A DNA stretch of 64,000 nucleotides from a virus (taxonomy: Duplodnaviria > Heunggongvirae > Uroviricota > Caudoviricetes), in the IMG/VR virus record IMGVR_UViG_3300043119_000318; one strand, given 5' to 3'. The notes beneath the pieces are model-generated. The model worked only from the letters and a program-made list of their open reading frames with translations, had not been told where the DNA came from and made no database searches. This document shows positions 1 to 64,000 of this stretch, piece after piece (the stretch's first letter is position 1; each line of letters opens with the position of its first letter). The translations under genes and the position numbers were made by a program.

Positions 1-36
1 AATTTAGCTATTCTTTCTGTTTCCATGGGATAAAGC

Positions 37-627
37 TCACTTATTATAGTTGTTCTGTTGTTCTTTAACCCATTGTTGGAGAGCTTTTAATTGCTCACTT
101 ACTTGGTAATAGGTCGTGTAGTTATCAATTACTGTTTCGGCAACTCCAGAGATTTTAATTTTGGAGGCTCCTTCATCAGGAGCTCTGGTGGTGTCGGGAA
201 CTTCATTTCGACTGGCACTGTCGTGGAGCATGACGAAACCATTAGGCACAGAACAACTGGCATCATCAGCTTTAGTGATGTAAGTTGGAACTTGCTTAAT
301 GATCTCATTACCTTTCTCCTTAACAACTTCTATTTGTTTGATATATTTAGTTACTACCTTGATAGTGGTTTCTGCAGCAGCAGTTTCTTTCTTTTCTGCT
401 TCTAGTTTCGCAGTAGCTATCTTAGCTTCCCATGCTTCTTGATTGGAAATACTACCTTCCATATACACACCAAAGACTAATACAAAGAATGCCAATAAAT
501 TTATTGGCAATGCGTATGTTCTAATGAATGTGATATAGCTGAAGAACTTAGCTACGATTAAACCTAGCAATCCTGATAAAACTGCCAAGTGAAATACCCA
601 AGTTGGTAACCATTCAAGTAGCCACAT
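37..627 (-). CDS. Membrane-anchored protein: N-terminal transmembrane helices followed by a coiled-coil-like region. Possibly spanin- or holin-like. Function unknown.
   Basis: The ORF track shows hydrophobic segments at the N-terminus and an AKxEAEKKE-type coiled-coil segment. No catalytic motif is visible. Confidence 0.3.
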   Translation of the reverse strand: MWLLEWLPTWVFHLAVLSGLLGLIVAKFFSYITFIRTYALPINLLAFFVLVFGVYMEGSISNQEAWEAKIATAKLEAEKKETAAAETTIKVVTKYIKQIEVVKEKGNEIIKQVPTYITKADDASCSVPNGFVMLHDSASRNEVPDTTRAPDEGASKIKISGVAETVIDNYTTYYQVSEQLKALQQWVKEQQNNYNK

Positions 628-630
628 CGC

Positions 631-1152
631 TTAAACTCCTAATGGTTTAGAGCGACGATTCATCTTCTGGTATTTCTTGATATTTTTCTTATCAATCTTT
701 GGCTCATTAGTTGAGACCGCAGCACCAGTAACATTGGCGATACCACCTTCACCTTCTTCATCAAAGAATTTTTTAACTGCAATTTCTTCTTCGACTAGAA
801 TAATACCAGATTCTACTTGCTCTAAGATATCAAAATATCTAGACTCCATTAAGGAAGTTGTCTTATCTTGACTGTTATAATACTCTTTAACAAGAAATAA
901 TGCAGCAATTAAACTCTTTAGTTTCGATTCACCACCAGGAAGTTTATTCAGAATCTTCTTCATGTTGAAAACTAAACGATGCAGATAAGTATAGGAATCA
1001 CGTTCATCGGAAGAATTGAACGTGCTAGACTTCTTAATGTTCATACCCTTTGCATCTATTATTCCTAGTTTATATGCAGCAGTATCTTCAAATGACTGTA
1101 CAAGCATTGAAAGAACACGATACGCTATTAAGTTGTCTACTAATATGCTCAT
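631..1152 (-). CDS. Hypothetical protein.
   Basis: Long minus-strand ORF. Its start overlaps the upstream ORF by 4 nt, suggesting translational coupling. Confidence 0.3.
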   Translation of the reverse strand: MSILVDNLIAYRVLSMLVQSFEDTAAYKLGIIDAKGMNIKKSSTFNSSDERDSYTYLHRLVFNMKKILNKLPGGESKLKSLIAALFLVKEYYNSQDKTTSLMESRYFDILEQVESGIILVEEEIAVKKFFDEEGEGGIANVTGAAVSTNEPKIDKKNIKKYQKMNRRSKPLGV

Positions 1153-1532
1153 TTAATTTTCCTTAAAACTTCTATCACAGTTTCGTCTAGTGCATAATCA
1201 GATGTCACGATGCCATATTCTGGAATAGATTCTGGCATTCTATTTAAAAAGATAAGAAATGTTATCAGAGAATTCCAATGTTCCTTGTCTATCTTATAGA
1301 ATAACATTGAAGTTGCTACATCATCAAATAAATTATAAAGAACGATTATATGGTTTAATATAAGTCGTTCTTTAAGCTCTCCTGATGTTTTATACCTACT
1401 GAATAATTTCTTTAGGTATAAAAATCTTTTTAAATCTTCTTCAAATTCATCTAAAGTATAACATTGAACATTACTGTAATTATGCATTGCGCATAATAAA
1501 AAAGTCGATTCACTTAGGGGATGTTTGATCAT
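1149..1532 (-). CDS. Hypothetical protein.
   Basis: Minus-strand ORF lying directly downstream of a hairpin at 1539-1558. Confidence 0.3.
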   Translation of the reverse strand: MIKHPLSESTFLLCAMHNYSNVQCYTLDEFEEDLKRFLYLKKLFSRYKTSGELKERLILNHIIVLYNLFDDVATSMLFYKIDKEHWNSLITFLIFLNRMPESIPEYGIVTSDYALDETVIEVLRKIK

Positions 1533-1538
1533 GTATAA

Positions 1539-1558
1539 TAAAAATGGGGACGAATCCC
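1539..1558 (-). terminator. Stem-loop with a UUCG tetraloop (8-bp stem), a terminator or RNA-stabilising hairpin.
   Basis: Forward AATGGGGAcgaaTCCCCATT. On the mRNA strand the loop reads UUCG. Confidence 0.5.
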
Positions 1559-1564
1559 CATTTA

Positions 1565-2830
1565 TTAAGCATCCGGATATTGAATATCGTCAGATTGGTC
1601 GCCAGTGATAGATCCCATGGCAACTAAAGTTTCAGTGAATACACGACCAGCGCGACCACCATAACCAACAGTACGACGAACCCATCCAGCATGGGTTAGA
1701 GTAGTTCCGCCGGGACCAGAACCAAGATCAGCAGTAGCTGTCGCTTGATCATCGGTAGCTTGAAGTTCAAAGTACTGTGCATTGTTACCAGTAGCAGTGA
1801 TAATAACGAGTGTGTATGGAGTGAAAGTCAAACCAACAGTTGTTCCAGCAGTAGTAACGATTGCAGTAGTATCTTCGTTGGTCAAAGTGAAACCAGTCAC
1901 ACTTGGAGAAGTGCCAGTGACTGCAGAAACTTCATAGATCTTTGGAGTAGTGTAACCAGTGATAGTTCCAGTGCCAGTTAAAGTACCAGAAACAGAAACG
2001 TGATCACCAACAGCCAGAGTTCCACCGACGCAAGTGAATTGACCAGCGGTGCCAGAAATAGCAACTGTAGATAATGCTGTGCGAGCAGCAGCATCACCGG
2101 CAGTAGGAGCAACACGGAAAGTGTTAGCTGCTAGACCAAGAGCAGAAACGTAGTATGTATTGCCAGAAGTCAATCCTGTAATAGAAGTGCTGCCGCCATT
2201 GTTATACTTTACAACATCACCAGCAACTAAACCGTGTGTTGCATAAGTGTACTGTTCAAGAGAAGTGTCAACGCCAGAAGTAGGAATTACACGAGTTGGT
2301 TTTGCAACAGTAACTGTAGGAACTGAAGTATAGGCAGAACCAACGTTAGTTACAGTGATTGCAGTAACGGCACCGCCAGTCACAGTAGCAGTGGCTGCAG
2401 CAGAAGATCCGCCACCGCCAGAGAAAGTTACAGCTGGAGCAGTTTTATATCTTGTTCCAGCATTACCAACGCCAACTTCAGTGACGTTGTCTCCACCGGC
2501 AGAAATTTCAGTGGCATCAACACCAAAAACAGATGTCGAAGTGCCTGCATTACCGTTGATGCTGATGAATGCTGGTTTCTCAGATAGAGTATAAGATGTT
2601 CCAGAGCTAACAGTAGTCATTGTTGCGCCAGCAGTTCCTGCTCTAACCGTTGCTGCTGTATCAGATGCGATTGCTACGATTTGATAATCTTCACCACTAA
2701 CGCGAATGAAGTTACCGACTTTAGCTTGTGAAGTGAAAGTAGTGCTAGAACCAGTAACAGCACCAGTCGTGCCGTTGATAGCGATAGTTCCGCTTGCTGT
2801 TTTAGAGTCTTGATTTCCCCAAAGTGACAT
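1565..2830 (-). CDS. Thr/Ser/Gly/Ala-rich fibrous protein, probably a virion structural protein.
   Basis: Low-complexity, beta-rich composition typical of phage fibre or Ig-like structural proteins. Its start overlaps the upstream 850-aa ORF. Confidence 0.35.
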   Translation of the reverse strand: MSLWGNQDSKTASGTIAINGTTGAVTGSSTTFTSQAKVGNFIRVSGEDYQIVAIASDTAATVRAGTAGATMTTVSSGTSYTLSEKPAFISINGNAGTSTSVFGVDATEISAGGDNVTEVGVGNAGTRYKTAPAVTFSGGGGSSAAATATVTGGAVTAITVTNVGSAYTSVPTVTVAKPTRVIPTSGVDTSLEQYTYATHGLVAGDVVKYNNGGSTSITGLTSGNTYYVSALGLAANTFRVAPTAGDAAARTALSTVAISGTAGQFTCVGGTLAVGDHVSVSGTLTGTGTITGYTTPKIYEVSAVTGTSPSVTGFTLTNEDTTAIVTTAGTTVGLTFTPYTLVIITATGNNAQYFELQATDDQATATADLGSGPGGTTLTHAGWVRRTVGYGGRAGRVFTETLVAMGSITGDQSDDIQYPDA

Positions 2831-2832
2831 TT

Positions 2833-5385
2833 TTATTCTCCCTTTTTATTTTTATTTGCTGCTTTAGTTGCAGCAGCTTTGGCTCTTGCCGCAGCTGCTA
2901 CTTCAGCAGTACGAGCTTTATATGTAGTGCCAGTAGTTCCAGCTGGACGACCGCGACCACGCTTTACTGGTGGCTCTGCAGTCTTAGTTGGTTCAGCAGC
3001 AGTTTCTGAGCTCTTATCGAAACGACGAGTAGCAATAACACCCTTGCCTGTATCTTTGATGTCGTGTCTTGCGCCAGCACCAGTGAATCGTTTATCGCTA
3101 TTGTCCTTTGAGTAATCTGGCCAAGTAGCTTCCATGAATTCTCTGTAGGTCAGCATTTCTCTGCCTTCTTTCACAGGTGGCTTAGGCTTTGGCTTATTTT
3201 CGTCAGATCGCGATTTTAATGCAGCAGCTGCTCTTTCCTTATGGTATGGCACTTCTCTTTTAGATAGCCCGGTAACTGCAGGATGACCATCAACGAATAC
3301 AGCCCAACTATAATCATCATTACCACCATGCTTACGAGCAGTAATGCGTCCTTCTAGAATTTCTGTATCTGTATACTCGAAGTCATCTAACTCTTCAACT
3401 TCTTCTGGCAATTTACCTTTAGGACCAGCGAGACCACCCATACTCTTAGTCGCTTTCATCTGCATCTTTAAGTGCTCACGATTGCGTTTAACCTCACGTG
3501 CCTTTCCGGCAGGTGTCTTATTAAGAACTACTTGATGGCGGATATTTAATTCATCGCCTTCGTCAATGATTTCTTCAATGATTTCTTCTTCTGTACGAAG
3601 TTTCTTAAAGTCATCGGCATCTAGTTTACCATTCTTGTTTTTATCAAGTTTATGTTGTTTACCTTGAAGTTCTTCTTTAACAGCGCGTTTAGCCTGTAAG
3701 TATGCAGCAATTCCCATCATACGTCGTTTCTCCTTAGATTTGTTTTTAAATTGTGGTGCTTTTGATTTTTGGAAGTCATTGATGTATTCACCAGCACCCA
3801 TAGATGGATCCAACACTTCGTCTAGTTCGGCTTCTTCATGCATTTCGCCGCCGAGATTTTTACTTACGGCAAACTTGTGTGTTTCTCCACCACCGATTTT
3901 ACCACCTTTGTTTGCTTGAAGGTGAATAGCTTTACCATCATTCTTAGTTACAACTCCAGAGATTTTATCACCGGTCTTAGAGTGATAGAAATCCATTTCT
4001 TTACCCTTGGTCATAAACTTAGCCATGGTTGGGTGCATCTTGCTGGCTTGAGCAAACTCGCGGTGATTGACTTCGTTTAGTTCAACTTCTTCTTTATGGA
4101 GTTTAACATTGTTCTTGCGAAGTTGAATAGACTTACTATCACCATAATCTACAGTATAAGTCTTTGGTGCGCCTTTATATAAACCATGACGAATCTCGCC
4201 AACATAACCTTGTTGATCATGATAGTCTTTACCTGGAGCATGGATCTTTACTTTAGAACCAATTTTGATTGCTTCGTCTAGTTCAACTTCTTCTTTCATA
4301 GATGCCTTCTTTCCTTGAGCAGCTTCTTCTGGTGTGTCATGGAACGTAGTACTTTTAACTGGGTGAGTAGAACTACCACCGGCAGCAAAATACTTACCAT
4401 TCTTATGTTTCATGATGTTAGAATGTTTGGTTCCATCTGTGTTGGTTGTATGTCCAACATACGTATGCCCAGCACTAGTTCTGTTTCCATAACTAGATTT
4501 GTTAGGGTGATAAGTGATCCCCTCAGAAACAAACCCATGAGCGTCATCACATACGCAAGGATCATCGTTACAAAGTGGGCATGCAGCAGATTCTTTTTTC
4601 ATAGTACTCGCTGTAAGACTCTTTTCGTGATGATCTTCTGCCTTGGCATACTCACGATCTGCTGAAGAATGACGACCTTTAGATTCGTGCCACTGACCCA
4701 TAGATTCGTGGTGGTTAGACATATGGTGGTGGAATGCAGACATGTCACTAGTCTCTAGTGCTTTAGATGCTTTATCCTTATGCGCAGTAGCCATCTCGTA
4801 GGTGTCTAGAGCTTCTGTCACAACTTCGCTCTGACCAGGAGTCATAAGATCTTTGAACTTCTTCAGCTGCTTCTTACGATCAGCAGCTTGTTCTTCAGTT
4901 TCTTCTTTCATCTTATTAGTTGGAACGCTATTGATTGGCTTCTTGGATGCCTTGTATGCTTTATTCTCTGGCGTACCTTTGATATATTTTTTATCTAGAG
5001 TTGGAGCAACTGGAGCTTGTTCTTTCATACCACGATAGTGATTCAACGCATCTGTATGATTACTCATCTTGGATGCTTCTAAAGCACGTGCATGCATTTT
5101 CTTTGCATGTATTTTTTGTGCTTGTGTTACATTTTTTGACATCATGTCTTTTAAATGTTTTACTGCAATCTTTTTATATATAGTAGCAACATCTGATACT
5201 TCTTCTTTAACAGATTTCATTTTACGATTTTCCTCTTCGTCTTTTTCCTCTTGTTCTTTTTCCTCTTCACCATCTACAGCAGAATTCATAGTGATGTACT
5301 TGTGTGTCTTACGACCAGAGGGAGTGAGCTTATAGTCAGAGCGAGTTAACTCCTCTTTTTCCATTAGTTCTCTAAAAGATTTCAT
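2833..5385 (-). CDS. Large Lys/Glu-rich protein, probably intrinsically disordered. It contains a His-rich patch, an EF-hand-like loop and a C-terminal AT-hook (RGRGRP).
   Basis: The translation shows HHHMSNHHESMGQWH, DKNKNGKLDADDF (EF-hand-like), repeated KEEVELDE units and C-terminal KRGRGRPAGTTG. Confidence 0.4.
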   Translation of the reverse strand: MKSFRELMEKEELTRSDYKLTPSGRKTHKYITMNSAVDGEEEKEQEEKDEEENRKMKSVKEEVSDVATIYKKIAVKHLKDMMSKNVTQAQKIHAKKMHARALEASKMSNHTDALNHYRGMKEQAPVAPTLDKKYIKGTPENKAYKASKKPINSVPTNKMKEETEEQAADRKKQLKKFKDLMTPGQSEVVTEALDTYEMATAHKDKASKALETSDMSAFHHHMSNHHESMGQWHESKGRHSSADREYAKAEDHHEKSLTASTMKKESAACPLCNDDPCVCDDAHGFVSEGITYHPNKSSYGNRTSAGHTYVGHTTNTDGTKHSNIMKHKNGKYFAAGGSSTHPVKSTTFHDTPEEAAQGKKASMKEEVELDEAIKIGSKVKIHAPGKDYHDQQGYVGEIRHGLYKGAPKTYTVDYGDSKSIQLRKNNVKLHKEEVELNEVNHREFAQASKMHPTMAKFMTKGKEMDFYHSKTGDKISGVVTKNDGKAIHLQANKGGKIGGGETHKFAVSKNLGGEMHEEAELDEVLDPSMGAGEYINDFQKSKAPQFKNKSKEKRRMMGIAAYLQAKRAVKEELQGKQHKLDKNKNGKLDADDFKKLRTEEEIIEEIIDEGDELNIRHQVVLNKTPAGKAREVKRNREHLKMQMKATKSMGGLAGPKGKLPEEVEELDDFEYTDTEILEGRITARKHGGNDDYSWAVFVDGHPAVTGLSKREVPYHKERAAAALKSRSDENKPKPKPPVKEGREMLTYREFMEATWPDYSKDNSDKRFTGAGARHDIKDTGKGVIATRRFDKSSETAAEPTKTAEPPVKRGRGRPAGTTGTTYKARTAEVAAAARAKAAATKAANKNKKGE

Positions 5386-5389
5386 AGTA

Positions 5390-5836
5390 TTACCCTATGT
5401 TTTTCATGGAAGCACGTAGCTGCCATGCATGTTTCTTATGTTTGTCTAGTCTGTCTGCAATAAAATTACAAAGACCTTGATTGTTTGCTGCCGTTCCGAG
5501 GCTGAATACTTTATTTAGGCTTTCAATAAGAATATTGTTTGCAGTCATTAGATTAGACAGCATATCAATGATCAGAACTGGACGAGCAGAATCTTCCTCT
5601 AGAGTTTTATACGCATAAAGCTCCATCAAGCTAATGGGAGCATATGCATCTAAAGCACGTAACTCTTCAGCAGTCGGATCAATGGCACCGTAAATGTCGT
5701 TGTATAAATCGCCAAAGAAATCGTGGTATTGGGAGAACATAATTCCCTCGATGTTCCAGTGATAAGATTGAGCTTTGAAGTACATGACGAAATTGTTCGC
5801 CAGTAAAATCTTCATTGCTGCTGTTAGTTCATTCAT
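5390..5836 (-). CDS. Dps/ferritin-like protein (DNA-protection-during-starvation family).
   Basis: A ~150-aa four-helix protein with a Dps-like ferroxidase signature (HWNIEG...F..YHDFF...D). Confidence 0.5.
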   Translation of the reverse strand: MNELTAAMKILLANNFVMYFKAQSYHWNIEGIMFSQYHDFFGDLYNDIYGAIDPTAEELRALDAYAPISLMELYAYKTLEEDSARPVLIIDMLSNLMTANNILIESLNKVFSLGTAANNQGLCNFIADRLDKHKKHAWQLRASMKNIG

Positions 5837-5845
5837 ACTATCTCC

Positions 5846-7621
5846 TTAAATTGCGACAGGTGTGCTGCTCTGAGTATATTTGCTGTGGCTAAGTCTAGCC
5901 TTTTCCATCTTCTTGATTCTTGGCACCATCTTAGTTGCGATGCGGGTTAGAACGTCTTTTCTCTTAGCCAGAGTAGCTTCAATTCTTTCCTTCTCACCAA
6001 CAGACAATTTAGCGACATCACGCCCGCGAACAAGACGCTGCTTGAATAACTTTACAGCCATGCGGCGGGCACGTTTGTTGATAGTTGCAGTGTTTGAGTA
6101 ACGCTTCAATGCTATTCTAGCAGAGCGTTCACGTTTAGCTTTTGTCTTTGCCATGCGAACTTTGGCGCGGATACGTTCTGCACGAGAAAGAACTTCCATT
6201 AGTGCAGCTTCGTTCATACCATCGTCTGGCAATTCTTCTCCGCTTTCGTCGTCGATGACACACAGTTCATCTTCATCGTATGCATCATAGAAGTCTTCAT
6301 CAGATAGAGTATCAATCATGGCGTCAATATCTTCCTCAGAAATATCTGCATGATCAATGTCGTTATGAGTGTCGTATGCACTCATGTCGATGTCATCAGC
6401 TTCTTCCTTGACCGTGGTAGCTTTCTTTGGACCTTTGATAGTACCAACTAGCTTGCTCTTGGTCATGGCAGCTATTGTTGCATTGGAGAATGCGTTGTTT
6501 GATTGATCAGGAACACCAAGCATCTTGGAATCATCAGCCATCTCGGGAGCTTTCTTATCAAACTTGATAGCAGCTTCTTTAATACCGTGTGGCTTTAAGT
6601 GTGCGTCGTAAGAAATACCAACTTCAGTGGCAAGCTCAAGCATCTTGGATAAGATCTTTAGAGCTTCAGCGTTGAGTGGTTTGCTGTTAATTTTACGAAG
6701 AGCGTTATTGACTAACTGCTCTGGAGAACTCATCGACTCAGCATCTTCGTTCCCTAACATGGTAGCAATGATTCGAGCTACTTTGATTTTATCAGAAGTT
6801 TTTAAAGTCTTAGTGGACAACTCTTCAACTAAGGTAACTTCGTGTATCCACTTGGAAACAAGTTTGCCAGAATCTTCTTTAACCAGTAGGTGATTAGTTC
6901 CACGCTTAATAATAGTGTAATGAACTCCTGCAGACTCAACGATGTCTCCAATGTTGAAGATCTCTTCACGGAAATACTTCTCGCGGAGTTCATTTTTAAC
7001 CAGAGAAACATGTTCCTTAATTGGAGCGTGACCCATACCGATTCTAATGTCGTTCATTAGACGACGACCATCAATGTCTCTAAGCGAAGAAGGCAGACCA
7101 CTCTTGAAAGTAGCGTAGTCACCTTTCTCTGCCAGAGCGCGCATCTTAGATGCAGACATTCCAGAAGCATCATCGGCATCTGGATCTCTTTCGCCTGCCG
7201 AAATGACTTGAACGGTATCAAAGTGAAACTCTGTACCGTTGTATTTGTTTAGAATTTTTACGTATTCAGATATACGGTCGCTGCCGGCGACCATAGTGAT
7301 GTTCTTATACTTCTTGTTTAGCTCTTTAGCAGCCTCGATAAAAGTACGAACATTGGCATCGGCAGCAATGAAATGCGTGTGTGGGAACATAAGGTTCAGA
7401 TAGTGAACCTTTTTGTCTACAGGGAGAGGATTTTTCTTTGCATCATTCGAACGAGATGCATAAATGGCATGATCAGCACCCTGAGCGGATGCTAATTTTT
7501 TAACGGCTTTGACGAGTAGCTCATGGCCAATTGTTGGAGGATTGAATCGTCCAAAGGCGAATACTACCGATTTTGAAGGTAATTCTTTTATTAGCTGTTT
7601 GTATCTTTTCATGTTATCCAT
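5846..7621 (-). CDS. Protein with an N-terminal HIGH-family nucleotidyltransferase (cytidylyl/adenylyl-transferase-like) domain and a long C-terminal region with acidic and basic stretches.
   Basis: It carries the FGRFNPPTIGHELL (HxGH) motif and an SASKMRA (ISSTxxR-like) motif as in NMNAT/PPAT-type enzymes. The C-terminal 400 aa have no recognisable motif. Confidence 0.45.
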   Translation of the reverse strand: MDNMKRYKQLIKELPSKSVVFAFGRFNPPTIGHELLVKAVKKLASAQGADHAIYASRSNDAKKNPLPVDKKVHYLNLMFPHTHFIAADANVRTFIEAAKELNKKYKNITMVAGSDRISEYVKILNKYNGTEFHFDTVQVISAGERDPDADDASGMSASKMRALAEKGDYATFKSGLPSSLRDIDGRRLMNDIRIGMGHAPIKEHVSLVKNELREKYFREEIFNIGDIVESAGVHYTIIKRGTNHLLVKEDSGKLVSKWIHEVTLVEELSTKTLKTSDKIKVARIIATMLGNEDAESMSSPEQLVNNALRKINSKPLNAEALKILSKMLELATEVGISYDAHLKPHGIKEAAIKFDKKAPEMADDSKMLGVPDQSNNAFSNATIAAMTKSKLVGTIKGPKKATTVKEEADDIDMSAYDTHNDIDHADISEEDIDAMIDTLSDEDFYDAYDEDELCVIDDESGEELPDDGMNEAALMEVLSRAERIRAKVRMAKTKAKRERSARIALKRYSNTATINKRARRMAVKLFKQRLVRGRDVAKLSVGEKERIEATLAKRKDVLTRIATKMVPRIKKMEKARLSHSKYTQSSTPVAI

Positions 7622-7628
7622 CTATAAA

Positions 7629-7661
7629 AATGACTGTAATACTATTATTTAGTCATTTTAA
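7629..7661 (-). terminator. Hairpin with a 9-bp AT-rich stem downstream of the Gly-rich gene.
   Basis: AAAATGACT-15 nt-AGTCATTTT. Confidence 0.4.
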
Positions 7662-7675
7662 ATTTTCAAGATGCA

Positions 7676-8659
7676 TTAAAACATTAGAAAAAACTTATTA
7701 GAAGCAGATACAACAATGGGAGTATAGGTGATGATCAAAGCACCAATCGATCCTAAACCACCAGTAGAAATAGTAGAAGAAGCTCCACCGCCTCCGCCAC
7801 CACCGTATAAACCGCCAGCACCACCTGTAGTAGTGGTAGTGCCATCGCCGGCACCTCCACCACCACCACCAGAAAATACAGTGGTAGTCGCTGTAACAGT
7901 TATCCCTCCGCCTGCAGTTCCAGAGGTACTTGCAGCACCTCCTGTACCCCCTGCACCGGCACCGGTTCCAGCAGTGCCAGCAGTGGCTGCAGTACTTGAC
8001 CCTGCAGTACCCCCGTTACCACCACCACCACCACGCCCTGTGGTTCCAAGAGTAGTGGTATTTGTGCCGCCTGCACCACCCGCACCATTTGGACCTGCAG
8101 CGCCGCCGCCGCCACCGCCAGCTGCTGTAGTGCTTGTACGACCATTTCCACCGCTAGATTGACTATAAACAAGTTTTGGATAAGATATACGATTATTTTG
8201 ATAGTATACTTCAACGGGAGTATTATCTGTTGATCCACCACCAAACCCACCATTAGTTCCAGTTGCGGATGCTCCGGGATAACATCCTACCCCATTATAG
8301 TACAACACAGCTGTACCATCAGCATCTGTTGTAAATAGTGTAAAAAATGTAAAATTAAACCCACCAACACTGCTGTTAGTGGTGTTTATTGGACTTATTA
8401 TTGCTGTGGGTTGACCGTCTATGGGATTAGGGGTTTGAGAATATAATTTTATAGGAATATTGCTTATACGTGTGTAGGCTCCGCCACCACCACCACCACC
8501 GCTGCGACTTGACAACCCCGCAGCACCATTACCGCCAGCACCATATGCTTCAATCTTATTCGCGTAATCATTCCAGTCTGGAGGGAATGTCCAAGTTTCT
8601 GTGCCTGTAATTATGATCTGTTTATCACCGTTGTCTAGGGTAGTTACTGTTTGCGTCAT
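7676..8659 (-). CDS. Gly-rich structural protein.
   Basis: Poly-Gly/GGxGG tracts. It is coupled to the upstream fibre gene because that gene's stop and this gene's start share position 8659. Confidence 0.45.
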   Translation of the reverse strand: MTQTVTTLDNGDKQIIITGTETWTFPPDWNDYANKIEAYGAGGNGAAGLSSRSGGGGGGGAYTRISNIPIKLYSQTPNPIDGQPTAIISPINTTNSSVGGFNFTFFTLFTTDADGTAVLYYNGVGCYPGASATGTNGGFGGGSTDNTPVEVYYQNNRISYPKLVYSQSSGGNGRTSTTAAGGGGGGAAGPNGAGGAGGTNTTTLGTTGRGGGGGNGGTAGSSTAATAGTAGTGAGAGGTGGAASTSGTAGGGITVTATTTVFSGGGGGGAGDGTTTTTGGAGGLYGGGGGGGASSTISTGGLGSIGALIITYTPIVVSASNKFFLMF

Positions 8660-10998
8660 TACGCTTCCTGACCAACTGCAATTACATCCCAGCGAGAGTC
8701 TGCGGCATTATAAACACAACCAACATAAGTTAGTTTGTTAATAGTAGTCGTTGATGTAGGCAGTGTTGTTCCAACAACTCTAAAACAGTTGGTTCCGCTA
8801 GTAGTCCAAGCAATATTGCGAACTGTTCCATCATCTTTAATGCGGAACATCATTTTCTGTCCGTCTGTAGGAACTCCAGTATCTAAGCCAATCGTCAATG
8901 TTGCTGTGTTAGACAAAGTTAAATTGTACTGATCGTAGGAATCACTAGTCCAACTTTGTGAAGTTGTGCCTGCAGCAACGGCAATTGAATTAACACGCGC
9001 TTTAATACCAGTCGTAACAATCACACGACCCGTACCTTTTGGTGTTAGGGTTAAGTTAATGTTTGTATCAGAACCCTGAGCAGATATAACAGGAATTCCT
9101 GCTGCTGCTGCGCCGACTACTTGTACATAATTTGCAGACCCTGCGCCGCCAATCAGAGTAGTGAATGATCCTGTGGCTGGAGTTGTAGCACCTACGGTCG
9201 TTCCGTTTATCGAGCCACCAGTAATACTTACGCTAGAATCGCTCTGAGAACTGATAGTTCCCAAAGTTGGCTTACCAGTCAGGTCAGCATAGGCACCAGA
9301 GAATAGAGTAGGTTTACCTGTCAAGTCAGCATAGGCACGAGAAAATAGTTCAGTTTTATCTGCTTTATTTCCTAAGGTAGTTGCAATTGTGGTAGAAAAG
9401 TTAGCATCATTTCCCAGCGCGGCAGCAAGCTCATTTAGTGTATCGAGTGTAGCAGGAGCAGTATTAACTAAATTAGAAATTGCTGTTCCAACATATGTTT
9501 CTGTAGCATATCCAGTCAAGCTAGGAATACTTGGCTTGTTAGTTAAGTCTGTATAAGAACCACTAAACAAAGTTGGTTTGTTTAAAATCTGAGCTAACCC
9601 ACTAACTGCATTCCAGTCACTATTAACTTGAGCAGCTGGTATTGTAGGTTTATCAGTTAAGTCATTATAAGAACCAGAGAAAGATCCACCAGTTCCACCA
9701 CTAACAGTAGAGAACTGAAACTTCTTAGTTGTAGCGTTATAGTTTAGATACTTACCATCACCAATTGTTGCCCTATCAACGTCATCTAACCATCTTAAAT
9801 TAACTTCACCTGAACCTGGACCAGTAGCAGCAATTCTACTAATGGCTCTTTCTAGGAATTTAATCTTATTGTTTAATCCAACTATCTCTTGACTTTGGAT
9901 ATAAGGTTGTACTGGAGATGCTGCAGGAGGAGTTACCTCATTCAGCTTAGCCTTAACAACGTTAACTGTATTTAATTCTTCATATAACTTATTAACTTTA
10001 TCTATCTTAGTATCTAATTCATCGTACTTTGAATTGATAAAAATAGAATTTACTTCTCTAATAGTCTCAACTATTTCTTTCTTAGTTTTATCTATTGTTT
10101 TGTTATATTCTTCATTTACGCTATTAATAGTATCAATTTTTTCTTGAAACTTATTAATTTTATCTAAAAATGGCGTTATAGAATTATCATATTTTTCAGA
10201 CAAAGACTTAACTTTAGTTCCAACAGATTCTATATCGAAATATAGATATTTAATATCAGTTAGTAAAGTTTCTTTATTTGTTGCAGTTAATTCACTAGCT
10301 TCTTGTAGTTTAACACTAAGAAGATTTAGATTATGGGATTCTGCTTCTACAACTGACTCTAGTTTTTCTAGTTTAGTTTCGGTATTCTTTAATGCTTCAG
10401 TATTTAAAGAAAGAGCTTTATTGGTATTAAATTCTGTTTCAATTAACTTATTTTTATTACTTTCTACTAATTCATTAATATAATCAATCTTAGAATTTAA
10501 ATTATTGAATATATCAGTTTCTGAATCTACAAATTCCTGTAGTTCATCTACATGTTTCTTAGTTAAAGAAAGTGCTTTATTAATGTTGAATTCTGTCTCA
10601 ATAATTTTCTTTTTATTTTTTGGAACTTCTTCATTAATATATCTAATAATTTTATTAGTTTTTTTATCAACATGTTGTATTAAATCTGATAGAAGATTCA
10701 TATCAGATTCGTTAATTTTAGTTAGATCTTTTTTAAGATATTCTATATTTTCATTGACAACCAATAAGTGAGATAGAAATAATTGTTCTATCTCATCACG
10801 CTGCATTATTACTGAACTATCTCCGCCATTGAAGAAAGACTCTAGTAGTTCAGCTTTTTCGATAGCATCACTGAATTTTTTGTAGTTATTAGAAAAAGAT
10901 TCTAGTAGCTCAATGTTTTGTGGTTTTGGAGTTTTAACTTCCTCAGGAATAATGTTTTGTTTCTCTTTATATTCTGTAAATTTTTTCATCTTTGCCAC
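8659..10998 (-). CDS. Tail fibre-like protein: N-terminal coiled coil, a central tandem LFSGAYADLTGKPT-type repeat module and a beta-rich C-terminus.
   Basis: Coiled-coil heptads. Tandem 14-aa repeats shared with the 1336-aa fibre. Thr/Gly/Ser-rich distal part. Confidence 0.5.
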   Translation of the reverse strand: MAKMKKFTEYKEKQNIIPEEVKTPKPQNIELLESFSNNYKKFSDAIEKAELLESFFNGGDSSVIMQRDEIEQLFLSHLLVVNENIEYLKKDLTKINESDMNLLSDLIQHVDKKTNKIIRYINEEVPKNKKKIIETEFNINKALSLTKKHVDELQEFVDSETDIFNNLNSKIDYINELVESNKNKLIETEFNTNKALSLNTEALKNTETKLEKLESVVEAESHNLNLLSVKLQEASELTATNKETLLTDIKYLYFDIESVGTKVKSLSEKYDNSITPFLDKINKFQEKIDTINSVNEEYNKTIDKTKKEIVETIREVNSIFINSKYDELDTKIDKVNKLYEELNTVNVVKAKLNEVTPPAASPVQPYIQSQEIVGLNNKIKFLERAISRIAATGPGSGEVNLRWLDDVDRATIGDGKYLNYNATTKKFQFSTVSGGTGGSFSGSYNDLTDKPTIPAAQVNSDWNAVSGLAQILNKPTLFSGSYTDLTNKPSIPSLTGYATETYVGTAISNLVNTAPATLDTLNELAAALGNDANFSTTIATTLGNKADKTELFSRAYADLTGKPTLFSGAYADLTGKPTLGTISSQSDSSVSITGGSINGTTVGATTPATGSFTTLIGGAGSANYVQVVGAAAAGIPVISAQGSDTNINLTLTPKGTGRVIVTTGIKARVNSIAVAAGTTSQSWTSDSYDQYNLTLSNTATLTIGLDTGVPTDGQKMMFRIKDDGTVRNIAWTTSGTNCFRVVGTTLPTSTTTINKLTYVGCVYNAADSRWDVIAVGQEA
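9290..9665 (-). repeat. Tandem 42-nt / 14-aa repeats (LFSGAYADLTGKPT family) with flanking sequence. This is copy A of a module shared with the 1336-aa fibre.
   Basis: Near-identical DNA, for example ...aatctgagctaa(c/g)cc...cattcca(g/a)tcactattaacttgagcagctgg..., found at 9580-9665 and 59560-59660. Confidence 0.6.
10400..10620 (-). repeat. Internal direct repeat, two copies about 165 nt apart, in the coiled-coil part of the 779-aa fibre.
   Basis: agagctttattggtattaaattctgtttcaattaacttatttttatt versus agtgctttattaatgttgaattctgtctcaataattttctttttatt. Protein: IETEFNxNKALSL twice. Confidence 0.5.
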
Positions 10999-12170
10999 CC
11001 TTTAATTACTTCAGAAGAGAAGTTAGCCTTGCTAAATTCCATACGATTGACGATCTTAACAGCGCCGCCGGATAGGTGATCAATGGCAACAAAACCTTCT
11101 ACTCCAGTAACTTTGAATCCAGAAGAAGTCTTGATGAACGTGGAGATATGTCCAGCTTCGTTCATCTTGTTGATGATCATTTCTTTGATAGTGGTTAGCT
11201 TCTCAGCTATCTCAAAGATCTTAACGATCTCACGTTTATCATGATTAGCGAAGAAAGCTAGAATCTTCTTACGCTTTTCTTCTTGAACGTCTTTACCCTT
11301 TTGAGTTTTCTTGGACTCGATTTCCTTCTGGAACTTATCATGAATGTAGTCGAAAAGCCCAGTGACATGCGCATTGATATCAGTGATAGGAGTATTGGCT
11401 TTGATCTTGGAGTTGTTGTAGGTTTTAACCTGCATCAATAGATCTTCGTCTCTAGATATTGCATTGAGAGTTAGAGGGTTCGTAGCTTGAAACATAGAAC
11501 CAACATCGGAAAGCATTTTAGTTACTGCAGCAGTCTCTGACTTAGTGAAAGTAGCAGTACCAGAGTAGTCTTTATAGTTAGCGTCGTCCATCCAGATGCT
11601 AGAAACATCCTTGAACTTCTCAACGATACCTTTACCAAAGGAAGCAGACATAGTCTCAAAAGACTTACCTTCGTAGGTAGTATGCCAAACGATACCGATC
11701 TTGGCAGAACGAATCTTAGCACCTAACTCGCTAGAGTAAGGAATGGCATAAACGATAGTGTTTGGATGAAAGGTAACATACTTCTCATCGTCGATGATCT
11801 CGATCTTTTTATCGTCAGTGAACATAAGGTCACCTTGATAAACACCAGACTTGATGCCTAGCTTTGAGAATTCAGAGAGAGCGATCTTGAATTTATCGGC
11901 TAGATCTCCAGACAACTCAGCATCAATCTCGGCTGAAGTCTTATAAACTTTAGGCTCTTTATTGAAGATACCCTTCTTAGCTACGAAGAACTTTCCGTCT
12001 CTTGGATCAATACCAGCAAAGATAGCTGGTGCGCCGTCCCACTTCACAGTGGCAGTTACTTTGGAAGCAGAGTTGCCTGCAAGCATGTCACGGAGGTCAC
12101 GTAGGAAGTTGATCGCCTTGCGAGTGCCAGCTACACCTTCGTTGAAGACTAGGTCCTCGAGGTGTTCCAT
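10986..12170 (-). CDS. ATP-dependent RNA ligase (Rnl1/RnlA-like, nucleotidyltransferase superfamily).
   Basis: It has the KWDG (KxDG adenylation) motif and an EGFVAIDHLSGGAVKIV block resembling T4 Rnl1 motifs IV/V (EGYVAVMKDGSHFKIK). The start was moved to M18 (12170) because a sigma70-type promoter occupies 12228-12256 and GAGGAAAAG precedes that ATG. Confidence 0.45.
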   Translation of the reverse strand: MEHLEDLVFNEGVAGTRKAINFLRDLRDMLAGNSASKVTATVKWDGAPAIFAGIDPRDGKFFVAKKGIFNKEPKVYKTSAEIDAELSGDLADKFKIALSEFSKLGIKSGVYQGDLMFTDDKKIEIIDDEKYVTFHPNTIVYAIPYSSELGAKIRSAKIGIVWHTTYEGKSFETMSASFGKGIVEKFKDVSSIWMDDANYKDYSGTATFTKSETAAVTKMLSDVGSMFQATNPLTLNAISRDEDLLMQVKTYNNSKIKANTPITDINAHVTGLFDYIHDKFQKEIESKKTQKGKDVQEEKRKKILAFFANHDKREIVKIFEIAEKLTTIKEMIINKMNEAGHISTFIKTSSGFKVTGVEGFVAIDHLSGGAVKIVNRMEFSKANFSSEVIKGWQR

Positions 12171-12227
12171 GTGGGTGTTCTTTTCCTCGACTATGTAGGT
12201 CTTTAAACTTTTCAACTTCATACCGTT

Positions 12228-12256
12228 ATTTTACCTCTTTGTTGCATTAAAGTCAA
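12228..12256 (-). promoter_or_regulatory. Sigma70-type promoter TTGACT-17-TAAAAT (host-type early promoter).
   Basis: The minus strand reads TTGACTTTAATGCAACAAAGAGGTAAAAT directly downstream of the hairpin at 12262-12282. Confidence 0.55.
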
Positions 12257-12261
12257 GCGAT

Positions 12262-12282
12262 AACCCTACTCTCAGTAGGGTT
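12262..12282 (-). terminator. Terminator hairpin of the repeated cassette.
   Basis: AACCCTACtctcaGTAGGGTT, followed on the minus strand by TATCGC and a promoter. Confidence 0.5.
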
Positions 12283-13196
12283 TACCAGGGGTCTCCGGAC
12301 AACTTTACTGATGATGCCATCTTTTCAGATTCAAATTTAAATCGAATCTTCATTATCTTTTTACTACCAGCAGATACACCGATTGATTCATTACCAACGA
12401 TCTCTAACTTGATATCGTATTTACTAAGAGCATCTAGTTTTGGATTATTAATTGGATCCATAACCATTGCTTTATATGGTGCTTTGTTCCCTTGACCAGT
12501 AACTTTAATATAGGGAGGAGATATAACTTCAGCATCCATCCAATCTGATAGCAGATATTTCTTTAGCTCGGGTTGTTTCATTTTCTGTAAACGCAGCATC
12601 ATAACATCACGCATAGCTGCTAAAACCTTTACACCGATCTCTTCAGTCTGTTTTTTAATTCCAGGATTTTCTCGAATATATGGTTTTCTCAGAGTGTCAG
12701 ATGGAGGAAGATTAAACTTTTTAATTGTTTGCGCCAACTGATTCTTATATTCTTCACCAAGTTTAAGTCCAAGGTTTCTATCAACAGTTCCAACACCTGG
12801 ATTCTTAAATCCGATATCACCTTTGCCTTGAGTAGCTTTAGCTGACAGACCGAGGAATCCTTTAGATGGACCAGAGTTAAATTTAACTAAGATGTCTGTA
12901 GGATTTTTCTTCTGATCGACTGGTTCTCCAAAGGCATCAGCCATAGAACCTGGACGAGCAGTCCACCAGACCCCTACTATTGGAGTCTTATATCCATTTT
13001 GTTTCGCCCACTTAATGAATTCTTCTGCCATCACTGCAGATTTACCAATAGCATCAGCTACTTCATCAGCATTTGCTTGTTTGCATCTCTCGTTAAATTG
13101 CTGTTTAGCAGCGTTGTCGTACCATTCGTTTCCGTTTAGAACGTAGCCAGTGTAGATTTCATTGATATCTGATAGTATTGTATTTGCTGTTGCCAT
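12282..13196 (-). CDS. Hypothetical protein.
   Basis: A 304-aa ORF with no confident motif. It contains an SPPY tetrapeptide but no clear SAM-binding motif. Confidence 0.35.
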   Translation of the reverse strand: MATANTILSDINEIYTGYVLNGNEWYDNAAKQQFNERCKQANADEVADAIGKSAVMAEEFIKWAKQNGYKTPIVGVWWTARPGSMADAFGEPVDQKKNPTDILVKFNSGPSKGFLGLSAKATQGKGDIGFKNPGVGTVDRNLGLKLGEEYKNQLAQTIKKFNLPPSDTLRKPYIRENPGIKKQTEEIGVKVLAAMRDVMMLRLQKMKQPELKKYLLSDWMDAEVISPPYIKVTGQGNKAPYKAMVMDPINNPKLDALSKYDIKLEIVGNESIGVSAGSKKIMKIRFKFESEKMASSVKLSGDPW

Positions 13197-13238
13197 GATT
13201 CCAATCCATATGTCTGCATCATGTATTTAGGTCACATT

Positions 13239-14585
13239 TCAACCAAAGAAAGATTCTAGATCTACAGTGTTATCTTCAAAGTGTTCATCAAACATTTTAC
13301 GAGCCAGCTTTGGCAGCTTAGGGTCGTGATTAGATTTGGTCTTCAATTCATTTAGATAACCAGTTTGCTTACCCATTGCGAGATCGACATAGTGCTGAGC
13401 GATCACCTTACGATCAAACTGTTTAATCAGTTCATAGTTGTTCAACTGAATCTGTTTGTATGCTTCTGGGCTCATATCGCAGTACTCTGTGATTTTTTCA
13501 GCGTATTGTCTTGGTGTATAAGAACGCTTCAACATACAATAATTGATACCTGCCTTTAGAACAACTCCATTACCTTCTTCGTTGTTGGAAACACCGTAGT
13601 TAATTGCAATGGGAACAGTACCAATACGCATGGCATCAATCACCACACGGTTGAAATGCTCGCCATAGGTATTTGACCAGCTTGGATCTACAAGAAATTT
13701 AGATGTAGTTAGGATCTCATCACGCTTACCGCCAGAGATAAAGCCAAGGTAGTCGAAGGTGCCAGAGTTTTCAGCATTTTCCCAGATACGCTTACCCAAC
13801 ATTTTGTCAGTTGCATCTGGATCATACTCCTTCGTACAGTAGTATTCTTCCTTACACTTTTCCTTGGACATCATGTATGCAGCTTCCATACCATAACCAC
13901 CTACCAGAGTTTTAACCATTGGCATGTGTGGAACTGCACGAACTAAGTCATCAACACGCTTCCAACGCTTGAATGTTTGAATAGAAAGGATCTTGTTCTC
14001 ACGACCAGCATATCTTGGAGTCTCAGGAATACCAGCGATGTCTTGTGGGTTCAGAATCATTGCACGCGGAACGTTCATGAAGTCAGCTGAATCATACGCT
14101 GCAGGATGCACACATGCCAGACCTGCAAAATGTTGTTCGAACAATTGAATCCAAGTATACAACTTCTTCAGATTACCGTCATGAATAATGGCAACTTGTT
14201 TCGCTTTAACCTTCTCGATCATCGGCAGCCAGTTGACATCTTTCTCAGTGTCTTTGTTCTTAAATCCAAAGATAGATTGCCAGATTACGATGTCATGTTT
14301 GTTAGCATCCTCAACGAATTTATTGATAGACTCTTTAACTTTGTAAGAGTAGTAAGGTGCCATCCAACCATCACCCTGGTGGACAGGATAACCTGAGCCA
14401 ACACCAATCTCCCATCCTTCACCCAGCGTTTCAGGAATCTGAACTGGGCGAACAGTTTTATTACCCTTCAAATATGCAAAGTTAACTTCGTGACCAAGCT
14501 CTTTTAAACCAGCCATCAAATGTTCACAGTGATTGATGATACCACCGAAGTTATTGAACGTATGCATTACCATTAAAATTTTCAT
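13239..14585 (-). CDS. GT-B fold glycosyltransferase (GT4-like) with a C-terminal clamp-binding-like tail (VDLESFFG).
   Basis: The N-terminus MKILMVMHTFNNFGGIINHCEHL...GHEV and the C-terminal EHFNRVVIDAMRIGTVPIA (Ex7E-type) block are GT4 hallmarks. The tail resembles T4 gp43 SLDFLFG. Confidence 0.6.
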   Translation of the reverse strand: MKILMVMHTFNNFGGIINHCEHLMAGLKELGHEVNFAYLKGNKTVRPVQIPETLGEGWEIGVGSGYPVHQGDGWMAPYYSYKVKESINKFVEDANKHDIVIWQSIFGFKNKDTEKDVNWLPMIEKVKAKQVAIIHDGNLKKLYTWIQLFEQHFAGLACVHPAAYDSADFMNVPRAMILNPQDIAGIPETPRYAGRENKILSIQTFKRWKRVDDLVRAVPHMPMVKTLVGGYGMEAAYMMSKEKCKEEYYCTKEYDPDATDKMLGKRIWENAENSGTFDYLGFISGGKRDEILTTSKFLVDPSWSNTYGEHFNRVVIDAMRIGTVPIAINYGVSNNEEGNGVVLKAGINYCMLKRSYTPRQYAEKITEYCDMSPEAYKQIQLNNYELIKQFDRKVIAQHYVDLAMGKQTGYLNELKTKSNHDPKLPKLARKMFDEHFEDNTVDLESFFG

Positions 14586-14599
14586 AATTATCTTTCAGT

Positions 14600-15937
14600 T
14601 TAAAAGAAGTCTTCAAGCGAAGATTTAACAGAGTCTGGATGATACTTCTGCAAAACAGTAGTTCCCATCTTCGATTCTAGGTAGTCATACCAGTCTTGGC
14701 TTTCCCACATACCAGAACCAACACCATTCCAGAGTGGACGCCACTCTGGATGTTCTTTATTTAGACGACGAGATTCAACAAAGTCAAATCGACAGTCTTC
14801 ATATTCCTTAGTACCGAGCTCAAGCATCTTCTCACGGAAGTAAACCACAAGCGAAATACGCTCAGAACCTTCTTGACAGACGATAGGAGTATTTCCGTGC
14901 ATAACTTCATGGTTGTTGATCAGAAGCAAATCACCGGGACGAACGTTAACAGCTACACGATACTCAGGTGCAACAAGGTAAGCACCGCTGTAACGACCAT
15001 CGTTGGATAGAGTCAACAAGTTAGACAACCCGCTAGTCAAGTCACCGGCATCGTAGTGAGCAGCTGTGCGGAAAGTTTTGTTAACAGTTACAGTGGTGAA
15101 TGGTGTTCCAGGAACCAGGAATTGCTTATCAATCTTCGAAGCAGCTTCCATTTGATTCCCATAACGCCATGGGAGCAAATCTTTAAATCCAGCAGCAAGG
15201 GTTTGTAGGAAAGGAAAAGCCATGGCAAACTTCTCAGGATTCTTCTGAGTATAAGAAGTGGCGCGACCATAAGGGATGCGTGGATAGCGATCGAACCAAC
15301 CAGCAATACCAGAGTTAACAGAGTTAGCATAGGTGGTGGCGCAGATCAGTTTCTCAGCCACGTACTTGGCGGAAGCAATCTGCTCATCCTCGGAAAGAAT
15401 TTTAGTGGCATCTACCCATGCTTCAAAGTTGAACTTATCTTTCTGAACACGGTCAATGGACCATACATTGGAACGATTCGAGATGACACCTTTCTTAGAA
15501 GCATGCTTCTTACGAATTTCTTCTACTGGATCTTCGCCGAACAGGTTACCAGTTGGCTTGAGAAAATAGTCAACCATGTCATACTCATACTCAGTGACCC
15601 AATCGCGATTGCCTAACTTATCAGCACGCGGACCTGCAGCCAAACCTCTGTTCTGAGTTTCGATGGCAGCTTCACGTAGACCTGCATAGGCAGCATCCTG
15701 CTGTTCTTTGGTGAAGAAGTTCTTGCGAAACTTCATGATGATTCTACGCTCGTCCTTATTCTCAATCGAATCACCATATTCTGGCGGAGCGTACACATCA
15801 CAATCTTCTTCCAACAGAACATCGTAGTGAGACTCGTCTAGAAATTGACCCAACAAATGAGTGCAATCATGTTTTCTATCAGCGACAATAACCTTTACCA
15901 TATAATTCTCCTTAGAACTTAAAACCTTCGTAGCCAT
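14600..15937 (-). CDS. 2OG-Fe(II) dioxygenase, a candidate nucleic-acid base oxygenase (TET/JBP-like), with C-terminal SSLEDFF identical to the tail of this phage's DNA polymerase.
   Basis: An HYD (HxD) motif, about 55 aa to NNHEVMHG, then ERIS (RxS) about 13 aa later. The final 7 aa are identical to those of gp43. Confidence 0.55.
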   Translation of the reverse strand: MATKVLSSKENYMVKVIVADRKHDCTHLLGQFLDESHYDVLLEEDCDVYAPPEYGDSIENKDERRIIMKFRKNFFTKEQQDAAYAGLREAAIETQNRGLAAGPRADKLGNRDWVTEYEYDMVDYFLKPTGNLFGEDPVEEIRKKHASKKGVISNRSNVWSIDRVQKDKFNFEAWVDATKILSEDEQIASAKYVAEKLICATTYANSVNSGIAGWFDRYPRIPYGRATSYTQKNPEKFAMAFPFLQTLAAGFKDLLPWRYGNQMEAASKIDKQFLVPGTPFTTVTVNKTFRTAAHYDAGDLTSGLSNLLTLSNDGRYSGAYLVAPEYRVAVNVRPGDLLLINNHEVMHGNTPIVCQEGSERISLVVYFREKMLELGTKEYEDCRFDFVESRRLNKEHPEWRPLWNGVGSGMWESQDWYDYLESKMGTTVLQKYHPDSVKSSLEDFF

Positions 15938-17315
15938 CTGTCTTCAACCGTTTACCGAATTCACTCTTATCAAACATCGGACCGTCATCATGGCTTCGTT
16001 TACCTGCGTCGGACAAACCTTCTTGAGCAGAAATCTCAACATCATAGAGTTTCATCTTCGAGCGATCAATACCAAGAACAAATCTCTTATAGTAGTTCAG
16101 ATCATTGTAACGGTTCTTCAATTGCTTAACGATGATCTGATTCAACTGCTCAAGTTCTTCGTTTGATACCAAGGCAAACATAAAGTCAGCAGTGGCAGGC
16201 AAGCCGAATGATTCTGAAGTATCTTCCAATCCTGGATCGCTATTCGTGAAACCACCTCTGGTAGTTTGAGTTGCCGAAATAATCGGAACGTTGTACTCTA
16301 CTGCCAGACCACGAAGCTCTTCAGCGATTGCCTTTACATATGTATAAGAATTTACATTCGCTCCCTGCTTCATACGTTGAGAAGCGCAGATGTTTAAATA
16401 GTCGATCATGATAATGTCAGGGATGAATTCTCGCTTTAGCTTTAGCTCTTCTAACAAGGCACGGAAATGTCCAGCGTGCGCTGATGCAGTAGGATACTCT
16501 TTGACGATTAGCTTACCTTGAGTCTTTTTAGCGATTTTACCAATACGCGTATTGAAGACTTCTCTATCAACAACCTTCAATTCATCCATGGTCAGGTTCA
16601 AGAGATTCGCGTCAATACGTTCTGCGATGCGCTCCTCAGCCATTTCCATAGTTATGTATAAGACATTTCTACCCTTGGTTAGTGCACCAGCTGCCACGTG
16701 ACACATGAACAAAGACTTACCAACACCAGTGCCGGCAAGCGCAATGTTTAGAGTTTTACGAGACAGACCACCTTTAGTGATAAGGTTAAACATCTCCAAA
16801 TCGAACGGAATCTTTTCTTCTATTCTGTTATAGAAGTCAAATCGTTCCTCAGCATTCTCAATGTAATCATGACCAATGTGATTGTCAAAGCAAGTGCCAA
16901 GTGCTTCAGACAACAATGAAGGGATCGCATCCTTACTGTGGACTTGGTCTTTTCCTTCAATGATTTTAATGGAAGCAAGAATGGCGTTGTAAACTGCTCG
17001 GTCTTTACAGAATTGCTCTGTTTGCTCAAGCAGCCATTCTTGGTTCTTTTCTTGAGTGTTTAGACTTTGAAGATATTCAGTATATTCTGGGACTTCTTTG
17101 TCAGTCAACCCCTTGAGGTTGGCGATCTCAATAGCCAGAATTTCTGTAGATGCTGTCTTATTGTACTTCGTGAAGAAGGAAACAACAAGACTTGCGATCA
17201 TAGCATCTTTGCGATCCGCAAAGTATTCTTTCTTAAGATGTGGAACTACCTTTCTGCAATACTCCTCATTATTGATGAGATTTGAAAGAATCGTTTTCTC
17301 TAGAGTCATCAACAC
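15912..17315 (-). CDS. 41: Replicative DNA helicase, DnaB-like (T4 gp41 homologue).
   Basis: Walker A GTGVGKS and RecA-like DnaB C-domain. The N-terminal region is similar to T4 gp41. Confidence 0.8.
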   Translation of the reverse strand: MLMTLEKTILSNLINNEEYCRKVVPHLKKEYFADRKDAMIASLVVSFFTKYNKTASTEILAIEIANLKGLTDKEVPEYTEYLQSLNTQEKNQEWLLEQTEQFCKDRAVYNAILASIKIIEGKDQVHSKDAIPSLLSEALGTCFDNHIGHDYIENAEERFDFYNRIEEKIPFDLEMFNLITKGGLSRKTLNIALAGTGVGKSLFMCHVAAGALTKGRNVLYITMEMAEERIAERIDANLLNLTMDELKVVDREVFNTRIGKIAKKTQGKLIVKEYPTASAHAGHFRALLEELKLKREFIPDIIMIDYLNICASQRMKQGANVNSYTYVKAIAEELRGLAVEYNVPIISATQTTRGGFTNSDPGLEDTSESFGLPATADFMFALVSNEELEQLNQIIVKQLKNRYNDLNYYKRFVLGIDRSKMKLYDVEISAQEGLSDAGKRSHDDGPMFDKSEFGKRLKTDGYEGFKF

Positions 17316-17637
17316 CGCCTGTATATGCTATATTATTTTCTTTGATACCGTAAATGATAAGATCTCTTAGAAATTCACCCAAGTACACTTCGAAGTCTTT
17401 TAACTGTTTTGCTGTGAAGTCTTTCCCAGCAGATTCATGCATCGTGTAGTCAAACTTCATCGTCACATGCTCTTCGTCAGCGTCGCCTCGGATCGTATCA
17501 AAAGACACCTTACCGTAAGACACTATTATACCTGAATATGGCTCGGCGAGCAACTTTATCGCATCAACTCCAACCGCATCTTTGTGTTTAACAACTTGAT
17601 GTGGTGGAAGCTTCCAATCATCTGAAACTTCATACAT
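17269..17637 (-). CDS. Hypothetical protein occupying the position of T4 gene 40.
   Basis: A 122-aa ORF between uvsX and gp41. No motif is recognised. Confidence 0.3.
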   Translation of the reverse strand: MYEVSDDWKLPPHQVVKHKDAVGVDAIKLLAEPYSGIIVSYGKVSFDTIRGDADEEHVTMKFDYTMHESAGKDFTAKQLKDFEVYLGEFLRDLIIYGIKENNIAYTGGVDDSRENDSFKSHQ

Positions 17638-17639
17638 AA

Positions 17640-18203
17640 TTAGTCTCCAATCAATGCAAGTTCAGCATCAATGTCTTCACCCTTCATAATTTCTGAAGTC
17701 GAAACTTGATACTTATTTTTAACAAACTCAGAGAAAGTCTTTTGCTGAATAATTGGAAGCCAGAAGTCTTTGCTATCGGTATCCTTCAGACGATACTTTT
17801 TATCTTCAACAACGCCATCTTGATCTACTTTGCTGTACCATCCATTGCTTGGTTTAACGACATGTCCAGATTCTAGAGCAATGTCAAGTAAGCCAGACCA
17901 ACGGCTAATGCCGCCGTCAAAAGATACGCTAACAGGTATTTTAGATTTCTCACGAACATAACGACTCTTTTCTACGTTGATGATAAAGTTGTAACCAACA
18001 ATTTCAGTTCCGTCTTTTTCTTGTTGACGACCAAGAATGAAGATATTGTCAGCAGAGTAGTAAGAACCAGTGTTATGAGTAACTACTCCATTTTCTAACA
18101 CATAATGTTCAACATCCTTTACTGAAATGTCATATACCTTCTTTTTACCAACAGGTGTTATCGATTTAATTTTCATTTTGCGGTTTCCTTTTACATTTAT
18201 CAT
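17640..18203 (-). CDS. uvsX: UvsX recombinase C-terminal fragment, preceded by the C-terminal half of a split intein (IntC).
   Basis: The N-terminal 44 aa, KKKVYDISVKDVEHYVLENGVVTHN, are followed by the +1 Thr (intein blocks F/G). The remainder, GSYYSADNIFILGRQQ...FINVEKSR...SGLLDIALESG, aligns to T4 UvsX from MTGG|TGVMYSADTVFIIG onward. Confidence 0.75.
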   Translation of the reverse strand: MINVKGNRKMKIKSITPVGKKKVYDISVKDVEHYVLENGVVTHNTGSYYSADNIFILGRQQEKDGTEIVGYNFIINVEKSRYVREKSKIPVSVSFDGGISRWSGLLDIALESGHVVKPSNGWYSKVDQDGVVEDKKYRLKDTDSKDFWLPIIQQKTFSEFVKNKYQVSTSEIMKGEDIDAELALIGD

Positions 18204-18870
18204 TATGCCATCTTTTTATATTAGAGGCAGTCGTCACAGTATCACAATGAGAACATTTATATTTCTGTTCGGGTTTCAATTTTCTTGGGTTAACCCAATC
18301 GGAACAATTAAATCTACCATCAGAAATTGATACTCTAATTATTTCTTTAGTATGCACATTTTGTAACATTCTAAGACCCTTCTTTCCGATCTTCTCTCTA
18401 TGTTCATTAGATTTCGGTTTTTTGGCGACCATCTCAACCCAATCAGATATCTGTTTTTCAGTTCTATAATTCTTTCCAGAATGTATATTAGATAATTTCT
18501 GTTTAGTTTCTTCAGAATGGTGTTTACCATAGAAATTGTTACCTTCACCTGAATACTGTATCGATAGAATTTTTGAACGTTCTTTTTTACAGTATTCAAA
18601 TAAATGAGAATTTATAGATCTGGCGCTTTGACCAACCCCAATTCTACTCATCGAATGCCATGCATGAACCAGACTACTAGTTTTATACATTTTATACAAC
18701 AACCAATGCGCCAAATAGTGCTGTCTTGCAGTTAGTAGAACTAGATTCTCTTTAGAGTCATCACCACCCATACAACAAGGTATTATATGATGAGATTCCT
18801 TATAGTCATCTAGTTTTGGATTAGTTTTAGCATCTAAAACTAAGTTCTCGTAAATTTTATAATAGTTCAT
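18166..18870 (-). CDS. Free-standing HNH homing endonuclease.
   Basis: HHIIPCCMGGDDSKENLVLLTARQHYLAH (HNH) near the N-terminus. It lies in a different frame between the two uvsX halves. It has its own TATAAATA late promoter and a GGAGG Shine-Dalgarno sequence. Confidence 0.75.
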   Translation of the reverse strand: MNYYKIYENLVLDAKTNPKLDDYKESHHIIPCCMGGDDSKENLVLLTARQHYLAHWLLYKMYKTSSLVHAWHSMSRIGVGQSARSINSHLFEYCKKERSKILSIQYSGEGNNFYGKHHSEETKQKLSNIHSGKNYRTEKQISDWVEMVAKKPKSNEHREKIGKKGLRMLQNVHTKEIIRVSISDGRFNCSDWVNPRKLKPEQKYKCSHCDTVTTASNIKRWHNDKCKRKPQNEN

Positions 18871-18886
18871 AGTTTCCTCCTACAAC

Positions 18887-18894
18887 TATTTATA
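18887..18894 (-). promoter_or_regulatory. T4-type late promoter TATAAATA serving the HNH endonuclease gene.
   Basis: The minus strand reads TTTTATAAATAGTTGTAGGAGGAAACTATG: TATAAATA, 16 nt, then ATG, with a GGAGG Shine-Dalgarno sequence. Confidence 0.55.
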
Positions 18895-18906
18895 AAATTT
18901 TGAATC

Positions 18907-19815
18907 TTAGTATTCAGCTGATTCCATACCAACAGCCAAATTTTTAGCCTCTACCCATTCATTATTAATTAAAAATTTGTGTTTATCTGAACAAATAACC
19001 TTATATCCATCTTCAAATTCCACCTCAAAACACTCAGGCTCGCCATCTTCTAGTGTTTCTGGATTCCAGGTATATGTTACTTCTTTGCTACCATCAAGGG
19101 TTTTAACTAAATCACCAACTACGAAATCCTCAATAGATTTATATGTTCCATCTGATAGTTCTATTTTCGTGCCTGCAACCAAACAACCACCACCAACGAT
19201 GTCCTTTGGATACAATCCGATTTCTTTATACGTATGGTTCACAACAACCATAGGAATATCCTTCATGGTCAAGTGTGGAGTTACCATACGGAACAACGAC
19301 TTCATTTGCTTGGCACGGCTCATATCGGCAACCGACTTACCGTCCAAGGCATCCTCGACTTCTTTCTTAGAAGCAAGATTACCAATGGAGTCAATGATGA
19401 TCATGATTTTATCACTACGCTCGATGACAGAAAGTTGCTGCATGATATCAAACTTCAACTGTTCAACGTCCATGATTGGAGTATGCACAACACGCGAAGT
19501 ATCAATACCAAACGAATCGAAGTAAGACTGTGGAGTGCCGAACTCAGAATCATAGAACAGCAAAGCTGATTCTGGATACTTGTCCATGTATGACTTTGCC
19601 ATCAGCAAAGAGAATGCGGTCTTAAAGTGTTTCGATGGACCTGCCCACATCGTGAGTCCAGGAACGAATCCACCGTCAAGTCGACCTGAAAGTGCGACGT
19701 TGATTACGGGAATAGAAGTGGGAATCATATCCTTCTTCTGAAAGAACTTTGATTGTGCAAGAATCGCAGTTTCTTTAATTGTAGTATTTTTCTTAATTTT
19801 ATCTAGTATGCTCAT
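18907..19815 (-). CDS. uvsX: UvsX recombinase N-terminal fragment (RecA-like core, Walker A/B), fused in frame to the N-terminal half of a split intein (IntN).
   Basis: A RecA/UvsX-like N-extein up to IVGGG. From Cys211 the sequence reads CLVAGTKIELSDGT...SDKHKFL (Hint blocks A and B) and ends after about 93 aa. Confidence 0.8.
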   Translation of the reverse strand: MSILDKIKKNTTIKETAILAQSKFFQKKDMIPTSIPVINVALSGRLDGGFVPGLTMWAGPSKHFKTAFSLLMAKSYMDKYPESALLFYDSEFGTPQSYFDSFGIDTSRVVHTPIMDVEQLKFDIMQQLSVIERSDKIMIIIDSIGNLASKKEVEDALDGKSVADMSRAKQMKSLFRMVTPHLTMKDIPMVVVNHTYKEIGLYPKDIVGGGCLVAGTKIELSDGTYKSIEDFVVGDLVKTLDGSKEVTYTWNPETLEDGEPECFEVEFEDGYKVICSDKHKFLINNEWVEAKNLAVGMESAEY

Positions 19816-19833
19816 AGTATTCCTTAGTTTAGT

Positions 19834-20385
19834 TTATGGGTTCCATCGTGAATGAGGAACATCGAATACAAAAGTTATTCGAACACAGTCACCGGTGTTT
19901 TCTGTTCCATGTAATAATTTATTGTTGAACCAAAGTAGAGTACCAGGTTCAACATCAACAAATTCGTCACCTACATGGTAACGATAGGTTCCTTGAATTG
20001 ATAGATGATATCTATCTTTTGTTTGGTAGTAGCTACCGTCATCGATATGTAAACCAACATGACCACCTACAGGTAGAGACAAAAAACCACACCGTTTGAA
20101 AGTGTTAAGTCTATTTCGCTTTAACCAAGAAATGATTTCTGTGTGTCGATGATATGCTGGTGTGGCTACAGAAAGCTCACTATCTCCAACGAAATCTTTA
20201 GCGGCGCGTACTGCACCAATAACCAGCTGCAGCACGTCCGCATTAATATCATCGTATCCACGATCTAGAAGGGACTCAACTTTTTCGAGTTTCTTTTGAG
20301 AACCCCAATCTTCTGGATACTGTTCTAGCTGTTTGAGTATCTTAGAGACATTGATTCCTGTCTTAATAACTCTGATGTTTTTCAT
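19834..20385 (-). CDS. Cupin / 2OG-Fe(II) oxygenase-like protein.
   Basis: HIDDG (HxD) and LLHGTEN (distal His) motifs. Size and fold are typical of cyanophage 2OG oxygenases. Confidence 0.45.
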   Translation of the reverse strand: MKNIRVIKTGINVSKILKQLEQYPEDWGSQKKLEKVESLLDRGYDDINADVLQLVIGAVRAAKDFVGDSELSVATPAYHRHTEIISWLKRNRLNTFKRCGFLSLPVGGHVGLHIDDGSYYQTKDRYHLSIQGTYRYHVGDEFVDVEPGTLLWFNNKLLHGTENTGDCVRITFVFDVPHSRWNP

Positions 20386-20630
20386 GCAAGAAATTCTAAC
20401 AACTGGGCTTCTGACATAGAGCCAACCTTGCGTTTAACTTCCGCATTGTTTTCATTGACAATGATCATCGTGGGCACGGAACGAATGCCATAGTGCAGTG
20501 CTGCAGCAGTGTCATGGTCAATATCAATTTCTTCAATGGGCACTGTGATTTTATCGCCGGCATTTTTAATAATTTGCGTCATCGATTTGCACGGTGCGCA
20601 CCATTCTGCTTTAAATTTTAATACTCTCAT
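20382..20630 (-). CDS. Thioredoxin or glutaredoxin-like protein.
   Basis: WCAPCK active site. The start was set at the internal Met (MRVLKF) preceded by AAGGAAAC. The longer ORF-track version would overlap the upstream gene by about 80 nt. Confidence 0.6.
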   Translation of the reverse strand: MRVLKFKAEWCAPCKSMTQIIKNAGDKITVPIEEIDIDHDTAAALHYGIRSVPTMIIVNENNAEVKRKVGSMSEAQLLEFLA

Positions 20631-20638
20631 AGGTTTCC

Positions 20639-21256
20639 TTATGTGTAATGACAATACGTTGATAGTATGTATTTTGAGTTGCTGATAGGTGGAAGTGCCT
20701 TGTGTGGGTACATCCACATTGGAGGGAATACTACTATTCTACCTCGCCTTGGGTTAATACTCAAATCTTTTTCTGGATAAAAACTTGAGTCATTGAAAAC
20801 CGTTTGTCCGCCGTCTTCAACATCATTCAGATAAAAGAACATCGAAAGGAACCTGCGCGCAGAAGAATAATCTCCAACGTCACTATGCCAGTCAAACTTA
20901 TCCGTATCGTTTACACTATACTTCTTAAGTCTAAGTTCTTCATATCCAATTTTAGTTGGGAAGAATTCGATCTCACATTTTTCTTTATAGAACTCAACTA
21001 GATTTTTACTTAAAGTGTAGAGCTCTATACAGTTTTCTTGAAATTCTTCTTCTTTAGTTAAGTTTAACTCGTCGAATCTTTTCTGATAAGAACCATGCCA
21101 AGTAGCTTCTGTAGATTCAACATTTAGTGAAGCATCAAATTTTTCAATAAGCTCATTGCATAATTCATCGCTCAATACGTCGTCAAGAATCATAACGTAA
21201 TCAGATAGCTTTTTCAAAAGAAGTCCTCCAATGAAGATTGTTGTTCGGTTTTCCAA
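20639..21256 (-). CDS. 2OG-Fe(II) oxygenase, prolyl-4-hydroxylase-like.
   Basis: HSDVGD (HxD) and a distal His in PPMWMYPHKA. P4Hc-type composition. Confidence 0.55.
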   Translation of the reverse strand: MENRTTIFIGGLLLKKLSDYVMILDDVLSDELCNELIEKFDASLNVESTEATWHGSYQKRFDELNLTKEEEFQENCIELYTLSKNLVEFYKEKCEIEFFPTKIGYEELRLKKYSVNDTDKFDWHSDVGDYSSARRFLSMFFYLNDVEDGGQTVFNDSSFYPEKDLSINPRRGRIVVFPPMWMYPHKALPPISNSKYILSTYCHYT

Positions 21257-23700
21257 CCAAGTGGTTCAATAATAGTTGACAGTGCATCAAGAAAGGTTTT
21301 CTGGAACTGTAGTTCATAGTCGATATACTTATGTATGTTAAATTCCTTGGGTAGTTCTTGACTAAAGGAAATAACATCCTCGTGAAATGGATTTGGTTTC
21401 TTCACATAGATGAATCGAATCTTATCACCGTCTCTAATGAGAGGATATTTATTACCCAGGGATAGCTTCTTCACATAGTGATTAAACAGCAACGATCCAC
21501 GAACATGAATAGGAGTACCCTTTGTGTAGATAGGAGATCCGGCATACTGCTTCATACCATTCACACCACGAGGGAAAGCTATCTGTTCAACACTTAGTTT
21601 ATTAAACTCTGTTCTAAAGTCCTCAATATACTTATGTAGAACCTCTTGTTCTCCGGCAAGAATAACGTTGATTGAATCTTTAAGTTTTTTACGAATAACG
21701 GCAGGCGTAGAGGACTTGACCATCTCCAAACCCATGACCTTAATCTTAGGCTTTGCGTACTGCACACCTTCAGAGTTATGGACGTTCAGAATGTAACGCT
21801 TCTTGGCAGTCCAGATACCCTTGTCTGCCAAAACTTCTCGCTTCATCTGCATCTTCTGATCATAGGCATTCATATAATCAGCCAATTCTTGATACGTATC
21901 ATCGATGAACGGTTGGAAGATCTCATTACAGATCTTATCCATGTACTTGATCTTTTGCTCAGTAGTTTTATCAACACAGGTATGCTCGACCAGAGCTTCA
22001 AGCGAAAGATAAATCGAGTCAGTGTCAATCGCAATGATGTAATCTTTACCCTTGGTCTTCAGGATGCGATCCATGTACTTGTTGAATTCATTAGCCATCC
22101 AACGAATAGACAGTTGACCCGAAGTCGTGATACCTTCAGCTAACCGTAGATCAAAGTAACGAAAGTACGAATTACCAAGCGCACCATAAGCTGAGTTAAG
22201 TGCAATCTTCATAGCCATCTGCAGATTATTCAGACGCGATATCTCTTTACGTAGGTCGTTGTTACTCTTGTCGTGTTCATACTGCTGTTCAATCTTCAAC
22301 ATCTGCTTCTTGAACTTGCTTCGGTCAGTATACATCTTTTCCATCAGCTTGGGTAAGAACCCCTTGACGTCTTTACGATAACACCAGCCGTTCGCAGTCA
22401 ATGCTAAGTTCTTTTCCTTGGCATAGGAAGTATCAACTTCTTTATTAAGCAGCTTATCCACTGTACAGCTAATCTTCTCGTGGCTCAAAGTCTCCGGAGA
22501 CATGTTATACTGCATGATCAAGTGAGGGTACAAAGAGTTCAAGTCAAAGGAAGCAACCCACTTATGCAAACCAATCAGTGGATCTTTAACGAACGCACCT
22601 TCGAACTGAGCATCTTTACCTGAGTATTCCTTCTGGGGAATAACGATACCTTCATCACGCAGGTGATTATAGATGATGGCATCCCACATACGAACTGGAC
22701 TGAAGACGTCCTCGTAGTTGATCTTGGCTTGATATGCCATGGTTAAACACAGTTCAATTAGACGCATCTTATCTTCTAGACGAACAACCAGTGCAACGTC
22801 TTGAATGTTATAATCAACGAACTGTTGCCAGTAGTTTGTATAGAAGTCTTTGAAGTCCTCGCCAGGATTCTCTTTCTTGTTATCGCCAAGTTCAACCTCT
22901 GCAATATAATCAAGACGATAAGACTCTTGCTTCGTGTAGGTAAACTTCTTATACAGATCAAGATAATCTAAGTGTGCAATACCTTGGATGTCATAGGACA
23001 ACTCTTCATTACCCTTGATGAAGATCTTACGCTCATTGACGATACCATGTGGTGACAGTTTGTTAGAACTGTTCTCGCCAAGTTCTCGTTCAATGCGACG
23101 AACAAGATACGGAATGTCGAATAGGTTAGTGTTCCATCCAGTGATAACATCAGGGTAGTTCTTAGACCAATAGTTTAAGAATTCACGGAACAACATGATC
23201 TCGCTATCACACATGATGAAGCGGACGTTTTCGTGTTTGTTCACGTAAGGTTTAGTACCAAACGTAATAGTCTCTTTGAGTTTAGAGTCTGTGATTGTAA
23301 TTAGGATAACTTCTTCATTGGCATTCTTGATATCTGGGAAACCGTTTTCTGTTTTGGTTTCAATGTCGAATGTGAATACACGAATCAGATCCATATCCCA
23401 TAGGATATCTGACTGGTAGTTATCGCTTAAATACTGGTAAGTGTAGTTGGTGTTACCATAGATCTGGAATCCCTCAACACCTTCGTAAGTCTTAACGAAC
23501 TCACGCGTGTCACGGATACTTCCAGGATGGACTTCATCAACGACTGTTCCATCCAGAGTCCGCCATTCACTGTCGGGCTTCTTGGATGGAACATAGAGGG
23601 TTGGAAAGAATTCGCGCTTTTCGTTGAAGGGAATTCCGTCTTCATAACCCCTTACTGCTAACCTATTACCAAGTGGATATACATTTGTATAAAACTTCAT
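21214..23700 (-). CDS. 43: Family B DNA polymerase (T4 gp43 homologue) with a C-terminal SSLEDFF clamp-binding-type tail.
   Basis: Exo motifs (FDIET), pol motifs (DTDS, KxxxNSxYG) and a T4 gp43-like C-terminus (T4: SLDFLFG). Confidence 0.9.
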   Translation of the reverse strand: MKFYTNVYPLGNRLAVRGYEDGIPFNEKREFFPTLYVPSKKPDSEWRTLDGTVVDEVHPGSIRDTREFVKTYEGVEGFQIYGNTNYTYQYLSDNYQSDILWDMDLIRVFTFDIETKTENGFPDIKNANEEVILITITDSKLKETITFGTKPYVNKHENVRFIMCDSEIMLFREFLNYWSKNYPDVITGWNTNLFDIPYLVRRIERELGENSSNKLSPHGIVNERKIFIKGNEELSYDIQGIAHLDYLDLYKKFTYTKQESYRLDYIAEVELGDNKKENPGEDFKDFYTNYWQQFVDYNIQDVALVVRLEDKMRLIELCLTMAYQAKINYEDVFSPVRMWDAIIYNHLRDEGIVIPQKEYSGKDAQFEGAFVKDPLIGLHKWVASFDLNSLYPHLIMQYNMSPETLSHEKISCTVDKLLNKEVDTSYAKEKNLALTANGWCYRKDVKGFLPKLMEKMYTDRSKFKKQMLKIEQQYEHDKSNNDLRKEISRLNNLQMAMKIALNSAYGALGNSYFRYFDLRLAEGITTSGQLSIRWMANEFNKYMDRILKTKGKDYIIAIDTDSIYLSLEALVEHTCVDKTTEQKIKYMDKICNEIFQPFIDDTYQELADYMNAYDQKMQMKREVLADKGIWTAKKRYILNVHNSEGVQYAKPKIKVMGLEMVKSSTPAVIRKKLKDSINVILAGEQEVLHKYIEDFRTEFNKLSVEQIAFPRGVNGMKQYAGSPIYTKGTPIHVRGSLLFNHYVKKLSLGNKYPLIRDGDKIRFIYVKKPNPFHEDVISFSQELPKEFNIHKYIDYELQFQKTFLDALSTIIEPLGWKTEQQSSLEDFF

Positions 23701-24209
23701 TAAGCACTCTTTCCGTATAGCAGCATCATCGCGTCGAGAGCACAGTCATGCACCGGATGGTGTTTGATGACTTCGTGTCTCTTAAAAGTTGGGTGTTCGA
23801 TATCGCAGTATCCATTGCTGGAACCACTAAGCAGGTCAACTGCTGTTCTCATATCTCTCCACATATTATACCCCGTTATAGGCTGCATGTCAACTTTCCT
23901 TGCCAAGCTATCAATAGCCAACTGATCAAGAGAACCTCGTGCCCACATGGTATGTTTGTTTGCATTCGGATACTTGTTCATATAGTTGTGCAGTGCAGTG
24001 ATTGCATCTTCAGCTGGCATATCATCGGGTTTCGGATCGAATGAAAGAGCACGAACAAATTCATGCTGATTCTTCCACCACTCAAGCGTGTCAACATCAA
24101 CGCTACGTTTGAGTCTTTGGATCTGATCTTTGGCATTCAGCTTAACAAAGATAGCATCATCCAAGAGTTTCTGATAGTCAGGCTTTTCTTCAGGGTCAAA
24201 ATAAATCAA
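23700..24209 (-). CDS. DnaQ/DEDDh-like 3'-5' exonuclease (DexA-like).
   Basis: C-terminal HHPVHDCALDA resembles Exo III motif H-x4-D. It lies directly upstream of gp43. The match is weak. Confidence 0.4.
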   Translation of the reverse strand: MIYFDPEEKPDYQKLLDDAIFVKLNAKDQIQRLKRSVDVDTLEWWKNQHEFVRALSFDPKPDDMPAEDAITALHNYMNKYPNANKHTMWARGSLDQLAIDSLARKVDMQPITGYNMWRDMRTAVDLLSGSSNGYCDIEHPTFKRHEVIKHHPVHDCALDAMMLLYGKSA

Positions 24210-24282
24210 TGCTGCAGAAAGAACAACAGAATTAGATTCAACGCCAAGGGTTTCTACATCGAAAATAAAAATTTTGATTCTC

Positions 24283-24555
24283 CTATTTGTCGCGGGTGAA
24301 GAAGGTTTTCATCTTCTGTTCCTGAGACCAGTCTTTAGTGTAGTCATTATCTACATCACAAAGAGCCAGAGCTTCAGCTTCAGAAACAACGCGGTGAGAA
24401 ACGATAGTTTCATCAAGATGCTCTTGAGAGAATTCCTTGGCTTCCTGCATAACTACAGTATCCAAAGCATACTCTGGATGATCGGCAGGAACTTCTACCA
24501 TATAACGCATACGAAACATAGAAACTGCTTCGACTAATACCCAAGACTTATTCAT
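24283..24555 (-). CDS. Hypothetical protein.
   Basis: Acidic 90-aa ORF. Confidence 0.3.
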   Translation of the reverse strand: MNKSWVLVEAVSMFRMRYMVEVPADHPEYALDTVVMQEAKEFSQEHLDETIVSHRVVSEAEALALCDVDNDYTKDWSQEQKMKTFFTRDK

Positions 24556-24985
24556 TTGGAAACCTTTCTTTCATTGATTTTTGACGCTCAGCTTCATGCT
24601 CGTCACACAAGGTGCGAATCCACCCACCGCTTCTACTCTCACCTGGCTTGCCGCAATTTTCGCAAGTATTTGCTGCCCAAGATTCTGCCACTCTAATCAT
24701 ACCATCTACAACATCATCTCCACCAGAGTAGTAGAAGCGAAGCCCACCAAACTTCTCTTTGATCTGTTGAACAGTAACCTGTTTAACTGGAGCACCTCTA
24801 CCGTGATTTTCAAATTGTGAATTCTTCCAGTCTGTGTAGTACTGAATACGCATACAAAGACTTTTAATAATCTGCCACCAACCCGCACCTACAGAAAAAC
24901 CACCATAGGGATCAGCGAACATTTTAGGATACTCAGTTTCCATTTCCTTAGCGAATTCATCATACTTAACCTCATCGTAGCTCAT
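24548..24985 (-). CDS. Hypothetical Cys-rich protein, possibly zinc-binding.
   Basis: A CENCGK...C cluster near the C-terminus. Confidence 0.35.
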   Translation of the reverse strand: MSYDEVKYDEFAKEMETEYPKMFADPYGGFSVGAGWWQIIKSLCMRIQYYTDWKNSQFENHGRGAPVKQVTVQQIKEKFGGLRFYYSGGDDVVDGMIRVAESWAANTCENCGKPGESRSGGWIRTLCDEHEAERQKSMKERFPNE

Positions 24986-26289
24986 TTAATATCTCCATCA
25001 GAGTCTGCAACATCTTTGTCGCTGCGAATTTCAACAAAGATCGGGAGGAACAAAGATTCTTCACCCAACCTGTTCTTGATACGACAATTATACTTGACCG
25101 CAGCGATTTTGTCAAGTAAGTTTTCTTTGAATAGTGCCTTGCGTTGATCGTCGTTGAAACCTGAACCAACACGAGTCTTTACAACACCGTCCGCGGATTC
25201 GCAAAGAATCGCACCAAGCATTCCAACATACTTACCAGTACCTTCTTCAACGCCAACGATCTTCAGGTCACATTCCAACTCACCCTTAAATTTGATCTGG
25301 TGCTTGGCACGTTTATCTTCCCAAACACCGGAACCATCCTTGAGGATAATACCCTCAAGACCATTCGCAAGATATTCTTCGAACTTAGCATTAGCTTGTT
25401 CTTGATTCTCAACGAGATCGTTAGAGACCAACCAGATCTTTTTCTTGCGGTCATCAGTGTTGTTCAACAGATCAGACAACGCAGAAAATCGTTTAGCGTA
25501 GGGAGTGGCGCAGTAGCCATCTGCAAATAGAATGTAAGGAATCATATCCCAAACCGTGGCATGGACCATGGCTGCTTCTTTAGCAGAGATAGTTCCTTTG
25601 TTAGCTTTATTGAGAATTCCATTGCCAGTCTGACGATCCATAAACTGGAAGTCTTCCGGATGCATGACCATAAGCTCACCGTCGAACACACAATCACTAT
25701 CGCCAGCAAGTGCCAAGAATTCTTGCTCCAAGTTACCCAGAAGTTGAATCTCTTTGCCGTTTCGGCTACGGAATTCCACTGCACCGTTACGCACGATGGC
25801 ATTGAAACGCATACCGTCCATCTTTAGCTGAACATAGGCAGGGAACTTGATCTTGTCGACTAGCTTCTGCTCAAAGGGAGAGCAAAGCATCACCGGGTAT
25901 TCATGCACCAGACCCATCCAAACTTTGTTTGCAGTGCTAGCGGAGAACCCTGCGCGAAGATCTTTCCCGATAACTTTCTCGATAACCTTGGCATCATCTG
26001 CAGTTAGGCTGGACAAGATGAATCGAAGAAATTCGATACCGACGTTTCCTGTGCGCTCACGCGAGGAAAGTTCATACAATCGATCCAGTGCCCAATTTAG
26101 AGTGCAACCAATAGTATGTTGAGTATCATACTTTGGAATCTTACGGATATAGAATTGTGTGAACGGACAGTATGCCAGACGGATAACTTCGCGAAGGGTT
26201 TCGTTATCACGGTTAGCTTCTAGCTGCTCGATTTTGAAATTGCGAGATGCGTTGGCAGCGAGAGATTCTAGAAAATCATTAATATTCAT
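24982..26289 (-). CDS. 30: ATP-dependent DNA ligase.
   Basis: LKMDGMRF (KxDGxR adenylation motif I), DGELMV (motif III), EGIILK and a C-terminal OB-fold region. Confidence 0.7.
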   Translation of the reverse strand: MNINDFLESLAANASRNFKIEQLEANRDNETLREVIRLAYCPFTQFYIRKIPKYDTQHTIGCTLNWALDRLYELSSRERTGNVGIEFLRFILSSLTADDAKVIEKVIGKDLRAGFSASTANKVWMGLVHEYPVMLCSPFEQKLVDKIKFPAYVQLKMDGMRFNAIVRNGAVEFRSRNGKEIQLLGNLEQEFLALAGDSDCVFDGELMVMHPEDFQFMDRQTGNGILNKANKGTISAKEAAMVHATVWDMIPYILFADGYCATPYAKRFSALSDLLNNTDDRKKKIWLVSNDLVENQEQANAKFEEYLANGLEGIILKDGSGVWEDKRAKHQIKFKGELECDLKIVGVEEGTGKYVGMLGAILCESADGVVKTRVGSGFNDDQRKALFKENLLDKIAAVKYNCRIKNRLGEESLFLPIFVEIRSDKDVADSDGDIK

Positions 26290-26468
26290 TTCAGTTCCTT
26301 GAAAGTACGATACTTAGTATCAAAATGCATAGGCTTAGAGAACTTCTTCACGGTTTTAGTGACGACGTTATAGAAAGCAATCAGTCGTTTCTTATCGTCA
26401 GTCAAGTAATAGATATGATTCGGGACTGGAACTCGCCAGTCTTTGGTAGTTTCTTGAAATGCTTTCAT
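26286..26468 (-). CDS. Hypothetical small protein.
   Basis: A 60-aa ORF coupled to the ligase gene. Confidence 0.25.
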   Translation of the reverse strand: MKAFQETTKDWRVPVPNHIYYLTDDKKRLIAFYNVVTKTVKKFSKPMHFDTKYRTFKELK

Positions 26469-26469
26469 A

Positions 26470-26706
26470 TCAAGCGATCACGACGAGACGCGGGAACTCG
26501 GGTTTATCGTTGAACATTTCGCCGTTGAGAGGAGCGACGAAGAAGTCAGGATTCTTTTTCTTGACTTCTTCATCATCAAAAACGCGAGCCATGAATTCGC
26601 AGCGAACCGTGCGGTCCATCTCAGAGATCGAGACGATCTTGCCAATCATGTAGCAGCTGTCAACACCGTTGAAATCGTAGGACTTGATCACGTTACCAAC
26701 TTGCAT
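26470..26706 (-). CDS. Hypothetical protein.
   Basis: A 78-aa ORF directly downstream of a sigma70-type promoter at 26736-26764. Confidence 0.3.
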   Translation of the reverse strand: MQVGNVIKSYDFNGVDSCYMIGKIVSISEMDRTVRCEFMARVFDDEEVKKKNPDFFVAPLNGEMFNDKPEFPRLVVIA

Positions 26707-26735
26707 TTCGTTTCCTTTTTACTCATCATACAGCT

Positions 26736-26764
26736 ATTATACCGCGGATGTGAATTAAAGTCAA
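26736..26764 (-). promoter_or_regulatory. Sigma70-type promoter TTGACT-17-TATAAT.
   Basis: The minus strand reads TTGACTTTAATTCACATCCGCGGTATAAT downstream of the hairpin at 26779-26797. Confidence 0.6.
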
Positions 26765-26778
26765 CGCGCAAATGCAAA

Positions 26779-26797
26779 AACCCTACACTCAGTAGGG
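26779..26797 (-). terminator. Terminator hairpin of the repeated cassette.
   Basis: ACCCTACactcaGTAGGGT. The minus strand is followed by TTTTTG. Confidence 0.55.
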
Positions 26798-26828
26798 TCT
26801 TGTAGTCTTGTATGGAGAGCCTACATAG

Positions 26829-27122
26829 TTAGCCCGTATACAGGGCAGACGCAGGAGCTACAACGATACCAGATCCGAAGATACGATTATATTCATTGGC
26901 TAATTGATCGTCGGCAGTACCTTCCAATGCAATTGAATGTTTAAATAAATACAAATCTTCTTTAGTATATGGTAAGAATGGGGCTAAGGCAATACCCATT
27001 CCGGAATTAGTTTGTTTAACTAAAACAGAAGCAGGATTATCTAAATGGTATCCAATCTCTGACCCACTAGTAACTTTACTAATAATTTCTTCGCCAGTAA
27101 TCAATTTAAAAATTCTAATCAT
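26829..27122 (-). CDS. Hypothetical protein.
   Basis: A 97-aa ORF. Confidence 0.3.
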   Translation of the reverse strand: MIRIFKLITGEEIISKVTSGSEIGYHLDNPASVLVKQTNSGMGIALAPFLPYTKEDLYLFKHSIALEGTADDQLANEYNRIFGSGIVVAPASALYTG

Positions 27123-27329
27123 TTATTCTCTTTCAGCAAGTTGTTCAATATAATCAGCAGCTAGATCTTGATCGGGAAAGAAATAAACCTCAACCTTATC
27201 TAGATCAAAATAATGTCTGGATACTACCAAAACATTTTTATTCTTAAAAACAGAAACCTTAATGACCCAATTATTCCTCCTAACTGGAACGAAGGAGACT
27301 AGGTTTTGGTGGGATTTAGGTTTCATCAT
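27123..27329 (-). CDS. Hypothetical small protein.
   Basis: A 68-aa ORF downstream of a UUCG-loop hairpin. Confidence 0.25.
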   Translation of the reverse strand: MMKPKSHQNLVSFVPVRRNNWVIKVSVFKNKNVLVVSRHYFDLDKVEVYFFPDQDLAADYIEQLAERE

Positions 27330-27341
27330 AAAATTATTTAG

Positions 27342-27357
27342 GGGTCCGAAGACCCCA
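27342..27357 (-). terminator. UUCG-tetraloop hairpin downstream of hsp20.
   Basis: GGGGTCcgaaGACCCC. On the mRNA it reads GGGGUC(UUCG)GACCCC. Confidence 0.5.
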
Positions 27358-27423
27358 TGTTTATGATTACCTAATCATTTAACTTTCCCTTTTTTATACT
27401 TCCTAAAAGCAGAAAGCCAACGA

Positions 27424-27933
27424 TTAAAGTCTGCCAGCCAGTTCATCTTTTTCATCCTCAGTTAAAAATCGTTTTTGACCTTTAGAAGTCACAGGGATTT
27501 TCTTTGGTTTCTTTTCTTCTGGAATAAATCTCTCCAGAGCGATTTTCAGCATACCATTGAATAGCTCTGCATTTTTAACTTCGATTTGATCATCGATAGC
27601 AAACGCACGTGTGAACGCACGAGTAGCAATACCTTTGAATAAGAAGTTATCTTCTGGGTCTGTCGATGCAACGTTACCCTTAACAATCAACTTACCTCCG
27701 TCGATCTCGATGTCGATCTCGTTTTGTGCGAAACCAGCAACAGCAATTTCAATGGTGTAAGAGTTCTCCCCATTCTTGCGAATGTTATATGGAGGATAGT
27801 TGGGGATATTTTTAGTGATATCGTCATGAATTTTCTGCATGCGATGCACTTGATCGTCAAACCCTACGAAGAATCTGTCGAAGTCCTTGAATGCTGGACC
27901 AAATGCGATTTTACCGATGTTGAAATCAGTCAT
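27424..27933 (-). CDS. Small heat-shock protein (Hsp20, alpha-crystallin family).
   Basis: Alpha-crystallin domain signature (GxLxIxxP-like: NAELFNGMLKIAL). Common in cyanomyoviruses. Confidence 0.7.
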   Translation of the reverse strand: MTDFNIGKIAFGPAFKDFDRFFVGFDDQVHRMQKIHDDITKNIPNYPPYNIRKNGENSYTIEIAVAGFAQNEIDIEIDGGKLIVKGNVASTDPEDNFLFKGIATRAFTRAFAIDDQIEVKNAELFNGMLKIALERFIPEEKKPKKIPVTSKGQKRFLTEDEKDELAGRL

Positions 27934-28163
27934 AGTTTTCTCCTATTTAGCGAGTTAAATTTGCTATCCCGAAGGCATAGCGGTTAGTGAAATGCTGGTT
28001 ACTTTATCCAGCGCCTACTGACGAGAGGCAGTTCAATTGCTCGAGCGCCTAAGAAATATAGAAACCTCTATAAATCTTTGACCGTTGACGCCGAACGGTC
28101 CTAAGGTGGATCTTGACAGATATTTACTAGGATGTCAGCCTAGCTTCCCATCCCGAGGAAATT

Positions 28164-28352
28164 TTATTCAGTAGGAACGTCTGTGATGACGTTTGGATCA
28201 GCTGCCATAGCTTTCTGTTCCATTTCTGCAATCTGGGCTTCTCCCTGAGATTTGATCTTATTGATTAGCCCTGCGACTTCTTCAAAAGAACCCTTACCCA
28301 ATGAGCGAAGAATAACATTACACTCATCAATACTCAAATTCAAATTAATCAT
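28164..28352 (-). CDS. Hypothetical small protein.
   Basis: A 62-aa ORF whose start overlaps the regA stop. Confidence 0.25.
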   Translation of the reverse strand: MINLNLSIDECNVILRSLGKGSFEEVAGLINKIKSQGEAQIAEMEQKAMAADPNVITDVPTE

Positions 28353-28785
28353 TTTTCACCTCTAATTTAGTTTTCTTAGAACCTATGTTATATTTAGGCA
28401 CTAGTTGCCAATTTGCCTTCTCTTTATAGGAGACGACCTTAATTTGAGACATAGATGCTTTTGGTTCTGCCTTGGCAGCAACTACGATCTTTAGAAGATC
28501 CCAGTCCTGAAGCAGAGTTGCAATGGCATTTCTACGCTCGATATCCTCTAAAGAAATGTTCGATTCTTTGCCGTCTAAAGCAAACAATTCTTTAAAGTGT
28601 ACAATGAAATACCTACCTTGTTTATGTAAGATATGACAAGATTGGTATAATGTATTTTCTTTTCTGGAAGCAATTCCGATTCTAGTTAGAGTTTCACGAA
28701 CCTTCAAAAAGTTGTCAGGTTCGGGAAGAATAATCTCTAACATGGAATCTTGTTTCCAGTCGTAGTAGATCATTTCGATAGTCAT
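28345..28785 (-). CDS. regA: RegA-like translational repressor.
   Basis: PDNFLKVRETLTRIGIA...LYQSCHILHKQGRYFIVHFKE...WQLVPKYNIG matches T4 RegA (PEDFLKVKETLTRMGIA...LYQSCHILQKKG...WKLVPKYTIG). Confidence 0.7.
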   Translation of the reverse strand: MTIEMIYYDWKQDSMLEIILPEPDNFLKVRETLTRIGIASRKENTLYQSCHILHKQGRYFIVHFKELFALDGKESNISLEDIERRNAIATLLQDWDLLKIVVAAKAEPKASMSQIKVVSYKEKANWQLVPKYNIGSKKTKLEVKND

Positions 28786-29165
28786 TTTCCACCTTTATAT
28801 AGTTTTTCTTTTATTACTTTTAGTTGATCACTCGAAAGAACTTTTAAAGCACCTTTCGCCTTTTCGATGGAATAACCATAATATTCCATAACCAAGTTTA
28901 AATCATCAGAGTTCTTGTCTTTTTTATGCCAAGCACTCCAACGTTTCCCTTTAGGTATACTATTTAGTAAATATTGAAATTGATTTTCTTTATCAAGGTG
29001 ATGTAATCTATTCATTTCATTGACATGAAAGATCGTATCATGGTAAAACGACAATCCGAGATTAACTACCCAAGGGCTATATGCTTTCTTAGCGACAAGG
29101 GGATCCTCTAGAAACAAATCCTTCTTGGACGTATTTATGGCATTAATAAAGTCAAAGGGTTTCAT
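28782..29165 (-). CDS. 62: Clamp-loader small subunit (gp62 homologue).
   Basis: YLLNSIPKGKRWSAWHKK resembles T4 gp62 YLMAAVPRGKRYGKWAKL. Position matches the T4 order 44-62-regA. Confidence 0.6.
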   Translation of the reverse strand: MKPFDFINAINTSKKDLFLEDPLVAKKAYSPWVVNLGLSFYHDTIFHVNEMNRLHHLDKENQFQYLLNSIPKGKRWSAWHKKDKNSDDLNLVMEYYGYSIEKAKGALKVLSSDQLKVIKEKLYKGGK

Positions 29166-29482
29166 TTAAATCCCACATTCTCTAAGTTATCATTGGATGC
29201 TCCAAACATAATTACATGTGGATAAAGCTCTCTAAGGTGTTCCTCTAATTCTTCTCGAGTATTACCTTGAGCCATAAACGCGCCATCTTCTGCGCTATAA
29301 CAGAAGAAAATATCATTATGCTTTTCTATAATTATACGAAAAACTTCTTGAGGTATAGCTTCTTCATTTTCTTCAACTGATTCTAGCTTATTTATAAGAG
29401 AGTTTATTCTATAAACAGCGTATGCCTCACGAAGAAGCCAGCCAACGCCAAATGCAACAATGGAAGCTAGAATGATTTCCAT
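29162..29482 (-). CDS. Small membrane protein.
   Basis: N-terminal hydrophobic helix. Lies between gp44 and gp62. Confidence 0.3.
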   Translation of the reverse strand: MEIILASIVAFGVGWLLREAYAVYRINSLINKLESVEENEEAIPQEVFRIIIEKHNDIFFCYSAEDGAFMAQGNTREELEEHLRELYPHVIMFGASNDNLENVGFK

Positions 29483-29486
29483 ATAC

Positions 29487-30437
29487 TTATTTGAACTTAC
29501 AAGTTGCCATGATCTCAGTCATAGCTGCCATGATATTGATTTCTTGGTCTGCCACGAATGCTGCCTTGTATTGGTATTCACCAAGGGTAACTACCAGAGT
29601 AGGAATACCCGCTGGCTCAATGATAGTCAACGCTTTATCATAAAACTCACGGAACAATGCAGCAGAATCTCCTTCACTATTCTTGGCAACCCACTTGCGC
29701 ACTTCAGTGAAGTTCTTTTCCTTCATATACTTGAGCAGTTCCTTGAAGGATTCTTCACCGAGATTGATAAGGATACCAGTATCAATCGTACCAGAAACCG
29801 AGTACCTCTGAAGCTCGTTCAGAATACGGCGGAAGTCTGGGAAGTGTTTCGTGACAAGTTCAGCGACAACCTTCTGATCAAAGGTGACGTTCTCGTTGTT
29901 TAGAATTTCTACAATGCGACGATAGAAGTTAGAAGCAATCTTAGGTTTGTCGGCAGCGTCAATCTTAAAGTCGATGACAGAACAACGAGAATGCAATGGC
30001 GCAATGATCTTGTTCTTGAAGTTACAAGTAAAGATGAACCGGCAATTGTTGCTAAACTCTTCAATAAATGCACGCAAAGCAGGTTGAACGCTTTCGGCAT
30101 TCATATAATCTGCCTCGTCCATGATGATAACTTTCTTAGCATCAGTCAGAGAAACAGTGGAGGCAAACTGTTTAATCTTCAGACGAACAGTTTCAATGTG
30201 ACGACCTTCATCAGAGCCGTTGATGAGCAGGTACTCAGCACCAATCTCATTACATAGTGCTTTAGCTACAGTGGTTTTACCAACACCTGCTCCGCCAGTG
30301 AATAGAAAGTTTGGGATGTTCCCAGATTCTACATATTCGCGGAAGGTCTTCTTCAGAGATTCCGGCAGAACACAGTCATTAATCTTCTGTGGGCGATATT
30401 TCTCACACCACAAGAATTGGTCTTCACGATTTTCCAT
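29487..30437 (-). CDS. 44: Clamp-loader ATPase (gp44, RFC-like AAA+).
   Basis: Walker A FTGGAGVGKTT, Walker B IIMDEAD and an SRC-like region. Confidence 0.8.
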   Translation of the reverse strand: MENREDQFLWCEKYRPQKINDCVLPESLKKTFREYVESGNIPNFLFTGGAGVGKTTVAKALCNEIGAEYLLINGSDEGRHIETVRLKIKQFASTVSLTDAKKVIIMDEADYMNAESVQPALRAFIEEFSNNCRFIFTCNFKNKIIAPLHSRCSVIDFKIDAADKPKIASNFYRRIVEILNNENVTFDQKVVAELVTKHFPDFRRILNELQRYSVSGTIDTGILINLGEESFKELLKYMKEKNFTEVRKWVAKNSEGDSAALFREFYDKALTIIEPAGIPTLVVTLGEYQYKAAFVADQEINIMAAMTEIMATCKFK

Positions 30438-30460
30438 AACTTACCCTATCATAATAAAAA

Positions 30461-30482
30461 TTGGAGGTTCAATATTGAACCT
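30461..30482. terminator. Perfect 22-bp palindrome, a bidirectional hairpin between gp45 and gp44.
   Basis: GGAGGTTCAATATTGAACCTCC. The minus strand is followed by AATTTTTATTAT. Confidence 0.5.
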
Positions 30483-30503
30483 CCATAAATGGTCTAAAAA
30501 TTA

Positions 30504-31166
30504 TTAAGCGTCAAACGTTGAATCTGCCTCAACAGCTACGTAGTAAACCAAATCAGTGGAGACGCTTTTGAACCTAGAGATTTTCTTGCTAGAGATGCTA
30601 ACTGCGTAGTCACCTGCCAACATCTTCAGGTTTTCAACCTTCAAGTTTACATGGAAAGATTTATCGGTAGTTCCAACCAACTTGTTGTAGTTGTTACCAG
30701 TTGCATTCTTCTTGTCTCCGACTTGAAGCATCAAGCGAGCACTGTCACCAACGATGGACAAATCTTCAGCGCGAAGAACAGATGCAGTGCGGCGGATCAT
30801 ATCTAGCATAGCTGCGGTCAAGGTAAAGTCAACGTCGCTGGCAGGGAAAGTGATGCTCTTGCTAGGAACAGTCAAGACAGAAGCATCCGCACCATAGAAC
30901 TTGATATTGGCATCACCCTCTTTGATGTTGATATACTTCTCTGCAAAATCGAGTTCAGGGTCACTGAACAGTGACATTGCACCCAAGAATTCATTCAGGT
31001 CGTAGATACCAATTTCAGATGGGATAGTTTCAGCAATGGTAACATCGGACATGACGTTCTTCATTGCTGAAATGGTTGACAACTTCGTTCCTGGCTTCAA
31101 CAGGATATTGCTGTTGATGGAAGCGAAGTTCTTAAAAATGGCTAGGGTGTCTTTAGATAGTTTCAT
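30504..31166 (-). CDS. 45: Sliding clamp (gp45 homologue).
   Basis: N-terminal MKLSKDTLAIFKNFASINS matches T4 gp45 MKLSKDTTALLKNFATINS. C-terminal YYVAVEADSTFDA matches NYVVALEADSTHDF. Confidence 0.85.
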   Translation of the reverse strand: MKLSKDTLAIFKNFASINSNILLKPGTKLSTISAMKNVMSDVTIAETIPSEIGIYDLNEFLGAMSLFSDPELDFAEKYINIKEGDANIKFYGADASVLTVPSKSITFPASDVDFTLTAAMLDMIRRTASVLRAEDLSIVGDSARLMLQVGDKKNATGNNYNKLVGTTDKSFHVNLKVENLKMLAGDYAVSISSKKISRFKSVSTDLVYYVAVEADSTFDA

Positions 31167-31195
31167 AGGTTTCCTTAATAATGAAAGATAGATGA

Positions 31196-31224
31196 ATTAT
31201 ACCCCAGAACTGAGTATGGGGCAA
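31196..31224 (-). promoter_or_regulatory. Possible promoter (TTGCCC-17-TATAAT) overlapping a hairpin upstream of gp45.
   Basis: TATAAT at minus 31201..31196. The -35 is weak. The hairpin CCCCAgaactgagtaTGGGG lies in the spacer. Confidence 0.35.
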
Positions 31225-31231
31225 ATTTATT

Positions 31232-31582
31232 TTAGTTAGATTTGTAAGATGCAGAAATTTCTGCGAATGATCGTTTCCAAGACCACTCGTCTAGAACATA
31301 CTGCTTGAATTCTAGACGGTCGAGTTCCACTTCAGACTGAGTAGTCCACTCTAGCATAGAGATAGCTTCGTCATAGTGCTCAAGGTAAGATACTGGGCGA
31401 ACGACACGAATAGCATGCTCAACGTCTTCTTCTTTCTTAGCAGCTTTCAATTTTGCATTTAGAGCATCAATCAGTGCCTTGCGGTATCCAACCATAGCTT
31501 CTTCGAAGTCTACGACGTGCTTAGCACGATTTGTGATGAGATGTGAGAGTAGTTGCTTCACATCAATTTTTACTGAATCCAT
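31232..31582 (-). CDS. Hypothetical protein.
   Basis: A 116-aa ORF upstream of gp45. Confidence 0.3.
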   Translation of the reverse strand: MDSVKIDVKQLLSHLITNRAKHVVDFEEAMVGYRKALIDALNAKLKAAKKEEDVEHAIRVVRPVSYLEHYDEAISMLEWTTQSEVELDRLEFKQYVLDEWSWKRSFAEISASYKSN

Positions 31583-31595
31583 AATTTTACCTTTC

Positions 31596-32393
31596 TTACT
31601 TATTCATCATTAGTGCATTGAAGTTGCTAGGAACGACAATAGTTTGAACCTTACCAGCTTTGATACCCTCAGAGATGTTCAACATAGCTTGCGCTTGCAT
31701 GAATGCAATAGAACTACCGCTGTTGTTAGCCAGTGCTGCCATACGACGGCTTTCAGCTTCAGCCGTCTTGACTTCAACTTCCTTTCGCTTCAGTTCGTTC
31801 TTAGCCTTGACCAATTCATTTGAGCTTGCTACAACCGAATCTGCGGGAACTACGTTACGGATCAAAACTTGGCTGATAGTGATAGAACCGTCCAACTTTT
31901 CTTCAGTCAGGTTACGCACAATCTCGTCTTGAATAAACCTTTCCATTTCATTACGCTTGTCTGCCATTTCCAGTGCTTCGTACTTTCGTGCTGCCTTGTA
32001 GATAGCATTACGTGCATTTTGAACAATGTAGTTATACATCACATAGATGTCACCTTTGAACTCTGAGTGAAATGCTTTGTTCTTAGTCGAATACAGTTCA
32101 GCCACTTTTTGTGGATTGATGTTGTAAACAACCACTGCATCAAAGTCCTTCATAGTAGAATTGTCAGAAGTAACCGGCATCATATCGCTCAACTGGACAT
32201 TAACATCCTTGACAGGAAACGTTAGCACATCACCAATCAGCACCTGATTAAATGATCCAGGCAACAGTTCGCCACTCTGGACCTGCTTGTCAAAGCCAAC
32301 TCGGACTCCAACTTCACCAGTTTCGATACGGGTGCAGCCAGTGACAAGAGCCAGGGCAGCAACGACAGCAGTAATTTTAAAATAAGTATTCAT
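31596..32393 (-). CDS. SPFH (band-7 / prohibitin-stomatin) domain lipoprotein.
   Basis: Lipoprotein signal LALVTGC, followed by an SPFH-type domain and a C-terminal coiled coil. Confidence 0.55.
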   Translation of the reverse strand: MNTYFKITAVVAALALVTGCTRIETGEVGVRVGFDKQVQSGELLPGSFNQVLIGDVLTFPVKDVNVQLSDMMPVTSDNSTMKDFDAVVVYNINPQKVAELYSTKNKAFHSEFKGDIYVMYNYIVQNARNAIYKAARKYEALEMADKRNEMERFIQDEIVRNLTEEKLDGSITISQVLIRNVVPADSVVASSNELVKAKNELKRKEVEVKTAEAESRRMAALANNSGSSIAFMQAQAMLNISEGIKAGKVQTIVVPSNFNALMMNK

Positions 32394-32402
32394 AATAATC
32401 TT

Positions 32403-32642
32403 TCAGAACAAAATAACAATAATAGACAAAAAGCAAACAACAAGAACAGCAATACCCGAACTATACGCAGCAGTTTTCATGATATTCCAACGTTCTTTGT
32501 TAGAAAATTTACGAAATAGGTCAATCCCAGTATAGAAAATAATACAGAGACAAATGAATGTAACTAGCATTTTAATCACAAGTAGGTTCCTTTGAGTATA
32601 AAACGTCATGTTCATACAAGAAAGCCAAACAACACATAGCAT
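32403..32642 (-). CDS. Small membrane protein.
   Basis: Two hydrophobic helices. Overlaps the upstream ORF. Confidence 0.25.
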   Translation of the reverse strand: MLCVVWLSCMNMTFYTQRNLLVIKMLVTFICLCIIFYTGIDLFRKFSNKERWNIMKTAAYSSGIAVLVVCFLSIIVILF

Positions 32643-32916
32643 GAGCCAGGTGATGGATTCCAGATTCTGGATCTAGATCCTCGCCCATTTTCCACGCCCA
32701 GATATGACGTTCCATTGCATCGAAATATCGAGTCAAAGAATCCGGCACAACTTTCCAATTGTCTGGTTCATATTTCTCAGCACCAAATGTGAGAACCTTA
32801 ACCATCTCTGCCATGGCTAGCGGTGGGATCAAACCATAACGGAGTTTACCGCCGTCAAACTTTCGCCCACCGCTAGTGGCTAGCTGAGATGCTTTAATGT
32901 CATCTACAGTAGCCAT
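32572..32916 (-). CDS. Hypothetical conserved protein.
   Basis: A 114-aa ORF with no motif assigned. Confidence 0.3.
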   Translation of the reverse strand: MATVDDIKASQLATSGGRKFDGGKLRYGLIPPLAMAEMVKVLTFGAEKYEPDNWKVVPDSLTRYFDAMERHIWAWKMGEDLDPESGIHHLAHAMCCLAFLYEHDVLYSKEPTCD

Positions 32917-32921
32917 AATTA

Positions 32922-33167
32922 TCAGGCAGTGAAAAGATAAGTACCAAGACCAGCATGGACCACGCGGACCATACGCTTACTGGGCTTTCCAATGCGATAC
33001 TTAACAGTACCCTGAGAAGTTTTATTGCTGTAAATGCAATGACCCTCGCCGCGCAATTGATGGATTGCGCCATGAGGGTTCTTCAGTCCAAAGAAAAGTG
33101 AAATTTGGCTGGCAGTGATGCTAGAGCCGGTGTTTAGATAGCTAAAAAGTTCTTGCTTTGAGTTCAT
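32922..33167 (-). CDS. Hypothetical protein.
   Basis: The start was moved to the internal Met at 33167 (MNSKQELF), preceded by AAGGAAAC. The longer ORF-track N-terminus is R/L/S-rich and overlaps the upstream gene. Confidence 0.3.
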   Translation of the reverse strand: MNSKQELFSYLNTGSSITASQISLFFGLKNPHGAIHQLRGEGHCIYSNKTSQGTVKYRIGKPSKRMVRVVHAGLGTYLFTA

Positions 33168-33199
33168 ATAGTTTCCTTGTCCATCAAGTGATAAAATAT

Positions 33200-33221
33200 G
33201 CAGGAGAGATGGATCCCCTGC
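33200..33221 (-). terminator. Hairpin downstream of the basic-repeat protein gene.
   Basis: GCAGGagagatggatccCCTGC. The minus strand is followed by ATATTTTAT. Confidence 0.4.
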
Positions 33222-33231
33222 ATACGCATAA

Positions 33232-33750
33232 TTAAAGTTCAATACCGTGAGTGCGAAGAATAGCGTTGAAGTCTTCAAGATCTTCGTCGTAGGCAGCCGA
33301 CTCACCGATAGCGTCGATGAGACGATTCTTGTTCTTAACGACGGGAGCATCCTCAGATTCCGTAGCAGGCACAACCTTCGGTGCCTTAGGTGCTTTCGGT
33401 GCCTTGGGAGTCTTGGCGACTACGACCTTCGGAGCCTTGGGTACCTTCACGACCACTGCCTTCGGAGCCTTAACAGACTTGCCGGCACAATCCTGAGCGT
33501 ACTGAGACAGCTCGGCATCAGTGGGAACTGGCAGCTGATACAAGCCACGGGAAATCTTATTCGTCGGGAACAGCCAGTTCGGGTAACCAACTTTGACGCC
33601 CCCAGATTCACGCTTTTCAGCCAGGTCCATAAAGATGGCATGGACCAGTTTGAGCGTCACTTCGGGATTGGTCTTAATAGAGGGAGTGTGCTCGATGTAA
33701 GCAACGATCAGCTTCTTTTGAGCCATGGTCAGGTCAGCGAAATTCAACAT
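33232..33750 (-). CDS. Basic Lys/Pro/Ala-repeat protein (histone-H1-like tail). Possibly DNA-binding.
   Basis: Repeats of KAPKAVVVKVPKAPKVVVAKTPKAPKAPKAPK. The start was moved to 33750 because a TTGACT-17-TATAAT promoter occupies 33780-33808 and AAAGGAAA precedes that ATG. Confidence 0.4.
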   Translation of the reverse strand: MLNFADLTMAQKKLIVAYIEHTPSIKTNPEVTLKLVHAIFMDLAEKRESGGVKVGYPNWLFPTNKISRGLYQLPVPTDAELSQYAQDCAGKSVKAPKAVVVKVPKAPKVVVAKTPKAPKAPKAPKVVPATESEDAPVVKNKNRLIDAIGESAAYDEDLEDFNAILRTHGIEL

Positions 33751-33779
33751 AATATATTTCCTTTTCAAGTTTGTAAATA

Positions 33780-33808
33780 ATTATACCGCATTAGTGAATT
33801 AAAGTCAA
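33780..33808 (-). promoter_or_regulatory. Sigma70-type promoter TTGACT-17-TATAAT.
   Basis: The minus strand reads TTGACTTTAATTCACTAATGCGGTATAAT downstream of the hairpin at 33822-33841. Confidence 0.6.
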
Positions 33809-33821
33809 GCGATATCGTAAA

Positions 33822-33841
33822 GACCCTACGGTCTGTAGGGT
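33822..33841 (-). terminator. Terminator hairpin of the repeated cassette.
   Basis: GACCCTACggtctGTAGGGT. The minus strand is followed by CTTT. Confidence 0.55.
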
Positions 33842-33843
33842 TA

Positions 33844-35019
33844 TCAGAACGGAACCTCGTCGGTCGACGCTTCCATCGGATTTTGCACAGGATCGGTTTC
33901 ATCTGGTGTGGAAACCTTCTCGAACAGATCTTTAAACGCGATCTTAGTCGCAGCATCAAACCGATTGCAGCACAGTTCGATTGCCTTAGCACGATTCTTG
34001 AAGATCGCATATGCGCGAACAATATGAATCATACGGCGAGTTGTGATCGTCTCATCAACACCACCGTCCTCGAAAGTGCGGCGAATTGCGTCAGCCCACT
34101 TAACGAGCGTCTCTGCGAACTCATCGTCAACACATCCGAAAGATTGCATAAGGTTCTTAATGATTTTGATTTCTACCCGAGCAGAGGGATATTCCTGCTC
34201 GAAGGTAACAGCGAAACGCTCCAAGAATGCTTCGTTCAGAACGTTAGTACCGATATAACGACCATCGTCAGAACCCTTACCCTTGGTATTTGCAGTTGCA
34301 AAGATATTGAAGCCAGGAGTAGGAACGATCATCTCGTTCTTCAGCTTGAAGTAGTATGGCTTACCTTCCAAGATAGATTGCAGGCAAAGCGTAGTGTTTG
34401 CTGCACCAGCATCAATTTCATCCAGCAAGAGAGCAGTACCATTGCGCATTGCAATAAGCACCGGACCTTCGACGATCTGCACGTTGCCGTCGACGAGAGT
34501 CTTGGAGCCGATGAGTTGTTCCTCATCGGTCATCATATTCAAGTTAACTCGAATCAGAGGACGCTTGTGCTTGGCGCAAATTTGCTCGATCATGGTGGAC
34601 TTACCGTTACCGGTCGGACCGCTGATGTAGCAAGGATAGAAAATACCAGACTTGACAATGTTCTCGAGGTCTGCGTAGTTACCAAAGGGAACAAAATTCG
34701 GATCCCTCTGAGGAATGAGCGATTCGATATTCGAATAATCAACTTCAAACGACTCAATGCGCACTTCGGGTTTGCGTGGTTCTGGCTTAATGCGAACCAC
34801 TACTTCTTGAGTAGTATCCGGAGAAGAGTCAGGCATCGCATAGATGCCTCGCGACAACCGATTAACCATCAGCCAATGCGGGCTCTTTTTGGTATTCAGT
34901 GCAGTCATCGTTTCAACGATTTCTTTACTCTTGACAGTTCCACTGGTCTTGATGTCGGGGAACAACTCAAAGAGTTTAGCCTCGAACGCAGCCGCAAACA
35001 CGCTATCAATTTTACTCAT
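33844..35019 (-). CDS. cobS: CobS-like AAA+ (MoxR-type) ATPase.
   Basis: Walker A SGPTGNGKST, Walker B LLLDEID and an arginine finger region. The start was moved to 35019 (MSKIDSV) downstream of the promoter at 35045-35073. Confidence 0.7.
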   Translation of the reverse strand: MSKIDSVFAAAFEAKLFELFPDIKTSGTVKSKEIVETMTALNTKKSPHWLMVNRLSRGIYAMPDSSPDTTQEVVVRIKPEPRKPEVRIESFEVDYSNIESLIPQRDPNFVPFGNYADLENIVKSGIFYPCYISGPTGNGKSTMIEQICAKHKRPLIRVNLNMMTDEEQLIGSKTLVDGNVQIVEGPVLIAMRNGTALLLDEIDAGAANTTLCLQSILEGKPYYFKLKNEMIVPTPGFNIFATANTKGKGSDDGRYIGTNVLNEAFLERFAVTFEQEYPSARVEIKIIKNLMQSFGCVDDEFAETLVKWADAIRRTFEDGGVDETITTRRMIHIVRAYAIFKNRAKAIELCCNRFDAATKIAFKDLFEKVSTPDETDPVQNPMEASTDEVPF

Positions 35020-35044
35020 CACACACTCCATCTTGTAAAAACTT

Positions 35045-35073
35045 ATTATACCGCGACACTGAATTAAAGTCAA
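35045..35073 (-). promoter_or_regulatory. Sigma70-type promoter TTGACT-17-TATAAT upstream of cobS.
   Basis: The minus strand reads TTGACTTTAATTCAGTGTCGCGGTATAAT downstream of the hairpin at 35086-35105. Confidence 0.6.
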
Positions 35074-35085
35074 GCAATGCAAGAA

Positions 35086-35105
35086 GCCCTACACCTTGTA
35101 GGGTC
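35086..35105 (-). terminator. Terminator hairpin of the repeated cassette, downstream of cobT.
   Basis: GCCCTACAccttTGTAGGGTC. Confidence 0.5.
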
Positions 35106-35112
35106 TTCTCGC

Positions 35113-37209
35113 TCAGGCGACGTACCCGATGAACTTGTTCAGCAGCACACGAGAAGTCTTTTTATTTCCCATAAATTTCGAGAAATTCCTAGCGATTGCA
35201 GCGGCAGACATATCAGAAGCAGCTTTAATTTCACCGTCATTAATTTTAGTCGAGCTCGCAGGAACCAAAAACAATTCGTCACGACCAGCATTTGTCAAAG
35301 ATGCATAACCAAACTCTTTGAATTCTTTACGAATGTCAACAATAGTTTGCGTCATATCAGCACGAAACTCTGGAATATTATTGTTGATGGCGTTTCGAAT
35401 CACACCCGAATTATTGTTGCAGATGTAAAAACCCACAACATTAATTCGGTATCGGTCCTTAATCATATTCAAAATAGAGCAGGTTTGCACAGTTTCGTTA
35501 GATGAAAATTCATAATTCTTTTTCGTGTAAATATCACGAACGAAATGTTTATTCTTGAAATAAACATGCCTACCAAAAGAATCCTGCTCCCATCCGTTAG
35601 GTTGGAGGCGACCTTTATTAGAATACAACTCTCCACCCTCTCCATCAGTCAGAGTGATCAGAGTCATTTTCTCGATGTTTCGATTCTTGATAAATTTGTC
35701 GATATAATTATACATATAGACCAATGCCTCATTCAAAGGAGTTCCTCCCAAACTATATCCGCCCTGTTTCTGACGGAAAAAGGAATAGGTAGTCAACGTC
35801 CGACGAATCATAGTATTGAAATCAGCAGAGGACATTTTATCAGAGAACAACTCTAGCAGATTGAAAGTGCCAGAATTATTGCAAATCACTTGTTTGTCTG
35901 CTAGCGAATCAGGAGAATATGGCTTATAGATATTATCTCCTTTATAATAGCTAGTGAATGCAAACACCTGATACGGAATGTTGGCACGCTGGCAAAACAT
36001 CGCCAGATTAATCACCTGTTTGATAGTGTCTTGAATAACATCAATCATAGAACCAGACCAATCCAGAAGGAAAACCATACCATGGTTCTTGCCAGCAGGA
36101 ATAGTGGTGACACGTTTGAACAAATCGTCGTTCAACTTATACGACCAAACCTTGCCCATATCCAAAGAACCAGACTTCGAAGTCTGAGCTCGTTTGTACA
36201 ACGTGGCAGATTTACGCATCTCGAATTCTTTCACGAGATAACTCACAACTCGATCAGTCTCCTGCTTAAACTGTGAGATATACATCGAATCCACATACTC
36301 ATCAACTTCCTTAGTCTCATTCAGGATGGTTTTGTATCCAACGATCGGGTCTTCTTTATATTGAGACTCCAACTCATAATACGTATACCGAACAGAAGAA
36401 TCTGCCAAGGAAGCCAGTTTTTTATCGAAAGCATCTGCAGTCTTGGCTTCCAGATCTTCTTCCTCAATTTTCGGTTTGCGAATAGACCTTGACGACTTCC
36501 GATCAGAATCATCATCGTACTCGTCTTCATCATCTTCGTCATCATCATAGGAAGAAGAGCTACCGAATTCTTCATCGGTATCATCTTCGTCTTCATCATC
36601 GAAGTAGTCTGAATCATCACCACTGAATTCGTCATCGAATTCCCGTTTATCTGCATCATTCTTATGCTTAGAGTACTCCCTAATCTCGTTAGCCAAGGAG
36701 ATGATATCGTCGATGGTCTCGGTGTTTTCTGCTCGGTTAACGAATTGCTTTTCTTTAGGTGTGAACGTGACTCCGCAATCAAAACCAACCTTAAAGTAAA
36801 GATTGAGTTTGTCAATCAGAAGCAGGGTATTCAGATTCTTCGCAGATTTAATTCCAAAGAAATCTCGCTGATTCAGTTGGCGATATCCCTCAGTCATCGT
36901 TTTACGAATACCCGGATAGAGTCGCTTGATCAGTTTTTCTACACGAACATCTTCTAGGATGTTCATGTACGACATAAGCGCAGGATTTTCTTTAATGGGT
37001 TTGATGTAGGAGACATCAGTGAACAGAGCGTGACCGACCTCATGTCCGATCAACATCGACTCAATCTCCGGCGTGGTGTCTTTCCAATTAGGAAGCGTCA
37101 ACGTCCGATTCTTAATGTCGAAGGACGCGGTGGAAGTTGGCGCACGAACAACGGAGATGTTCTCGGTAGCCAGCAGCTTGGCTGACAGATCAAAGGTGTT
37201 TTGTTTCAT
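35113..37209 (-). CDS. cobT: CobT-like protein with an acidic Asp/Glu tract and a C-terminal von Willebrand A domain.
   Basis: A long DDEDEDD... tract. vWA-type MVFLLDWSGSM (MIDAS DxSxS). Paired with cobS as in marine myoviruses. Confidence 0.6.
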   Translation of the reverse strand: MKQNTFDLSAKLLATENISVVRAPTSTASFDIKNRTLTLPNWKDTTPEIESMLIGHEVGHALFTDVSYIKPIKENPALMSYMNILEDVRVEKLIKRLYPGIRKTMTEGYRQLNQRDFFGIKSAKNLNTLLLIDKLNLYFKVGFDCGVTFTPKEKQFVNRAENTETIDDIISLANEIREYSKHKNDADKREFDDEFSGDDSDYFDDEDEDDTDEEFGSSSSYDDDEDDEDEYDDDSDRKSSRSIRKPKIEEEDLEAKTADAFDKKLASLADSSVRYTYYELESQYKEDPIVGYKTILNETKEVDEYVDSMYISQFKQETDRVVSYLVKEFEMRKSATLYKRAQTSKSGSLDMGKVWSYKLNDDLFKRVTTIPAGKNHGMVFLLDWSGSMIDVIQDTIKQVINLAMFCQRANIPYQVFAFTSYYKGDNIYKPYSPDSLADKQVICNNSGTFNLLELFSDKMSSADFNTMIRRTLTTYSFFRQKQGGYSLGGTPLNEALVYMYNYIDKFIKNRNIEKMTLITLTDGEGGELYSNKGRLQPNGWEQDSFGRHVYFKNKHFVRDIYTKKNYEFSSNETVQTCSILNMIKDRYRINVVGFYICNNNSGVIRNAINNNIPEFRADMTQTIVDIRKEFKEFGYASLTNAGRDELFLVPASSTKINDGEIKAASDMSAAAIARNFSKFMGNKKTSRVLLNKFIGYVA

Positions 37210-37212
37210 GGC

Positions 37213-37386
37213 TCAAGTATACTCCAGGTCTGAATTAAAGGCAAGACAATACTCGTGCTCTTCGATGAGAGTCTCGAGGTAGACACGGTTGGTGATCCTA
37301 CGGTCTGACCCAAAATTCACGTAGTCGTGCAAGTTGTATGAGACTGCCAGTTCAGCGAGCTCAAAGTCAGAGAAGTCGTTCCACAT
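37213..37386 (-). CDS. Hypothetical small protein.
   Basis: Lies downstream of the promoter at 37414-37442. The start was set at the internal Met preceded by AGGAAAG. Confidence 0.25.
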   Translation of the reverse strand: MWNDFSDFELAELAVSYNLHDYVNFGSDRRITNRVYLETLIEEHEYCLAFNSDLEYT

Positions 37387-37413
37387 GTTTAGCTTTCCTA
37401 AGTTCATACAGTT

Positions 37414-37442
37414 ATTATACTGTAGATGTGAATAAAAGTAAA
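37414..37442 (-). promoter_or_regulatory. Sigma70-type promoter variant TTTACT-17-TATAAT.
   Basis: Same cassette architecture with a weaker -35. Downstream of the hairpin at 37457-37476. Confidence 0.45.
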
Positions 37443-37456
37443 GCTAAGAACAAAAA

Positions 37457-37476
37457 GACCCTACGGTCTGTAGGGT
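37457..37476 (-). terminator. Terminator hairpin of the repeated cassette, downstream of gp46.
   Basis: GACCCTACggtctGTAGGGTC, identical to the stem-loop at 33822. The minus strand is followed by TTTTTG. Confidence 0.55.
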
Positions 37477-39194
37477 CATGGGGAAGCGATCACAGAAAAA
37501 TCGTTGCGCTTTTCGAATCGAATAGTTGATCTAAACTTATCAAATAACTGGTCACCTTTATGGCTAATAACAAAGATATTAGTTTTATCACCAAATTGAT
37601 CCATAAGATTAACAAAGTAATCAGTGCCTGCCGTGTCTAAAGAAGAATCAAAAATCTCATCAAGCAACAACAGATTAGTATTAACCGAGTTCTTCATCTT
37701 AGCAATTTGACGCCAAGTAAATAGAATTGCTAAATCAATTCTCATTTTCTCACCTTCCGAAAAGGAAGCATAAGTAAAATCATCACGGAATCTGGACTTA
37801 ATACTTTCGTTAAAAGATTCGTCTAATTCAAAGTGAATATAAGTATCCATCGCGTTTAAATACTTGTTGATCAACTTATTCATAACAGGAAGATACTCTC
37901 TAATGATAGCAGTCTTAATACCATTATCCTTTAAGAGAACAGAAGCAACTTCTTCTAGATCTCGCTTCTCAGCCAATATAGATTTATACTTTATTTTAGA
38001 CATGGCATCAGCAGCCAGTTCTTTTAACTTACGCTTCTCTTCGTCAATATTTGTAGTATCTTCTTTGTGGAGATTCAGTTCATCTTGAAGAGATTTGTTC
38101 ATCTTATTCAACATAGAAATGTTGGCATTATATGTAGAAACGGTAATATTTTTATCTGTTATTTGCTTTAACAACTCATTGACATTCAATAAATCAGCGT
38201 TTAACTTGTTCAGGATTTCTTCAAGATCAGCTAATCGTTTGTTCTCGACAGCAACCTTAGTAGTCAACTCACTGATAATGGTTTCTTTATGAGTGTGTGG
38301 AATGCCTTGCGTGCAGGACGGGCATACTGAATTCTCATTGAAGAATTGAGTTTGATCTTCGAACTGCTCGAGTTGGGAAGAGACTTTAGATTTAATCCCA
38401 GTCGCTTTTTTAAGTTCACTATCAATTTTACTCTTGACCTGAGTCTGTGATTGGAGTGTGGTAATCTCAGCAAGTGTTGCAGCCACCGCACTTTCGCTGG
38501 AGAGTATTTGTTCGTTATTATCTTTGATTTTAGATAATAAAGATTCAATAACTTCTGACTTGGCAGCTGCAATAGTTTTAATGAGAATATTCTGTCCATC
38601 AACTTTAGTCTTCGCGACGTCAATCTCTTGTGCGGTCCTCTCAATTTCAGATTTCGTTTCAATTGATTTTTCCTTTAAAAGCTGATTCATGACAGAAAAA
38701 ATACGGATATCTAAAATATCCTCAATCACTTCACGACGTTGATGTGAAGATAATTGCATGAAGGGAACGAACGATGCGCTACCCAAGATAACGACTTGAG
38801 TGAACGTCTTATAGTTCAAACGAAGAATTTGTTGCTCAAGAACTTTTTGATAGTCACGAGAAGCAGCTTCCTGGTTCAAGACGACACCATCAATTTTGAT
38901 TTCAAAGATATTTGGTTTGATGCCGCGGATCACTTGGTATTCTTTACCGTTGATCTCAAAGTCAATGGTAACGAGACACTTTTTACCATTGATAGAATTT
39001 ACCAGCTGCCCTTTATTGATGTTACGGAAAGGTTTACCGAACAAGGCAAAACAGAGAGCATCTAAAATCGTGCTCTTTCCCTCACCATTCTTACCGATGA
39101 TAAGAGTAGTGGTAGAACGGTCAAGTAAAACTTTGTTGGGAGAGTTGCCTGTGGATAAAAAATTCATCCACTCTATACATTTAAACGTGATCAA
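37476..39194 (-). CDS. 46: Recombination endonuclease subunit (gp46, Rad50/SbcC-like).
   Basis: N-terminal Walker A GKNGEGKST, a long coiled coil with a CxxC zinc hook (CPSCTQ) and the C-terminal signature LLLDEIFDSSLD. Confidence 0.75.
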   Translation of the reverse strand: MITFKCIEWMNFLSTGNSPNKVLLDRSTTTLIIGKNGEGKSTILDALCFALFGKPFRNINKGQLVNSINGKKCLVTIDFEINGKEYQVIRGIKPNIFEIKIDGVVLNQEAASRDYQKVLEQQILRLNYKTFTQVVILGSASFVPFMQLSSHQRREVIEDILDIRIFSVMNQLLKEKSIETKSEIERTAQEIDVAKTKVDGQNILIKTIAAAKSEVIESLLSKIKDNNEQILSSESAVAATLAEITTLQSQTQVKSKIDSELKKATGIKSKVSSQLEQFEDQTQFFNENSVCPSCTQGIPHTHKETIISELTTKVAVENKRLADLEEILNKLNADLLNVNELLKQITDKNITVSTYNANISMLNKMNKSLQDELNLHKEDTTNIDEEKRKLKELAADAMSKIKYKSILAEKRDLEEVASVLLKDNGIKTAIIREYLPVMNKLINKYLNAMDTYIHFELDESFNESIKSRFRDDFTYASFSEGEKMRIDLAILFTWRQIAKMKNSVNTNLLLLDEIFDSSLDTAGTDYFVNLMDQFGDKTNIFVISHKGDQLFDKFRSTIRFEKRNDFSVIASP

Positions 39195-40264
39195 ACTACC
39201 TCCGCATTAATAGCTTCCGTGTAAAGAGATTTCATAAAAGTTTTGATTTCTTCTTTATCAGAATCAGTTTCAATAGAATCAATGAAGTTCGACAAAACAG
39301 ATAGAGTATCTTCTAGATCAATCTCTTCACCAACATCACCTTCTACGAATTCAGAAAGATCTTCAATGATCTTTATTTCGTTACATCCCTTATTATACAG
39401 TTTCTGAACGAACTTATCAAATTTATAATAGTCTGTCTTGTTCGCGACAATGAGGCGAATGTACATACCCTTTAGATCGAGAGCATCTAGATCGACTGGC
39501 TCGGTATCTTTGTCGTCATACTCGATTCTTTGGAACATTGTATAATAATTCTGTATAAACTGGAGCTCTCTTGTATCGAGGTCAAACAAGTGGAATCCTC
39601 GGGGATCATTATAGTCCTGCCACGTGAGTTCGTAAGGATTCCCGAGATAGTGAATATGCCCGTTATTGTTGCGGTGATGATAATGCCCAGAGAAAACCAG
39701 GTCGAATTTATCAAAAATTTCTTTAGAAAGTCCACCATGTGATTCCATACCTCTATACATAGAAAATCCTGCGATTTCAAAATGCCCCATACACAATTCG
39801 GCTTTGGTGTCTCGCATAACATCAATACTTGTTTGATAGTTGTCAGAGCATATCCAAGGAACCATACAAATAGGAATGCCATCAATGTAGATGGTTTCCG
39901 GATTAGATATGACGTTAATGTTTCCGTACTCTTGTAGTAACAAGTCAGGAGAGTTAACTTCATTGGTATTCTTGTATGTGGTATCATGATTACCAACAAT
40001 CATATGGATATTAATTCCACGTTCTTCCAATGGATCAAAAAAGATTCTTTTTGCATGATGTAGAGATATATGATTAGTATATTTTCTTCTATCGAATGTA
40101 TCACCTAACATTAATACTGTATTTATTTCATGCTCATCTAATAATGGTATAAAAATATTAGTATAAAATTTATCAAAAAAATCAATAAAAACTAGGCTGT
40201 CATTGCGGGCGCCCCAGTGTGTATCAGTTATTATAGCTACTTTATTCAACATAACTCCAATCAT
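39191..40264 (-). CDS. 47: Recombination nuclease subunit (gp47, Mre11/SbcD-like).
   Basis: Calcineurin-like phosphoesterase motifs (DTHWG, GDTFD, GNHD). Coupled to gp46. Confidence 0.75.
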   Translation of the reverse strand: MIGVMLNKVAIITDTHWGARNDSLVFIDFFDKFYTNIFIPLLDEHEINTVLMLGDTFDRRKYTNHISLHHAKRIFFDPLEERGINIHMIVGNHDTTYKNTNEVNSPDLLLQEYGNINVISNPETIYIDGIPICMVPWICSDNYQTSIDVMRDTKAELCMGHFEIAGFSMYRGMESHGGLSKEIFDKFDLVFSGHYHHRNNNGHIHYLGNPYELTWQDYNDPRGFHLFDLDTRELQFIQNYYTMFQRIEYDDKDTEPVDLDALDLKGMYIRLIVANKTDYYKFDKFVQKLYNKGCNEIKIIEDLSEFVEGDVGEEIDLEDTLSVLSNFIDSIETDSDKEEIKTFMKSLYTEAINAEVV

Positions 40265-40934
40265 TTATTTTATTTTTACACCAACGTCTGATAGAAACTG
40301 GATGTACTCCTACAGCGCAACTAGCTTCAAATGCGTCATTATATAAAACGTCACCACATTTAACTTTTTTTATATTAGTTCTGGGTGTTCTCTGTGATAA
40401 GTCTTTAGATCCTTTGGGTCTTCCATGAACTAATCTATTGAGCATAGCGTCTGAAGGATTTTTCCATTTTTCTAACATCCAATTTGATTGAAAATTTTTA
40501 TTTCTTTCAGACAATCTCTTTTTCTTTAATAGACCATCTTCTGAATTCCAATATTGTTTGGTTTTATTAGAAACAATTTTTTTAGTTTCTAAACTACGCT
40601 TCCTTGAACAAAATCCTTTAGTTGCTATACTATGATTAAAATATTGATCAGAAAGAACATCCATTTTTATGTGTAAGTCTCGCTCATGCTCAACCAACTG
40701 TATAGCAGTTAAATCTTTATATTCAGCTAAAATTTCAAATTTAAAATTTTCTGGATTTCGTTTTTGTTCTTTCCACCAGTCTCTTAAAGATTTACCGCAG
40801 GTGTATTCATATATTTGTTTAGAGTCTACAGAACCGTAGTAGTTACCCTTATAGTCATATTTTGAACCTATATAATATTTCGGGTAACTCGTTCCGATGT
40901 GTGGTAAATAAGTAATCATGTAAAGTATGTGCAT
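40242..40934 (-). CDS. GIY-YIG family homing endonuclease (seg-like).
   Basis: N-terminal KYYIGSK...YYGS GIY-YIG core with a basic C-terminal DNA-binding region. Inserted between gp47 and an AAA ATPase gene. Confidence 0.6.
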   Translation of the reverse strand: MHILYMITYLPHIGTSYPKYYIGSKYDYKGNYYGSVDSKQIYEYTCGKSLRDWWKEQKRNPENFKFEILAEYKDLTAIQLVEHERDLHIKMDVLSDQYFNHSIATKGFCSRKRSLETKKIVSNKTKQYWNSEDGLLKKKRLSERNKNFQSNWMLEKWKNPSDAMLNRLVHGRPKGSKDLSQRTPRTNIKKVKCGDVLYNDAFEASCAVGVHPVSIRRWCKNKINDWSYVE

Positions 40935-40948
40935 TTTAATATCCTCCT

Positions 40949-40985
40949 ACACTTATTTAGGGAATTTAGTTTTTCAAATAAGTGT
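40949..40985 (-). terminator. Hairpin with a 10-bp stem downstream of the AAA ATPase gene.
   Basis: ACACTTATTT-17 nt-AAATAAGTGT. Confidence 0.4.
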
Positions 40986-40999
40986 CGAGGTTATAATAA

Positions 41000-42184
41000 T
41001 TAAACGAACCCAACCTTCCTTCTAGATGCTGCATTATTTGCATTAACAGTCTGTTCATTGAACACTTCAGCGATAGAATAATTTTTAGTTTCACTACCTC
41101 TTGGGCGAACTGGCAGCTTAACGTTCAACTTGTCTGCCAGGGCTTGAGCTTCTTGAACGTTCAGTGTGTCAAAAGAGATAACATCGAAGCAGCGTCCTGG
41201 GCGAACTAGAGCAGAGTCGATGTCATTAATACTTGGAAGGTTAGTCGAGAAAACCAGCTTCTTACCTTTAGTGGTAACCAGACCATCACCAACGTTCAGG
41301 AAACGGTGCATCATAGTGTTGCCATCGCTTCGAGACTTCAAGAAAGCATCGCTGTCTTCGAGAACCATAACAGCGCAGTCATCTTCAATAAACCGGGCAA
41401 ACAGATAGTCCTTCTCGAGGATAGCTGCGTCGTAGGTAACCATTGCAGAGGAATCTGTGTGGGAAAGCAATCCACGAATGAATGTGGTCTTGCCAGTACC
41501 AGGAGGTCCAATCAAAAGAAGGATGTTGGCAGAAGAAGCCATATAACGTTCGTAATATGATTCCAGCGACTCACCCTTAAGGAAAGGATACATTTCGGCA
41601 ACAGGTAGACGCTCGCGGTTCAACGGAACGTTGACCGAGTTGCCGTCAGCGGAATAGATCCACTCAATGTGCGAGGTGACGATGTCAAAAGAATTTTCAA
41701 CCTTATCCAAGATGCACTCAGCGAAATCCAAATCACCGAAACAACGAACACTCGTCGTGTTGTTATTCACACTGTACGTGATATAGTTATCAGTGTCTTC
41801 CTCGATGATGAATCCAGAAGATGCGCTGCCTTGTACAAAAAAGAAAGATTGAAATTGTTTCTCAGACCATTCAGACCAGCGTGCGCGGTTACACAGAACT
41901 GTAGTCTCACGATGAACAGTCTGCTTACCTGCAGATACTCGACGCTGTAGAATTTGAGTTGTGATCAGATCATCAAAGTCCGAAACACCAAGAAAGATTT
42001 TATTTTCAGTTTGCATAATATGTGGTAGGTTTAATTGATTGTCTTGAGCATCCCATGTAAATTTCTTTACAGTTTTTTTAGATGGTTTACCTTTTCGCTT
42101 TTTTGAACCGTAACGGGTTTGTTTTTTATTATTCACGTGATTCACCCAATTAACTGGGTCCCATTCATTGTTGTTCTGACTCAT
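41000..42184 (-). CDS. AAA+ ATPase of unknown role.
   Basis: Walker A GPPGTGKTT, Walker B VMVLEDSD and a sensor region. Confidence 0.55.
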   Translation of the reverse strand: MSQNNNEWDPVNWVNHVNNKKQTRYGSKKRKGKPSKKTVKKFTWDAQDNQLNLPHIMQTENKIFLGVSDFDDLITTQILQRRVSAGKQTVHRETTVLCNRARWSEWSEKQFQSFFFVQGSASSGFIIEEDTDNYITYSVNNNTTSVRCFGDLDFAECILDKVENSFDIVTSHIEWIYSADGNSVNVPLNRERLPVAEMYPFLKGESLESYYERYMASSANILLLIGPPGTGKTTFIRGLLSHTDSSAMVTYDAAILEKDYLFARFIEDDCAVMVLEDSDAFLKSRSDGNTMMHRFLNVGDGLVTTKGKKLVFSTNLPSINDIDSALVRPGRCFDVISFDTLNVQEAQALADKLNVKLPVRPRGSETKNYSIAEVFNEQTVNANNAASRRKVGFV

Positions 42185-42719
42185 CAGTATCAGTCTCTAT
42201 AAAATCGTTGAGAGAAGGATTTTTTGGTTTAGCTTTGGCTGGCTTTTTCTTTGTTAAGAAAGAATCATCGAATGAGGTATTGCTTTGCATATAATCGATA
42301 TACATATTTTTATAATCACCAATATCATCTTGATCTTGTAGTGCAAATACATCAAACGGTATCTCTTGAATTAGTTTATTCTTTATGTAGGAATGTTTCT
42401 TTTCTTTTTGAATCCTGCGCAAGAAGGCGTAATAAATTATCTGCGTGAAATAAGAAAATGGATTGCTATACTTATCCGCGTCAAAATTATTGAAATATTG
42501 TATGCAATTTTCTACACCATCAAGAATCATATCATCGCGATATGAGTAATTAATAAAATTTGGTTTATATGATAAATGCGTGGCTATTTTTAGAATACAC
42601 TCACCAATATAATTGCTAATGATTGGAGGTTCTTTCCCAGTTTCAGCTGCGATCTTAATTAATTCTTTGTGTTCTTTAATTGCAGCTAAAAATTTAGCAT
42701 TATCAACATAGTCTGCCAT
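42165..42719 (-). CDS. 55: Late-transcription sigma factor (gp55 homologue).
   Basis: Similar to T4 gp55 across its length. C-terminal PSLNDFIE resembles T4 gp55 SLDFLYE (clamp-interaction). Confidence 0.75.
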   Translation of the reverse strand: MADYVDNAKFLAAIKEHKELIKIAAETGKEPPIISNYIGECILKIATHLSYKPNFINYSYRDDMILDGVENCIQYFNNFDADKYSNPFSYFTQIIYYAFLRRIQKEKKHSYIKNKLIQEIPFDVFALQDQDDIGDYKNMYIDYMQSNTSFDDSFLTKKKPAKAKPKNPSLNDFIETDTDESEQQ

Positions 42720-42865
42720 GTAAACCCTTTTTATTGTTCATAGACGTAAGTATACCTCATGCAATGAAATAAAGCAAATAATGTTCTGCTTGGAGTTGCA
42801 AGAAAATTTATTTGCTTTATTTTTGGTTGCCGGGTAAAATAACCCATGTTGGGTTTGATGAGTGA

Positions 42866-43336
42866 TCAATTAAGTGTTTTGTTACCCTCTATGAAGAACT
42901 TGTCTAAGTCTTCTTTATCTAATTCATCTAACGGTGGAAGTCCGACCATAGCAGATAAACGATTCAATTTATCCCTAAGCTCTTCAAGACTCATAGGATT
43001 TTCTTCTAGGTCGCCGTCTTCATTCTCGTAAACAGATGCTTCACGTTCTGCTGGCTTGACTAGAGCGATGTACTTGCTGACCATCAATTGATGCATCTCT
43101 TTCACATACATCACATGATACCTATCTAAGAAGTAGTTAGGATCTGCAGAGAACGGACATAATGGCGAAGCTGTCATTTGCTCCACTGCCTTATCGTCTA
43201 TCATCTGGTGTGTTATCTTAACGACGACTGGATATTTTAATTGCACGGTATCCTCGTCTTCGTCTACTAAAATTGCAAGTAAGTGCTCTCCAGAGATCAA
43301 TTTTACAGCAACGAAAAAATCGTTTTCATCTATCAT
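42866..43336 (-). CDS. Hypothetical acidic protein (uvsW.1 position).
   Basis: A 156-aa ORF coupled to uvsW. Confidence 0.3.
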   Translation of the reverse strand: MIDENDFFVAVKLISGEHLLAILVDEDEDTVQLKYPVVVKITHQMIDDKAVEQMTASPLCPFSADPNYFLDRYHVMYVKEMHQLMVSKYIALVKPAEREASVYENEDGDLEENPMSLEELRDKLNRLSAMVGLPPLDELDKEDLDKFFIEGNKTLN

Positions 43337-44835
43337 AAATTTACTTCCACTAACTTAATGTCGAATTGTTCTTCAGCATAGATCTTGTATCTTTCTGCTG
43401 CGTGATTTAGTGTGTGATTTTTATGAGACTTCCATTGAAGATTATCTGCAAGATCGTATAGGTTGCATGTTGTTTTACCGTTATTGAGACGGAGACCGCG
43501 CCCTATCGATTGCAGATTGCGTATTTTACTTTTGGTTGGAGATGCAAAGATAACATTTTGTATAGATGGAATGTTAATTCCTGTTGAGAAAGTTCCATAA
43601 GAAGCTACAATGATAGCATCTTCTTCGCTTTCGGTGATATGTCTGATTGCTTCTCTGTCCGCAGTATCTGTGCCACCATGTACGAAGAACACTTTTCGGT
43701 TCTTATGAACTCGATCCTGTATAGCTTTATACAGAACTTTGCCATGTTTCTCAACAAACTGGAATAGAACTAGCGTATTGCCTTTAGAGCTAACAGCTAG
43801 ATTGCGTATAAATTTATTACGTTCTGGATTCGAGACCAACCAATCCATTTCTTCCTGGTATGTTAGTGCTTTATTGGCTTTGCGAATTTCTTCGCTGTAC
43901 TTAAGAATCACACACGTTATATTTAGCTGGACCAATCTACCGGTGTCCATCAGTGCCTTGGTGGTAGTGACGCGATGCATTCTACCGAACACACCTTCAA
44001 GAACTAGACGATGAATCTTCTTGTTGTCTAAGGTGCCAGTGGTGCCAACACGATACCGAATGTTGTCCATTTTTTCCATTACGCCGATTAGCGACTTGGC
44101 TTTAAACTGGTGAGCTTCGTCTCCGAAAATAACATCGAACTGTTTGAACCATGCTTTTGGTTGTAGATAAATGGACTGCCACGTAGTGATAAGAACTGAA
44201 CGCGTGAAATCTTTAGTGAATCCGCTGTAAAGTTTTTGGCAGTTGTTTGCCACAGACCATTGATTCGCTGATGAATAATCTTCAAAGTCTGCATACAACT
44301 GCTCAACAAGAGAAGTGGTTGGCACTATGATTATACACTTACGCCCAGCTTGCGTGTGCCATCTCATAATGGTATAGATGATGAAAGACTTTCCAGAAGC
44401 TGTCGGTGAAAGAAGTAACGTGCGTTCTTTATTGAGTGCAGTTTGCACCGCTTCGATCTGATAGTCTCTAATCTCGATAGGTTTGCCGCGACCCTGTGGA
44501 TCTAAGGATTTGGCATAAGCAGATACCATCTTCTCTGTGATGCCGTTGTCTACAACCATAGGTGTTTCGTATCGCACTTCGTACTCATTACGTTGCGCGA
44601 ATTCTTCGACGTATGAAGTTAGTCCTACATACAATGTTTTTCTGACCGCATCATACAAGCGAACTTTGCCATCCCACAACCTAGCTTTGAACTTTGGTGT
44701 GAATTTGGCTCCAGGATATTCGTATGTAAAGAAGTCGCATAGTTCTTGTTCTATGCTTGGGTCAGAGAAAACTCTAACGTAAACTTCATCTAGTTTTTCT
44801 ATTTTGATCATGATCCTGCGAGGAACTTCTTCCAC
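43333..44835 (-). CDS. uvsW: UvsW DNA helicase (SF2, DEAH).
   Basis: Walker A SPTASGKS, GDEAHQF and the N-terminal FxxEYPGAKFTPKFKARLWDGKVRL resembling T4 UvsW. Confidence 0.8.
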   Translation of the reverse strand: MEEVPRRIMIKIEKLDEVYVRVFSDPSIEQELCDFFTYEYPGAKFTPKFKARLWDGKVRLYDAVRKTLYVGLTSYVEEFAQRNEYEVRYETPMVVDNGITEKMVSAYAKSLDPQGRGKPIEIRDYQIEAVQTALNKERTLLLSPTASGKSFIIYTIMRWHTQAGRKCIIIVPTTSLVEQLYADFEDYSSANQWSVANNCQKLYSGFTKDFTRSVLITTWQSIYLQPKAWFKQFDVIFGDEAHQFKAKSLIGVMEKMDNIRYRVGTTGTLDNKKIHRLVLEGVFGRMHRVTTTKALMDTGRLVQLNITCVILKYSEEIRKANKALTYQEEMDWLVSNPERNKFIRNLAVSSKGNTLVLFQFVEKHGKVLYKAIQDRVHKNRKVFFVHGGTDTADREAIRHITESEEDAIIVASYGTFSTGINIPSIQNVIFASPTKSKIRNLQSIGRGLRLNNGKTTCNLYDLADNLQWKSHKNHTLNHAAERYKIYAEEQFDIKLVEVNL

Positions 44836-45245
44836 TCGATACCATTTTTAATTTGCCACTCACGGGACTTGATTTGGCTCATGATTGATTCGAGAAAATA
44901 AACTATCGTGTTTAAGTACTCTAGTCTCATTTGAATTTTATTGAGATCGTCGTCGCCTGTGAGAAATTCATCCATCTCATTCTTGAGTGGTTTCACTCCT
45001 TGCCACTGTTCCCAACCTAAGCTAGCTAGGTCCTCGCGTGACATTTCCCCACGATAATAACGAAATTTGTTTTTGCGTAGAACGTTGTAGTCTGCCTGCA
45101 TTTTAATCTGCTGCAGCTTTTTGTTGATCAAGATCTTAATATATTTTGCGTGCAACTTGGGTGTTGCGGTTGATGCTTCGCCAAGATAATTATCATCTAT
45201 TGCGGAGTCTTTTTCCCATTCATCTTGTAATTCTTCAATATTCAT
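44808..45245 (-). CDS. uvsY: UvsY recombination mediator.
   Basis: MNIEELQDEWEKDSAID resembles T4 UvsY MRLEDLQEELKKDVFID. The length is similar. Confidence 0.7.
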   Translation of the reverse strand: MNIEELQDEWEKDSAIDDNYLGEASTATPKLHAKYIKILINKKLQQIKMQADYNVLRKNKFRYYRGEMSREDLASLGWEQWQGVKPLKNEMDEFLTGDDDLNKIQMRLEYLNTIVYFLESIMSQIKSREWQIKNGIEWKKFLAGS

Positions 45246-45272
45246 AATAACCTCACGAGTGATATAATCTAT

Positions 45273-45806
45273 TTATTCGAACTTATAATATCCATATTTG
45301 AAGGTTACGTTGCCGACCAAATACTGAACGTCGCTGTTGTCGGATTGAAACACTAATGAGTCTAATGCTATAGGAAACATATCAACAAACTGTACCGTCT
45401 TAACCACTCTGTTATTTGAACTCAAAATAGAAAGAGTACCATCAGAGTAGTTTTTAGCCAACTCTTTAATCAAGCCGCGCTGATCATCAGAGAAATATGT
45501 GACGTATTGTTCATATGATTGTGGAAATCCCAGTGCAGTCAACCAGTTAAAAATAGATTGATAGTTATGCATCTGTTCATCGACCAGAAATTTAACATTG
45601 AGTGTATCATATGTCAAAGTTTCACCTGGTATTGGTTGCATAGAAAATGGAGTTGCAAACTCTGGGGATCCTAAAGTCATTCCAGGAAGGTTCACTTCTT
45701 GACAAAAGAAAGAAACTTCTGGTAATTTTTCAATGGAGAACATGAACCCATTCGGTGAGAGTGGATTGATGTTGTCTGGTATTGGGCAGGTTAAAGTATT
45801 TCTCAT
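45273..45806 (-). CDS. Tail-tube-fold protein, gp3-like tail completion/terminator (by position after gp23) or a gp19 paralogue.
   Basis: The C-terminal QFVDMFP...VTFKYGYYKFE resembles the gp19 C-terminus. Position matches the cyanomyovirus order g23-g3-uvsY. Confidence 0.45.
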   Translation of the reverse strand: MRNTLTCPIPDNINPLSPNGFMFSIEKLPEVSFFCQEVNLPGMTLGSPEFATPFSMQPIPGETLTYDTLNVKFLVDEQMHNYQSIFNWLTALGFPQSYEQYVTYFSDDQRGLIKELAKNYSDGTLSILSSNNRVVKTVQFVDMFPIALDSLVFQSDNSDVQYLVGNVTFKYGYYKFE

Positions 45807-45810
45807 AAGA

Positions 45811-46407
45811 TTATTTAGGCACCTTTTCTAATCGTTTAATGTCTTTATAGTAACCACGAATACGAATTCCATTACCAAGAGCATTAATATTATATTTTGG
45901 ATTTTCTTTACACCAATTTGATAAATTAGTTACTTGTATCGTCGTGTTATTTTCGAATGTTATATCATAAGTTTCTGCATTCGTTTCAGAAGATCTAGCT
46001 CGTTGTTTCGCCGTCGGCGTGGCACCTAGCATTGGATGTTGCAATCCATCTGAATATTGTTTCTTTTTAGTTTCACTTATTTTTCTTTTTACTTCTTCTG
46101 AATGTTGTTTACCTAAAAAATTTGGGTTTATTCTACTTGGATTTAAATCACCGGTAGCAAACCCTACGCTTCTATTATTCCAATTCATACATAATGGATC
46201 ATCAATATATTTATTAATAGCGAGTTCTTCTGCTAAACACAAATCTTCAAATGATGTATGTTCAGATAAAATCTCTCTACTTAATTGAGATTTATCTTTT
46301 ATAGACTTTACCCATCTTCCAGAGCCGAGATAATTTTTTGAATATTTTCTAGAACATCTTCCGATGTAATATTTTCCGCTAGTATGTGTTGTTTTATATA
46401 TGAACAT
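45811..46407 (-). CDS. GIY-YIG homing endonuclease with NUMOD-type DNA-binding repeats (segD-like position next to gp23).
   Basis: GKYYIG...YLGSG and NPNFLGKQHSEEVKRKIS (NUMOD3-like). Confidence 0.65.
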   Translation of the reverse strand: MFIYKTTHTSGKYYIGRCSRKYSKNYLGSGRWVKSIKDKSQLSREILSEHTSFEDLCLAEELAINKYIDDPLCMNWNNRSVGFATGDLNPSRINPNFLGKQHSEEVKRKISETKKKQYSDGLQHPMLGATPTAKQRARSSETNAETYDITFENNTTIQVTNLSNWCKENPKYNINALGNGIRIRGYYKDIKRLEKVPK

Positions 46408-46441
46408 AAGTGTAAAGGTTATAAATCTATTTAGTTAAAAA

Positions 46442-46466
46442 AGGGAGAGTTTTAAACTCTCCCTTA
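46442..46466 (-). terminator. Strong hairpin downstream of capsid gene gp23.
   Basis: AAGGGAGAGttttaaaCTCTCCCTT (9-bp GC-rich stem). Confidence 0.55.
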
Positions 46467-46505
46467 AAATACAACTCTTAGTGGTTGTATTAATCAAATT
46501 TAATA

Positions 46506-47822
46506 TTACATTAAATTGGTTACGCGAACTCTACGGTAGTAGTAGTTCACGTTCGCAGTCAAGTTGTCTTGACCAGAAGTGCCGTCATCCAAGTTAACGA
46601 ATGGGTTAGCAACTAGACCGTAGCGAGTCTTGAATCCAATCTTAGGTTGGAAGCTGTTAGGATCAACAGCGCGAACCATTTGTAGAGGAACGTATGGGCA
46701 GTAGAAAATACCAGCGTCGAAGGCAGACTGACCTTTGTATCCGCAAACGAAGTACTGAGTAGCAGATACGTTTGCAGTATATGGATCAACATACACTTTG
46801 TACTTGCCGTTTAGAATACCAGCGAAAGTAGTAGAAGTGTCATCTACGTTCAGGTTGTTCATGCCGTTTAGAGCAGAAGAGTAATCAAGAACACCAGCCA
46901 TCGCCAATGCAGAAGCAACGTCTGCAGAAGTGATGATGAAGTTACCGCGTCCGCGACGAGTTTGCTGACCGATAGCATTTGCTTCACGTTCGATTTGGAA
47001 CATCAATCCCTTGAACTTTTCAACAGACCAACGACCGTTAGAGTCAACGTCCAAGTCGAAAGTACCAGCAGTAGCAACACCAACTGCAGCACCTGGCTTA
47101 GCAGTCTTGTATACAGTACGAACAACTTCACGGTTGATTTCAGCAAGGATTTCTGTAGAAAGAATGTTGCTTAGTTCACCTTCAGCGTCAAGACCATGAA
47201 CAGACTTCATGTCTTGTGCCAATTCGATAGAGTATTCTGCCTTCAAAGCACGAGTCTTTGCAGTTACAGAAGTCTTTTCGATAGAGAAAGCCATAGCACC
47301 GAAAGTACCGTCGCCAGAACCACCTTGACCTAGACGTTCTGCATCAGCAGTTGCTAGACCAGTACCAGTAGTTTCAGAACCACCGAAGTCATAAGTACCA
47401 GAGTGTACTGGAGATGCAGCGCCAGAGAAGTCTGTGTCAGCTTCGTTGAAAAGAGCTTCAGTACCACCTTGAGTGCTGTAACGGCTCTTCATAGCGAAGA
47501 TCAAACCAGTTGGCTGAGTCATTGGCTGAACACCAGCGATATCATAAGCGATAAGCTGAGGCATAGCACGGCGAACCAAGCTGATCAATACTGGGTCGAA
47601 CTTAGCAACACCACCAGTGTCACCATAAGAACCAACAGAGTTAGCTGGTGCAGCTTCGTGTAGTTGACCGAACGCATCAGAGTACTTACCTGATTCGCGT
47701 TGCTGGTTTTCTAGAAGAACAGCAGTTACTTCTTTACGATATTTGTCTTTGATTGGGGCAGAACCTTCGTGTTCTAGAACAGGTGCCCACTTTTTAACTA
47801 AGTCTTGACGATTTGTAGTCAT
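46506..47822 (-). CDS. 23: Major capsid protein (gp23 homologue).
   Basis: T4 gp23-like sequence throughout. Followed by a strong hairpin at 46442-46466. Confidence 0.85.
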   Translation of the reverse strand: MTTNRQDLVKKWAPVLEHEGSAPIKDKYRKEVTAVLLENQQRESGKYSDAFGQLHEAAPANSVGSYGDTGGVAKFDPVLISLVRRAMPQLIAYDIAGVQPMTQPTGLIFAMKSRYSTQGGTEALFNEADTDFSGAASPVHSGTYDFGGSETTGTGLATADAERLGQGGSGDGTFGAMAFSIEKTSVTAKTRALKAEYSIELAQDMKSVHGLDAEGELSNILSTEILAEINREVVRTVYKTAKPGAAVGVATAGTFDLDVDSNGRWSVEKFKGLMFQIEREANAIGQQTRRGRGNFIITSADVASALAMAGVLDYSSALNGMNNLNVDDTSTTFAGILNGKYKVYVDPYTANVSATQYFVCGYKGQSAFDAGIFYCPYVPLQMVRAVDPNSFQPKIGFKTRYGLVANPFVNLDDGTSGQDNLTANVNYYYRRVRVTNLM

Positions 47823-47835
47823 TTTATTTTCCTTT

Positions 47836-48861
47836 TTATTTGCGGTCTAGCATGCTTAAGTAAGCAGCCATAACTGGGTCAACAGATTTTGCTTCTGTCA
47901 GTGATTCAACTGGAGAGTCTGTTACTACAGAACTAACTCCTGCATGTTGTGCCTTGTTTGTGAAATAGTTTTCACGAATTGTCTGCACTTTCTTCTTAAA
48001 AGATTCTTCATTGTCATATGAAAGTTCTTCTACAAGACCAGTGAACTTCTCAACTTCTGTGTCGGTTAGACCTTCACAGCTTTCAGATACAATAGCCGAG
48101 CGAGTCATTTTACCTACAGAAGTGTGTAGTTCAACGTTCGCTGCAACTTGTTCGTTAAGTTTAGCTTCTAAAGATTCAACTTCTTCTTCTAATGCACCAA
48201 GTACATCAAATTTTTCTTCTGGAACATCGATATAATGTTCTGCGAATAGATCTTTCAATCCACCAATGAAGCCTTCTAAAATATCAGACTTCATACCACT
48301 TTCAAGGGCAATCTCATTCTGTTCAATCCACTGCTCAACTACGTAGTTGAGGTATCCATCAACCTGCTCAACAATTCCCTCTATATTCTGCGCCAGTTCT
48401 TCAGTAATTCTGGCTTCGAATTCTTCTTCGATTCGTGCAACTTCTTCGTTAACACGAGTCATGACAGCAGCTTCAAAAATGGTAGTAGCTTTTTCTCTGA
48501 ATTCTTCAGAAAGAGCTTCACCACTCATAAGTGCGTCGATATCTTCTTTAACACCTTTAACTGCAGCACCCTTACGCACTGGAGTTTGGTCACCAGCTTC
48601 AGCGCTGCTATTTGCTGGATTTGATTTCTTAGCAGTACCACCAGTAGCCTCGTCTTCGCTGTCCACATTGTTTCTAGCGTTATCTGGGTTTGGTGTTTCT
48701 CCACCGTTTGGTACAGTGTTCTTAGCTGAACGAATAGGTGCTTGATCGCCAGCGACTGCTCCATGTTTGCCTGAATCTGAGCCACCTTCGGCTCCGGCGA
48801 ATTTAGCTTCTTCTAGTTTAGATTCGGCTAGAATCGCTGCAATTTTTTGTTCGATTGACAT
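47836..48861 (-). CDS. 22: Prohead scaffold protein (gp22-like).
   Basis: Acidic, coiled-coil-rich and 341 aa. Lies between protease and capsid genes. Confidence 0.6.
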   Translation of the reverse strand: MSIEQKIAAILAESKLEEAKFAGAEGGSDSGKHGAVAGDQAPIRSAKNTVPNGGETPNPDNARNNVDSEDEATGGTAKKSNPANSSAEAGDQTPVRKGAAVKGVKEDIDALMSGEALSEEFREKATTIFEAAVMTRVNEEVARIEEEFEARITEELAQNIEGIVEQVDGYLNYVVEQWIEQNEIALESGMKSDILEGFIGGLKDLFAEHYIDVPEEKFDVLGALEEEVESLEAKLNEQVAANVELHTSVGKMTRSAIVSESCEGLTDTEVEKFTGLVEELSYDNEESFKKKVQTIRENYFTNKAQHAGVSSVVTDSPVESLTEAKSVDPVMAAYLSMLDRK

Positions 48862-48894
48862 CGTTGTTTCTCCTGTAACTTGATAGTTCTTAAT

Positions 48895-48902
48895 TATTTA
48901 TC
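48895..48902 (-). promoter_or_regulatory. Possible late promoter variant GATAAATA upstream of gp22.
   Basis: A 7/8 match to TATAAATA overlapping the gp21 stop, 34 nt before the gp22 ATG. Confidence 0.25.
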
Positions 48903-49551
48903 TGACTTTTCTCAGAAATTCTTGGAAAGCACGTAACTTTGCTTCCTGTAAATTTTTAGAAGATGCCTTTCTAATAGACATCTGGGCTTCTTCTATATTT
49001 TTCTGCACGTACTTTCCATCAACAAAAACCCACTCAAACCCTTCCATGATGCCTTTAACAAATGCATCAGGAGCGGATGGGTCGGCGACGATATCTGCCG
49101 CTGTTGACAGCATGAAGTCGTCTTGAACTATTTGGATACCTTCGTTATTAACTTTAAGTGATCCTAGTGCTCTGCTAGAAACGCCAAGGTTTGCGCCGCC
49201 ATCTAAAAGACCGCGAGCGATTTTTCCCATAGGTGTTTCAAGAATCTTTGCTTTACCAACCCAGTTTGTACCTTCTTTACGAAGAGAAGTGATCAAGTGA
49301 GACACACGATCTAAATTGATCGCTGGTGTATCTGGATGACCTAACTCGCCATAAGCACGATTCTTTTGAACGTAGTTTTCAGTGTAGCGTTTGACTTCAG
49401 AGTCCATAACGCTTTCTGGATACATACGTCCATTTCTGTTCTTTAATTCTGACTGAAGGAAGATGCCTTCGATGAAGTACTCTTTTCCTTTGCCGAGCTT
49501 TGACTCGACAATAAGATTGACGGATTCTGTTACTTCTCTAATGAGTTTCAT
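48898..49551 (-). CDS. 21: Prohead protease (gp21 homologue).
   Basis: GELGHPDTPAINLDR and LGVSSRALGSLK match T4 gp21 GELDHPDSPTINLER and LGVSSRGLGSVK. Confidence 0.7.
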   Translation of the reverse strand: MKLIREVTESVNLIVESKLGKGKEYFIEGIFLQSELKNRNGRMYPESVMDSEVKRYTENYVQKNRAYGELGHPDTPAINLDRVSHLITSLRKEGTNWVGKAKILETPMGKIARGLLDGGANLGVSSRALGSLKVNNEGIQIVQDDFMLSTAADIVADPSAPDAFVKGIMEGFEWVFVDGKYVQKNIEEAQMSIRKASSKNLQEAKLRAFQEFLRKVR

Positions 49552-49553
49552 GA

Positions 49554-50018
49554 TTAGACCTTATCTGGAGAACCAGAAAGTGTAGTGCTAGCACCAACAC
49601 GAGTTTCATCATCGTATGCACCGTATACTACAGTTTCGACCTTAGTAGACCAACCAGCAACTTTACGTAGAACAAGATATCCAACAGCAGCAGCGCCAGC
49701 AACAGTGATGACGATATCAGAAGTGTTGTTAACTGTGTCGCTAATGCCGTCTTGCGTTAAGTTGATAACTGGAGCGTTTTCTGGAGCACATGCCATAACA
49801 ACAGTGCTGTTACGTTTAATGGTCACTGCAGAAGTTAGCAGACCAGTACTGATTAACTTAACGATGTTAACAGTTGGGGTGTCTGAGTTTCTAGCTTGTG
49901 TACTAGCAGTGAGGTTGGCGATTGTGATCGTACCATCGGTTGAACCCGAAGCACCCTCAAACTTAATGACGGTTTCTTGGTTAGTATTTTTAATTGTTGT
50001 TAATGCGACAGCAGCCAT
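49554..50018 (-). CDS. Hypothetical head-module protein.
   Basis: A 154-aa Thr/Val-rich beta protein coupled to gp21. Position suggests a prohead core or decoration protein. Confidence 0.3.
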   Translation of the reverse strand: MAAVALTTIKNTNQETVIKFEGASGSTDGTITIANLTASTQARNSDTPTVNIVKLISTGLLTSAVTIKRNSTVVMACAPENAPVINLTQDGISDTVNNTSDIVITVAGAAAVGYLVLRKVAGWSTKVETVVYGAYDDETRVGASTTLSGSPDKV

Positions 50019-50019
50019 T

Positions 50020-50568
50020 TTATTCCTCTAGTTTTTGTAGAACATAAAGAAAGTTCTCTTTGGACTTTCTCATATGATCCACTATTTCTTCTTGGTCTTC
50101 CAATAATATATTTAGTTGCATTTGAGTAGCCTCACTAATTGCAACTACACTTCCATCAGAAAGTTTATAGTGTATTTTATTTTCAACAATACGATCAAGT
50201 TTGTTTAATTTGCGTATTTCATAAACAACTGGATCTAAAGTAAATAAATTAGAAGAAGCAAATTCGATATATGACTCTATTAAAGTATCAGTGATCTTAA
50301 CATTGTAATGTTCTTTTATTATATTCGCTATCGTATTATTATCGATCTCTTCGTATAACTCTTCAGTGATTTCTTGCTCTAGAATTTGTGATTCTTGTTT
50401 TAACTTAATGTATTTTCGTGCTTCTTCTAAAGACTTGAACTCAGTTTCTTCGTTATTAACTAAAATTAAATCTGAGTCAGTTTTCTGTATGGTATTTCCA
50501 TAAGAATGAATTGACTCAACAATCATGTGATCGTTGTTTAGTGATTTATAGAACTGAGAGAATTTCAT
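50020..50568 (-). CDS. Prohead core protein-like (gp68 position).
   Basis: Acidic 182-aa ORF between the portal and protease genes. Confidence 0.35.
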   Translation of the reverse strand: MKFSQFYKSLNNDHMIVESIHSYGNTIQKTDSDLILVNNEETEFKSLEEARKYIKLKQESQILEQEITEELYEEIDNNTIANIIKEHYNVKITDTLIESYIEFASSNLFTLDPVVYEIRKLNKLDRIVENKIHYKLSDGSVVAISEATQMQLNILLEDQEEIVDHMRKSKENFLYVLQKLEE

Positions 50569-50738
50569 TATTCTTGTTCTGGTTCTTCACTTGTATTAAT
50601 AAACATATTAGAAGCGATGTTGACTCTCATATCATCCAGTTTAGCAGAAATTTTATCTGCCATAACTTCTTTGAATGCCGCTTCAGTGTCTACCGCATCA
50701 TTGTTAACGATCGCGTGAATTAAATCTAATGTATCCAT
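50568..50738 (-). CDS. Small acidic ORF of 56 aa, not in the ORF track (gp67-like position).
   Basis: ATG at 50738..50736. Its TAA stop overlaps the next ATG in a TAATG arrangement. Translates to MDTLDLIHAIVNNDAVDTEAAFKEVMADKISAKLDDMRVNIASNMFINTSEEPEQE. Confidence 0.3.
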   Translation of the reverse strand: MDTLDLIHAIVNNDAVDTEAAFKEVMADKISAKLDDMRVNIASNMFINTSEEPEQE

Positions 50739-50744
50739 TTTATA

Positions 50745-52325
50745 TTATCCTTGTTTCTTAGGTGCTTGTTGCGGTTGGACTGGCTCGGGGTCAGGCTCCG
50801 CATTAGCCATTGTGTAATTTTGCATGGCAGCTTGCTGCACGCCAGCCATCATACCTTGATGATCACTATAATGTAGCTGATCTTCTTTCTCAGCTTCCAT
50901 CTGCTCATCGTTTTCTTTAATCTCTTCATCGTCTTGTCTTAGAACATTACGACGAATCCATTCATTGGAGTAGTACTTACCTACGTATGGATCTAGCTGT
51001 TGTAGCATTTGAATACGTTGCAGTAGAATCTCGTTGTCTTTTAGTTCAGTGAAGTAGTTATCTTTAGTGAAGCTGTAGCGAATGTTTTGTTTAATGCCAT
51101 CCCACTCGTCGGGTCTAATGATTCCCTTGGCAATTAACTGTACACGTAAAGCATCGCTGAACAAATGCGCAAACTTCTTACGGATTCTAGTAATGAACTT
51201 ATTGAACTTCAGTTCTTCACGAGTAATCTCAGTAGAACGTCCAAGATTAAAACCGCTAGTCTGTTGTAAACGACCAATAGGAACATTCAATGCTTGATAT
51301 AACTTCTGTTGGAAGTACTGAATATCTTGAATCTCACCAAGGTTTTGTCCACCAGGCAACGTAGTGATTTCAGTACCTTTACCACCTTCGCGTCGTGGCA
51401 TCCAAAAGTCTTCCATCATAGACAAGTGGCGACGGTCATCTCTGGTTTCACCAGTAGTTGCATCATACACGATCTTGTTGCGGAACTTATTCATGATATC
51501 GTTGACGTATTGTTCTGCCTTCAGCTTAGGAAGGTTACCGACGTCAACGTAAAAAATTCTGCGCTCAGGTGCGCGAGAGATACGATAGATAACAACTGCA
51601 TCTTCGATCATCTTTAACTGATTAACTGGTTTGATTGCCTTATGTAAGTGGCTCATCATCATACCAGTGTTTGCGTCCATCAATCCAGATGGGCAATATA
51701 GAACAGAATCTACAGCCAGCTTAACACCCTGCGTGGTCTGTTCAGAAATACCTTTATCATTGTATAGATAGTACTCTTCGATTTCTTTAATAACATCAAC
51801 ACCCTTTGGGCTGCGTTCTTTCTTGATGTTCTTAATCTTACGAATTTTACGAGGATCAATGAATCGTAGTTCGACGATACCTTGTTTGATGTTTTCTTCA
51901 TCGAGCAAGATGTTATAATAAATACGACCATCGATATACCATGACTTAAAAATCTCGTGTCCTTTTTCTTCAAACTTCAAAAGGTTCAACACGTTTTTGT
52001 ATTCTTCGCGAATCTTTTTCTTGATAGCGTCAGATACCTTTAGATCATCTAAATTTATTTCAATCGGTTGTTCATCATCAGAAGCGATTGCCTCATTAAC
52101 GATGTCTTCAATCGCTGCGTCGCAGTCAGCATATTGAGATGCTTCGCGGTATCGACGAATAAGATCGTTTTCATTTTTAATAATACCCTCGATGTCCATC
52201 ACCGTCCCGTAATAGGACGATGACGAACTCGTGAATACGGCAGTTCCGTCATCAGAAGTGGGAGTTATTACATTCCCAGCTTCTTTGACTTTCTTTCGTT
52301 GTATCTCAAAGCCAAATAATTGCAT
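50745..52325 (-). CDS. 20: Portal vertex protein (gp20 homologue).
   Basis: Size, position and gp20-like conserved central region. Confidence 0.8.
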   Translation of the reverse strand: MQLFGFEIQRKKVKEAGNVITPTSDDGTAVFTSSSSSYYGTVMDIEGIIKNENDLIRRYREASQYADCDAAIEDIVNEAIASDDEQPIEINLDDLKVSDAIKKKIREEYKNVLNLLKFEEKGHEIFKSWYIDGRIYYNILLDEENIKQGIVELRFIDPRKIRKIKNIKKERSPKGVDVIKEIEEYYLYNDKGISEQTTQGVKLAVDSVLYCPSGLMDANTGMMMSHLHKAIKPVNQLKMIEDAVVIYRISRAPERRIFYVDVGNLPKLKAEQYVNDIMNKFRNKIVYDATTGETRDDRRHLSMMEDFWMPRREGGKGTEITTLPGGQNLGEIQDIQYFQQKLYQALNVPIGRLQQTSGFNLGRSTEITREELKFNKFITRIRKKFAHLFSDALRVQLIAKGIIRPDEWDGIKQNIRYSFTKDNYFTELKDNEILLQRIQMLQQLDPYVGKYYSNEWIRRNVLRQDDEEIKENDEQMEAEKEDQLHYSDHQGMMAGVQQAAMQNYTMANAEPDPEPVQPQQAPKKQG

Positions 52326-52350
52326 TATGTTTTTGCTTCTTGAATACCTA

Positions 52351-52920
52351 TTAGACTGTTACGCTGATGTAAGAACCATCGCCGATAGTACCACCAGTAA
52401 CACCAGTGTTCCAGTAGTTGTATGTGAATGTCACAGTGAAGGTTTCAATCGCGTTTCCGTTCTCATAGTCAAGCTCAATAGTTCCAACTTCAGTTGGAAA
52501 TGCGTCAACGAATTGATATGATTTGATAACATCACCGTTACGGTCTAGCTGGTTAACTGTTAACTGAGCTTGATAATCTGCTGGGTTAGTGATACCGTTT
52601 GTGGTATTAACTTGTTGAATACCGTTAGCCCAAACTTCCATGGCGTTACGGATTGCAAAATCAGTATCGTTATATACTGTGATAGTCCATGGTGCGAAAG
52701 TGCGCTCGCCAGCAAAGTTTACTGGACGACCACGATACTGGATCGCGATGTTTTCGATTGTAGATGCTGGTAGTTGCGCTGCTTTACATAAGAACATCGA
52801 CTTCGTACCAACCATCGCTCCTGTTCCCACGAATGCTGGAAACCCTAACTCAACTCTAAACTGGTTGGCACGTGCGCCACCACCAGCCATCATTGATTTA
52901 AATTCTGAAATATTTGCCAT
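52351..52920 (-). CDS. 19: Tail tube protein (gp19 homologue).
   Basis: ANQFRVELGFP...FLCKAAQLPAS...TFTVTFTYNYWN aligns with T4 gp19 NLFQVEISYLG...FQCKATALPAG...TFEVTLALDYWE. Confidence 0.85.
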   Translation of the reverse strand: MANISEFKSMMAGGGARANQFRVELGFPAFVGTGAMVGTKSMFLCKAAQLPASTIENIAIQYRGRPVNFAGERTFAPWTITVYNDTDFAIRNAMEVWANGIQQVNTTNGITNPADYQAQLTVNQLDRNGDVIKSYQFVDAFPTEVGTIELDYENGNAIETFTVTFTYNYWNTGVTGGTIGDGSYISVTV

Positions 52921-52950
52921 TATTTTCTCCTTGATTTACTTATTTCGAAT

Positions 52951-52977
52951 AAAGAGGGAGACGAAACTCCCTCTTTA
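52951..52977 (-). terminator. Strong hairpin between the sheath and tube genes.
   Basis: AAAGAGGGAGacgaaaCTCCCTCTTT (10-bp stem). Confidence 0.55.
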
Positions 52978-52986
52978 ATTTCATTA

Positions 52987-55900
52987 TTAGCGGCTGAAAG
53001 TTACGCCAGTTTTAGTGGCAATGAAGTTCAGAGTGATGTAGTTGATAGAACGAGCAGGCTTGATATAGATATCAGCAATGAATTCGTTCGCATCAATAAC
53101 TTCTGCTGTGTTGTTCGAAGTATCGCACAGCACCTTGAAGTCAGTAATACCACGACGACCCTGAACATCACGTAGGTAAGGTTCAACGATATTTCTGAAC
53201 TGAGCTCTGGTGAATTCATCGTTGTATTCAAACAACTGATATTTAGCTGCTTTCGCAATAGTCTTCTCAAGAACGATAAACAGACGGCGAACATTGATGC
53301 GATCAAAAGCAGATGGCTTAGTTTGCATAGTTTTGTCACCGAACAGAATAGTACCATCACCAGGGAATGTCGTCACTGGGTTAATACCAGCTTGGTAAAG
53401 AACGTCGCGTTGTGCTTGGTTTGGATTGAATGCCAACTTAGTCACATTCTTAATCTTACCGCGGTTAAATCCACCTGGAGAGAACCAAGTATCAGTCACG
53501 CTGTCTGTATAGGCACAGACACCAGCAACGTCACCGTTCAATGGAATCCAACGATACATATCGTTGTATTTATCGTATTGATACTTCCAACCAGAATCCA
53601 TAACACCATAAGATCCTGCAACATCACCGACATCAACTGTATTTCTATAGTCTACCATTTGAGTGGCGATATCAGTACCAGAACCGATTAGAAGAGGTGC
53701 AGAAACAAACGCCACGCAATCTTGTCTCTTTGCAGCGATGTTCTCGATGATCCATGCTGCTGTATCGGCAGCCACATTTCCAGTTGGAATCAATGAAATT
53801 TCATACTGTGCAGTATCTTCAAAAGTAGCATACGCGTCCATGATATTTCCTGCAGTCATGCTAGTAGCATCAGCGCCGCCTGCTAAAGAGTGACCTTTAA
53901 CTGGGTTCGAAGCTATAGCAGTGCTGCTAACGCCATCATCAATGTCGCGGAAGTTCACATATTTCGCAGCAACACCCCATTCAGAGCGAGTTGCGTCTGA
54001 AGTGATAGTTTCTGGGTGATCCAACCACCATAACCATGGGCTGCTGTTGATAACATTTTTATAGTAAGAGCTAGTGCCATCAGGATACTTGGCATCCAAT
54101 GCCTTAGAAGCACCTTCCCATTTCTGAATAACAGAATCCTTTGTTCCAGTGATGTCACCAGTGGTGTCTATTAGAATCATGTGAAGTTCATCGTTTAATG
54201 CACCAACGTCTGCAGCGAATTTAGAAGTTCCTGGAGCTTTACTGAACTGATCTCCATATTGCCATTCTTTATCACATCTTGCTTTATTTAATTCAGCAGT
54301 GGCATTAGTAGTTAAGTTAAGAACATCACTCAATTCTACGCCAACCACAGCACCAAGTAGACTAGTGGTCGTAGTACTACCAATTTTATATCCAGCTAGT
54401 AAACTCATAGACAAAGTATCTGCCCCGTTGGCAGTCAATACTGCTGTGGTAGTAGAATTAGTTCTTTTAACGAAGAAAGATTTTTTACTAATTGCATATA
54501 CATTATTTTTTTCATCCCACTCTTTGACAAATCCATCAAAAGTTCCGTATGATGTTGACGCTAAACCAGAACGCTGGAAAGTGATAGCCGCGTCTTGTAA
54601 CTTTACCCCAGCATTCATGATTGCAGTCAATGCTGCGCACTCTTGAGCTAGTGTGATTTTGTAATAAGTAGCTGAAGAAACTGGACTAGTGGTAGAAACA
54701 ACTCCACCAATAATATGAGCATATGGTTTTGAAGTTCTTGATACTCTTACAGTATTACCAGTTTGAGTTCTGATGGTTTTATTTGCGCAAGATTCTGACG
54801 TAACGGTGAACGGCACGTTTGCTGGAGTAGCCCATGGCTGAGCCGGTGCAGTTCCGATTGTTCCTGGTAAAACACGGCGAAGTTTTCTAAGTTCTCTTCT
54901 ATCTTCGTACGTTTCAACATTAGTTCTAGCATAGAACTCACCATCAAGGGTTCTGTCGAATGTAGAAGAGTCGCACATACTAAAACGTAGAGAATTTCCT
55001 AGTTTTCCAGCATATTTGGCAGCAACCATTCCGTATATACCTTGACCGGCTGCCCAGTTATCATCATAATCGTCGTTATTTTTAACCTTAATGCCACTAG
55101 GAGCGACAGTTGCAGATAATACAACACCGCTACCACCACCGCCAGAAAGGCGAAGTGCTGGAGTACCTTCGGGTAAAGTTCCACTTGGCGCAGCATTATA
55201 ACCGCTGCCAATAACTGTCATAGTGATTTTCTTAATAGCAGAAGTTTGTACTGGGATACTAGATGCAGTAAAAGTTCCAGTGGCTCTTGCGCTACCATCT
55301 GCTTGGGTGAATCCTGTGATAGTAGCAGCAGCAGTATATCCTCTACCTGCGTATGTGACTTCAATCGAAGTGATTGCACCAGAAGATACAGTGGCTACTC
55401 TTCCTTGGGCTTCGTCTAGAACGCTAGTTACAACACCAGTCGTTTGGTCTGTTGTGTCAACTGTTTCTTGAGGGTCGCTGAAAATAACGATATCGCCAAC
55501 ACTAAAACCAGTTCCACCATTAGTGATAAGTGCCGAGTTGATAATATTAATTGAACCAGATACTTGTGTGACAAGACCAGCACCAGCTAATACTGCAACT
55601 GCTTCGGCTTGAACGCCGTCGGCTTTATTTGGAGCAGAAATAATTACTGTAGGAACGCTAGTATATCCGCTGCCTGCGTGACCAGTCTGAGAATTTGGAT
55701 TTGCAAATCCAATAGAAGAAATTCCGCCACTAGGATTAGCTACAGCATTTAATAGAGTGACAGAGTCGGCGCGGTTAACGTACAAGCTATTCGAATAATT
55801 TAAGAAATTCGCTGCAGTGAACCAAGACTCATATGTCGTATCATCTGGAGTGCCGAATACGGTTGCCAGTTGAGTCTCATTAGAAATGAGTTGTGGATCC

Positions 55901-56025
55901 ATAACTGGACCCCATGCGAATTTACCGGCGAGCGCACCAGTACTCACAGATACCCTAGGTGTTACTTGGGTGAAGTCTTTTTCTATCACCTTTACGCCAG
56001 GGCTCAATTGTTTATTATCTGCCAT
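52987..56025 (-). CDS. 18: Tail sheath protein (gp18 homologue, extended to 1012 aa).
   Basis: Lies directly between gp17 and gp19. A late promoter sits upstream. The larger size is common in cyanomyoviruses. Confidence 0.75.
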   Translation of the reverse strand: MADNKQLSPGVKVIEKDFTQVTPRVSVSTGALAGKFAWGPVMDPQLISNETQLATVFGTPDDTTYESWFTAANFLNYSNSLYVNRADSVTLLNAVANPSGGISSIGFANPNSQTGHAGSGYTSVPTVIISAPNKADGVQAEAVAVLAGAGLVTQVSGSINIINSALITNGGTGFSVGDIVIFSDPQETVDTTDQTTGVVTSVLDEAQGRVATVSSGAITSIEVTYAGRGYTAAATITGFTQADGSARATGTFTASSIPVQTSAIKKITMTVIGSGYNAAPSGTLPEGTPALRLSGGGGSGVVLSATVAPSGIKVKNNDDYDDNWAAGQGIYGMVAAKYAGKLGNSLRFSMCDSSTFDRTLDGEFYARTNVETYEDRRELRKLRRVLPGTIGTAPAQPWATPANVPFTVTSESCANKTIRTQTGNTVRVSRTSKPYAHIIGGVVSTTSPVSSATYYKITLAQECAALTAIMNAGVKLQDAAITFQRSGLASTSYGTFDGFVKEWDEKNNVYAISKKSFFVKRTNSTTTAVLTANGADTLSMSLLAGYKIGSTTTTSLLGAVVGVELSDVLNLTTNATAELNKARCDKEWQYGDQFSKAPGTSKFAADVGALNDELHMILIDTTGDITGTKDSVIQKWEGASKALDAKYPDGTSSYYKNVINSSPWLWWLDHPETITSDATRSEWGVAAKYVNFRDIDDGVSSTAIASNPVKGHSLAGGADATSMTAGNIMDAYATFEDTAQYEISLIPTGNVAADTAAWIIENIAAKRQDCVAFVSAPLLIGSGTDIATQMVDYRNTVDVGDVAGSYGVMDSGWKYQYDKYNDMYRWIPLNGDVAGVCAYTDSVTDTWFSPGGFNRGKIKNVTKLAFNPNQAQRDVLYQAGINPVTTFPGDGTILFGDKTMQTKPSAFDRINVRRLFIVLEKTIAKAAKYQLFEYNDEFTRAQFRNIVEPYLRDVQGRRGITDFKVLCDTSNNTAEVIDANEFIADIYIKPARSINYITLNFIATKTGVTFSR

Positions 56026-56097
56026 ATCTATCTCCTTACATTGTTTTTTATCATGTGCGTTTTTCAGACGCTAGTGCGGTTATCGCAACCTACAATT

Positions 56098-56105
56098 TAT
56101 TTATA
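56098..56105 (-). promoter_or_regulatory. T4-type late promoter TATAAATA upstream of tail sheath gene gp18.
   Basis: The minus strand reads ATTCAAAATTTTATAAATAAATTGTAGG in the gp17-gp18 intergenic region, with AAGGAGAT before the ATG. Confidence 0.55.
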
Positions 56106-56117
56106 AAATTTTGAATT

Positions 56118-57701
56118 TCAGAAATTGTAGAGGGGTGTTTCTCTGTCATTCCCATCATCATAAAATCCGAAGGGAGTCAATTGTTCTTCAATCGCCTTAA
56201 TCTTCTCTTGATACATAATTTCTCTTAAGTTAACATTATTTAGGTCTTTAAAATAAGCGTTAGATGTTAACCAACTGAACAACACTAAGCACATAACTAA
56301 GTCGTCGTGGTAACCATCGTCCGCTTCATAACTAGCTTTCGTTTCAATGAAGGTAGAGATCTCAGATATAATCTCCGCATCCATGATTAATAACTTATTC
56401 TCTTCAACTAGAGACTTAAAGTTATGACACCCAACTCGCTTGACCTTCTTGTCTGTAACGACTCCATACTGTAGAGTGCTTGCAGCGAATCCACTAGAAA
56501 CTTTTTGCGATCCGCCTGCTCTAGATACGAATAACATATTTTCATACTCTAGCTCTTGATACAGAATATGCGCCACTTGTTCGCTTATGTTAGTTTCTAG
56601 AAGAACGTATGCCTGATTGTATTCCTTGGCTACTTTATATATGACGTTTGGATAAAGAAGTGGACTGATGTTGTTGTTTCTATACTTGCCGACTACCTTA
56701 TATGGAACTGTAGTGATATCAATTAAACAAAATGCTGAATAGTCTCCGCCAACACCTTTAGCTACGTCTGCCACGATCACATAAGTGTGATTTCTGGTAG
56801 GCTTTTCGTATACGTCTAAGCCTTCGTTTTTGTATATAGGGTTGTTGTAAGACAATCGAGCAATAACGTCTGCATTGATAAGAGTGAGTGCAGAACCAAG
56901 GAACTTACATAGCACTTCTTGGTTATACTTAAGATCTCCAAGCTGACGTTTCTGTTCAAGTGCCCACTTTTCGTCACGCCCAGGAATCTTCCAGTATGGG
57001 ATGAACATAGACTTGAAGTCATTGCGACCATTCTCAGCATCGTTCCAGAATTTCCAGAAGTGGTTATAACCAAGTGGTGTAGAAGTAATTAGAATCTTGG
57101 AAGTTGTGCCGGCAGAAATCGTCGGATAAACAGAAGTAAAGAACTGCTCAGCAACGGTGTTTGGAATAATGGCAGCTTCGTCAATATACAATAAGTTAAC
57201 AGACTTTGAACGAATACCAGCAGCGGTAGTTGCAGCAGTAAATACCTTGGATCCGTTTTCTAACTCGACGTCGCCTTTATTCCAAGTCTTAATACCTTGC
57301 TGCATCCATAGTGGAATATTCTCATACATCAACTGATAACGAGATAAAATTTCACGAGAAGTAGATGCCTTGTTCGCCAAGATGGCAACGTTCTTACTTT
57401 CATTGAATATAGTATACCAAAGAATATACGCTGCTGAAGTAGTAGTCTTGCCTTGCTGTCGCCCTTCCATAAGAATAGTCTTACGGTTAGTGTGTATGAA
57501 CTCTACCTTTTCTTTCTGGCAATCGTATAACTTGAATGGCTGCAGACCGTGGTCAATTGTTACAATGTAGCAGTAGTTGTCGATGAAGTATACTGGATCT
57601 TGAGAGCACTTGTAATACTCTTGCGCCATCTCCTCGGTGTACTGTATTTGTACACCGAGAGGCTTTAAATTTGCATTTGCATTATAGCCAGCTTCAGCCA
57701 T
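56118..57701 (-). CDS. 17: Terminase large subunit (gp17 homologue).
   Basis: Walker A GRQQGKTT, an ATPase coupling motif and a C-terminal RNaseH-like nuclease region. Confidence 0.85.
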   Translation of the reverse strand: MAEAGYNANANLKPLGVQIQYTEEMAQEYYKCSQDPVYFIDNYCYIVTIDHGLQPFKLYDCQKEKVEFIHTNRKTILMEGRQQGKTTTSAAYILWYTIFNESKNVAILANKASTSREILSRYQLMYENIPLWMQQGIKTWNKGDVELENGSKVFTAATTAAGIRSKSVNLLYIDEAAIIPNTVAEQFFTSVYPTISAGTTSKILITSTPLGYNHFWKFWNDAENGRNDFKSMFIPYWKIPGRDEKWALEQKRQLGDLKYNQEVLCKFLGSALTLINADVIARLSYNNPIYKNEGLDVYEKPTRNHTYVIVADVAKGVGGDYSAFCLIDITTVPYKVVGKYRNNNISPLLYPNVIYKVAKEYNQAYVLLETNISEQVAHILYQELEYENMLFVSRAGGSQKVSSGFAASTLQYGVVTDKKVKRVGCHNFKSLVEENKLLIMDAEIISEISTFIETKASYEADDGYHDDLVMCLVLFSWLTSNAYFKDLNNVNLREIMYQEKIKAIEEQLTPFGFYDDGNDRETPLYNF

Positions 57702-58453
57702 TAAATGTTATTCGTCCAGTCTTCATTGGTCACGGTAGATGTTGTTGGATTTCCAGTGGCAGTATATGTTTCTACCGGAGAATTCCCAGGAGGTAGCACG
57801 TTATTTAAGTTAACAGTAACGTCTGTAATTATCTTGCTGCCGCTATTGACGTTACCGTATAGATATGTTTTGAGTGTAAATGTTAACGTATGCGTCACGA
57901 ATCTTCTAGTTTGAAAGTCGCCATCATAATCATCTTGCACGCTAATAGAATTCAGAATTACTGGAATGTCCTGGATGATATTCATCTCAGGAACAGTCTT
58001 AATAGAAAGTGTATATTCTGGAGTGAATGTTGGTAGAATCTGCTCAACGATCTGAAGCGCATCTTCCTGAGTCTTAGTTAAAATATACAGAGAGATTTCA
58101 ATGTTATATGGAACTGGACTAAAGACACTACTTGCAGCACCGGTACCATCGCCGCAAAAAATCTTTTGCATACGATTAGTTTTGCGTGTGGAGTCGTATG
58201 TATATCCTGTTATCTCGAAGGACAATCTTGGAAGAGTAGTATAAATGTGATTCTCTAAAGTTGGATCAGAATCTAAACGTACCAACCACTTTTCTTTTGG
58301 TGCATATGCCAGCGGAACCTGTAATCTTTGAATAGTATTTCCAGTTACACTATCTCCCTCTTTACGATCAATATAAATCGAACTAAAGAGAGAGCCAAAG
58401 GCTACAATCGTTTTACGGATTATACCATGGTAGAAAACATTGTTATTTAACAT
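57701..58453 (-). CDS. 15: Tail sheath stabiliser / tail completion protein (gp15 homologue).
   Basis: The N-terminal FYHGIIRKTIVAFGSLFSSIYIDRKEGDSV...RLQVPLAYAPKEKW matches T4 gp15 FRRYATLMGDLFSNIQIKRQLESGDKFIRVPITYASKEHF. ALQIVEQILPTFTP matches MFQIVEQILPYFQP. Confidence 0.7.
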   Translation of the reverse strand: MLNNNVFYHGIIRKTIVAFGSLFSSIYIDRKEGDSVTGNTIQRLQVPLAYAPKEKWLVRLDSDPTLENHIYTTLPRLSFEITGYTYDSTRKTNRMQKIFCGDGTGAASSVFSPVPYNIEISLYILTKTQEDALQIVEQILPTFTPEYTLSIKTVPEMNIIQDIPVILNSISVQDDYDGDFQTRRFVTHTLTFTLKTYLYGNVNSGSKIITDVTVNLNNVLPPGNSPVETYTATGNPTTSTVTNEDWTNNI

Positions 58454-58461
58454 TAGTATCC

Positions 58462-61400
58462 TTAGGCAACTACAGCTTGGCAGTATAGCTCTGCTGTTGT
58501 CGTACCCATATTTACATAATTAAACATACCAGATCTAGTTATGCCAACAGAAGTAGTATTGTCTCCGTTACTCATATTACCGTTTGCGACTCCAGTAGTG
58601 ATTGTTCTAGTAGAAGTTCCACTTACATTCTTAACGATCAATCTAACTTCTCTACCAGCAGACATATTTGTATGAGCGATAGTTATATTGCCAGTAACAG
58701 TAACTAGAACAACATCATCCGCTAAGTGGTCTAAAGTTAACGTTCCGCTAGATAGAGTTCCTGCATCTCTAGTAGATTTAACTGCGGAGAATGTGATGGT
58801 TTTATTCACAGCATCAGTAATCATGCTCATACCCTTACCTTCGATTAACTCGAGAGTATCTTCGGGTAAAGTCATATCAACGTCTGTGTCGTATGTGCCG
58901 TTTCTTTTCTTACATCTGTGTTTCTTAGTTGATTTAGCATTGTCTGTGATACTAATAGTATTACCAACAATGTTTAGAGACATTCTTCCTGATGGAGCAA
59001 ATACCACTGAACTATCTGGAGCAGTGGCAGTATAAGAACCATCCCCCAAAACAGAAATAGTCTTAATAACACTTTGGCTAGAACCGTTGATAGTTACGTT
59101 CTTGCCGCTAGTAGTGATAGATACGTTTGTTCCAGCAACCAGAGTTAAACTATCAGTATTAGTTGTGGCAGAAACCGTAGTTTGCCCAGCAACAACTACG
59201 TTCTTAAAGATGGCTTGAGAAGAACCTTTATCTGTATTAGTAATAGAAACAGAACCAGTTGCAGCAGTATTCGCGCTAAGACCATCGCTAGTAGTTAGTG
59301 CGCTAACGAATGTAGGCTTATTGGTTAAGTCTGTATAAGAACCGCTGAACAACGTAGGTTTGCCAGTCAAGTCAGCGTAAGCGCCAGAGAATAACGTAGG
59401 CTTGTTGGTTAAGTCAGTGTAAGAACCAGTTCCTGCAACAGTTGCCAGTGTAGGTTTACCAGTTAGATCAGCGTAAGCGCCAGAGAATAACGTAGGTTTG
59501 CCAGTTAGATCAGCATAAACACCAGAGAATAGACTAGGTTTACCAGTTAGATCAGCATAAGCTCCAGAAAATATCGTAGGCTTGTTTAGAATCTGAGCTA
59601 AGCCGGTGGTCGCATTCCAATCACTATTAACTTGAGCAGCTGGAATAGTTGGAGTTCCAGAAAGTTTACTGTATGCTAAAGCTGTTATCCAAGATGGATT
59701 AGAATAACTTCCTGTTGTTACAACACCGTTGGTAACTGTTCCAGCATTACCGCTTACATTTCCTGTTACGTTTCCTGTTAATGCTCCAGAAAATGTAGTA
59801 GCAGAAACTGTTCCTACTACAGTGAGACCAGTATCACTAATTGTGGCACGTAGTTTATTTGATGTTGTGCCACCAGTGTGGAAAACGATATTTTTGGTAG
59901 CTGTTTGTGTTCCAATAGATAAGTTTCCACCATTGATGTACAGGTATCCGTCATTAGCTCCCATGATAGAGTAATCAACGTTAGAGAAAGTGCTAGAGTT
60001 AATACCAACATCGATATAATTTGCACTATCATTACCAGTGTCGTTAACAGCTACAAAATCAGCAGAAGCATTCGATCCAGAACTGTGATTTTTTATTACA
60101 TTCTGAGAGTATGAGTTTACATTAGTGTCTGCTTGAATAGTTGCATTTGAAAAATCATAGTCATTATATGCAGTTCCAAAATGTGCCTGACCACTAACAT
60201 TAATATCTGTTGCTGATAATTCTAATGTAACCAAACCGGCGCCATCTGTATTCCAACGATTACCAGTTAAATCGTATAAGAAACTACGACTAAATGTCTG
60301 ACCGATTGGTCCTAATAGAATACCACCTTGATCTATATTAGATGCAGTAGTAGCACCAGAAGCTAGAAGTATAGTCTTTCCTGCGCTAGTAGGAGCAGTT
60401 TCAATATTAAAGTTGGTAGCTGTTAACGTGCCAGTAATAGTTAAATTATTAAATTGAACATTACTTGTAGTTGCAATCCCTTGGGGGAGAGTTAAAGTTA
60501 AGTTCTTACTTCCAGAATCACTAACTGCAATTTGACCAGTTCCTGATGCAGCCACTAATGTTTGAACACCAGTAGCATTAATACCTAAAGTAGAACCAGA
60601 TCGATTCAAAGATATACCGGTACCGGCATTTGCTACAGTGATAACATCTGGTTTGTTGGATAAATCGCTATACGAACCACTCGTAGCTACCGTAGCTAAT
60701 CCTGTAATTTGACTGGAACTAACTGCAGCGGTGCTCGTCCACGCTGTAGTTTGTCTTGTGCTATCGTTGAATGTGATACCACCAGTTGCATTACCAACAA
60801 AACTCAATCCTGTTGAATTGATATCTGCAGTGACAGTTTGAATCACATCACTATTGGTTGGAGTTAATTGGAAACGAACTCGAGTGCCGGCATAGTCATC
60901 TGTAAAGTTCTGAGTAGCCTGAATGTTAATTCGACCAATGCTACTAACGTATCCAGTAGTTCCCCAACCTTGCGTACTGATACGAAATAAAGTTTCATCA
61001 CTCAAAGTTGCTGTTGGTGCACTAACAGTTCCGCCAGCGTGTCTGCCAGCAATAATTGGATATGTTCCAGTGCCAAACGAGTCAATACTAATACGAGTTG
61101 GTAGTCCATCTGCTCCTGTAATTTGTAACATCGTATTACTAAAGTTACGAGCTTGCTGCAGCCCAGTTGTATTTCCAACGATGCTTAATCCAGCTTCTGT
61201 TGTAGAAATATTAGCGGGTGGAATAATTGTAGTCAATCCACCTCTAGTGACCTCGAACGCTTTTCTTCCCGTGGAGCCTCGAACATTGATAGGTCTATTG
61301 AACTTCACAGTTCCTGTTGCTTGCGTTACACCAAATTCAATATCACGTGTTGAGTCGGCAATTTTGATTACATTATCTCGGAATGTGAACTCACCAACAG

Positions 61401-62472
61401 TCAAACCTTTACTGTTTTGGATATATAAATCACCGTCTCTGGCACCGATACCAATATCAGAACCTAACGTCTCATCTTGTACATATAACGTTCCTGGTCC
61501 TAGAAACAATTCTTTCCATCTGCGTGTTGGGCTACCTAAACTGCTAACGTTAGTAGCAATAGGCAAAATATTTGTATTAACGATGACATCGCCAGCACCT
61601 TGACTATCCAAGAAAATGTCAGTGTTTATTGCTGTTGTAATATCAAGCGCAGCTTTCTGAATTGGGCGTAATAGTCTAAATGATGCTTCTGGCAGTGGTT
61701 GAATTTGACCTAACCCAGCTAGATCTAAATTTACGATGATGTAACTTGCATACTGTCCAGTGCCACGACTCACGACTGTGCTTGGGACAATACCAGCACC
61801 AGTTAAAATGTCGTCAATCAGAATCGTTGAAACTGGAATATTACTACTTCCAGGAGTGAGTTGAAACACTGTCCAAGGAGCCACTACACCATTAATATTT
61901 CCATAAGTATCAATAGGTAAAGCATCGCTAGGTCCACTGCTACTATCCACTATACTCACTAAAGTATAGTTTGTGATGAATGCTTCAATTTGTAATTGGG
62001 TTTGTAAAACAGATCCAAAATCGCCGACCGTTAATTTTGGAACATTGACTGCGCCAGTACCGTTAGGATTAATTCTAATATCACCGTTTACAACACTACC
62101 ATTTATGGTTTGGTTGTTAACTGATAAGTTTCCAAGGTTAGCTGCTGATAAAACTCCATCTGAATTGATGGAAAGATTAGAACCGACTTTTACGCCACCA
62201 AGAACAGAAGCTGTAGCTTTTGGTAGAGAGTATGCTGGGTTAGTTAACACCCAAGCTCCAGATATATAAATGTACGTGTTTGAGTTTGTAGTATTATACC
62301 ACAACCAACCTTCAGATGGGGAAGTCGGCGCTGTAGCTCCTGTCGTAGAAGCTGCTGATAATCCTGAGTATAACTCTGTGAAGTTACTGTTGATTTTTAT
62401 AAAAGCATTACGCAGGGCATCGCCTGTTTTATCGTTTGCTATCGTACCAGTAAATACTAATTGTTTTGACAT
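58462..62472 (-). CDS. Giant fibre protein of 1336 aa, with seven or more tandem LFSGAYADLTGKPT repeats and a beta-rich C-terminal region.
   Basis: Composition is Thr/Gly/Ser/Asn-rich. The tandem 14-aa repeats are shared with the 779-aa fibre. It lies between gp14 and gp15. Confidence 0.5.
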   Translation of the reverse strand: MSKQLVFTGTIANDKTGDALRNAFIKINSNFTELYSGLSAASTTGATAPTSPSEGWLWYNTTNSNTYIYISGAWVLTNPAYSLPKATASVLGGVKVGSNLSINSDGVLSAANLGNLSVNNQTINGSVVNGDIRINPNGTGAVNVPKLTVGDFGSVLQTQLQIEAFITNYTLVSIVDSSSGPSDALPIDTYGNINGVVAPWTVFQLTPGSSNIPVSTILIDDILTGAGIVPSTVVSRGTGQYASYIIVNLDLAGLGQIQPLPEASFRLLRPIQKAALDITTAINTDIFLDSQGAGDVIVNTNILPIATNVSSLGSPTRRWKELFLGPGTLYVQDETLGSDIGIGARDGDLYIQNSKGLTVGEFTFRDNVIKIADSTRDIEFGVTQATGTVKFNRPINVRGSTGRKAFEVTRGGLTTIIPPANISTTEAGLSIVGNTTGLQQARNFSNTMLQITGADGLPTRISIDSFGTGTYPIIAGRHAGGTVSAPTATLSDETLFRISTQGWGTTGYVSSIGRINIQATQNFTDDYAGTRVRFQLTPTNSDVIQTVTADINSTGLSFVGNATGGITFNDSTRQTTAWTSTAAVSSSQITGLATVATSGSYSDLSNKPDVITVANAGTGISLNRSGSTLGINATGVQTLVAASGTGQIAVSDSGSKNLTLTLPQGIATTSNVQFNNLTITGTLTATNFNIETAPTSAGKTILLASGATTASNIDQGGILLGPIGQTFSRSFLYDLTGNRWNTDGAGLVTLELSATDINVSGQAHFGTAYNDYDFSNATIQADTNVNSYSQNVIKNHSSGSNASADFVAVNDTGNDSANYIDVGINSSTFSNVDYSIMGANDGYLYINGGNLSIGTQTATKNIVFHTGGTTSNKLRATISDTGLTVVGTVSATTFSGALTGNVTGNVSGNAGTVTNGVVTTGSYSNPSWITALAYSKLSGTPTIPAAQVNSDWNATTGLAQILNKPTIFSGAYADLTGKPSLFSGVYADLTGKPTLFSGAYADLTGKPTLATVAGTGSYTDLTNKPTLFSGAYADLTGKPTLFSGSYTDLTNKPTFVSALTTSDGLSANTAATGSVSITNTDKGSSQAIFKNVVVAGQTTVSATTNTDSLTLVAGTNVSITTSGKNVTINGSSQSVIKTISVLGDGSYTATAPDSSVVFAPSGRMSLNIVGNTISITDNAKSTKKHRCKKRNGTYDTDVDMTLPEDTLELIEGKGMSMITDAVNKTITFSAVKSTRDAGTLSSGTLTLDHLADDVVLVTVTGNITIAHTNMSAGREVRLIVKNVSGTSTRTITTGVANGNMSNGDNTTSVGITRSGMFNYVNMGTTTAELYCQAVVA
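59285..59660 (-). repeat. Tandem 42-nt / 14-aa repeat array (at least seven units), copy B of the shared fibre module.
   Basis: Repeated ggtttgccagt(c/t)a(a/g)(g/a)tcagc(g/a)taagcgccagagaataacgtag units encoding LFSGAYADLTGKP. Confidence 0.6.
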
Positions 62473-62473
62473 T

Positions 62474-63469
62474 TTATTCGTAATCCGCTGAAATTTTATT
62501 GGTGTCTGCTGTTATTGATGTTGTGTCAGCCCGATCAGATGGAATAAATTTATGCGTATGGACAACATCGCCAAATGGGTTGTTCTCATTAAACAATATA
62601 TCAGAAACTTGTTCTTTAAACTTGTTGTTATCACCAAATGAGTCTGGTATATCTATATTTATCTCAATCTCAGCGATGGCTGCTGCACCTGCTCCGTCGC
62701 CGCCAACGAATGTTATTGTCGGCGCAGTTACATATCCAGTGCCAGCGTCTAATATATCAACGCCGATGATCTGACCATCTTGAGCGCCAGTTCCTATAAT
62801 TGCAATCGCTGCAGCGCCAGAACCAGTGGTAGAAGTGAATTCAATGATAGGCTCGTGTGTATAACCAATGCCGTTATTGGTCATAGTTATCTTAACGACA
62901 CCTGCTGTATTATTTCTAGTTGTATCCGTAGAGAAAGTCTTCAGTGTTTCAAACACATCGACGTTTGCAATACCAGTATCAATACGTTCAGAAGCATACT
63001 GGAAGAGTTCAACTTGTAGCTTATAAACATACAGCTTACCTAGTTGATAGAATGGGTCTTGGTGTTGAACGAATTTGATTTCGAACATACCCTTTGTGAG
63101 TGGGAAATAAAGTAAGTCTCCCTCACATGGTCTTGTTGGAATAATTGTATTACCATGAACACCTACTAAAGTGTTCCATGTTCTGCGAGCAACAGTTAGA
63201 GTTGCTGTCTGCTCCATCATTAGTCCGAACTTCTGGATAAATGCGCCTTGACCTTCGAATCCATCTACGTTCTCAAGATACATCTCAATAGGATATGCAT
63301 CTTTGAACCTACTTAGTCTATCCTCTCCAAGGATTTCGTCCTTTGAGACTAGTGTGCGTGGGATGTAGAAGAAATCTTGACCATAGATGCCAAGAGACTC
63401 AACGATAATATCCTCAATGATATTCTGTTCGTTGCCAGTTCCATTTGTGAAGTATGGATTGCGAGCCAT
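62474..63469 (-). CDS. 14: Neck protein (gp14 homologue).
   Basis: FIQKFGLMMEQ and TRPCEGDLLYFPL match T4 gp14 AITKFGLSLEEQ and TRPREGDLIWMSL. Confidence 0.7.
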   Translation of the reverse strand: MARNPYFTNGTGNEQNIIEDIIVESLGIYGQDFFYIPRTLVSKDEILGEDRLSRFKDAYPIEMYLENVDGFEGQGAFIQKFGLMMEQTATLTVARRTWNTLVGVHGNTIIPTRPCEGDLLYFPLTKGMFEIKFVQHQDPFYQLGKLYVYKLQVELFQYASERIDTGIANVDVFETLKTFSTDTTRNNTAGVVKITMTNNGIGYTHEPIIEFTSTTGSGAAAIAIIGTGAQDGQIIGVDILDAGTGYVTAPTITFVGGDGAGAAAIAEIEINIDIPDSFGDNNKFKEQVSDILFNENNPFGDVVHTHKFIPSDRADTTSITADTNKISADYE

Positions 63470-63470
63470 T

Positions 63471-63851
63471 TTAACCTAGGAAAAATTCTAGGGGAGCAGA
63501 TTTGCTCATTAGTTCATTTTCTAAATCATCTATCTCTTTAGTGGCTTCATCATAAAGACCATTACCGTCCAAAGTCACTCCACCGGGAAGCTGTAGACCT
63601 TGGAACTTCTTAATGTTAGTTGCCCACTGTTTCTTTAGCAGTGCTGTCAGATAGTGCTTTAGCCACGCTTCGTTAAATACTTTGCTGTATTCAGCTGGAT
63701 CTAAAGCACGATATGCTTCGACCACTACATATTGCCCCATGGTGACGTTAGTTGCCCAATTGATATCAAGGAACAGCTTACCTTGACGACGATTGAATCT
63801 GAATTGTGTTTGACCATTCAACTCTAAGTCAAGCATAGAGAGATGGCTCAT
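63471..63851 (-). CDS. 13: Neck protein gp13-like, C-terminal portion. The true 5' end may lie upstream of the called Met or outside the window.
   Basis: Coupled to gp14 in a neck-gene position. Only 126 aa are called. Confidence 0.4.
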   Translation of the reverse strand: MSHLSMLDLELNGQTQFRFNRRQGKLFLDINWATNVTMGQYVVVEAYRALDPAEYSKVFNEAWLKHYLTALLKKQWATNIKKFQGLQLPGGVTLDGNGLYDEATKEIDDLENELMSKSAPLEFFLG

Positions 63852-64000
63852 AACTGTCTTATAGTAAATGATCGAAGTAGAGGTCAGATCATATAAGTCG
63901 TTTAGCCTTAGTTGATACTGTAAGTCGAAGATGTTTTTAGAAGAAGATGCTTGATTGAATGGGATAACTCTTGAGATACCATAAACAGCGTCTGGGAACG

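Follow-up and report, generated by a model that had tools for sequence, protein, structure and literature searches.

The window, by which we mean the whole 64,000-nucleotide (nt) stretch of phage DNA that was analyzed, contains a T4-type uvsX gene that is interrupted on the minus strand by a 1,114-nt element (positions 18072-19185) lying between codons G210 and T211. Read in order, the element consists of a 92-aa intein N-half (IntN), a free-standing gene for a predicted MobE-family HNH endonuclease, and a 35-aa intein C-half (IntC) (Table 1). The three open reading frames (ORFs) that an earlier note, made from the letters of the DNA, had placed here were all present, and all lie on the minus strand. 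ORF1 does run through UvsX to IVGGG and then, from Cys211, into IntN before it stops, as had been described, but IntN is 92 aa long and not about 93. The endonuclease was correctly recognized as a separate gene inside the break with start signals of its own. It had been assigned to another frame than ORF1, which is wrong: both starts are at 0 mod 3, three in-frame stops (TAA, TAG, TAG) lie between them, and ORF3 alone is in a different frame.

Table 1. Features of the interrupted uvsX locus, with positions in the window
Feature	Position	Strand	Description
ORF1	18907-19815	minus	302 aa; UvsX residues 1-210 plus IntN
ORF2	18166-18870	minus	234 aa; predicted endonuclease
ORF3	17640-18203	minus	187 aa; IntC region plus UvsX C-terminal domain
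uvsX N-extein	19186-19815	minus	UvsX 1-210; RecA core; Walker A GPSKHFKT; ends ...DIVGGG
IntN	18907-19185	minus	92 aa; from Cys1 (CLVAGTKIE...) via block B (SDKH) to ...GMESAEY; TAA at 18907-18909
Spacer between ORF1 and ORF2	18871-18906	minus	36 nt; holds TATAAATA, GGAGG, and two further in-frame stops
TATAAATA, putative T4-type late-promoter box	18887-18894	minus	in the 36-nt spacer
GGAGG Shine-Dalgarno of the endonuclease gene	18876-18880	minus	in the 36-nt spacer
Predicted RNA hairpin	18852-18900	minus	TATAAATA in the 5' arm, endonuclease AUG in the 3' arm
Free-standing homing endonuclease gene (predicted)	18166-18870	minus	234 aa
Shine-Dalgarno-like AAGGAAA of the IntC/UvsX-C ORF	18184-18190	minus	inside the C-terminal codons (CKRK) of the endonuclease
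IntC	18072-18176	minus	35 aa from its probable start; MKIKSITPVGKKKVYDISVKDVEHYVLENGVVTHN; blocks F and G; 11-nt overlap with the endonuclease 3' end
uvsX C-extein	17640-18071	minus	143 aa from the +1 Thr (TGSYYSADNIF...); UvsX C-terminal domain; stop codon

ORF1 encodes a 33.8-kDa UvsX(1-210)-IntN precursor and ORF3 a 20.2-kDa IntC-UvsX(211-353) precursor. The GC content of the element (30 to 35%) is below that of the exteins (38 to 42%), with IntN at 35% versus 42% for the N-extein and the endonuclease gene at 32%. We found no terminators on the coding strand inside the three-ORF unit. Gene order around the locus is as in T4, with uvsX, an ORF in the gp40 position, and the gp41 helicase gene.

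The window is a metagenomic contig, and a sequencing error or a chimeric assembly might have broken up what is really a single ORF, which would encode an intein that includes the HNH domain in frame or else an intact UvsX. We regard such an artefact as highly improbable. Five contigs from five samples and two pipelines agree over 2,176 nt, with 0 or 1 substitutions and no indels. Three in-frame stops, a promoter box, a Shine-Dalgarno sequence, and an ATG together go beyond what one error could produce, and the same architecture was found in dozens of divergent loci, among them metagenomic ones whose overlap lengths differ and finished genomes of cultured phages. The worry, raised in the earlier note, that the frame changes are sequencing errors can thus be set aside.

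Joined in silico, the two exteins give a 353-aa product whose alignment with T4 UvsX is gapless, at 50.7% identity, which bears out the alignment across the break that had been proposed. The product matches the T4 UvsX structure (PDB 3IO5) with an E value of 5.9e-110 over residues 28-347. Taken separately, the N-extein matches the UvsX-like family phrog_97 (9e-68) and PF00154, and the C-extein matches PF21134 (T4_UVSX_C, 9.7e-18). In about 73 related intein-less alleles, the counterparts of the two exteins abut at exactly the same nucleotide, with flanks that closely match those in the window, as in L026. Judged by these matches, the spliced product is UvsX, a RecA-family recombinase orthologous to that of T4. 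Alignment with RecA puts the insertion point at the C-terminal hinge of the DNA-binding loop L2, outside the ATPase motifs, which corrects the placement given in the earlier note. The M. leprae RecA intein also lies near L2.

Both halves of the intein scored above the TIGRFAM intein cut-offs: IntN (ORF1 residues 211-283, blocks A and B) reached 26.7 bits with TIGR01445 (cut-off 24.5 bits), and the IntC region of ORF3 (VYDISV...VVTHN, followed by T) reached 29.3 bits with TIGR01443 (cut-off 15.6 bits). Cys1 was present in all 107 IntN homologues and the block-B motif S-x-x-H in 105 of them; Cys1 and the block-B His are invariant in alignment A4. The terminal His-Asn pair was found in 93 of 93 intein-bearing C-halves, among which the modal IntC length is 35 aa. 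Of 100 C-half proteins matched by regular expression, 99 have Thr at +1 and one has Ser; of the 12 loci that were read directly, 11 have Thr and, again, one has Ser. Blocks A, B, F, and G, which the earlier note proposed to check against split inteins, are all present and conserved.

On these short, divergent pieces, the Pfam Hint models stayed below their gathering scores, and AlphaFold models were of low confidence (pLDDT 57 for a full contiguous allele and 41 for the intein alone). A family profile built from 13 inteins joined in silico was run against solved structures and matched 34 intein/HINT structures, the other matches being two spurious repeat proteins only. Over its own full length, the profile aligned with gp41-1 (2.8e-9), with an Npu DnaE chimera (2e-10), and with the Mtu RecA mini-intein (E value, 6e-6). 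The break in the intein aligns with the split site of gp41-1 and DnaE, between blocks B and F. Support for the predicted HINT fold comes from these sequence profiles. Each half lies in an ORF of its own, joined to one of the two exteins, and the element is predicted to contain a class-1, naturally split intein. The description of ORF3 as an IntC of 35 to 44 aa followed by Thr and the remainder of UvsX stands, and the lower length is favored: the probable start of IntC is the internal ATG at 18176 (MKIKSIT..., 35 aa), a start that all relatives share and that was also called in independent assemblies. The alternative in-frame ATG at 18203, which would give 44 aa, is the less likely start.

Ratios of nonsynonymous to synonymous polymorphism (pN/pS) were 0.39 for IntN and 0.26 for IntC, while the exteins gave 0.25 and 0.31; synonymous sites were close to saturated, and dN/dS for the intein halves was about 0.1 to 0.3. 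As measured by these ratios, both intein halves and both exteins are under purifying selection. This bears on the idea that uvsX is decaying, so that the pieces are pseudogenes and the phage relies on host RecA or does without a recombinase. Some T4-like phages do lack uvsX and uvsY (PMC3037559; PMC4177764), and the related loci L019, L020, and L021 show clear signs of a decaying endonuclease. We nevertheless consider decay of uvsX very unlikely: pN/pS is low in all four parts, each half has more than 100 clusters with intact ORFs, and the arrangement has been maintained in different genera and among cultured phages that are viable.

Selection on the intein halves also bears on whether splicing is needed at all. 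UvsX might work as a noncovalent, two-chain "genes-in-pieces" recombinase in which the intein halves clamp the chains together by affinity or have no role at all. There is a precedent in the NrdA of phage Aeh1, which is split by mobE and is functional without splicing (cited in PMC2677866; PMC10448857), and the break in uvsX falls in a surface loop region, the L2 hinge, where a nick might be tolerated. A mere clamp, however, would need no Cys1, Asn, or Thr at +1, and the residues that serve only in splicing are kept: Cys1, the block-B His, and the terminal His-Asn among the 93 to 107 homologues of each half, and the +1 Thr in all but one of 100 C-half proteins. This holds across lineages in which extein identity to the N-extein in the window is just 40 to 57%. 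Moreover, a 127-aa HINT domain left in L2 would probably block the filament groove, and dN/dS of the halves is low. Taken together, these observations make two unspliced chains improbable.

ORF2 had been read as an HNH endonuclease, an assignment that comparison with T4 MobE supports (41% identity over 128 aa; E value, 2e-29; BLASTP), with the match spanning HHIIP..GG.D..NLV.LT...H. ORF2 also matches the homing endonuclease family phrog_655 (3.5e-53) and NUMOD3 (above threshold, 1e-9), while the Pfam HNH and HNH_4 models fell below threshold (16.6 versus 21.4 bits). The protein comprises a MobE-like N-terminal HNH domain (HHIIP...GG.D..N...H), NUMOD3 motifs, and a C-terminal CxxC...RWHNDKCKRK module, and homologues occur in 1,093 phage records. 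On the strength of these matches, ORF2 is a predicted HNH homing endonuclease of the T4 Mob (MobE) family. Enzymes of the MobE type can have cleavage sites that lie hundreds of bases away from the gene encoding them (PMC2988022).

The TATAAATA box and the GGAGG sequence that the earlier note reported upstream of ORF2 were both recovered (Table 1). TATAAATA occurs three times in the window, versus 4.07 times expected by chance, so it is not overrepresented and the motif count by itself says nothing in its favor. The evidence that it has a function is its conservation across homologous loci: it stands at the same position 5' of the endonuclease ATG in five of five, in spacers that are otherwise divergent. 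It would serve as a late promoter only if this uncultured phage uses promoters of the T4 type. The hairpin predicted at the endonuclease start has a minimum free energy of -25.4 kcal/mol (z = -3.64 in a 121-nt context). Equivalent hairpins were found in four of five homologous loci (z of -3.0 to -3.7), that of L025 with a compensatory U-A to C-G change, while the hairpin of L019 is weak (z = -0.87). Just 5' of the IntC ATG, tgtaaaaggaaa is conserved in five of five loci. The stop of the endonuclease and the start of IntC overlap by 11 nt in the window; in the three relatives whose endonuclease is intact, the overlap is either 4 or 11 nt. Endonuclease-less alleles keep a remnant that covers the Shine-Dalgarno-like stretch at 18184-18190.

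An endonuclease ORF inside an interrupted gene could also belong to a group I or II intron that is removed by RNA splicing. In Bacillus and in phage 0305phi8-36, recA is interrupted by group I introns that contain endonuclease genes (PMC2677866), and T4 carries three group I introns of this kind. In uvsX, the endonuclease gene is instead flanked by intein halves that are conserved and are translated in frame with the exteins, and no Rfam intron family matched positions 17400-20000 at an E value of 1 or less. We put the chance of an RNA-level element close to nil.

We postulate, with a probability of about 0.86, that the locus holds a composite selfish element, namely, a class-1 intein broken at the canonical endonuclease insertion site with a MobE-family HNH gene in the break, and that UvsX is assembled by protein trans-splicing. 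This is in essence the "fractured gene" proposed in the earlier note, whose testable elements (the insertion, the join, the intein blocks, the separate endonuclease, and the reality of the arrangement) have all held up. Trans-splicing, cleavage by the endonuclease, and the timing of transcription are inferred from homology and conservation, in the case of trans-splicing from the conserved catalytic residues and purifying selection. The acidic IntN (net charge, -13) and the basic IntC (+2) would associate and fold into a HINT domain. Splicing would then proceed through an N-S acyl shift at Cys1, trans-esterification to the +1 Thr, cyclization of the terminal Asn, and an O-N shift, releasing native UvsX of 39.7 kDa and intein pieces of 10.4 and 4.0 kDa. 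Since native UvsX would be released only in this way, recombination-dependent replication and repair would depend on intein chemistry.

Expression of the endonuclease may be confined to late infection. On early read-through transcripts, the endonuclease would be silent, with the TATAAATA region paired to the start codon in the hairpin, and late transcripts, which would start just 3' of TATAAATA and lack the 5' arm, would allow translation. Control of this kind by late transcripts and a hairpin has been shown for Aeh1 mobE and T4 I-TevI. The 3' codons of the endonuclease would in turn supply the ribosome-binding site for IntC. In a mixed infection, the endonuclease would cut an intein-less uvsX near the insertion site, and repair would copy in the whole element.

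The same element was found, unannotated, in 25 GenBank/RefSeq phage records from about 10 host genera. Around 19 sequenced cultured isolates carry it, some of them phages of E. coli, Salmonella, Yersinia, Proteus, and Vibrio. Phage TG1 is one of the carriers. Its distribution is patchy in close relatives (phage HY03, for example, carries it and T4 does not); this patchiness, the low GC content, and the decay states of the endonuclease are indirect indications of mobility. Besides the loci with a decaying endonuclease, there are endonuclease-less variants (L096-L098) and one lineage in which a 46-nt deletion has re-fused the split halves into a contiguous mini-intein. The related contigs, as we read them, show a full life cycle that includes decay and loss of the endonuclease and re-fusion. 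The stages would lead from an empty site to a fractured gene with a MobE-type endonuclease, then through endonuclease decay to an endonuclease-less split intein and finally to a cis-splicing mini-intein. We give even odds to the stronger proposal that the element is a still-active, horizontally spreading, undescribed split intein whose whole life cycle, reversible in part, can be followed among its relatives within single phage populations. If so, split inteins are no evolutionary dead end and can yield contiguous mini-inteins in nature, an arrow that the standard model of gene breaking lacks. The carriers include cultivable coliphages (HY03, ELT1, SYGD1, BYEP01, and RPN226) that are nearly isogenic with T4 at uvsX, which makes it possible to test directly how a split intein that occurs naturally in an essential recombinase splices over time, what it costs in fitness, and how it homes.

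In the literature searched, we found no paper describing a split-intein element in uvsX, and according to a 2024 paper, none had been reported from coliphages. The 25 records and two PHROG families are annotated as "DNA repair protein" or "recombinase," with no mention of an intein. The locus belongs to the class of fractured genes described by Dassa et al. in 2009, known in its layout and apparently unnoticed in uvsX. UvsX, the recombinase on which homing itself depends, would thereby join the short list of fractured genes with a split intein and an endonuclease, and a MobE-type HNH enzyme would be seen to occupy the break, as those authors predicted but did not observe. The roughly 100 sequence variants form a natural Cys1/Thr+1 split-intein family for protein-ligation engineering. 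With the cultured carriers, one can ask genetically what price or benefit a virus has from an essential recombinase that is trans-spliced, and the allelic series in related contigs is unusually direct evidence on the gain, decay, and resolution of such elements.

The closest known systems are the fractured genes that Dassa, London, Stoddard, Schueler-Furman, and Pietrokovski found in ocean metagenomes at gp41-1 to gp41-9, NrdA, NrdJ, IMPDH, and DnaE loci (PMC2677866). There, as here, two adjacent host ORFs on the same strand carry split-intein halves at the break with a free-standing endonuclease between them, IntN is acidic and IntC basic, and the hosts are T4-like phages. Their loci have a hairpin, often with TATAAATA in it, 5' of the endonuclease, whose 3' end overlaps the downstream ORF (PMC2677866); the uvsX locus shares both traits. 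Endonuclease-less variants also occur in both (gp41-7 there and L096-L098 here). The differences are that the host gene is uvsX, which that study mentions only as the intact neighbor of a fractured gp41, that the element occurs in cultured phages as well as in metagenomes, and that, unlike in the model of that study, one lineage has been re-fused to a contiguous mini-intein. The intein resembles gp41-1 (PDB 6QAZ and 6RIZ) and Npu and Ssp DnaE in the residues of class-1 chemistry (Cys1 and the His-Asn at the end), in the sizes of its halves (IntN of about 88 to 102 aa and IntC of about 35 to 37 aa), and in being split at the same structural position. It differs from them in its low sequence identity, in a block B of S-x-x-H rather than T-x-x-H, and in its Thr at +1.

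The endonuclease resembles T4 MobE in its N-terminal HNH domain and, like mobE of Aeh1 and T4, is encoded by a free-standing gene in or next to an essential gene of DNA metabolism, with a predicted late promoter and control by a hairpin that masks the ribosome-binding site and AUG. At 234 aa versus 141 aa, however, it is longer than T4 MobE and has an extra C-terminal NUMOD3 and Cys/His module. The split NrdA of Aeh1, studied in the Edgell laboratory, has two chains and no intein (PMC2988022), whereas the break in uvsX is flanked by intein halves. The uvsX gene was already known as a homing endonuclease target, as T4 SegA cuts in it (PMC2988022). In T4, however, nothing interrupts uvsX, and segA is its neighbor rather than an insert; SegA is a GIY-YIG enzyme, whereas ORF2 is of the HNH type. 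Finally, the mycobacterial RecA inteins (PI-MtuI mini-intein; PDB 3IFJ, 2IN9, and 5K08) and archaeal RadA inteins likewise reside in RecA-family recombinases, but those are contiguous, cis-splicing inteins of cellular genomes, whereas the uvsX intein is split and carried by phages.

The earlier note had proposed three consecutive ORFs at the uvsX position, and these are present on the minus strand, which carries all genes of this part of the window. ORF1 encodes the N-terminal part of the recombinase UvsX (the N-extein) followed by the N-half of a split intein (IntN), ORF2 encodes an endonuclease, and ORF3 encodes the C-half of the intein (IntC) followed by the rest of UvsX (the C-extein). Residues 1 to 212 of ORF1 match UvsX-like recombinases (phrog_97, 9e-68) and RecA (PF00154), and from Cys211 onward the protein matches the intein N-terminal model TIGR01445 (26.7 bits; cut-off, 24.5). 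ORF3 matches the intein C-terminal model TIGR01443 over residues 22 to 45 (29.3 versus a cut-off of 15.6) and, past the intein region, the UvsX C-terminal domain PF21134 (9.7e-18). ORF2 had been assigned to another frame than ORF1; it is in fact in the same frame, with TAA, TAG, and TAG between them. ORF3 is in a different frame from both and begins within the end of the endonuclease gene, overlapping its stop codon. A near-identity DNA search of the locus in 50,697 phage records returned zero matches, and the closest isolates to this uncultured phage have protein identities of only ~54 to 60%.

Features of the uvsX locus, its surroundings, and related loci (L numbers, related loci from metagenomes and phage genomes; P numbers, protein or allele sets among relatives)
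Feature	Location	Strand	Detail
ORF1, UvsX N-extein (residues 1-210) and IntN	window 18907-19815	minus	302 aa
ORF2, endonuclease	window 18166-18870	minus	234 aa
ORF3, IntC and UvsX C-extein	window 17640-18203	minus	187 aa
Inserted element	window 18072-19185		1,114 nt
N-extein	window 19186-19815		
C-extein	window 17643-18071		
2OG-Fe(II) oxygenase, thioredoxin, and cupin genes	window 19834-21256	minus	
Tet/JBP-family dioxygenase gene	window 14600-15937	minus	
Group-1 glycosyltransferase gene	window 13239-14585	minus	
Probable second homing endonuclease	window 45811-46407	minus	198 aa
Break genes compared with ORF2 (PM2, TG1, EniLVp02)	L001:2083-2847, L002:2399-3004, L004:2156-3010		
Decayed endonuclease	L019:2066-2752		in-frame stop after 77 aa
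Decayed endonuclease	L020:4425-4566		C-terminal remnant only, ~45 codons
Decayed endonuclease	L021:3182-3467		in-frame internal deletion, ~95 aa left
Empty-site allele	P0241/P0242; L099/L100		
Split intein without endonuclease	P0097; L096-L098		12 contigs
Contiguous intein-UvsX	P0100; L006-L009/L017/L018		490 aa; 5 contigs of P0100
Second contiguous intein-UvsX	P0248; L101/L102:3001-4491		496 aa
IntN relative, Campylobacter phage CPt10	NC_027996 at 119087-119335		

The uvsX ORFs are flanked by a family-B DNA polymerase, a 2OG-oxygenase/thioredoxin cluster, and a gp41-type helicase, and the gene order is that of T4 (uvsX, gene 40, gene 41). The cluster between the DNA polymerase and uvsX comprises a 2OG-Fe(II) oxygenase (PF13640), a thioredoxin, and an Asp/Arg-hydroxylase-like cupin. 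In cyanophage-like contigs, fractured gp41 loci were likewise noted to have UvsX and a 2OG oxygenase upstream (Dassa 2009, PMC2677866). Directly downstream of the gp41 helicase, we detected a Tet/JBP-family 2OG-Fe(II) dioxygenase (PF12851, 3.4e-25) and then a group-1 glycosyltransferase, which may constitute a DNA hypermodification module that combines cytosine-C5 oxidation with glycosylation.

Sequencing errors could mimic frame breaks of this kind. Seven contigs encode a protein identical to that of ORF1, and five loci from five samples (JGI 3300043036, 3300043137, and 3300036945; Logan SRR11805301 and SRR11805346) have the same three ORFs, with 0 to 1 substitutions over 2,176 nt and no indels. 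Because these five independent loci agree and finished genomes of cultured phages share the three-gene layout, the breaks are real, as the earlier note had supposed. An Rfam scan for introns found nothing intron-like; its one sub-threshold match, to a CRISPR repeat (E 0.76), was taken as chance.

Joining residues 1 to 210 of ORF1 to ORF3 from Thr45 in silico yields a 353-aa protein that matches the T4 UvsX crystal-structure sequence 3IO5 (E 6e-110). It aligns with T4 UvsX at 50.7% identity and without a gap at the join (VGGG/TGSYYSAD versus MGGG/TGPMYSAD), which bears out the proposed reconstruction. About 73 of the 80 related loci from an IMG/VR scan have an uninterrupted uvsX, in which the C-extein starts at the nucleotide right after the N-extein; the exteins of the closest share 92% and 87% identity with those of the window, and empty alleles such as L026 are nearly base-for-base the same as its 30-nt flanks. 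This exact abutment delimits the inserted element. The GC contents of IntN, endonuclease, and IntC (35%, 32%, and 30%) are lower than those of the exteins (42% and 38.5%) and the window (40%), and the AT-richness of the element relative to its host gene is consistent with a foreign origin. Alignment with Escherichia coli RecA places the insertion site at ...TTGG/NA..., which we take to be the C-terminal hinge of loop L2. Comparison of occupied and empty alleles revealed no consistent recoding of the target site.

The residues required of an intein are strongly conserved. In halves extracted from 12 diverse loci, Cys1, the block-B S-x-x-H, the block-F VYD(I/L)SV, and the terminal His-Asn are present in 12 of 12, with Thr at +1 in 11 loci and Ser in the other. 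Among metagenomic sets, all IntN tails start with Cys (107/107) and nearly all have S-x-x-H (105/107), every intein-bearing C-half ends in HN (93/93), and the post-junction residue in the C-half set is Thr (99/100) or Ser (1/100). Seven of the 100 C-half proteins end in GG, not HN, and were read as fragments of intein-less uvsX. A profile of 13 IntN and IntC pairs joined in silico (alignment A4), searched against all solved structures, matches 34 inteins or HINT domains, including Npu DnaE (2e-10) and gp41-1 over its full length (2.8e-9), and the window intein is broken at the same position as gp41-1 and DnaE. Two "Tako8" designed-repeat matches at the top of this search were rejected as spurious, being sums of sub-threshold repeat matches of which no single stretch passes.

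The net charge is -13 for IntN and +2 for IntC, and such pairing of an acidic with a basic half typifies natural split inteins (Dassa 2009, PMC2677866). Both halves are under purifying selection: in pairwise codon comparisons among eight loci, with synonymous sites near saturation, pN/pS was 0.39 for IntN and 0.26 for IntC, near the 0.25 and 0.31 of the exteins, so the halves are as constrained as the recombinase. AlphaFold models of the full contiguous allele (pLDDT 57) and of the intein alone (pLDDT 41) were unusable. Its conserved motifs identify the window element as a genuine intein whose break lies at the canonical position.

We propose that the 33.8-kDa and 20.2-kDa precursors would associate and trans-splice into a 39.7-kDa UvsX. 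The main rival is that the two proteins assemble non-covalently, with no splicing, as in Aeh1 NrdA. That reading is disfavored because residues needed for the splicing chemistry only are conserved across lineages whose exteins have diverged greatly.

The signals before the endonuclease gene that had been reported earlier, a T4-type late-promoter box (TATAAATA) and GGAGG, both lie in the 36-nt spacer that follows ORF1. Across the window, TATAAATA is at chance level (3 observed versus 4.07 expected); its position upstream of the ATG is nevertheless constant across the five loci that carry this endonuclease, while other spacer sequence has diverged. The TATAAATA region lies in the 5' arm of a predicted RNA hairpin with the endonuclease AUG in its 3' arm (z = -3.64). 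Equivalent hairpins are predicted in four of the five loci, and L025 has a compensatory change (AGUUC/GAACU to AGUCC/GGACU). Of 16 endonucleases of fractured genes, 15 were reported to have this design, which has been demonstrated experimentally for Aeh1 mobE; the start site is hidden on read-through transcripts and exposed on late ones, whose 5' ends lie within the hairpin (PMC2677866). The window's endonuclease would thus be expressed late, gated by the hairpin.

The last conserved codons of the endonuclease (CKRK, tgtaaaaggaaa) double as the IntC Shine-Dalgarno sequence, and in the four loci where the endonuclease is intact, the two reading frames share 4 or 11 nt. Of the 35 to 44 aa first estimated for IntC, the lower figure agrees with relatives, in which IntC has 35 aa and begins M(K/Q/L)(I/V)K. 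In the window, ORF3 therefore probably begins at the ATG at 18176, and the 44-aa start at 18203 is less likely. No terminator-like site was found inside the unit on the coding strand, and a sigma-70 promoter scan, which fell below shuffled expectation, was uninformative.

ORF2 has NUMOD3 motifs and an N-terminal domain 41% identical to T4 MobE (E 2e-29), which makes it a Mob-family HNH homing endonuclease. Its matches to Pfam HNH models alone were sub-threshold, and those to PDB sequences were marginal and limited to the HNH motif. The enzyme would cleave empty uvsX alleles, leading to homing. In Proteus phage PM2, Vibrio phage EniLVp02, and Yersinia phage TG1, the gene in the uvsX break has an unrelated N-terminal domain (VYK...YYIGSK) that appears GIY-YIG-like by eye; the TG1 gene is annotated GIY-YIG in its record, and Pfam gave no confirmation of GIY-YIG for the three enzymes. 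All three share with the window enzyme a C-terminal NUMOD3/KIGRKG/CxxC...RWHxDNCK module. The comparison suggests that nuclease domains have been exchanged on a constant module that binds DNA and supplies the IntC start signals. Elsewhere in the window, a probable second free-standing homing endonuclease has a GIY-YIG-like N terminus (IYKTTHTSGKYYIGR...YLGSG) and a NUMOD3 motif (PF07460, 1.7e-4).

A tblastn search with IntN found the intein in uvsX of 25 phage records (~19 isolates). A higher count, 158 records covering at least 80% of ORF3, was withdrawn in favor of this IntN-only result. Carriers are Escherichia phages HY03 (NC_031047), ELT1, SYGD1, BYEP01, and RPN226; Shigella phage SP21535; Salmonella phages SEA1, CF-SP2, and pSe_SNUABM_01; Klebsiella phage Lion_ER11; Enterobacter phages UFV01 and EnC07; Proteus phages PM2 (NC_055727) and Pm5461 (NC_028762); Yersinia phage TG1 (NC_028820); Pseudomonas phage PspYZU05; Shewanella phage Thanatos-1 (MT457552); and Vibrio phages VmeM-32 and EniLVp02. 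The distribution is patchy: T4 lacks the element, whereas HY03, with a C-extein almost identical to that of T4, carries it, so the element is polymorphic within a genus.

None of the 25 records mentions an intein; the halves are annotated "DNA repair protein" plus "recombinase," "RecA-like recombination protein," or "uvsX_1/uvsX_2," and PHROGs keeps them as separate families (phrog_8337 and phrog_18112). We rate the split-intein uvsX as hiding unnoticed in public genomes. More distant relatives of the intein reside in NrdA, helicase, and terminase genes. Campylobacter phages such as CPt10 and IBB_35 (NC_041834) also have distant IntN relatives (~38% identity), located in their gene for ribonucleotide reductase alpha. 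One Campylobacter phage record states that this gene "has been disrupted," and it may be a further gene that is fractured or carries an intein.

The endonuclease is intact in the window, L015, L016, and L025 and decayed in other loci (see the table), and the intein is still split in all of these states. One lineage has three uvsX alleles side by side at ~98% nucleotide identity: an empty site, a split intein without endonuclease, and a contiguous intein-UvsX. In the endonuclease-less split allele, the 55 nt from the last IntN codon to the IntC ATG (TAA plus a 52-nt spacer) retain the final 16 endonuclease codons (SNLKRWHNDKCKKRKL, then stop). The only difference between this intein and that of the contiguous allele is an in-frame 46-nt deletion in the latter, which removes the stop codon and endonuclease remnant and leaves the linker EEI. 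A derivation of EEI from the endonuclease's Shine-Dalgarno sequence was rejected, as a three-way DNA alignment traced it to that of IntC. Both states are exactly reproduced in independent contigs.

The remnant codons and the deletion set the order in that lineage as fractured gene, endonuclease loss, and re-fusion; here a cis intein arose by re-fusion of a natural split one. These alleles are direct evidence that a step in intein evolution is reversible. Loss of the endonuclease and its in-frame capture are both part of Dassa's model, and re-fusion into a mini-intein is not (PMC2677866). A second contiguous intein-UvsX, P0248, belongs to another lineage, is 62% identical to P0100, and lacks the Met at the IntC boundary (…SGGRVKLASVTP…); it may be the ancestral contiguous state or the product of an earlier re-fusion.

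Protein engineering already makes good use of natural split inteins from T4-like phages, to which the uvsX element adds a sizeable family of new variants. It overturns nothing, and its coliphage carriers beside T4 make it a tractable natural system. Full-text searches, in a collection without most subscription journals and InBase, turned up no paper that describes an intein in uvsX. Fractured genes, in which a free-standing endonuclease gene separates split-intein halves, have been known as a class since 2009, with UvsX featuring there only as an intact neighbor (PMC2677866); what appears to be new here is the host gene, uvsX, together with a MobE-type endonuclease in the break.
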